Source: Anaerolineae bacterium (GTDB lineage: Bacteria; Chloroflexota; Anaerolineae; Aggregatilineales; Phototrophicaceae). From it: a stretch of 23,119 bases of DNA. The notes under the pieces were generated by a model that was not told the DNA's origin, made no database searches, and saw only the letters and a program-made list of their open reading frames with translations. Made by a program: the position numbers and the translations under genes. The DNA is taken from NCBI GenBank assembly GCA_030950085.1, contig JAUZRW010000118.1, positions 1 through 23,119 of the forward strand, given 5' to 3'. Positions 1 to 23,119 of this stretch are shown one piece after another; within the stretch, counting starts at the first letter, position 1, and each line of letters opens with the position of its first letter.

Positions 1-3000
1 ATGGCAAAAGACCCCAAAGACCGCTACGACACGGCAATGCAATTAGCCGATGCCTTATCAGAATTAGTCGATGCTAAAGAAGCCACATCCACACCGGAAA
101 ATATCCGTACTGTGGCTGTGCGAGCGATTAATCGTATTCAAGCCAAACGTGACAAAAAAGATATTGAAGGCTTACTGGGTAAGTTTGAAAAGACGCGCAG
201 TACGGGGATGCGTGCGGCAACGAGTTTTAGTGAAACGCAAGATATCGAAACGGAGGTTGTCGATACCCCATCTAAAGTAGAGATTGAAACGCCATCGGGC
301 AGTTTACGCTTACCGCTCATGATGGTGGGTGTTATTGCCGCTTTAATAATTGCAGTTGTATTTTTCTTTAATAATCAGAATCAACAGACTCAGGCAACAG
401 AAACGGCAGCCGCAGCCACAAGAGAACAAGTGACTATTGACGCTCAAACCGCGCTTGATGAAGCGGCGACGCAGGAGGCTCTTGATGCGACAACAGATGT
501 GATACAAGAGACAATCACAGCGCGAGGTGATGTTACAGATACACCGCAACCTACTTTCACCTCATCGCCTGTACCACCAACCCCTTCTACACCTTTAGCG
601 CAAGCACGAGAAAATTTAGAAGTGCGGCAAGGTCCCGGTCTCTCGTTTGATTTAGTCAGAAGTTTTGACCAAATATTTGCCGGTGAAGAGGTCGGTATTA
701 TCGGCATTAGCACCGGGGGCAGTTGGTATCAAGTCCGCCTCCCCGATGGCTCATCCGGCTGGATACCCAGTTCGCGCACTTTCGTCTTGGCAAGGGGACC
801 ATTAGATAGTATTGAGGTAGCAGTTGCTCCAACTTTGACAGCAACCAAAACACCAACAGCGACTCGCACAGCGACGAATACGCCGACTTCGACCAATACA
901 CCGACAGCGACTCGTACACCAACATCTACAAAGACCGATACGCCGACAAATACCTTTACACCAACGGCAACCGACACTTTCACACCAACAGCGACGAATA
1001 CGCCGACTGATACACCCACGAGAACACCGCGCCCAAGCAATACGCCAAGTGATACTCCTACATCAACATTGACCTTTACACCGCGTCCAAGCAATACACC
1101 CACCGCGACAGCGACGCATACCCCTACCGATACGCCAACATTTACAGCGACAGCAACTGATACGCCAACGGATACGCCGACACCCACACCGTCGCATACA
1201 TCCACACAGACAGCAACAGCAACGAACACGGCGACCAATACCGCGACCAACACGCCCACCGCGACCTTTACACCATCGAATACACCAACAGATACGCCGA
1301 CGGCAACGAACACAGCGACAGAGACAGCCACGAACACGTCAACCGCGACCTTTACACCATCACCCACGCCGACGGCAACCAATACGCCTACCGCGACGTT
1401 GACTCCGTCATTGACACCCACTGCAACAGCGACCAATACGCCGATGCCGTCACCAACACCTATTCCGGCGGGACGTTTGCCATATGTGATGGATTTTGAA
1501 GATGATTTCCCACTAGAAGGTTCAGATTATGACCCATCGGTCTGGCAGGTCGTAAACGAAGGGGGACAGCAGGTACTCATCGGGCAAGCGCGGTTAGAAC
1601 AACCTCTTGTTCTACTAGGACGAGAACAACCGGAATGGGCTGAAGCCAGTACCAGTGATTTTGTAGTCAGTTTCCGTTTCAATCTGGAAGCTGCCGAAGG
1701 GACACGCCTCGTCTTCCGCTTCAATGAAGGCGTTGGCTATAATGTGCTAGAAGTTGTACCGGGGCGGATTTTGCTCAAGCGAAATGTGGCGAGTGTCAAC
1801 CCCTTGACTGACCGCATCAATGAAATTATTCAGCAAAACCTGAGTGCCAATATCCAACTTGGACAGTGGAATCAAATTACATTGTGGGTCGAAGGGCAAC
1901 GTATTTTTGTCTACCTTAATGATGATTTACTCCTGCGGCATGTTGATACCATTTTACCGCAATTAGAGTCCGGTCAAATCTTACTACAAACAGGCAATGC
2001 TTTCCGTCCTGTTCGTTTTGATGATATCACTATCCAACGAGCAGAACCGGGCAGTGACCATTTCGAGACTGCCGATTTGCCCTCATCAACATGGCAACGC
2101 AGTGATAGCCGCAGAGTGACGATTGAACGCGATGCCGATAATAATCAGTATGTGCAAATGCAAACTGACGAGACAGCACAACCCATTATGGCACCTGTCC
2201 GCGATATTCAATTGGCGTGCCGCATCTGGAGTGTCGAAGGTGGTTATACGCTCTACCTGCGCGAAAGTGCCGGAGGTGGCGCGATTCGCATGGTGATGGA
2301 GGCTGGTGAAGCGACTGTGGCTTATGTGGATGCAGCAGGTGAATCTGTTTGGGAACAGCGCATTCGTAATTTCTATACCCGTCTGCAATGGCAAGATTTG
2401 AATATCCGCATTATTGAAGACAATATCGAAATCTATCTCGATGGCAACCTTGAATTTGAAGATACCCTCGACACACCGCCTGCTGGAGTCATTCGCTTTG
2501 AAACCGATTTTAACGATGTGCTGCGTTTTGATGATTGCTTAATCACACAATCTGCCAATGCCAGCGATGTTGGCGCAGCTTTTGCCTTTGACCTCATCCA
2601 ACAAGTCAATGACCGTACCTTCCGTTATCTGCGGAGTGACCTTGATGAGACATTCGATGATATTTTCCGTACCGATGTATGGTGGGTCGATGGTGAAAAT
2701 GCTGATGGGCAATTCCGCGATGATGCCGAAGCTGTCACCAATCAGAATTTCTTACGCATGGTACATGATGGCGAACCAACTTTCCGCCTCTTCCGCGATG
2801 ATGTCGGCGTATCAATATTTGGCGCTGGCACAGACACGAGCAATTTCAGCGATGCAACGGATTTGTTTGTCACGGTTGAAACGCGCTTCTTGCCCAATGA
2901 GGTTGGCGAGGCATGGCTAGGGATTCGCACGACAGAAACTCTGACAGGCACGAATATCAATGGCTACCGTCTCAGCTTGCGCCAAGACCGTGAAGGCAAT

Positions 3001-3276
3001 GTGACGGCGCTTGTCGATTATCGTAGTACATCGCAATTCGTGACCTACTTTGAAGGGGCAATCCCCGGTTCAGACATTGAGCCGCTACCAGAATGGATTA
3101 ATTTAAGCGTGGTGACATTCGAGGATAAACTAGCTTTCTTTGCTAATGGGCGTTTCCTAGTTTTTGTCGATAGTGCCGAGCAATTAGGTGGTACATTGGC
3201 ATTAGGCGTGGAAGAAGGGACAACAGCCGATTTCGACACCCTTATTATCCGCGATACAACCCCACACGGCGAATAA
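1..3276 (+). CDS. 5'-truncated CDS: C-terminal part of a membrane-spanning Ser/Thr protein kinase. The kinase-domain tail is followed by one TM helix, an SH3b-like domain, a Thr/Pro-rich linker and three tandem LamG/DUF1080-like (concanavalin-like jelly-roll) domains.
   Basis: The ORF is open at the window start. The first residues ([18 protein letters not shown]) match the conserved C-terminal end of Hanks-type kinase domains. A hydrophobic stretch [20 protein letters not shown] lies at nt ~310-370. [25 protein letters not shown] looks like a bacterial SH3 domain. [10 protein letters not shown]-type linker follows. Three repeated modules carry the motifs [13 protein letters not shown] / [20 protein letters not shown] / [14 protein letters not shown], typical of DUF1080/LamG-like beta-sandwiches. 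Domain names are inferred from memory of family motifs. Confidence 0.8.
835..1470 (+). repeat. Low-complexity coding repeat: Thr/Pro-rich linker (degenerate TPTxTxTPT units) inside the kinase gene.
   Basis: About 210 codons are dominated by ACN/CCN codons (T, P, A, N, S). The antisense frame yields an artefactual VGV-rich ORF at 729..1436. Confidence 0.85.
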
Positions 3277-3409
3277 CCCCTTGCGAGGTTTTATGATGAA
3301 CCATAGAGGCACAAAGGACACAGAGAATCAAGGTAAAAACCTTTCTTTGCGCCTTTCACCCTTTGCATCTTTGCGTTACGCATTTTCTAATCGCTTATCG
3401 GACTCTACA

Positions 3410-4318
3410 TTAAGGTGTGACCATCGCAGCCAATTTACCCAAAGCCTCAACCAGCACATCAACTGCAATCGGTTTTGCAATGAACCAATCCACGCCGCGT
3501 TGATAGGCTTGTCCTTCACGATATCCTCCAGAATCGTTGCCCATAGCAATGATAGGAACAGTTTTTTCGGCATTTTGCTGGCGAACATATTGAACCAAGT
3601 CCAAGCCACTGCCTTCTTGCAACATTGCCTCGACAACGACACCATCAATTGCTTGGGTATCTATAGCGGTGATTGCCTCTTGCAATGTATGAACAACCAC
3701 AGGTTCAAATCCAGAGCGTTTACTGACAAAGCGCAATATCCGACACACATCTTTGTTATCATCTAAAATGAGCAATTGTTGACCTTGTGCGACACGAGGC
3801 AGAAATACATCATTGCCGAAACCGTGCATCGTTCTATCGTCTATGGAGGGCTTAACAACAAAATGAACTTGCAACTTGAGATTCCCTAGTTGCAAAATAT
3901 CACCTTCGCGCACACGGTAGGGACGGCGTATTTTAAGTTGTTGCCCGTTGATATAGGTGCCATTCGCACTGCCCATATCTTCAATAGTGACACGATTATC
4001 ACGAGCTATCATCAAAGCATGTTTACGAGAAACACCTAACTTTTGCCCCAGATGTTTGCCCAAATCGACTTGAGGATAAACTTGATGATTTTCATCTAAT
4101 CGCCCGAATAACAAAGTCTCACTTACCGGCGCACGAATAATATCCGGCGTACCAACAATCCGAAACTCAATTACCCAAGGGACAACCTCTTCATAGTCAC
4201 TTCCCTCACCTTGTCGTGCTTGTGCTTCTGCAAGGATATCTTCTTCTAAGTCTTCAATCGCGCCAGCTAGATTACGTGTGCGATTATCTAAATCATTGTC
4301 AAAATCTTGTTCTGGCAT
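3410..4318 (-). CDS. FHA-domain protein fused to a CheY-like receiver domain, with no output domain. The phospho-acceptor position appears to be Glu rather than Asp.
   Basis: The FHA signature GRLDEN...VSRKHALMI...DMGSANGTYINGQQL spans residues ~68-150. The receiver domain spans residues ~181-295: LLILDDNKD (acidic pair), GVVVE at the beta3 end, and AKP (the conserved Lys-Pro). It is convergent with the kinase gene, 133 nt away. Confidence 0.85.
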   Translation of the reverse strand: MPEQDFDNDLDNRTRNLAGAIEDLEEDILAEAQARQGEGSDYEEVVPWVIEFRIVGTPDIIRAPVSETLLFGRLDENHQVYPQVDLGKHLGQKLGVSRKHALMIARDNRVTIEDMGSANGTYINGQQLKIRRPYRVREGDILQLGNLKLQVHFVVKPSIDDRTMHGFGNDVFLPRVAQGQQLLILDDNKDVCRILRFVSKRSGFEPVVVHTLQEAITAIDTQAIDGVVVEAMLQEGSGLDLVQYVRQQNAEKTVPIIAMGNDSGGYREGQAYQRGVDWFIAKPIAVDVLVEALGKLAAMVTP

Positions 4319-4452
4319 TGTTGATTCCCTCTTTTAACTGCATAAATGTTGGGTGGTGATAGCAACAGCGAATCTGATATAACAAGGGTATCACTATTAT
4401 TGTGCAAGTCTAACTGATGAAAAAGTCCTAGTGACAGAATCACCCACGAACG

Positions 4453-4482
4453 CAAAAAGGGCGAAAGAAACATCCCTCGCCC
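4453..4482 (-). terminator. Putative intrinsic terminator downstream of the acyl-CoA dehydrogenase gene.
   Basis: Read on the minus strand: GGGCGA-(12 nt loop)-TCGCCC followed by TTTTTGCG, about 30 nt after the stop at 4511. The stem is only 6 bp, so this is moderate. Confidence 0.4.
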
Positions 4483-4510
4483 CCACTCGGCTCACTAAAG
4501 ATAGTATAGC

Positions 4511-5677
4511 CTATCGGAATAATTCGCGCACGACGACATTCCGCAAAATTTCGCTCGTCCCCTCATATATCTGGAAAACTTTACAATCACGCATCAGTTT
4601 TTCAACCGGATATTCGCGCATATAGCCATAACCGCCAAAAATTTGGACAGCGTCTACCGCCGCACGCATCGCTGCATCTGCGGCAAAGGTTTTTGCTGTA
4701 GCACTCAAGCGTGGGTTAGACATACCATGTTCAACCATCCATGCCGACTGCCAAACTAATAAACGGGCAGCTTCATAATCCATCGACATATTGGCGATTT
4801 TGTGGCTGACGGCTTGCCAATTATAAATCGGCTGACCAAAGGTTTCGCGTTCTTTGGCGTATTTGATGCTTTCTTCCATCGCACGTCGCAATAAACCGAC
4901 TGCCCCTGACCCGACGGCTGGACGGCTGAAATCAAAAACTTTCATACCAATCAAGAAACCTTTTCCTTCTTCACCGAGTAAGTTTTCTTCGGGAATCTCG
5001 ACATTCTCAAATGTGATTTGGGCGGTGTCTGAGGCGCGTTGCCCCATTTTATCGAACTTTTTGCTGATACTGAGACCGGGTGAGTCGCGGTCTACGATGA
5101 AGCATGACATACCGCGATGTCCGGCGGAGGGGTCTGTTTTGGCGAAAACCGTATAAAAATGGGCATAACTGGCATTGGTGATAAAGGTCTTGCTGCCATT
5201 GAGGATATATTTCGCCCCTTTCTTCTCGGCACGACTCTGAATCCCTGCAACATTTGAGCCAGCCGCCGGTTCTGTCATGCAATAAGAGACAAATTCACCA
5301 TTATCGACTAAGCGTTCACCGAGCCAGTATTTTTTCTGCGCTTCGGTGCCGCCAATGATAATCGGCAAATTACCCAATCCATTGGTCGTGATACTGGTGC
5401 TGATGCCTGTGCAACCATAGGCTAATTCTTCACCGATGATGACATCTTCAATCATGGATGCGCCAAGACCGCCATATTCTTCTGGGATGTTGGAATTGAC
5501 GAGACCAATTTCACGCGCCTTGTCAAAAATATCTTGTGGGAAAGTGGCATGTTCATCATATTCAGCAGCTTTGGGGATAATTTCATTTTGTGTGAATTCG
5601 CGTGCCATCTTTTGCAGCATAAGTTGTTCGTCAGTCAGTTCAAAACTCATACCAGCAGCATTCATCACATCAACCAT
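4511..5677 (-). CDS. Acyl-CoA dehydrogenase (short/medium-chain type).
   Basis: 388 aa. The N-terminus has FELTDEQLMLQ, then YGGLG, and the C-terminal motifs QIFGGYGY and YEGTSEI typical of ACADs. A strong SD (AGGAG) sits 6 nt upstream of the ATG at 5677. Confidence 0.9.
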   Translation of the reverse strand: MVDVMNAAGMSFELTDEQLMLQKMAREFTQNEIIPKAAEYDEHATFPQDIFDKAREIGLVNSNIPEEYGGLGASMIEDVIIGEELAYGCTGISTSITTNGLGNLPIIIGGTEAQKKYWLGERLVDNGEFVSYCMTEPAAGSNVAGIQSRAEKKGAKYILNGSKTFITNASYAHFYTVFAKTDPSAGHRGMSCFIVDRDSPGLSISKKFDKMGQRASDTAQITFENVEIPEENLLGEEGKGFLIGMKVFDFSRPAVGSGAVGLLRRAMEESIKYAKERETFGQPIYNWQAVSHKIANMSMDYEAARLLVWQSAWMVEHGMSNPRLSATAKTFAADAAMRAAVDAVQIFGGYGYMREYPVEKLMRDCKVFQIYEGTSEILRNVVVRELFR

Positions 5678-5875
5678 TATTGACTCCTATCAAATATTCT
5701 CTATTAATCTAACGAGCATTAGATTAAGTATAGCACGAATTTTTCAATCAGGCACAGACAGAACAGATGGTGTATCCATTTGTGTTTTCGATCATAGTGG
5801 GTGAACTATGTTAATTACTCACCTTACGCAAAGAATATAGTTATAGTACATCACCAAAAAAGTTTTTAAGGTTTC

Positions 5876-5900
5876 GTAGGGGCGACAGCGTGCTGCGCCC
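5876..5900 (+). repeat. GTAGGGG-hairpin dispersed repeat (variant copy).
   Basis: gtaggggcgacagcgtgctgcgccc folds as a GGGCG(A)CAG / CTGCGCCC stem. It shares GTAGGGGCG...GCGCCC with the copies at 13050, 18387 and 21887. Confidence 0.6.
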
Positions 5901-6087
5901 AATCTTCAAGAATTAAATTGGTCAAGTAATAGGTTTACAATGTCATGTCGAGTAAATCATTTCAGCAGTTCAGCCAATCAGCGAAGGGATAAGGCGCTAA
6001 AATAAGCTGAAGTGCTGACAAGCTGAATAGCTAAAAATCTCAATATCATGACTAGCATCATATTTTGTGATTTCTGCGTAACATCAG

Positions 6088-6801
6088 TTAATTAGTAGAA
6101 TAGAATGACAGAAAGTTTGCTGACGATTGGGAAACGATATCGGGTGAACCAAATGCCACTAATTCATGATTTAATGCCAGCACCTTTGTAAAGCGACTAA
6201 AAGCGAGCGTCAGGTCATGGGTACTGAGCAAAATTGTGAGACCGTCTTGATTTAGCTCATCAATCACCTGCAATAAATCAGATTGTGCGCCCATATCGAC
6301 TCCAGCGAAGGGTTCATCCAGTAACAATAGTTCGGCTTGTTGACCTAATGCCCGTGCTATGAAAACACGCTGCTGCTGTCCGCCACTGAGTTCACTGATT
6401 TGACGCTGCCCATAGTCTGACAGTGCCACACGCTCTAATGCCGTATCAACCTGTTGCCAATGTTTTTTACTTGGAAAACGAAGCCAACCAATTTGCCGTG
6501 TGAGTCCCATTATCACAACATCACGCACTGTCACGGGGAATGACCAATCAATAGTTTGATGTTGGGGAACATAGCCGAGTCGATGACGGTCAACTACAAT
6601 TTTGCTACTGCGTGGCGTTGGGATTAAGCCCATAATCGCCTTCATCAAGGTTGATTTACCCGCACCATTGGGTCCAATCATGGCGACTTTATCCCCAGCG
6701 CAAATCTCAAAACTGACATTGTTGAGGGCTGGAGTCGTCCCATCATAGTCAATAGACAAGTGTTGTACCGATAATATAGTATCGGGCATGGTGTTTATCA
6801 T
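6088..6801 (-). CDS. ABC transporter ATP-binding protein of the metal (Zn/Mn, ZnuC/MntB-like) family. There is no adjacent permease or binding-protein gene.
   Basis: Walker A GPNGAGKST, signature LSGGQQQR, Walker B LLLLDEP, plus the metal-ABC-typical IGYVPQ...DW.FP.TV.DVV.MG. The ORF track extends to a TTG at 6864. The first ATG (MINTMPD) at 6801 is preferred. Confidence 0.8.
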   Translation of the reverse strand: MINTMPDTILSVQHLSIDYDGTTPALNNVSFEICAGDKVAMIGPNGAGKSTLMKAIMGLIPTPRSSKIVVDRHRLGYVPQHQTIDWSFPVTVRDVVIMGLTRQIGWLRFPSKKHWQQVDTALERVALSDYGQRQISELSGGQQQRVFIARALGQQAELLLLDEPFAGVDMGAQSDLLQVIDELNQDGLTILLSTHDLTLAFSRFTKVLALNHELVAFGSPDIVSQSSANFLSFYSTN

Positions 6802-6883
6802 AGTCAAGTAACCTTGAGTTTTAGAAGATTCAGAAAAGAACCACAAAAGCGCAAAAAACACCAAGAAATTTATTCAGAATCAC

Positions 6884-6928
6884 GCTCTCTGCGCCTCTGA
6901 TTCTCCGTTCCTCTGTGTTAGGCTTTTC
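6884..6928 (+). promoter_or_regulatory. Conserved ~40-nt intergenic motif, copy 1: GCTCTCTGCGCCTCTGATTCTC...CTCTGTGTTAGGCTTTTC. It lies upstream of the ABC ATPase gene.
   Basis: It is near-identical to 16608..16643. It also contains the inverted repeat gaatca...tgattc (6878-6906). Confidence 0.45.
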
Positions 6929-6951
6929 TAAAAAAATACCAGATTCTACAT

Positions 6952-7863
6952 CTAACTACCAACCCGATAACCCAGATTCTGCAAGGCGCGGTCAATGGCT
7001 TCTAGTACCATGTCATCCGTATTATTGTCGAGAGCAGTTTTCAATGATTGCAGGGCTTCTTCATCGCCGATACGTCCAAGCGCGGTAGCAATCCCACGAC
7101 GAGCATTAATATTGCCATCATGTGCTAATTTTTCAATCAGTCTGGGAACAGCCTTTTGGGTATTGATTTCGTCAATTTCGCCTAATGAGAGCGCCGCATT
7201 ATAACGCACCCATTCATTGTCATCATCTAAGGATTTTATCAAAGCATCGGTTGCGCGGCTATCGGCAATTGTCCCTAGCGCATGAGCCGTGCGAATACGC
7301 ACCCATTCGTCATCATCGCTGAGTAATGTGACCAATGATTCAACGGCATTATTGGCATGAAGTTTACCGAGGGCTTCGGCACTTATCCCACGCACTTCGG
7401 CATCGCTATCAAACAAAGTTTTACTTAGAGGCGAGATAGCATCTTCGTTCCCTAACCAGCCCAAGGCAGCGGCCGCATTACGGCGTGTCATCGCACTGGG
7501 ACTATCTTCTAAGATTCTTACTAGCGGCGCTATAGCCCGTTCATCGCCAATTTCGCCCAATGCTTTTGCCGCCCAATCTTGGACACGCGCATCGCTATCA
7601 CGCAAAGCCTCGATTAAGGGTTCAACTGCCCGTTTATCACCAATTTCGCCTAAAACCCATGTGGCAAGATAACGAACATCGGAGTTGCCATCTGCTAAAC
7701 ATGCCAAGACAGAGGCAACGACTGAATCACCCCGTTCAATCAGTCGGATTGCACCCTCTTGCTGGATATCGACATGGGTATTGTGCAATTGCTGAATCAA
7801 GTCTGCAACAGATTTATCGACCATGGTACTGCTGTCCTCATTGATAGTGTGTATATTGCCCAA
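6952..7863 (-). CDS. HEAT-repeat (PBS-lyase-like) protein.
   Basis: 303 aa with at least eight tandem ~30-aa repeats of the form AxALGxIGDxRAVxPLIxxLxDxDxxVR. Confidence 0.8.
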   Translation of the reverse strand: MGNIHTINEDSSTMVDKSVADLIQQLHNTHVDIQQEGAIRLIERGDSVVASVLACLADGNSDVRYLATWVLGEIGDKRAVEPLIEALRDSDARVQDWAAKALGEIGDERAIAPLVRILEDSPSAMTRRNAAAALGWLGNEDAISPLSKTLFDSDAEVRGISAEALGKLHANNAVESLVTLLSDDDEWVRIRTAHALGTIADSRATDALIKSLDDDNEWVRYNAALSLGEIDEINTQKAVPRLIEKLAHDGNINARRGIATALGRIGDEEALQSLKTALDNNTDDMVLEAIDRALQNLGYRVGS

Positions 7864-7887
7864 AGCAATTGTAGCATAGACTGTAAC

Positions 7888-8874
7888 TTAGAAGCCTTTA
7901 AGTAAGTCAATCGTTTGCTGTTCCAACTCCCACAAATCCATCCCTTCTTGGTTTTTTAATAGTTTACGCAAGCGCGGATAGCCATCGGCGTACTCTTTCG
8001 CCCATTCTTTGCTAAATTGACCATCACGGATTTCGTCCAGCGTAATTTCCATGAGGCGCTCAAGTTTGAGTTCGTTGAAGCGTTCTAAGCGACTGAAAAT
8101 ACCAAATTGCCCTGTCAGGGTGGAGAGGCGCAAAGCATGGAGTAAACCAGATGTAGCGGCACGTTCCAGATAATCGTTAAATTCACCCGAAATATACAAA
8201 TCCATGATAGCCGCCTCCGGTGGATAACCTTTGCCGAGTAGCAGGGTTGCTGCGGTTGTCATGACATGATGAAATGTGGGTAGGATTGCCTGTTGAATGA
8301 ATAAATCGAGTTCCGCCTCTTGTTCCATCGTGATTTCGACTGCTCCTGCATTGAGCGAGCCAATGCCCTTTGCCAACGCCAGAATCGTATCCCAGATATT
8401 GCCGCTTGCATCTTGCCCAGCAGCCACAAAGGAATAAAATCCATCGCCACTTAAATAGCGTTCGCGCACGGCTGCCCCAATAGTACGGGGCGCAATCAAG
8501 CCTACATCGACAAATGACGGCGGTTCAATATAACCAAAGGCTACATTATAAGCACTGGCAAAAATCAGTGTCGTGTCACGTTTGAGATGCGGTGATATTT
8601 TGTCGATATACGCCTGTGGCATCACCTCATTGGGAATCAAAATGAAGAGAATGTTAGAGTCACGGGCAACTTGCTCAATATCGCCAAAGGGAAAGCCGTC
8701 TGCTTCGACAATGGCAGGGCTTTCATCTGCTTTAAGACCAATTTTCACCGTCACGCCACTATCGCGCAGATTCAAGGCGACAGGTCGTCCCAAATTGCCA
8801 TAACCGATAATGCCTATCGTTTCGCCTTGCAAGACATCAATATTGCCATCTTCTTCATGATAAACAACCGTCAT
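7888..8874 (-). CDS. Ketol-acid reductoisomerase-fold protein (class I KARI-like) with a non-canonical cofactor loop.
   Basis: The N-terminus VVYHEEDGNIDVLQGETIGIIGYGNLGRPVALNLRDSG aligns with KARI (..IIGYGSQGHAHALNLKDSG). IAPRTIGAAVRERYLSGDGFYSFVAAGQDASGN and ALAKGIG match KARI core motifs. The SQGHA loop is replaced by NLGRP, and the GLR-S-G-S loop by GLKADES. It sits 24 nt upstream of the HEAT gene. Confidence 0.75.
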   Translation of the reverse strand: MTVVYHEEDGNIDVLQGETIGIIGYGNLGRPVALNLRDSGVTVKIGLKADESPAIVEADGFPFGDIEQVARDSNILFILIPNEVMPQAYIDKISPHLKRDTTLIFASAYNVAFGYIEPPSFVDVGLIAPRTIGAAVRERYLSGDGFYSFVAAGQDASGNIWDTILALAKGIGSLNAGAVEITMEQEAELDLFIQQAILPTFHHVMTTAATLLLGKGYPPEAAIMDLYISGEFNDYLERAATSGLLHALRLSTLTGQFGIFSRLERFNELKLERLMEITLDEIRDGQFSKEWAKEYADGYPRLRKLLKNQEGMDLWELEQQTIDLLKGF

Positions 8875-8951
8875 CGAATTCGCTCCGTTATAAGGTCAAC
8901 ACGTCCCGATTGTATATCGAAATGTGGGTTTTGTGCGTTGATATTGCAACG

Positions 8952-16751: not shown

Positions 16752-18308
16752 ATGCGTTTATCAAAATGGTTTTGGGTGCTTTTGGCAATCGGTTTTACAG
16801 TCCGTTTGATTGCCGCCGCCCTCGCGCCATTCCCCGGTATTTCTGACCCCAATCACTATTATAACTTAGCGACAAACCTCGCTAATGGACGCGGTTTTGT
16901 GATTGACTACATCTGGCAATACCATAATCCGCCCGCACAAGTGACCCATCCGATTGATTATTGGATGCCCTTGCCTGCGCTGTGGCCGGCATTAGGTCTC
17001 GCATTGTTCCCAGATAACTTGTTTGCGGCGCTAGTGCCATCAGTCATTTTTGGCACATTGGTCATTGCTCTAGCAGATAGGATTGCGGCTGCCCTTAAAG
17101 CCGATGAAACCGAACGCTTATTGACGATGGCGGCTGTCGTTTTTTTGCCCCAATATGTCCTCAATTCCGCCCGAACGGATACCACGATTTCTTATATTTT
17201 CTTCATGGGCTTAACCTGCCTATTTTTCTATCAAGGGTTGCGCCGCCATCCTGCCTATTTATTAGGGGCTGGGATATTTGCTGGCTTGAGTCAACTGTCG
17301 CGCCAAGATGCCATTATCTTGATTCCGGCAATCGTCTTGGCATTACTTATTTATCGGCTTCTCGCTGATGAAAAAGGCATCCCGTGGCGTTGGTTGTGGC
17401 TGATTGCGCTTGGTTGGATAGGGGTGATGTCGCCATGGTTTATACGAAATTACAATTTATACGGCGAGATATTGCCCGGTGGCGCACAGCGAACTTTGTT
17501 CATGACGAGTTTCATTGACCAATTTACTTATGGGCGCACACTCGATTTGGAACATTATCTGGATTGGGGACTGCCTAACATTCTCGGCAATATCGCGTTT
17601 CAGGCAATGGCAAATATCAAGACCTTGTACACTCTGCTGAATGTGCTGCTACCCGTGACAGCACTCGCAGGGATTATCGGGCTAGTGCGACACAGTAGCG
17701 GAGAAAGCGAACGTGAACGCTTACGAATGCTTATCTTGCCGTTGACAATGGTTTTGGGACTCTTCATGTTTTATAGTTTTGTGACACCTTTTCACACGAT
17801 GGGCGGCAGCTTTTATAAGAGTTATCAGTTTGTCATTCCATTCTTGGCAATGGCGAGCGCGTGGGGCATATCGACATTTGTAACATCGCGTCAGGCGGTT
17901 ACGGTGCTTGCACTGTTAATGATGTTCTTCATGCTGCTCAATGCTTTTGATACGCTGCGCCTAGATTTTGCAGCTTCACGACGCTTTGATGATAGTATCG
18001 CCGCCCTCACTGTGATTCTCAATGAAGTGGGTGATGTTAATGGCGATGGCGAAATTATCATCATGACTCAAGACCCGTATATCTTGAATTATCATGGTTT
18101 TCGGGCGCTAATGCTTCCGAGTGATAGTCGTGATTTAATCTTAGAGGCTGCTTATCGCTATCAGGTGGATTATATTTTGCTACCAGCCGCCCGTGACAGC
18201 TTAGATGCACTGTACAATAATGCTGAAGAAGATAGTCGCTTACAGTGGCTATCGGCGACAGGACGCTATCAATTGTTAGCCGTGATACCGCCCGAATCTG
18301 CGGACTGA
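16752..18308 (+). CDS. Family GT39/GT83 (ArnT/PMT-like) membrane glycosyltransferase.
   Basis: About 12 TM helices. The N-terminal motif AIGFTVRLIAAALAPFPGISDPNHYYNLATNLANGRGF is typical of ArnT/PMT-type dolichyl/undecaprenyl-phosphate-sugar transferases. The start is placed at the ATG after a GGGGTG SD. The ORF track starts 22 codons earlier. Confidence 0.8.
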   Translation: MRLSKWFWVLLAIGFTVRLIAAALAPFPGISDPNHYYNLATNLANGRGFVIDYIWQYHNPPAQVTHPIDYWMPLPALWPALGLALFPDNLFAALVPSVIFGTLVIALADRIAAALKADETERLLTMAAVVFLPQYVLNSARTDTTISYIFFMGLTCLFFYQGLRRHPAYLLGAGIFAGLSQLSRQDAIILIPAIVLALLIYRLLADEKGIPWRWLWLIALGWIGVMSPWFIRNYNLYGEILPGGAQRTLFMTSFIDQFTYGRTLDLEHYLDWGLPNILGNIAFQAMANIKTLYTLLNVLLPVTALAGIIGLVRHSSGESERERLRMLILPLTMVLGLFMFYSFVTPFHTMGGSFYKSYQFVIPFLAMASAWGISTFVTSRQAVTVLALLMMFFMLLNAFDTLRLDFAASRRFDDSIAALTVILNEVGDVNGDGEIIIMTQDPYILNYHGFRALMLPSDSRDLILEAAYRYQVDYILLPAARDSLDALYNNAEEDSRLQWLSATGRYQLLAVIPPESAD

Positions 18309-18384
18309 TACCCTTTATGGGGGTGTATTTCAAGTTGGCACAAAATCTAAAACGACCCTATTTCGTCTAAAAACAACCGTCTTT

Positions 18385-18430
18385 GATATAGGGGCGTACC
18401 CACGTGTGCGCCTGTTGTGGATAATCACGG
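18385..18430 (+). repeat. GTAGGGG-hairpin element copy (partial or degenerate tail).
   Basis: tataggggcgtacccacgtgtgcgcc has a hairpin core identical to 21889-21913. It lies 77 nt after the stop at 18308. It is followed by the atatggggcat motif (18437-18447), which also occurs at 20948. Confidence 0.6.
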
Positions 18431-18500
18431 GATGACATATGGGGCATCCTCTACAATTTATGCACTGAGATGAAATGCACCCATAGTTCATGATTCGGTC

Positions 18501-18528
18501 TTGCTTGAGAAGATGATTCTGCTATAAT
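18501..18528 (+). promoter_or_regulatory. Promoter of tRNA-Gln: -35 TTGCTT, 16-nt spacer, extended -10 TGCTATAAT.
   Basis: ttgctt is at 18501-18506 and tgctataat at 18520-18528. The tRNA starts 14 nt downstream. Confidence 0.55.
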
Positions 18529-18541
18529 GGTGGTGTTAGAT

Positions 18542-18614
18542 TGGGAAGTAGCTCAACCGGCAGAGCAGGTGCCTTTGGAGCACAAGGTTGTAGGTTCAAG
18601 TCCTACCTTCCCAG
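18542..18614 (+). tRNA. tRNA-Gln (anticodon TTG).
   Basis: Acceptor stem UGGGAAG/CUUCCCA with the U1-A72 pair and G73 discriminator characteristic of bacterial tRNA-Gln. D arm GCUC-AACCGGCA-GAGC. Anticodon loop CUUUGGA. T arm GUAGG-UUCAAGU-CCUAC. There is one G-A mismatch at the top of the anticodon stem. Confidence 0.8.
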
Positions 18615-18622
18615 CTAAACAA

Positions 18623-18640
18623 GACTTGAACATTCAAGTC
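18623..18640 (+). promoter_or_regulatory. Perfect palindrome GACTTGAA-CA-TTCAAGTC 9 nt after the tRNA-Gln 3' end. It repeats the tRNA T-arm sequence TTCAAGTC.
   Basis: 8+8 inverted repeat. One arm matches the tRNA T-arm segment TTCAAGTCC, which appears at 18595-18603 and again at 18633-18641. Confidence 0.5.
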
Positions 18641-18645
18641 CATTC

Positions 18646-18672
18646 CGACCAACGTCTTTGTTGGTCGTTTTG
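18646..18672 (+). terminator. Intrinsic terminator after tRNA-Gln.
   Basis: 8-bp stem CGACCAAC/GTTGGTCG with loop GTCTTT, followed by TTTTGG. Confidence 0.65.
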
Positions 18673-18687
18673 GTTCCTAAAGAGCTA

Positions 18688-18779
18688 CTTGTTTAACAAA
18701 CTATCCTTGTTGAACTTATAGCCTCTATCGCATATTGCAATTTTGTGTGAGGCGAGGTGAAACCCCGAAAGGGGCTTAT
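18688..18779 (+). repeat. Dispersed structured element, family 1, copy B.
   Basis: cttgtttaacaaact...attttgtgtgaggcgaggtgaaaccccgaaaggggcttat. Hairpin 1 is CGCATA...TGTGAG and hairpin 2 is CCCC-GAAA-GGGG. Confidence 0.7.
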
Positions 18780-18826
18780 TTTCAAATACTTTATCCGACA
18801 TTAGCAGAAATAACCTGACGCTCAGG

Positions 18827-19852
18827 CTACGATTCATCTGTGTTATCGGTCAGGTTGCGCGGCATCGGGCGTTCGGGAATGTCTTTGAGCAAGCCTCCAT
18901 GTCCCATAGCGACCAAATCCGCACGGCTGAGACGTTCTCCTGCCAGTAAACGCGGCAATATCCAGTCGATGACATTGGTTTTCGGCGATTTGACACATCC
19001 CGGCGCACCAACCACTGGCACATCACCGAGATAGCCCATCATCAACAGTGTACCGGGGTCAACAGGAACGCCATGCTGTGTGATACTCCCCCCTGCCAAT
19101 AATAACGCCGATGGCACAATGTCTTCACGGTCAATGATGGCACTCATGCTCGCTATTAGAATTAAATCACAATCCGAATAATCTTGTATCGCATGAGCAA
19201 TCGCTGTAGCATCATGGGCAACATAAAGCGGTTCGAGTAAGTCACTACCGAGAAAGTCAATTCGATTTTTCACAGGCTCATGAAAACCATTGATAAGCCG
19301 TTCTTTGACCGATTCATGACCGGAGATAATTAGGGCGACTTTGCCTTTTTTAAGGGGACGCACAACCACAATCGAATTTGCTTCGGCAGCGATACACTCC
19401 ACATCTTTGATTCGCGCATCCGGCACAGCAAATGGCACAATTTTTACCAGCGTCACCAAGTCGCCAATATCAACTAGCGTATGTTCATGCAGCGTCGCTA
19501 TCGTGATGCCATCGTAAATCGTGTTCAGGCGTTCCAACACAGGCACATTAACACGCAATACACCGCGTTCACTCGCCATCAGATTCGCTCGTCCGACACC
19601 GGGCGCTTTTACATTGATTCCGTGTCCGGCAAGCGCCTCTCCTACACGACGAGCCGCCTCATTTTCATGAACATCGTGCGTGTCGATTTGTGCCACAATC
19701 ACCATTTCGTGCTGATGGTCACGCAGGGTTTCGATATCGTCACGCGATAAGATGCGCCCCTTATTGAACAACAGCCGTCCATTGTTGTTGAAAATCTTAT
19801 GTGCGAGAATCGTCCCCTCAGCCTCATCTATGGAAATTGCACCGAACCTCAT
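18827..19852 (-). CDS. Molybdopterin-binding (MoCF_biosynth/MogA-MoeA-fold) domain protein, XdhC-associated.
   Basis: 341 aa. The C-terminal half (KVALIISGHES...DLILIASMSAII...GVPVDPGTLLMMGYLGDVPVVGAPG) resembles the molybdopterin-binding fold. The 4-nt ATGA overlap with the upstream xdhC-like gene implies an operon. Confidence 0.75.
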   Translation of the reverse strand: MRFGAISIDEAEGTILAHKIFNNNGRLLFNKGRILSRDDIETLRDHQHEMVIVAQIDTHDVHENEAARRVGEALAGHGINVKAPGVGRANLMASERGVLRVNVPVLERLNTIYDGITIATLHEHTLVDIGDLVTLVKIVPFAVPDARIKDVECIAAEANSIVVVRPLKKGKVALIISGHESVKERLINGFHEPVKNRIDFLGSDLLEPLYVAHDATAIAHAIQDYSDCDLILIASMSAIIDREDIVPSALLLAGGSITQHGVPVDPGTLLMMGYLGDVPVVGAPGCVKSPKTNVIDWILPRLLAGERLSRADLVAMGHGGLLKDIPERPMPRNLTDNTDES

Positions 19853-20895
19853 CGTTTAACCCCATTCCGCACAGCGACAATTTGCGCCATGATACCGAGT
19901 GCGATTTCTTCTGGAGTACGCGACCCTAAATCAATGCCAATCGGCGTGTGCAAACGGTCAATTAATTCCTGAGAAATGCCTGCTTCCAATAAGCGTTTTG
20001 AGCGTTTTTCATGTGTTCTGCTGCTGCTGAGAACGCCGATATACGGCACATCGCTTGGCAATGCTGTGATGAGTGCCTTATCGTCAATTTTGGGGTCGTG
20101 GGTCAGTACCGCGAGAAATGTATTTTTATCGAGCCCTAATTCTGGCAATGCCTTATCAGGATAAGTGTGCAGAATCGCATTCGCATCTGGGAATCGTTCT
20201 TCTGTGGCAAAGGCGCGGCGCGGGTCAATCAGCGAGACACGGAATCCCATCTCTTGTGCGATATTTGTCAGTGGAATCGCCACATGCACACCACCAATGA
20301 TAATCAGGTGTGGACGGGGTGCAATGACGTCAACCATAATTTCAGAGTCATTGACTGTCATCTGACCGGATTTGAGCGTATTTTGGGCAATCACTTGAAA
20401 TTCGTTGACTTGCGAATCGCCGAGTCCATTCGTTTTGTAGATGGCTTCATTGTGTGAATTGAAAAGCACTTTTTCACCTGCCGAGTCGCCTTCAAGAATA
20501 GTGATTGTTGTCAGCAATGAATCGGATTTTGCAGCCTTCGCCACAGTCTCCCACCACATTTTATCCAGAGGTTCGACATAAACATGAATCCGTCCGCCAC
20601 ACGTTAAGCCGACTTCCCATGCGGTATCATCCGCCACCCCAAATTTAAGCAAACGCGGCTTGCCATCTTTCATAGCAGCCTGTGCTTCTTCAACGACTGC
20701 GCCTTCAACGCAGCCGCCACTGACAGACCCTATCATCGCCAAATCATCGGTAACTGCCATTTTTGACCCTTCGCGGCGTGGGGCAGACCCCCATGTTTTG
20801 GTGACTGTCGCCAACGCAATTGAACGCTTATCGCTTAACCAATTTTCAACGCTATCGAGAATATCAAACATGGTATTCCTCATATCTAAGAACAA
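19849..20895 (-). CDS. XdhC/CoxI-family molybdenum-hydroxylase maturation factor.
   Basis: The N-terminal XdhC_CoxI motif is ALATVTKTWGSAPRREGSKMAV...GSVSGGCVEGAV. The C-terminal Rossmann-like part is LIIIGGVHVAIPLTNIAQEMGFRVSLIDPR. Confidence 0.85.
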   Translation of the reverse strand: MFLDMRNTMFDILDSVENWLSDKRSIALATVTKTWGSAPRREGSKMAVTDDLAMIGSVSGGCVEGAVVEEAQAAMKDGKPRLLKFGVADDTAWEVGLTCGGRIHVYVEPLDKMWWETVAKAAKSDSLLTTITILEGDSAGEKVLFNSHNEAIYKTNGLGDSQVNEFQVIAQNTLKSGQMTVNDSEIMVDVIAPRPHLIIIGGVHVAIPLTNIAQEMGFRVSLIDPRRAFATEERFPDANAILHTYPDKALPELGLDKNTFLAVLTHDPKIDDKALITALPSDVPYIGVLSSSRTHEKRSKRLLEAGISQELIDRLHTPIGIDLGSRTPEEIALGIMAQIVAVRNGVKR

Positions 20896-20985
20896 TTTGT
20901 CTGCGAACCTCTAAATCATACATGCTGCTTGCTGATAAACAAAGCCGATATGGGGCATATCTCAGAAATGTGGCATACTCTCAAA

Positions 20986-21010
20986 GTGTAGGGGTTAACG
21001 TGCTAAACCC
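20986..21010 (+). repeat. Diverged GTAGGGG-hairpin variant in the divergent promoter region.
   Basis: gtgtaggggttaacgtgctaaaccc folds as a GGGTT/AACCC stem. It is preceded by atatggggcat (20948-20958), as in the 18437 copy. Confidence 0.4.
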
Positions 21011-21122
21011 ACTTTGGCAAAATATCGAAATGCACTCACCAATATGAATTTCAATCGCCGTTATTACACAATCCATATAGGCAAATTGACCTATAAATAG
21101 TACAATTGTTCTAAGATGGCAG

Positions 21123-21160
21123 ACTGTGAATTTACAGTGTAACAGGTGCTGCGCTATAAT
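21123..21160 (+). promoter_or_regulatory. Promoter of the MBL-fold hydrolase gene (TTTACA-18 nt-TATAAT). An ACTGT-N7-ACAGT inverted repeat overlaps the -35.
   Basis: tttaca is at 21131-36 and tataat at 21155-60. The ACTGTGAA 8-mer recurs at 22555-22562. Confidence 0.45.
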
Positions 21161-21203
21161 GGGCAGTATTCAACTAGCTTAGACAATACACGAGGTTAAG
21201 GTT

Positions 21204-21854
21204 TTGGATATTACATGGTATGGATTAAGTTGTTTTCGTCTGATAGAGCGTGGGCAAACAACTGTCGTGACAGACCCTTATAGTGAATCAATTGGCTTGC
21301 CGATTCCCAATCTAAAAGGAGATGTGGTCACGGTGAGTCATGATGAGGCGGGACATAATGGTATTAATCATGTGAAGAATTATGAGCATATCCTCAGTGG
21401 ACCGGGTGAATATGAAATTGGGGGTGTCTTCATCACAGGATTAGCGATGCACCATATTGATAATGAACAAGAAATTTATCGGCGGAATGTCTCTTACCTG
21501 ATAAAGTATCCCTCCGATTTAACTGTTTTGCATCTTGGCGATTTATCACATATTCCAGACCAATCGACTATCGAAGGTTTAGGAGAAGTCCATGTGGCAC
21601 TTGTCCCTGTTGGCGGTGGAAACACCCTCTCGGCAGCGATGGCGGCGGAAGTTATCGCCCTGATAGAACCCAATTATATTGTCCCCATGCACTATGCGAT
21701 GGAAGGGCTTAACCTTCAACTAGATACTGTGGATAAATTTTTGAAGGCGATGGGGGTCAGTCGCGTTCAAGAAGATGAGACATTGCGCGTCTTATCGAGC
21801 AGTTTGCCAGAACAACCGGAAGTGGTCGTTCTATTACCGCAAATTGGCGATTAA
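21204..21854 (+). CDS. MBL-fold metallo-hydrolase (UPF0173/Lactamase_B_3-like).
   Basis: 216 aa. The MDITWYGLSCFRLIE N-terminus and SHDEAGHNG (the H-x-H-x-D-H-like region) resemble that family. The start is probably a TTG, with a GAGG SD 8 nt upstream. Confidence 0.7.
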   Translation: MDITWYGLSCFRLIERGQTTVVTDPYSESIGLPIPNLKGDVVTVSHDEAGHNGINHVKNYEHILSGPGEYEIGGVFITGLAMHHIDNEQEIYRRNVSYLIKYPSDLTVLHLGDLSHIPDQSTIEGLGEVHVALVPVGGGNTLSAAMAAEVIALIEPNYIVPMHYAMEGLNLQLDTVDKFLKAMGVSRVQEDETLRVLSSSLPEQPEVVVLLPQIGD

Positions 21855-21886
21855 ATACGAAGCAGTGACACACTTTAGCCCAAAAA

Positions 21887-22035
21887 CTGTAGGGGCGTAC
21901 CCACGTGTGCGCCCGAAAATCACAGTCAATAGTGTAAGTCCTAATAAGCCCCTTTCGGGGTTTCGCCGCGCCTCACACAAAATGGCAATGTGAGACCGAT
22001 GTTAGAGGGTTATCAGAGATAGTTTGTTAAACAAG
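21887..22035. repeat. Composite repeat. A complete GTAGGGG-hairpin element (21887-21944, + orientation) is fused to a family-1 structured element (21945-22035, - orientation). Together they fill the whole intergenic space.
   Basis: ctgtaggggcgtacccacgtgtgcgcccgaaaatcacagtcaatagtgtaagtcctaa is followed by the reverse complement of cttgtttaacaaact...ggcgcggcgaaaccccgaaaggggctta. The same junction order (family-1 3' end, then the hairpin element in reverse complement) is seen in partial form at 22726-22757. Confidence 0.75.
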
Positions 22036-22042
22036 GAATATC

Positions 22043-22354
22043 ATGAGTTATACATTAATCATGACATGGGATATCAAGCCCGATATGGAAGCAGATTACT
22101 ATGAGTTTGTCATTCGAGAGTGGGTGCCTGTCACGAATAAACTCGGCTTGCAAATGGTTGCGGCATGGTATACGCAATACAGCCTCGATAAGACTGTACC
22201 TATTATTCGCGCTGAGGGGATTACGGAAGATTTAAGCACGATGCGCGGCATCCTCAATAGTGCGGATTGGGAAGATATACACATTAAATTGATGGATTAC
22301 GTGGAAAATTATTCGCATAAAGTGGTTGAAACCACAGGTGATTTTCGCATGTGA
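22043..22354 (+). CDS. Small hypothetical protein (103 aa), possibly a ferredoxin-like alpha+beta fold.
   Basis: An ATG preceded by AAGGA (5 nt). It is conserved-looking and non-repetitive, but I recognise no family with confidence. Confidence 0.55.
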   Translation: MSYTLIMTWDIKPDMEADYYEFVIREWVPVTNKLGLQMVAAWYTQYSLDKTVPIIRAEGITEDLSTMRGILNSADWEDIHIKLMDYVENYSHKVVETTGDFRM

Positions 22355-22504
22355 TGCACAATAAACTTTCGGTTTTGTAGTGGCGCGATGTATCATGCCG
22401 CTACGACGGAATTCTAAAAATATAAAGGTTGCTTGTTTAGGAACAGAAATTAAATAACTCTAGCAATCGTTGTTCCAACAGTTTGGGAATAAGCGTGAAA
22501 AGTT

Positions 22505-22571
22505 ATCAGTTTTTAGTCATCAGTTGTCAGAAAAACAATTATCCTGAACTGAAAACTGTGAACTGACAACT
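22505..22571. promoter_or_regulatory. CAGTT/AACTG-rich segment with a perfect 9-bp inverted repeat AGTTGTCAG...CTGACAACT (32-nt spacer).
   Basis: The arms are at 22522-22530 and 22563-22571. Additional CAGTT/AACTG units occur at 22507, 22521, 22546 and 22556. The segment contains ACTGTGAA. Confidence 0.4.
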
Positions 22572-22636
22572 ATAAATCGGGTAACTTCTGCAAATTACCG
22601 AATTCATTGAAATGTTGGGCTTATTTAATCTTCAAT

Positions 22637-22757
22637 CCTTAACAAACTTTCTGCGATAATGCTCTAACACTTATCTCACAATGTTATTTTGTGTGAGGCG
22701 CGGTGAAACCCCGAAAGGGGCTTACATAATTGATTGTGATTTTCGGGCGTACACACC
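22637..22757 (+). repeat. Dispersed structured element, family 1, copy D (5' end truncated to CCTTAACAAACT), plus a partial reverse-complement GTAGGGG-hairpin module.
   Basis: ccttaacaaactttctgcgataatgctctaac...ctcacaatgttattttgtgtgaggcgcggtgaaaccccgaaaggggcttac, then ttgattgtgattttcgggcgtacacacc. The latter is the reverse complement of the hairpin element's ggtgtgtacgcccgaaaatcacaatcaa. Confidence 0.7.
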
Positions 22758-22885
22758 AGTAATCTCTACGATTTCTAGGCTCAGATGCCCCAATTTCAAA
22801 ACTCATTGGAACTTTTTGCCCCTAACATTCATCTACATCAGTGAGAACTTCTGATTAAAGAGATTGATCGGTGATGGAGGAGAAC

Positions 22886-23119
22886 ATGATGCAGGATAAA
22901 CCGAAACGTAAAATTAAACCGATTACCGAATCGCGCTGGAAAATGCCAGCAATCGCAGCAGCAGCAATCGCCTTACTGATTGGCGGTGTGCTGATTGGAC
23001 TATTTGTCGCCAATCGCCAGACAATCGAAATTCCCCCACAGATTGTCGTCTCAGTTGATGATGCTTGCGCGACATTGCCATCCTATGGACAAACTGTGCA
23101 AAATATCCCAAATCAACAA
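22886..23119 (+). CDS. 3'-truncated CDS: small membrane-anchored protein (N-terminal TM helix).
   Basis: GGAGG SD 5 nt before ATGATG. The protein reads MMQDKPKRKIKPITESRWKMPAIAAAAIALLIGGVLIGLFVANRQ..., open to the window end. It is not in the ORF track because it has no stop. Confidence 0.5.
   Translation, partial: MMQDKPKRKIKPITESRWKMPAIAAAAIALLIGGVLIGLFVANRQTIEIPPQIVVSVDDACATLPSYGQTVQNIPNQQ

What the first reader, a model, noticed from the sequence alone, without database searches (positions are those of the whole stretch)
3410..4318. FHA-receiver fusion with Glu at the predicted phospho-acceptor site, paired with a convergent Ser/Thr kinase
Counting from the acidic pair LILDD (D186/D187) with CheY spacing (D13 to D57 is 44; D57 to K109 is 52) places Glu230 (codon 3629-3631, GVVVE) at the phospho-Asp position and Lys282 (AKP) at the K109 position. 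The Thr87-equivalent is Gly/Met. This predicts a pseudo-receiver, with a phosphomimetic Glu, that cannot be phosphorylated by a histidine kinase.

The N-terminal FHA domain is a phospho-Thr reader, and the only kinase nearby is the Hanks-type Ser/Thr kinase whose gene ends 133 nt away on the other strand. Together these suggest a kinase-to-FHA signalling pair in which the receiver domain serves as a constitutively active-like output or dimerisation module.
Basis: inference. Interest (0 to 1): 0.5.

Follow-up and report, generated by a model that had tools for sequence, protein, structure and literature searches.

The report
FHA protein with Glu-type pseudo-receiver domain
This Anaerolineae gene encodes a phospho-threonine-reading FHA domain fused to a receiver domain that has glutamate in place of its phosphorylatable aspartate, a real and conserved but fairly ordinary "pseudo-receiver"; the Ser/Thr kinase gene next to it is not a conserved partner.

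Summary
The 302-aa product of window 3410-4318 (-) has an FHA domain and a Response_reg domain. Sequence alignments to PhoB and CheY, and an AlphaFold model, place E230 at the phospho-acceptor, D186/D187 at the acidic pair, G260 at the Thr position and K282 at the Lys position.

Among 123 non-redundant orthologues, 77 have Glu and 41 keep Asp with a complete receiver active site. The Glu forms show relaxed conservation at D+4, T, T+1 and K-3, so phosphotransfer chemistry has probably been lost.

The kinase-pair idea is not supported. The left ORF is the 3' part of a receptor Ser/Thr kinase, but a kinase lies within 6 kb in only 2 of 60 related genome loci. Homologues of that kinase are not next to an FHA-REC gene. 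The conserved neighbours are an acyl-CoA dehydrogenase upstream and the rpsL-rpsG-fusA-tuf operon downstream, which has its own promoter.

One feature is new. The disordered N-terminal tail carries a conserved T-x-x-L motif (T14-L17) in 114 of 123 members, against 28 ± 4.5 in shuffles. This fits a GarA/OdhI/DgcB-like self-tail phospho-switch.

Glu is the commonest substitution in aspartate-less receivers, so interest is modest.

The parts
3410..4318 (-). Whole FHA / pseudo-receiver gene (302 aa; stop codon at 3410-3412)
   Evidence: ORF list. Pfam finds FHA and Response_reg. It is 100% identical to P0001, an NCBI 'FHA domain-containing protein' from an Anaerolineae MAG.
4184..4318 (-). N-terminal acidic tail (aa 1-45), mostly low-confidence in the model, with a predicted acidic helix at aa 17-36
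   Evidence: AF2 pLDDT is below 50 for residues 1-25 and 31-41, and DSSP on the model assigns a helix to 17-36.
4268..4279 (-). Conserved T14-R-N-L17 motif, a candidate Ser/Thr-kinase site and FHA ligand (pT with a hydrophobic +3 residue)
   Evidence: The motif T-[RTGK]-[HRYK]-L occurs in 114 of 123 tails, against a shuffle mean of 28.2 (sd 4.5, max 44). Leu is at +3 in 105 of 114. Coordinates were checked.
3848..4183 (-). FHA domain (aa 46-157) with G72-R73, S97-R-K-H100 and N119-G-T intact
   Evidence: Pfam. These residues are invariant in the family. Foldseek matches FhaA, DgcB and other FHA structures.
3779..3847 (-). Inter-domain linker (aa 158-180)
   Evidence: AF2 secondary structure and pLDDT.
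3419..3778 (-). Pseudo-receiver (aspartate-less receiver) domain (aa 181-300)
   Evidence: Pfam Response_reg, 51.9 bits. PDB alignments. Foldseek target-normalised TM about 0.9 to receiver domains.
3758..3763 (-). Acidic pair D186-D187 (the DD positions), retained
3629..3631 (-). E230 at the phospho-acceptor position
   Evidence: It aligns to PhoB D53 and the CheY1 acceptor and sits at the end of beta3. Among orthologues the column is E in 77, D in 41, N in 3 and A in 1.
3539..3541 (-). G260 at the Thr/Ser switch position (T87 of CheY)
   Evidence: It is P255 + 5, and it aligns to PhoB T83.
3473..3475 (-). K282 (the K109 position), followed by P283
1..3276 (+). 3' part of a receptor Ser/Thr kinase gene: kinase-domain tail, juxtamembrane segment, TM helix, SH3_3, a Thr/Pro-rich linker and LamG/3-keto-disaccharide-hydrolase-like modules. 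It is a neighbour, not a conserved partner.
   Evidence: Pfam. Colinear alignment from residue 1 to residue 248 of the Pkinase proteins P0110 and P0111. Lack of conserved linkage is shown.
4511..5677 (-). Acyl-CoA dehydrogenase gene, the conserved same-strand upstream neighbour of the family
   Evidence: ORF. ACAD lies directly upstream in L001, L005, L007, L008 and many genome loci.
4396..4484 (-). Terminator-like hairpin after the ACAD gene (4484-4457) and a promoter-like site (4423-4396) ahead of the FHA-REC gene. Consensus matches only.

Best explanation
The gene encodes a stand-alone adaptor protein of Ser/Thr-kinase signalling, built from an FHA domain and an aspartate-less (Glu-type) pseudo-receiver.

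It belongs to one orthologous family of Anaerolineae (Aggregatilineales / Phototrophicales-like lineages). In the crude tree the Asp-type members, which keep the complete receiver active site, lie on the deep side. That places the FHA-plus-true-receiver form as the likely ancestor, but the root state is unresolved by parsimony. In the large clade that contains this gene the acceptor Asp became Glu, and the positions that serve phosphotransfer then relaxed. Histidine-kinase input has therefore been lost (shown by sequence statistics; loss of phosphorylation itself is inferred).

The remaining input is phospho-threonine read by the intact FHA domain. The most likely ligand is the protein's own N-terminal tail, at the conserved T14-x-x-L17 motif, after phosphorylation by one of the genome's Hanks kinases. 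Binding would be in cis (as in GarA/OdhI) or between subunits (as proposed for DgcB and Chk2). This step is inferred.

The pseudo-receiver would then act as a protein-protein interaction or dimerisation module, with its accessibility or oligomeric state set by tail-FHA binding (inferred).

The adjacent kinase gene is a chance neighbour rather than a dedicated partner.
For: - Domain calls and acceptor assignment.
- Family-wide state of the acceptor: E 77, D 41, N 3, A 1 of 123.
- A crude NJ tree puts 73 of the 77 Glu forms in one region containing the query, with the Asp forms on the other, deeper side, plus two small independent Glu pairs. Fitch parsimony gives a minimum of 7 changes over all states.
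- Asp-type members keep receiver hallmarks: D+4 Pro 38/41, T = Ser 37/41, T+1 = Gly 37/41, K-3 Phe 32/41.
- Glu-type members relax them: D+4 Pro 21/77, T = Ser/Thr 50/77, T+1 = Ala/Gly 19/77, K-3 Phe/Tyr 38/77. The acidic pair and Lys stay conserved. This matches the published contrast between pseudo-receivers and receivers (PMC12632262).
- The FHA pThr-binding residues are invariant in 123 of 123.
- The tail motif T-x-x-L is in 114 of 123 against 28 ± 4.5 in shuffles, at a fixed distance of 23-35 residues before the FHA domain. A second R-[AV]-T-G-P-L-D motif is present in most Asp-type members.
- Self-tail FHA precedents: DgcB T14/V17, GarA and OdhI (PMC6733907). The DgcB FHA-phosphopeptide structure 6hc1 is among the Foldseek hits.
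- The kinase is not a conserved neighbour.
- No output domain exists beyond REC.
Against: - No experimental data exist for any member.
- AF2 does not dock the tail on the FHA domain; residues 1-25 have pLDDT below 50. This is expected for an unphosphorylated tail but gives no support.
- In the query's own subclade the second tail motif is missing, replaced by an acidic helix.
- The tree is a crude NJ tree, its parsimony root set is {D, E}, and its members are related, so neither the direction nor the number of independent Asp-to-Glu changes is settled.
- Two of about 62 loci (the window and L010) do have a convergent kinase abutting the gene, so a local functional link cannot be excluded.
- The DD pair and Lys remain strongly conserved in Glu forms, so the pocket still does something, such as metal or ligand binding.
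Confidence: 0.55

Rival explanations
1. First reader's model. The convergent receptor Ser/Thr kinase is the dedicated partner. Its autophosphorylated juxtamembrane region recruits the FHA domain, and the Glu-locked receiver acts as a constitutively active-like output.
For: - The two genes end 133 nt apart.
- The ORF is a genuine kinase fragment.
- Its juxtamembrane segment contains T-x-x-[IV] sites: T37VAV, T79QDI, T84EVV.
- A second locus (L010) also has a convergent kinase abutting the gene.
- From general knowledge, FHA proteins commonly dock on kinase juxtamembrane pThr sites, as in mycobacterial PknB with FhaA or GarA.
Against: - The adjacency is not conserved: 2 of 60 genome loci have any Pkinase within 6 kb.
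- None is found in the annotated metagenome loci L001-L008.
- The L010 kinase is unrelated to the window's kinase outside the catalytic domain.
- Homologues of the window's kinase lie elsewhere.
- The genes are convergent and so not co-transcribed.
- 'Constitutively active' cannot be read from a Glu alone (PMC4395418).
Confidence: 0.12
2. The family is functionally tied to the translation apparatus. It sits at the head of the rpsL-rpsG-fusA-tuf operon because its FHA domain reads phosphorylated EF-Tu, EF-G or ribosomal proteins, or because it regulates the operon.
For: - rpsL lies within 1 kb downstream, on the same strand, in 10 of 15 Glu-type and 15 of 33 Asp-type genome loci.
- The same holds in four metagenome contexts carrying Glu-type members (L001, L002, L003, L005).
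- Linkage persists down to about 30% protein identity.
- From general knowledge, EF-Tu and EF-G are substrates of bacterial Hanks kinases (PrkC, PknB).
Against: - A strong sigma-70-like promoter separates the gene from rpsL: TTGACA-17-TATGAT with TG in L001, and TTGACG-17-TATCAT in L019. The genes are therefore separate transcription units.
- Linkage is absent in the query's own subclade (the window and L008) and in about half of the Asp-type loci.
- In the 28 loci without rpsL directly downstream, the downstream genes are heterogeneous.
- Conserved order next to ribosomal operons is often just inherited.
- The protein has no DNA- or RNA-binding domain.
Confidence: 0.12
3. It is still a working receiver, phosphorylated on another Asp (for example D225) or on Glu230 itself, or modified at Glu230 by methylation.
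For: The DD pair, Lys and Lys+1 Pro remain conserved in Glu forms. Maule et al. note that Glu can in principle be phosphorylated or methylated (PMC4395418).
Against: - D225 aligns to the non-catalytic Asp at D-5, at the start of beta3.
- That column is not conserved: D 50, with S, H, N, Q, E and A in the other 15 of 65.
- The T, T+1 and D+4 positions needed for phosphotransfer are relaxed in Glu forms, and the query has Gly at T.
- No bacterial signalling by Glu phosphorylation is known (PMC4395418).
Confidence: 0.05

Closest known systems
Aspartate-less receiver (ALR) / pseudo-receiver domains, Glu subclass (e.g. Chlamydia ChxR; class described by Maule et al. 2015, PMC4395418, and Bourret et al. 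2025, PMC12632262)
   Same: It has the receiver fold and a PF00072 match, with Glu at the acceptor. Glu is the commonest ALR substitution (26%). The first acidic residue and the Lys are retained. Conservation is relaxed at D+4, T, T+1 and K-3, as reported for pseudo-receivers. Chloroflexi are noted as ALR-rich.
   Different: It is fused to an N-terminal FHA domain and has no DNA-binding or enzymatic output. Neither paper mentions FHA. The second acidic residue is also retained, which is unusual for ALRs (29% acidic in Maule et al.).
Fungal Rim15p and plant pseudo-response regulators (PRRs)
   Same: These are orthologous or paralogous sets in which one lineage keeps a true receiver and another carries Glu at the acceptor, and which are regulated by Ser/Thr phosphorylation elsewhere in the protein (PMC12632262).
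   Different: They are eukaryotic, with different partner domains (a kinase, or CCT), and share no FHA domain. The resemblance is one of evolutionary pattern, not homology beyond the REC fold.
Self-tail FHA regulators: mycobacterial GarA, corynebacterial OdhI, Bdellovibrio DgcB
   Same: Each has a disordered N-terminal tail with a conserved Thr and a hydrophobic +3 residue ahead of a canonical FHA domain. DgcB uses T14/V17, and this protein has T14/L17. The FHA fold matches these structures.
   Different: The partner module is a pseudo-receiver, not a bare FHA (GarA/OdhI) or a GGDEF domain (DgcB). The NCBIfam OdhI model scores 27 bits against a cut-off of 200, so it is not a member of that family. 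Tail phosphorylation and binding are untested here.
Kinase-linked FHA proteins of Actinobacteria (pknB-fhaA/fhaB cluster, pknH-embR, pknF-Rv1747)
   Different: In those systems the linkage is conserved and usually co-directional. Here it is convergent and found in only 2 of 60 related genome loci besides the window.

Membership tests
Response-regulator receiver domain (PF00072), catalytically competent | (beta-alpha)5 fold and an HMM match above the gathering score | tested here: met
   51.9 bits against a cut-off of 30.2, covering profile positions 2-110 of 111. AF2 gives a five-strand, five-helix layout. Foldseek target-normalised TM is about 0.9 to PhoB, DivK, RR468 and others.
Response-regulator receiver domain (PF00072), catalytically competent | Asp at the phospho-acceptor position (end of beta3) | tested here: not met
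   E230 aligns to PhoB D53 and the CheY1 acceptor. Glu is conserved in 77 of 123 orthologues.
Response-regulator receiver domain (PF00072), catalytically competent | Thr/Ser at the switch position (end of beta4) | tested here: not met
   G260 aligns to PhoB T83.
Response-regulator receiver domain (PF00072), catalytically competent | Acidic pair after beta1 and Lys at the end of beta5 | tested here: met
   D186/D187 and K282-P283.
Aspartate-less receiver / pseudo-receiver (Maule 2015; Bourret 2025) | Recognised as a receiver by HMM but lacking the acceptor Asp | tested here: met
   The definition comes from PMC4395418 and PMC12632262.
Aspartate-less receiver / pseudo-receiver (Maule 2015; Bourret 2025) | No phosphorylation by a histidine kinase or small-molecule phosphodonor | not testable with these tools
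   This needs biochemistry. Indirect support comes from relaxed D+4, T, T+1 and K-3 positions in Glu forms compared with Asp forms.
FHA domain (PF00498), pThr-binding competent | HMM match and the conserved Gly-Arg, Ser-x-x-His and Asn residues | tested here: met
   54.6 bits against a cut-off of 20.7. G72, R73, S97, H100 and N119 are invariant, and R/S/H/N are present in 123 of 123.
Self-tail FHA switch (GarA/OdhI/DgcB type) | Conserved Thr with a hydrophobic +3 residue in a disordered N-terminal tail | tested here: met
   T14-R-N-L17. The motif is in 114 of 123 tails against a shuffle mean of 28 ± 4.5. The tail has pLDDT below 50.
Self-tail FHA switch (GarA/OdhI/DgcB type) | The tail Thr is phosphorylated by a Hanks kinase and then binds the protein's own FHA domain | not testable with these tools
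   AF2 leaves the tail undocked, which is uninformative for a phospho-dependent contact.
Self-tail FHA switch (GarA/OdhI/DgcB type) | Sequence membership in the OdhI/GarA equivalog | tested here: not met
   NF041660 OdhI scores 27.1 bits against a cut-off of 200. The similarity is at the FHA-domain level only.
Dedicated Ser/Thr kinase - FHA gene pair | Conserved genomic linkage of the FHA gene with the kinase gene | tested here: not met
   A Pkinase lies within 6 kb in 2 of 60 genome loci. The kinase homologues P0110 and P0111 are not beside an FHA-REC gene. Downstream genes are heterogeneous where rpsL is not adjacent.
Classical two-component pair (histidine kinase + response regulator operon) | A histidine kinase gene adjacent to the receiver gene | tested here: not met
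   No HisKA or HATPase_c domain is in the window or in the annotated loci L001-L008. HK-like hits (EnvZ tblastn or motif scan) occur in only 4 of 60 genome loci (L034, L036, L050, L065), and only the L050 one is directly adjacent. DNA to the left of the window is unknown because the contig ends.

The most novel reading that the evidence does not exclude
The FHA-REC family may be a natural Asp/Glu 'switch series' of one signalling adaptor. In this reading, the Asp-type orthologues integrate histidine-kinase (Asp~P) and Hanks-kinase (pThr tail) inputs on one small protein. The Glu-type clade, including this gene, would be locked in one receiver state and controlled only by tail phosphorylation. 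The target would be the translation machinery encoded directly downstream in most genomes (EF-Tu, EF-G, S12, S7).
Probability: 0.1. Interest if true: 0.65.

Novelty: new variant of a known kind. Interest (0 to 1): 0.35.

Why it matters
How bacterial pseudo-receivers are switched on and off is an acknowledged open question (PMC12632262). This family offers a clean natural comparison. The orthologues share an architecture and mostly the same gene neighbourhood, yet differ at the acceptor (Asp or Glu), and they show the expected relaxation of phosphotransfer positions after the change. At least one cultured Glu-type organism is available, Phototrophicus methaneseepsis.

The conserved T-x-x-L tail gives a concrete, testable candidate for the regulatory input that replaces Asp phosphorylation. 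It would also extend the GarA/OdhI/DgcB self-tail mechanism to a receiver-domain partner.

On the other hand, Glu-type aspartate-less receivers are common, and the kinase pairing that made the finding attractive does not hold up.

Tried and rejected
- A word-indexed homologue search with the first 290 aa of the kinase fragment gave one SH3-only hit and no kinase.
- phmmer of the 54-aa kinase tail against the PDB gave nothing useful. The kinase identity was settled instead through homologues of the C-terminal 621 aa and pairwise BLASTP.
- D225 as an alternative acceptor was rejected from the alignment, the model and the poor conservation of that column.
- A pseudogene or sequencing error was rejected. 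The ORF is intact, with homologues at 66-87% identity in other samples that carry the same Glu.
- Orthology between the L010 convergent kinase and the window's kinase was rejected. Only the catalytic-domain tail aligns, and the rest is nSTAND1-WD40.
- Co-transcription with rpsL in relatives is unlikely, because strong promoter-like sites lie in the intergenic region.
- A census of downstream genes in the 28 loci lacking an adjacent rpsL found no recurrent partner.
- Foldseek against afdb50 was unavailable.
- Rfam found only two tRNAs in the window.
- Literature searches for any described FHA-receiver protein found none.
Full report
**What is there**

Window 3410-4318 (-) is an intact 302-aa ORF. 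It is identical to an NCBI protein annotated 'FHA domain-containing protein' from an Anaerolineae MAG, and the window is that protein's whole 23,119-bp contig.

Pfam finds an FHA domain at residues 93-145 (54.6 bits against a cut-off of 20.7). It also finds a Response_reg domain at residues 183-293, covering profile positions 2-110 of 111 (51.9 bits against 30.2). NCBIfam gives only domain-level similarity to PhoB-type receivers and to FHA proteins. No equivalog comes anywhere near its cut-off.

An AlphaFold2 model built on 65 homologues is confident (mean pLDDT 85.7, pTM 0.79). It shows:
- a low-confidence tail (aa 1-45; residues 1-25 and 31-41 have pLDDT below 50) containing a helix at 17-36;
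- a beta-sandwich at about 46-157;
- a linker;
- a five-strand, five-helix domain at 181-300.

Foldseek matches the two halves separately. The FHA half matches FhaA 3poa, the DgcB FHA-phosphopeptide complex 6hc1, and others. The receiver half matches receiver domains with target-normalised TM about 0.9.

**Check of the observation**

The gap-free phmmer alignment to E. coli PhoB (query 180-295 against PhoB 3-118) gives these correspondences:
- D186/D187 on E9/D10;
- E230 on D53;
- G260 on T83;
- K282 on K105.

The H. pylori CheY1 alignment also puts E230 on the acceptor. Beta3 in the model is 226-230, so E230 is at its C-terminal end, where the acceptor belongs. D225 is the common, non-catalytic Asp at the start of beta3, and that column varies in the family.

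**Is the neighbour a kinase?**

Only the last ~20 residues of a kinase domain are on the contig, and Pfam does not call Pkinase. Direct searches with the tail failed.

Homologues of the C-terminal 621 aa include three proteins with Pkinase + SH3_3 + 3keto-disac_hyd-like architecture. BLASTP aligns residue 1 of the window ORF colinearly with residue 248 of two of them. The alignment runs through the juxtamembrane region, the TM helix, SH3 and the C-terminal modules.

The ORF is therefore the 3' part of a receptor Ser/Thr kinase gene that lacks about 247 N-terminal residues.

**The family**

Sixty-five full-length homologues share the FHA-REC architecture. Sixty of them have Glu at the acceptor, and the five most distant have Asp.

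A scan of one genome per species found 60 further loci. All but one are titled as Anaerolineae, Aggregatilineales, Phototrophicales or other Chloroflexota, or just 'bacterium'. The exception is a MAG titled Pleurocapsa sp. (L065).

In 123 non-redundant orthologues the acceptor column is Glu 77, Asp 41, Asn 3 and Ala 1. The FHA Arg, Ser, His and Asn residues are invariant in all 123.

| Position | Asp-type (n = 41) | Glu-type (n = 77) |
|---|---|---|
| D+4 = Pro | 38 | 21 |
| T = Ser (Asp-type) or Ser/Thr (Glu-type) | 37 | 50 |
| T+1 = Gly (Asp-type) or Ala/Gly (Glu-type) | 37 | 19 |
| K-3 = Phe (Asp-type) or Phe/Tyr (Glu-type) | 32 | 38 |
| Lys | 41 | 75 |

The Asp-type members keep every receiver hallmark. 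The Glu-type members are relaxed at exactly the positions that serve phosphotransfer and Y-T coupling, while the acidic pair, Lys and Lys+1 Pro persist. This is the published receiver versus pseudo-receiver contrast (PMC12632262, section read). It argues that phosphorylation really was lost after the Asp-to-Glu change.

A crude NJ tree puts 73 of the 77 Glu forms in one region containing the query, with the Asp forms on the other, deeper side. Two small Glu pairs nest among the Asp forms. The parsimony root set is {D, E}, so the direction of change is suggested by the topology, not proved.

A profile search of 1.84 billion representatives shows that FHA-REC, and a related FHA-REC-FHA architecture, are widespread. 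Most of those carry a canonical Asp.

**Gene neighbourhood**

The conserved neighbours are two:
- an acyl-CoA dehydrogenase directly upstream on the same strand (present in the window at 4511-5677);
- the rpsL-rpsG-fusA-tuf-S10 operon directly downstream on the same strand.

This arrangement is seen in L001, L002, L003 and L005. rpsL lies within 1 kb downstream in 10 of 15 Glu-type and 15 of 33 Asp-type genome loci that have enough flank.

Strong promoter-like sites lie between the FHA-REC gene and rpsL, so the operon is a separate transcription unit. These are TTGACA-17-TATGAT with an upstream TG in L001, and TTGACG-17-TATCAT in L019. In the window, a terminator-like hairpin follows the dehydrogenase gene and a weak promoter-like site precedes the FHA-REC gene.

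The evidence against a conserved kinase partner is as follows:
- A Pkinase lies within 6 kb in only 2 of 60 genome loci.
- The one that also abuts convergently (L010) is an unrelated 1845-aa Pkinase-nSTAND1-WD40 protein.
- The closest relative with context (76% identity) has a FAD-SLDH gene downstream.
- The kinase's own homologues are not next to an FHA-REC gene. In MAG BC1.4 the two genes are on different contigs (L034).

Histidine-kinase-like ORFs are rare near the family and absent from the window.

The kinase pairing is therefore not supported as a conserved system. It cannot be excluded as a local association.

The disordered N-terminal tail carries a conserved motif, T-[RTGK]-[HRYK]-L. 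In the query this is T14-R-N-L17 (window 4268-4279).

- The motif occurs in 114 of 123 tails, against 28.2 ± 4.5 (max 44) in composition-preserving shuffles.
- Leu is at +3 in 105 of 114.
- The Thr sits 23-35 residues before the FHA domain (alignments).
- Most Asp-type members also have a second motif, R-[AV]-T-G-P-L-D. In the query's clade it is replaced by an acidic helix.

A Thr with a hydrophobic +3 residue in an N-terminal tail ahead of a canonical FHA domain is the arrangement used by GarA, OdhI and Bdellovibrio DgcB. In DgcB the residues are T14 and V17, and tail phosphorylation gates activity (PMC6733907).

**Most likely mechanism**

Shown:
- an FHA domain with intact pThr-binding residues;
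- a receiver fold with Glu at the acceptor and Gly at the switch position;
- no output domain;
- a conserved T-x-x-L tail;
- orphan status with respect to both kinase types.

Inferred:
- The protein no longer receives phosphoryl groups from a histidine kinase.
- A Hanks kinase, not necessarily the neighbour, phosphorylates T14.
- pT14 binds the FHA domain in cis or between subunits.
- This binding changes the availability or oligomeric state of the pseudo-receiver, which acts as a protein-interaction module.

Whether Glu makes the domain 'active-like' is unknown. Published D-to-E substitutions activate some receivers but not CheY, PhoB or Spo0A alone, and ChxR does not depend on its Glu (PMC4395418; PMC12632262).

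A link to translation factors, suggested by the rpsL linkage, is possible but weakly supported.

**Comparison with what is known, and novelty**

Glu is the most frequent substitution at the acceptor of aspartate-less receivers (26%), and Chloroflexi are ALR-rich (PMC4395418). The receiver half is therefore an ordinary member of a known class.

The pattern of one lineage keeping a true receiver while another carries Glu parallels fungal Rim15p (PMC12632262).

The FHA fusion with a conserved self-tail motif is not described in the papers searched. The two pseudo-receiver surveys do not mention FHA.

I rate it a new variant of a known kind, of modest interest. Its value is as a natural Asp/Glu comparison set with a concrete candidate for the replacement input.

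Noticed in passing
window 14975-16498 (-): This 507-aa protein matches SPFH/Band_7 (1.9e-7), the major-vault-protein shoulder domain (8.4e-7) and, below its gathering score, a vault repeat domain (3.7e-5). It looks like a vault-protein-like protein in an Anaerolineae MAG.
   Followed up: no
window 1-3276 (+), with the antisense ORF 729-1436 (-): The kinase fragment carries a linker of about 200 aa rich in Thr and Pro ('TPTxT' repeats, roughly aa 275-480) between its SH3_3 domain and its LamG-like modules. The 235-aa antisense 'VGV' ORF is a by-product of this repeat, not a gene.
   Followed up: partly
L010 6001-6810 and 6802-12336 (-): An FHA-REC homologue with Ala at the acceptor is abutted by a convergent 1845-aa Pkinase-nSTAND1-WD40 gene. 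This is a second, independent case of a kinase gene ending at the 3' end of an FHA-REC gene.
   Followed up: partly
L050 6001-6780 and 6916-8748 (+): An FHA-REC homologue with Asn at the acceptor has a histidine-kinase-like ORF directly downstream (EnvZ tblastn 2.9e-12, with H-box and G2-box matches). It is the only locus with an adjacent HK-like gene.
   Followed up: no
P0118, P0123, P0132, P0137, P0141 (profile-search hits): A related FHA-REC-FHA architecture of about 400-550 aa exists, with a canonical Asp acceptor and a second C-terminal FHA domain.
   Followed up: partly
L001 11074-11102; L019 6896-6924: Near-consensus extended -10 sigma-70-like promoters lie in the intergenic region between the FHA-REC gene and rpsL. 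These are probably the str-operon promoters of these Chloroflexota.
   Followed up: no
L007 10938-11885 (+): In an Asp-type locus the gene directly downstream, 65 nt away on the same strand, encodes a 315-aa SH3_3 protein. The window's kinase carries the same domain type extracellularly. This may be coincidence.
   Followed up: no
window 10527-11513 (-), 12086-13015 (+), 18827-19852 (-), 22043-22354 (+): These four ORFs of 103-341 aa have no Pfam match at E <= 0.001. Two tRNA genes lie at 11645-11728 and 18542-18614.
   Followed up: no

What the first reader, a model, noticed from the sequence alone, without database searches (positions are those of the whole stretch)
21887..22035. Two repeat families found fused head-to-tail, suggesting a modular composite element
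At 21887-22035 a full GTAGGGG-hairpin element is joined directly to a family-1 structured element in the opposite orientation. The same junction occurs at 22726-22757 with the hairpin module truncated. At 13027-13107 the hairpin module stands alone with its own 9-bp TIRs, and at 11833-11855 only its TTAGGACTTAC tail is present, 100 nt upstream of a family-1 copy.

This looks like a two-module mobile element that can occur whole or in parts, which is typical of MITE evolution, or like a bipartite RNA. In this copy the composite element fills the whole intergenic region and supplies the RBS (AAGGA) of the downstream gene at 22043.
Basis: seen in the sequence. Interest (0 to 1): 0.55.

Follow-up and report, generated by a model that had tools for sequence, protein, structure and literature searches.

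The report
MITE inserted beside an orphan repeat
The "fused two-module element" is a decaying miniature transposon of the IS701 family, carrying a REP-type hairpin, that lies directly against an unrelated short repeat of unknown nature in an Anaerolineae genome; this is ordinary intergenic mobile-DNA debris, not a new bipartite element.

Summary
The sequence observation holds. Two repeat families abut at 21860-22035, and the same junction recurs, inverted, at 22634-22795.

The hairpin family (F2) is now identified. The intact copy (13023-13106) has 15-nt terminal inverted repeats, TAGGACTTACGCAG, flanked by a 5-bp target duplication, AATCT. These ends match IS701-family insertion sequences (a Spirosoma plasmid IS, 13/13; published ISPlag1 ends). 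They resemble (12/14) a 1.06-kb IS701-family IS with 5-bp duplications that is insertion-polymorphic in the sister assembly of this genome. F2 is therefore a MITE.

Its core (GTAG plus a GC-rich hairpin) has the form of a REP. Near-identical hairpins occur in many phyla, and in one Omnitrophota locus they flank a RAYT gene.

The other family (F1, 92 nt, four copies) has no inverted ends, no target duplications, and no relative in any collection or in Rfam. It remains unexplained.

F1 and F2 also occur apart. A roughly 90%-identical relative lacks both at this site yet keeps the same ribosome-binding site, so the element does not supply it.

Best reading: side-by-side or nested insertion, with the junction later copied, not one two-module element or RNA. 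New member of known kinds; modest interest.

The parts
21860..21943 (+). F2b: copy of the IS701-type MITE that forms the left half of the reported composite. The right inverted repeat is intact (..AGTGTAAGTCCTA); the left one is decayed (AAGCAGTGACACACT).
   Evidence: nhmmer hit over F2 model positions 1-86, E=3e-27. Alignment A2. 78% identical to F2a. The ssDNA fold is no longer exceptional, z=-1.15. The flanking pentamers ATACG (21855-21859) and ATAAG (21944-21948) match 4/5.
21889..21914 (+). REP-type core of F2b: GTAG tag followed by an 8-bp GC-rich stem (one G.T pair) and a 6-nt loop, then GAAAA.
   Evidence: Read from the sequence. The pattern TAGGGGC-N8-24-GCGCC gives 4 hits against 0.03 expected. 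The same hairpin class is found in at least 99 loci of many phyla and flanks a RAYT gene in L076.
21944..22035 (-). F1d: orphan 92-nt repeat, inverted. It fills the rest of the spacer up to the native RBS of the 103-aa gene (ATG at 22043).
   Evidence: nhmmer E=2e-31. Alignments A1/A3. Absent from the orthologous spacer of L002. In the sister assembly an IS66 copy is inserted inside it at 22026-22033.
22634..22724 (+). F1c: orphan repeat, 280 nt downstream of the 103-aa gene. It forms a 97-nt inverted pair with F1d.
   Evidence: the repeat finder I1, 81% complementary. nhmmer E=2e-29.
22722..22795 (-). F2c: strongly decayed F2 copy abutting F1c at the same junction, with a 10-nt junction deletion and a ruined hairpin.
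   Evidence: nhmmer over model positions 10-81, E=1e-9. Pairwise alignments show that the 3' half shares derived bases with F2b (GAAAATCACA.TCAAT..TGTAAG). Fold z=-0.45.
13018..13111 (+). F2a: intact MITE (13023-13106) with 15-nt inverted ends TAGAAGTTACGCAGT / ACTGCGTAAGTCCTA and a 5-bp target-site duplication AATCT (13018-13022 and 13107-13111). It lies a few bases 3' of the stop codon of the 309-aa gene.
   Evidence: Sequence. End table. ssDNA fold z=-3.7. Present in both assemblies.
11828..11848 (-). Solo right-end fragment of F2 (TTAGGACTTACGCGGTTGACT), 108 nt upstream of F1a.
   Evidence: the repeat finder I7/I14. Fuzzy search for the inverted end.
18354..18430 (+). F2d: partial F2 without inverted ends. 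Its hairpin is 24/24 identical to that of F2b, but the tag is ATAG. It lies upstream of tRNA-Gln.
   Evidence: the repeat finder D7. nhmmer over model positions 7-65, E=5e-7.
11956..12047 (+). F1a: solo F1 copy, 39 nt upstream of the 309-aa choice-of-anchor-R gene.
18688..18779 (+). F1b: solo F1 copy, just after the tRNA-Gln terminator. In the sister assembly an IS66 copy sits 1 nt past its end (TSD 18781-18788).
5844..5931 (+). F3: a different unit bounded by inverted repeats (TAGTACATCACCAA / TTGGTCAAGTAATA) that also has a GTAG hairpin at its centre. Related context, not part of the composite.
   Evidence: Copies in L004 and L005.

Best explanation
The reported composite is two separate kinds of small non-coding repeat lying side by side in a repeat-rich stretch of an Anaerolineae chromosome.

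Module F2 is a MITE of the IS701 family (ISAba11/ISPlag1-like subgroup).
- It is 84 nt long, with ends TAGGACTTACGCAG, and makes a 5-bp target duplication on insertion.
- By inference it is moved in trans by a DDE transposase, such as that of the 1.06-kb IS701-family IS found in the sister assembly of this genome.
- At its centre it carries a REP-type hairpin (GTAG tag plus GC-rich stem). This element class is widespread across phyla and is elsewhere associated with RAYT tyrosine transposases.

Module F1 is an unrelated, lineage-restricted 92-nt repeat with asymmetric ends. Its own mode of spread is unknown.

The junction arose when F2 landed at the very end of an F1 copy, or the reverse. It was later duplicated, or re-created by a site preference, in inverted orientation on the other side of the 103-aa gene. 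Both composite copies have since decayed.

Shown: the ends, the target duplication of F2a, the match to IS701-family ends, the polymorphic resident IS, absence of both modules in a relative, and the native RBS.
Inferred: trans-mobilisation, the order of insertions, and any RAYT involvement.
For: 1. F2a has 15-nt inverted ends and an exact 5-bp duplication AATCT.
2. The same ends bound IS701-family ISs:
   - Spirosoma plasmid IS, TAGGACTTACGCA/TGCGTAAGTCCTA, 13/13, TSD TATAT.
   - ISPlag1, CAGGACTTACGCA.., TSD TTCAA.
   - An A. baumannii plasmid IS, TTAGGACTTACGCA.
   - Published ISPlag1 ends (PMC2464740).
3. The sister assembly holds an IS with ends TAGGACTTTCGCTT (12/14 to F2) and TSD ATAAT.
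   - Its 317-aa transposase scores 350 bits against NCBIfam NF049921 'IS701 family transposase', above the cut-off of 250.
   - A second copy interrupts a gene that is intact in the window, so the IS moved recently.
4. MITEs with the same ends and 5-6-bp duplications enclose REP dimers in two Armatimonadota genomes. Another such MITE lies in a different Anaerolineae MAG.
5. The hairpin fits the GTAG-REP definition of Di Nocera et al. 2013 (PMC3733652).
   - It matches at least 99 loci in many phyla, often as inverted doublets.
   - It flanks a Y1_Tnp/RAYT gene in L076.
   - Both full F2 copies start a few bases (5-7 nt) after a stop codon, as that paper describes for REPs.
6. F1 and F2 occur apart: F1a, F1b, F2a and F2d.
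7. L002 lacks both modules at the orthologous spacer.
Against: - The resident IS ends differ from F2's at 2 of 14 positions, and no IS with exact F2 ends was seen in this genome. Only about 63 kb of it could be read.
- Only F2a has a clean duplication. F2b's is 4/5, and its left pentamer also resembles the native flank in L002 (ATGCG), so the order of insertion is not settled.
- L002 is not a clean empty site: 62 nt of unrelated sequence replace about 172 nt.
- The same junction occurring twice, and the derived bases shared by F2b and F2c, would also fit a composite that once moved as a unit.
- No RAYT gene was found in the sampled DNA of this genome, so calling the core a REP rests on its form and on other phyla.
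- F1 is not explained.
Confidence: 0.68

Rival explanations
1. One modular composite mobile element (F2+F1) that transposes as a unit and sheds modules over time.
For: - The identical junction occurs twice in inverted orientation around the 103-aa gene.
- F2b and F2c share derived substitutions in their 3' halves.
- The 10-nt difference between the junctions is a simple deletion between short repeats.
Against: - The IS701-type ends and the 5-bp duplication enclose F2 alone.
- F1 has no inverted ends, and the composite has no terminal repeats or duplication of its own.
- F1a and F1b stand alone, as do F2a and F2d.
- F1c and F1d are no closer to each other (85%) than F1a is to F1d (87%).
- F2-type elements in other phyla never carry F1: no hit in 730 kb of loci.
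Confidence: 0.12
2. F1, alone or together with F2, is a structured non-coding RNA: a small RNA gene family or a cis-regulatory leader. The repeats are then paralogous RNA genes.
For: - On the '+' strand of F1, 95.6% of cells in a three-helix consensus are paired.
- All stem variation is C/U opposite G.
- One hairpin has a GAAA tetraloop.
- The 3' 45 nt are almost invariant.
Against: - There is no Rfam match even at E<=10.
- Covariation is not above shuffles (117/500) and there is a single compensatory pair.
- Fold stability is unremarkable for two of four copies, z about 0 and -1.
- Orientation to flanking genes is inconsistent: one of four copies is inverted directly before a start codon.
- No consistent promoter or terminator was found.
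- A relative does without it.
Confidence: 0.1
3. F1 is itself a non-autonomous element moved as single-stranded DNA by an HUH/Y1 enzyme (IS200/IS605-like or RAYT-like). The pile-up would then reflect two transposition systems sharing safe intergenic sites.
For: - F1 has asymmetric ends, no inverted repeats and no target duplications.
- Its hairpins are strand-specific and tolerate G.T pairs.
- REP-type hairpins are present in the same genome.
- The literature describes REPs adjoined to unrelated stem-loops in Pseudomonas (PMC3733652).
Against: - No conserved tetranucleotide lies at the left flank of the four copies.
- No Y1 transposase gene was found in the 63 kb sampled.
- All four copies lie within 11 kb, which fits local duplication equally well.
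Confidence: 0.1

Closest known systems
MITEs derived from IS701-family insertion sequences (ISAba11 / ISPlag1 subgroup)
   Same: - The terminal inverted repeat core is AGGACTTACGCA.
- The target duplication is 5 bp.
- The element is tiny and has no coding capacity.
- A full-length IS701-family IS occurs in the same genome.
- A remnant end fragment is present, as described for ISPlag1 remnants (PMC2464740).
   Different: - The resident IS ends differ at two positions (TTTCGCTT against TTACGCAG).
- The interior is not a deleted copy of that IS. It is a REP-type hairpin.
- Mobilisation was not tested.
GTAG-tagged REP / REPIN elements mobilised by RAYT (Nunvar 2010; Bertels and Rainey 2011; Di Nocera 2013)
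   Same: - A GTAG tetranucleotide is followed by a GC-rich imperfect palindrome of about 22 nt.
- The copies are extragenic and sit just 3' of ORFs.
- G.T pairs occur in the stem.
- The same hairpin class forms inverted doublets and flanks a RAYT gene in other phyla.
- REPs nested inside longer palindromes are described for Anabaena variabilis and Thermomicrobium roseum.
   Different: - The hairpins here are single, not doublets.
- Each is embedded in a DDE-type MITE.
- Copy number in this genome is unknown.
- No RAYT gene has been seen in this genome.
BIMEs of enterobacteria, BOX elements of pneumococci, and the REP-plus-stem-loop 'double inverted repeats' of Pseudomonas
   Same: They are mosaics in which a REP-like hairpin is joined to other short conserved motifs, occur in intergenic DNA, and are present whole or in parts.
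   Different: - There is no regular alternation or fixed spacing here.
- Only two composite copies are known.
- One partner (F2) has its own DDE-type ends and target duplication, which points to nested insertion rather than a built-in mosaic.

Membership tests
IS701-family MITE | Terminal inverted repeats matching those of autonomous family members | tested here: met
   - F2a ends are TAGAAGTTACGCAGT / TAGGACTTACGCAGT (reverse complement).
- Spirosoma IS: TAGGACTTACGCA on both ends.
- ISPlag1: CAGGACTTACGCA.
- A. baumannii plasmid IS: TTAGGACTTACGCA.
- Resident IS: TAGGACTTTCGCTT (12/14).

IS701-family MITE | Target-site duplication of the length made by the family (5 bp in this subgroup) | tested here: met
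   - F2a: AATCT/AATCT.
- ISs: ATAAT, TATAT, TTCAA.
- MITEs in other phyla: AGAGT (L104) and CTCAAA (6 bp, L043).
- F2b: ATACG/ATAAG, only 4/5, inconclusive.
IS701-family MITE | Short, non-coding, more than one copy, with presence/absence differences between relatives | tested here: met
   - The element is 84 nt.
- There are two full copies, two decayed copies and one end fragment.
- It is absent from the orthologous spacer in L002, although that spacer is replaced rather than cleanly empty.
IS701-family MITE | Autonomous partner encoding the transposase in the same genome | tested here: met
   - Two copies of a 1.06-kb IS lie in the sister assembly, which is 100% identical to the window outside IS insertions.
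- Its transposase scores 350 bits against NF049921 (cut-off 250).
- One copy is absent from the window, so it is insertion-polymorphic.
- The match of its ends to F2 is imperfect.
IS701-family MITE | Actual mobilisation by that transposase | not testable with these tools
   This needs a transposition or binding assay.
GTAG REP / REPIN-RAYT system | GTAG tag next to a GC-rich imperfect palindrome of 20-40 nt, extragenic | tested here: met
   Hairpins lie at 21889-21914 and 13052-13077, with a further one in F3 from about 5876 and an ATAG-tagged one from about 18388. All are intergenic.
GTAG REP / REPIN-RAYT system | High copy number in the genome | not testable with these tools
   Only about 63 kb of this genome could be read. 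It holds 7 hairpins: 4 in the window, 2 in L004 and 1 in L005.
GTAG REP / REPIN-RAYT system | A RAYT (Y1 transposase) gene flanked by the same REPs | tested here: inconclusive
   - No Y1 transposase was found in the sampled DNA of this genome.
- In Omnitrophota locus L076 a 143-aa ORF is flanked on both sides by GTAGGGGCG..CGCCCGAAAA hairpins.
- That ORF scores 26.8 bits against PF01797 (cut-off 23) and 63 bits against NF047646 'REP-associated tyrosine transposase', below its cut-off of 80.
GTAG REP / REPIN-RAYT system | Inverted doublets (REPINs) | tested here: not met
   The hairpins in the window are single. Doublets are seen in other phyla (L027, L029, L043, L061, L089).
BIME-like mosaic | REPs in alternating orientation, regularly spaced by conserved non-REP motifs, recurring at many loci | tested here: not met
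   Only two junctions exist, 690 nt apart, with a gene between them. F1 and F2 also occur alone.
Structured non-coding RNA family (F1) | Significant covariation supporting a conserved fold, or a match to a curated family | tested here: inconclusive
   - There is no Rfam match.
- 95.6% of cells are paired, but 117/500 shuffles reach the observed value.
- There is one compensatory pair, from only four sequences.

The most novel reading that the evidence does not exclude
Two things are not excluded.

1. REP-type (GTAG) hairpins sit at the centre of DDE-type IS701 MITEs in at least two phyla (Chloroflexota and two Armatimonadota genomes), and at the centre of the unrelated F3 unit in this genome. 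This could reflect real cross-talk between two transposition systems. REPs might home to the tips of MITE palindromes, or IS701 MITEs might use REP hairpins as their stuffer.

2. F1 could be an undescribed, lineage-specific element or small RNA whose ends attract insertions. F2 and both strain-specific IS66 insertions land in it or within a base of it.
Probability: 0.2. Interest if true: 0.55.

Novelty: new member of a known kind. Interest (0 to 1): 0.3.

Why it matters
It mainly clears up an apparent oddity. What looked like a bipartite element is a miniature IS701-family transposon lying against another repeat.

It adds a Chloroflexota example of IS701-type MITEs. It also shows that the ends AGGACTTACGCA are conserved from Acinetobacter and cyanobacteria to Anaerolineae and Armatimonadota.

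Two side observations could interest people who study bacterial repeats: REP hairpins nested in DDE-type MITEs in more than one phylum, and the orphan F1 repeat acting as a landing site. Neither is a major surprise. Nesting of REPs in palindromes and mosaics of repeats have been described since 2013 and earlier.

The locus has no evident consequence for the neighbouring genes. The ribosome-binding site of the 103-aa gene is ancestral.

Tried and rejected
- **Rfam.** The gathering threshold on the whole window gave only two tRNAs. The permissive search of 21840-22820 hit nothing on F1 or F2.
- **F1 core patterns in public collections.**
  - GTDB representative genomes: 0 hits.
  - JGI metagenomes, strict pattern: 0 hits.
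  - JGI metagenomes, loosened pattern: 5 unrelated hits.
  - IMG/VR: 0 hits.
  - PLSDB by blastn: one weak 32-nt hit within F2 (E=0.5), nothing on F1.
- **nhmmer of F1.** No further copy was found in 730 kb of fetched loci or in about 40 kb of other DNA from the same genome.
- **IS66 as the autonomous partner.** Its ends (GTAACTGCTCAGG, 8-bp duplication) do not match F2 or F1.
- **Sampling the genome through the IS66 transposase.** The best database hits were only 84% identical. Three extra contigs were reached instead through IS66 N-terminal fragments.
- **tRNA origin of the F2 tail.** It shares the 8-mer AAGTCCTA with the tRNA-Gln T-arm, which is at chance level for 23 kb.
- **Promoter or terminator role.** There are no consistent sigma-70-like sites in F1. 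The only terminator-like site in F2b is on the strand opposite to the upstream gene.
- **The 103-aa gene as cargo of an element bounded by the inverted F1 pair.** The relative L002 has the same gene pair without the upstream repeats.
- **Clean empty site for F2b/F1d.** L002 has 62 nt of unrelated sequence there, so the exact insertion boundaries could not be read.

Full report
**Source and context**

- The window is a complete 23,119-nt contig of an 'Anaerolineae bacterium' MAG. Its proteins are MDQ70262xx with locus tags Q9P44_.
- G+C is about 46% and the genes are ordinary chromosomal ones.
- A sister assembly (GCA_030949545.1; loci L001, L114, L105) is 100% identical over the shared DNA except for IS insertions.
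- A Logan contig (L002, run ERR13063753) comes from a relative about 90% identical in coding DNA.

**The observation**

Two repeat families are real.

- F1 is 92 nt: CTTGTTTAACAAACT...ATTTTGTGTGAGGCGCGGTGAAACCCCGAAAGGGGCTTAT.
  - Copies lie at 11956-12047 (+), 18688-18779 (+), 22634-22724 (+) and 21944-22035 (-).
  - They are 80-88% identical to each other.
- F2 is 84 nt.
  - Full copies lie at 13023-13106 (+) and 21860-21943 (+).
  - A badly decayed copy lies at 22722-22795 (-).
  - A partial copy without ends lies at 18354-18430 (+).
  - A 21-nt end fragment lies at 11828-11848 (-).
- At 21943/21944 the right end of F2 touches the ATAAGCCCC end of an inverted F1.
- The same junction recurs at 22717-22730 with 10 nt deleted between short repeats.

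Two details in the finding are wrong.

- The second hairpin module is not truncated. It is a degenerate copy of nearly full length, aligning to F2 model positions 10-81.
- The element does not provide the ribosome-binding site. In L002 the same spacer is 83 nt, has neither module, and still reads CAAGGAAG just before the ATG.

**What F2 is**

The intact copy F2a reads AATCT|TAGAAGTTACGCAGT...ACTGCGTAAGTCCTA|AATCT. That is 15-nt inverted ends with an exact 5-bp direct duplication.

About 8 kb beyond the window's right end, the sister assembly carries a 1,058-bp IS.

- Its ends are TAGGACTTTCGCTT/AAGCGAAAGTCCTA and its duplication is ATAAT.
- It encodes a 317-aa DDE transposase.
- The transposase scores 350 bits against NCBIfam NF049921 'IS701 family transposase', above the cut-off of 250. 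It also matches Pfam DDE_5 and DDE_Tnp_1.
- A second copy of this IS interrupts the choice-of-anchor-R gene at about window position 12100 in the sister assembly only. The IS has therefore moved recently in this population.

tblastn of the transposase against PLSDB found 338 plasmid records. I read the ends of three of them.

| Record | Ends | Duplication |
|---|---|---|
| Spirosoma linguale pSLIN01 | TAGGACTTACGCA / TGCGTAAGTCCTA | TATAT |
| Planktothrix ISPlag1 | CAGGACTTACGCA.. | TTCAA |
| A. baumannii plasmid IS | TTAGGACTTACGCA.. | not clear |

The published ISPlag1 ends are CAGGACTTACGCAAGCACGCTATATATAG, and that IS was assigned to the IS701 group (PMC2464740). ISAba11, of the same family, transposes in experiments (PMC9771954).

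F2 therefore has the ends and the target duplication of this IS701 subgroup and no coding capacity. It is a MITE. Small elements with the same ends and 5-6-bp duplications occur in two Armatimonadota genomes (L043 1820-1953; L104 212-405) and in another Anaerolineae MAG (L030).

**The hairpin inside F2**

- The core GTAG-GGGCGTAC-CCACGT-GTGCGCCC-GAAAA has the defining form of a GTAG-tagged REP (PMC3733652).
  - Many hits are nearly identical hairpins (GTAGGGGCGCACCnnTGTGTGCGCCCGAAAA).
  - They occur in Bacillota, Bacteroidota, Omnitrophota, Armatimonadota, cyanobacteria and Chloroflexota.
  - Several genomes have multiple hits, and many hits form inverted doublets.
- In Omnitrophota locus L076 such hairpins flank both sides of a 143-aa ORF.
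  - The ORF passes Pfam Y1_Tnp (26.8 bits, cut-off 23).
  - Its best NCBIfam match is 'REP-associated tyrosine transposase' (63 bits, below the cut-off of 80).
- In L043 and L104 the IS701-type ends enclose REP dimers. In the window they enclose a single hairpin.
- A second, unrelated unit bounded by inverted repeats (F3: window 5844-5931; L004; L005) also has a GTAG hairpin at its centre.
- REPs nested in longer palindromes, and REPs joined to unrelated stem-loops, are described in the literature.
- Both full F2 copies start a few bases (5-7 nt) after a stop codon, the position that paper reports for REPs between co-directional genes.
- No Y1 transposase was found in the roughly 63 kb of this genome that I could read. 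For this genome the REP label therefore rests on form only.

**What F1 is**

This is unresolved.

- F1 has no inverted ends and no flanking duplications.
- It has no Rfam match.
- It has no relative in GTDB representative genomes, JGI metagenomes, IMG/VR, PLSDB or 730 kb of fetched loci.
- No further copy was found in about 40 kb of other DNA from the same genome.
- Its 3' 45 nt are almost invariant, while the 5' half varies.
- On the '+' strand a three-helix consensus keeps 95.6% of cells paired. The variation is C/U opposite G, and one hairpin has a GAAA loop.
- With four related copies this is not significant: 117 of 500 shuffles reach the observed value. Single-sequence folds range from z=0 to z=-3.5.
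- Orientation to flanking genes is inconsistent, and no promoter or terminator pattern is shared.

**How the composite arose**

- The IS701-type ends bracket F2 only, and F1 and F2 each occur alone. The composite is therefore best read as insertion of one element at the very edge of the other.
- The pentamers flanking F2b (ATACG and ATAAG) match 4/5, and ATAAG is the conserved end of F1. This fits F2 inserting into the last 5 nt of F1.
- However, ATACG also resembles the native ATGCG in L002, so the order of insertion is open.
- F2b and F2c share derived bases in their 3' halves and the same junction. The junction was therefore either copied once as a segment or made twice by a site preference.
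- Both composite copies have since decayed: fold z is -1.15 and -0.45, against -3.7 for F2a.
- Both IS66 insertions that distinguish the sister assembly also lie inside F1d or 1 nt beyond F1b. This may reflect only AT-rich targets.

**Verdict**

- The MITE idea is right for one module, and its autonomous partner family has been found.
- The ideas of a two-module element and a bipartite RNA are not supported.
- This is a new member of known kinds (IS701-family MITE; GTAG REP) lying next to an orphan repeat.
- Interest is modest. The residual interest lies in the cross-phylum nesting of REP hairpins in DDE-type MITEs and in the unexplained F1.

Noticed in passing
window 18781-18788 and 22026-22033 (L001 3701-5219 and 8472-9984): The sister assembly carries two IS66-family copies that are absent from the window. 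Their ends are GTAACTGCTCAGG and their 8-bp duplications are TTCAAATA and GTTAAACA. One lies 1 nt past F1b and the other inside F1d. One copy has frameshifts.
   Followed up: partly
window ~12100 (L114 3494-4550); L001 18817-19874: A 1.06-kb IS701-family IS (ends TAGGACTTTCGCTT, 5-bp duplication) is present in two copies in the sister assembly. One copy truncates the choice-of-anchor-R gene that is intact in the window. Its left flank is unrelated DNA, so there is either an IS-mediated rearrangement or a chimeric contig. A different IS701-type IS (477-aa transposase, ends CCCTAGACTTTGGC) lies at L114 1383-2962.
   Followed up: partly
window 5844-5931; L004 2618-2760; L005 160-235: A third repeat family (F3) is bounded by inverted repeats TAGTACATCACCAA / TTGGTCAAGTA(C/A)TA and has a GTAG hairpin at its centre. 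Two variants lie in tandem in L004. No clear target duplication was seen.
   Followed up: partly
loci L006-L104 (GTDB representative genomes): Hairpins of the form GTAGGGGCGCACCnnTGTGTGCGCCCGAAAA are almost identical in distant phyla (gut Bacillota and Bacteroidota, Omnitrophota, Armatimonadota, cyanobacteria, Planctomycetota). They often occur as inverted doublets. In L076 they flank a RAYT-like gene (3213-3644).
   Followed up: partly
window 22489-22575: A long imperfect AT-rich hairpin with repeated CAGTT motifs lies between the 103-aa gene and F1c. Its only database echo is sub-threshold miRNA-model matches, which are surely chance.
   Followed up: no
window 830-1445: Thr/Pro-rich coding repeats with 6- and 12-nt periodicity (ACNCCNAC...) lie inside the large ORF 1-3276. 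That ORF has SH3_3 and 3-keto-disaccharide hydrolase domains.
   Followed up: no
window 11645-11729 and 18542-18615: tRNA-Ser(GGA) and tRNA-Gln(TTG), each with its own terminator hairpin, both sit in the spacers that also hold F1 and F2 pieces. The 8-mer AAGTCCTA is shared by the tRNA-Gln T-arm and the F2 end, which is at chance level.
   Followed up: partly
L104 270-345 and L037 300-365: In two Armatimonadota genomes a further conserved module (..ACCG.CATAATGGGTCA.CAA.CCGTA.AAGGGGCTT.AGC.CCGAA..) is attached to the REP dimer. This is another example of mosaic build-up around REPs.
   Followed up: no
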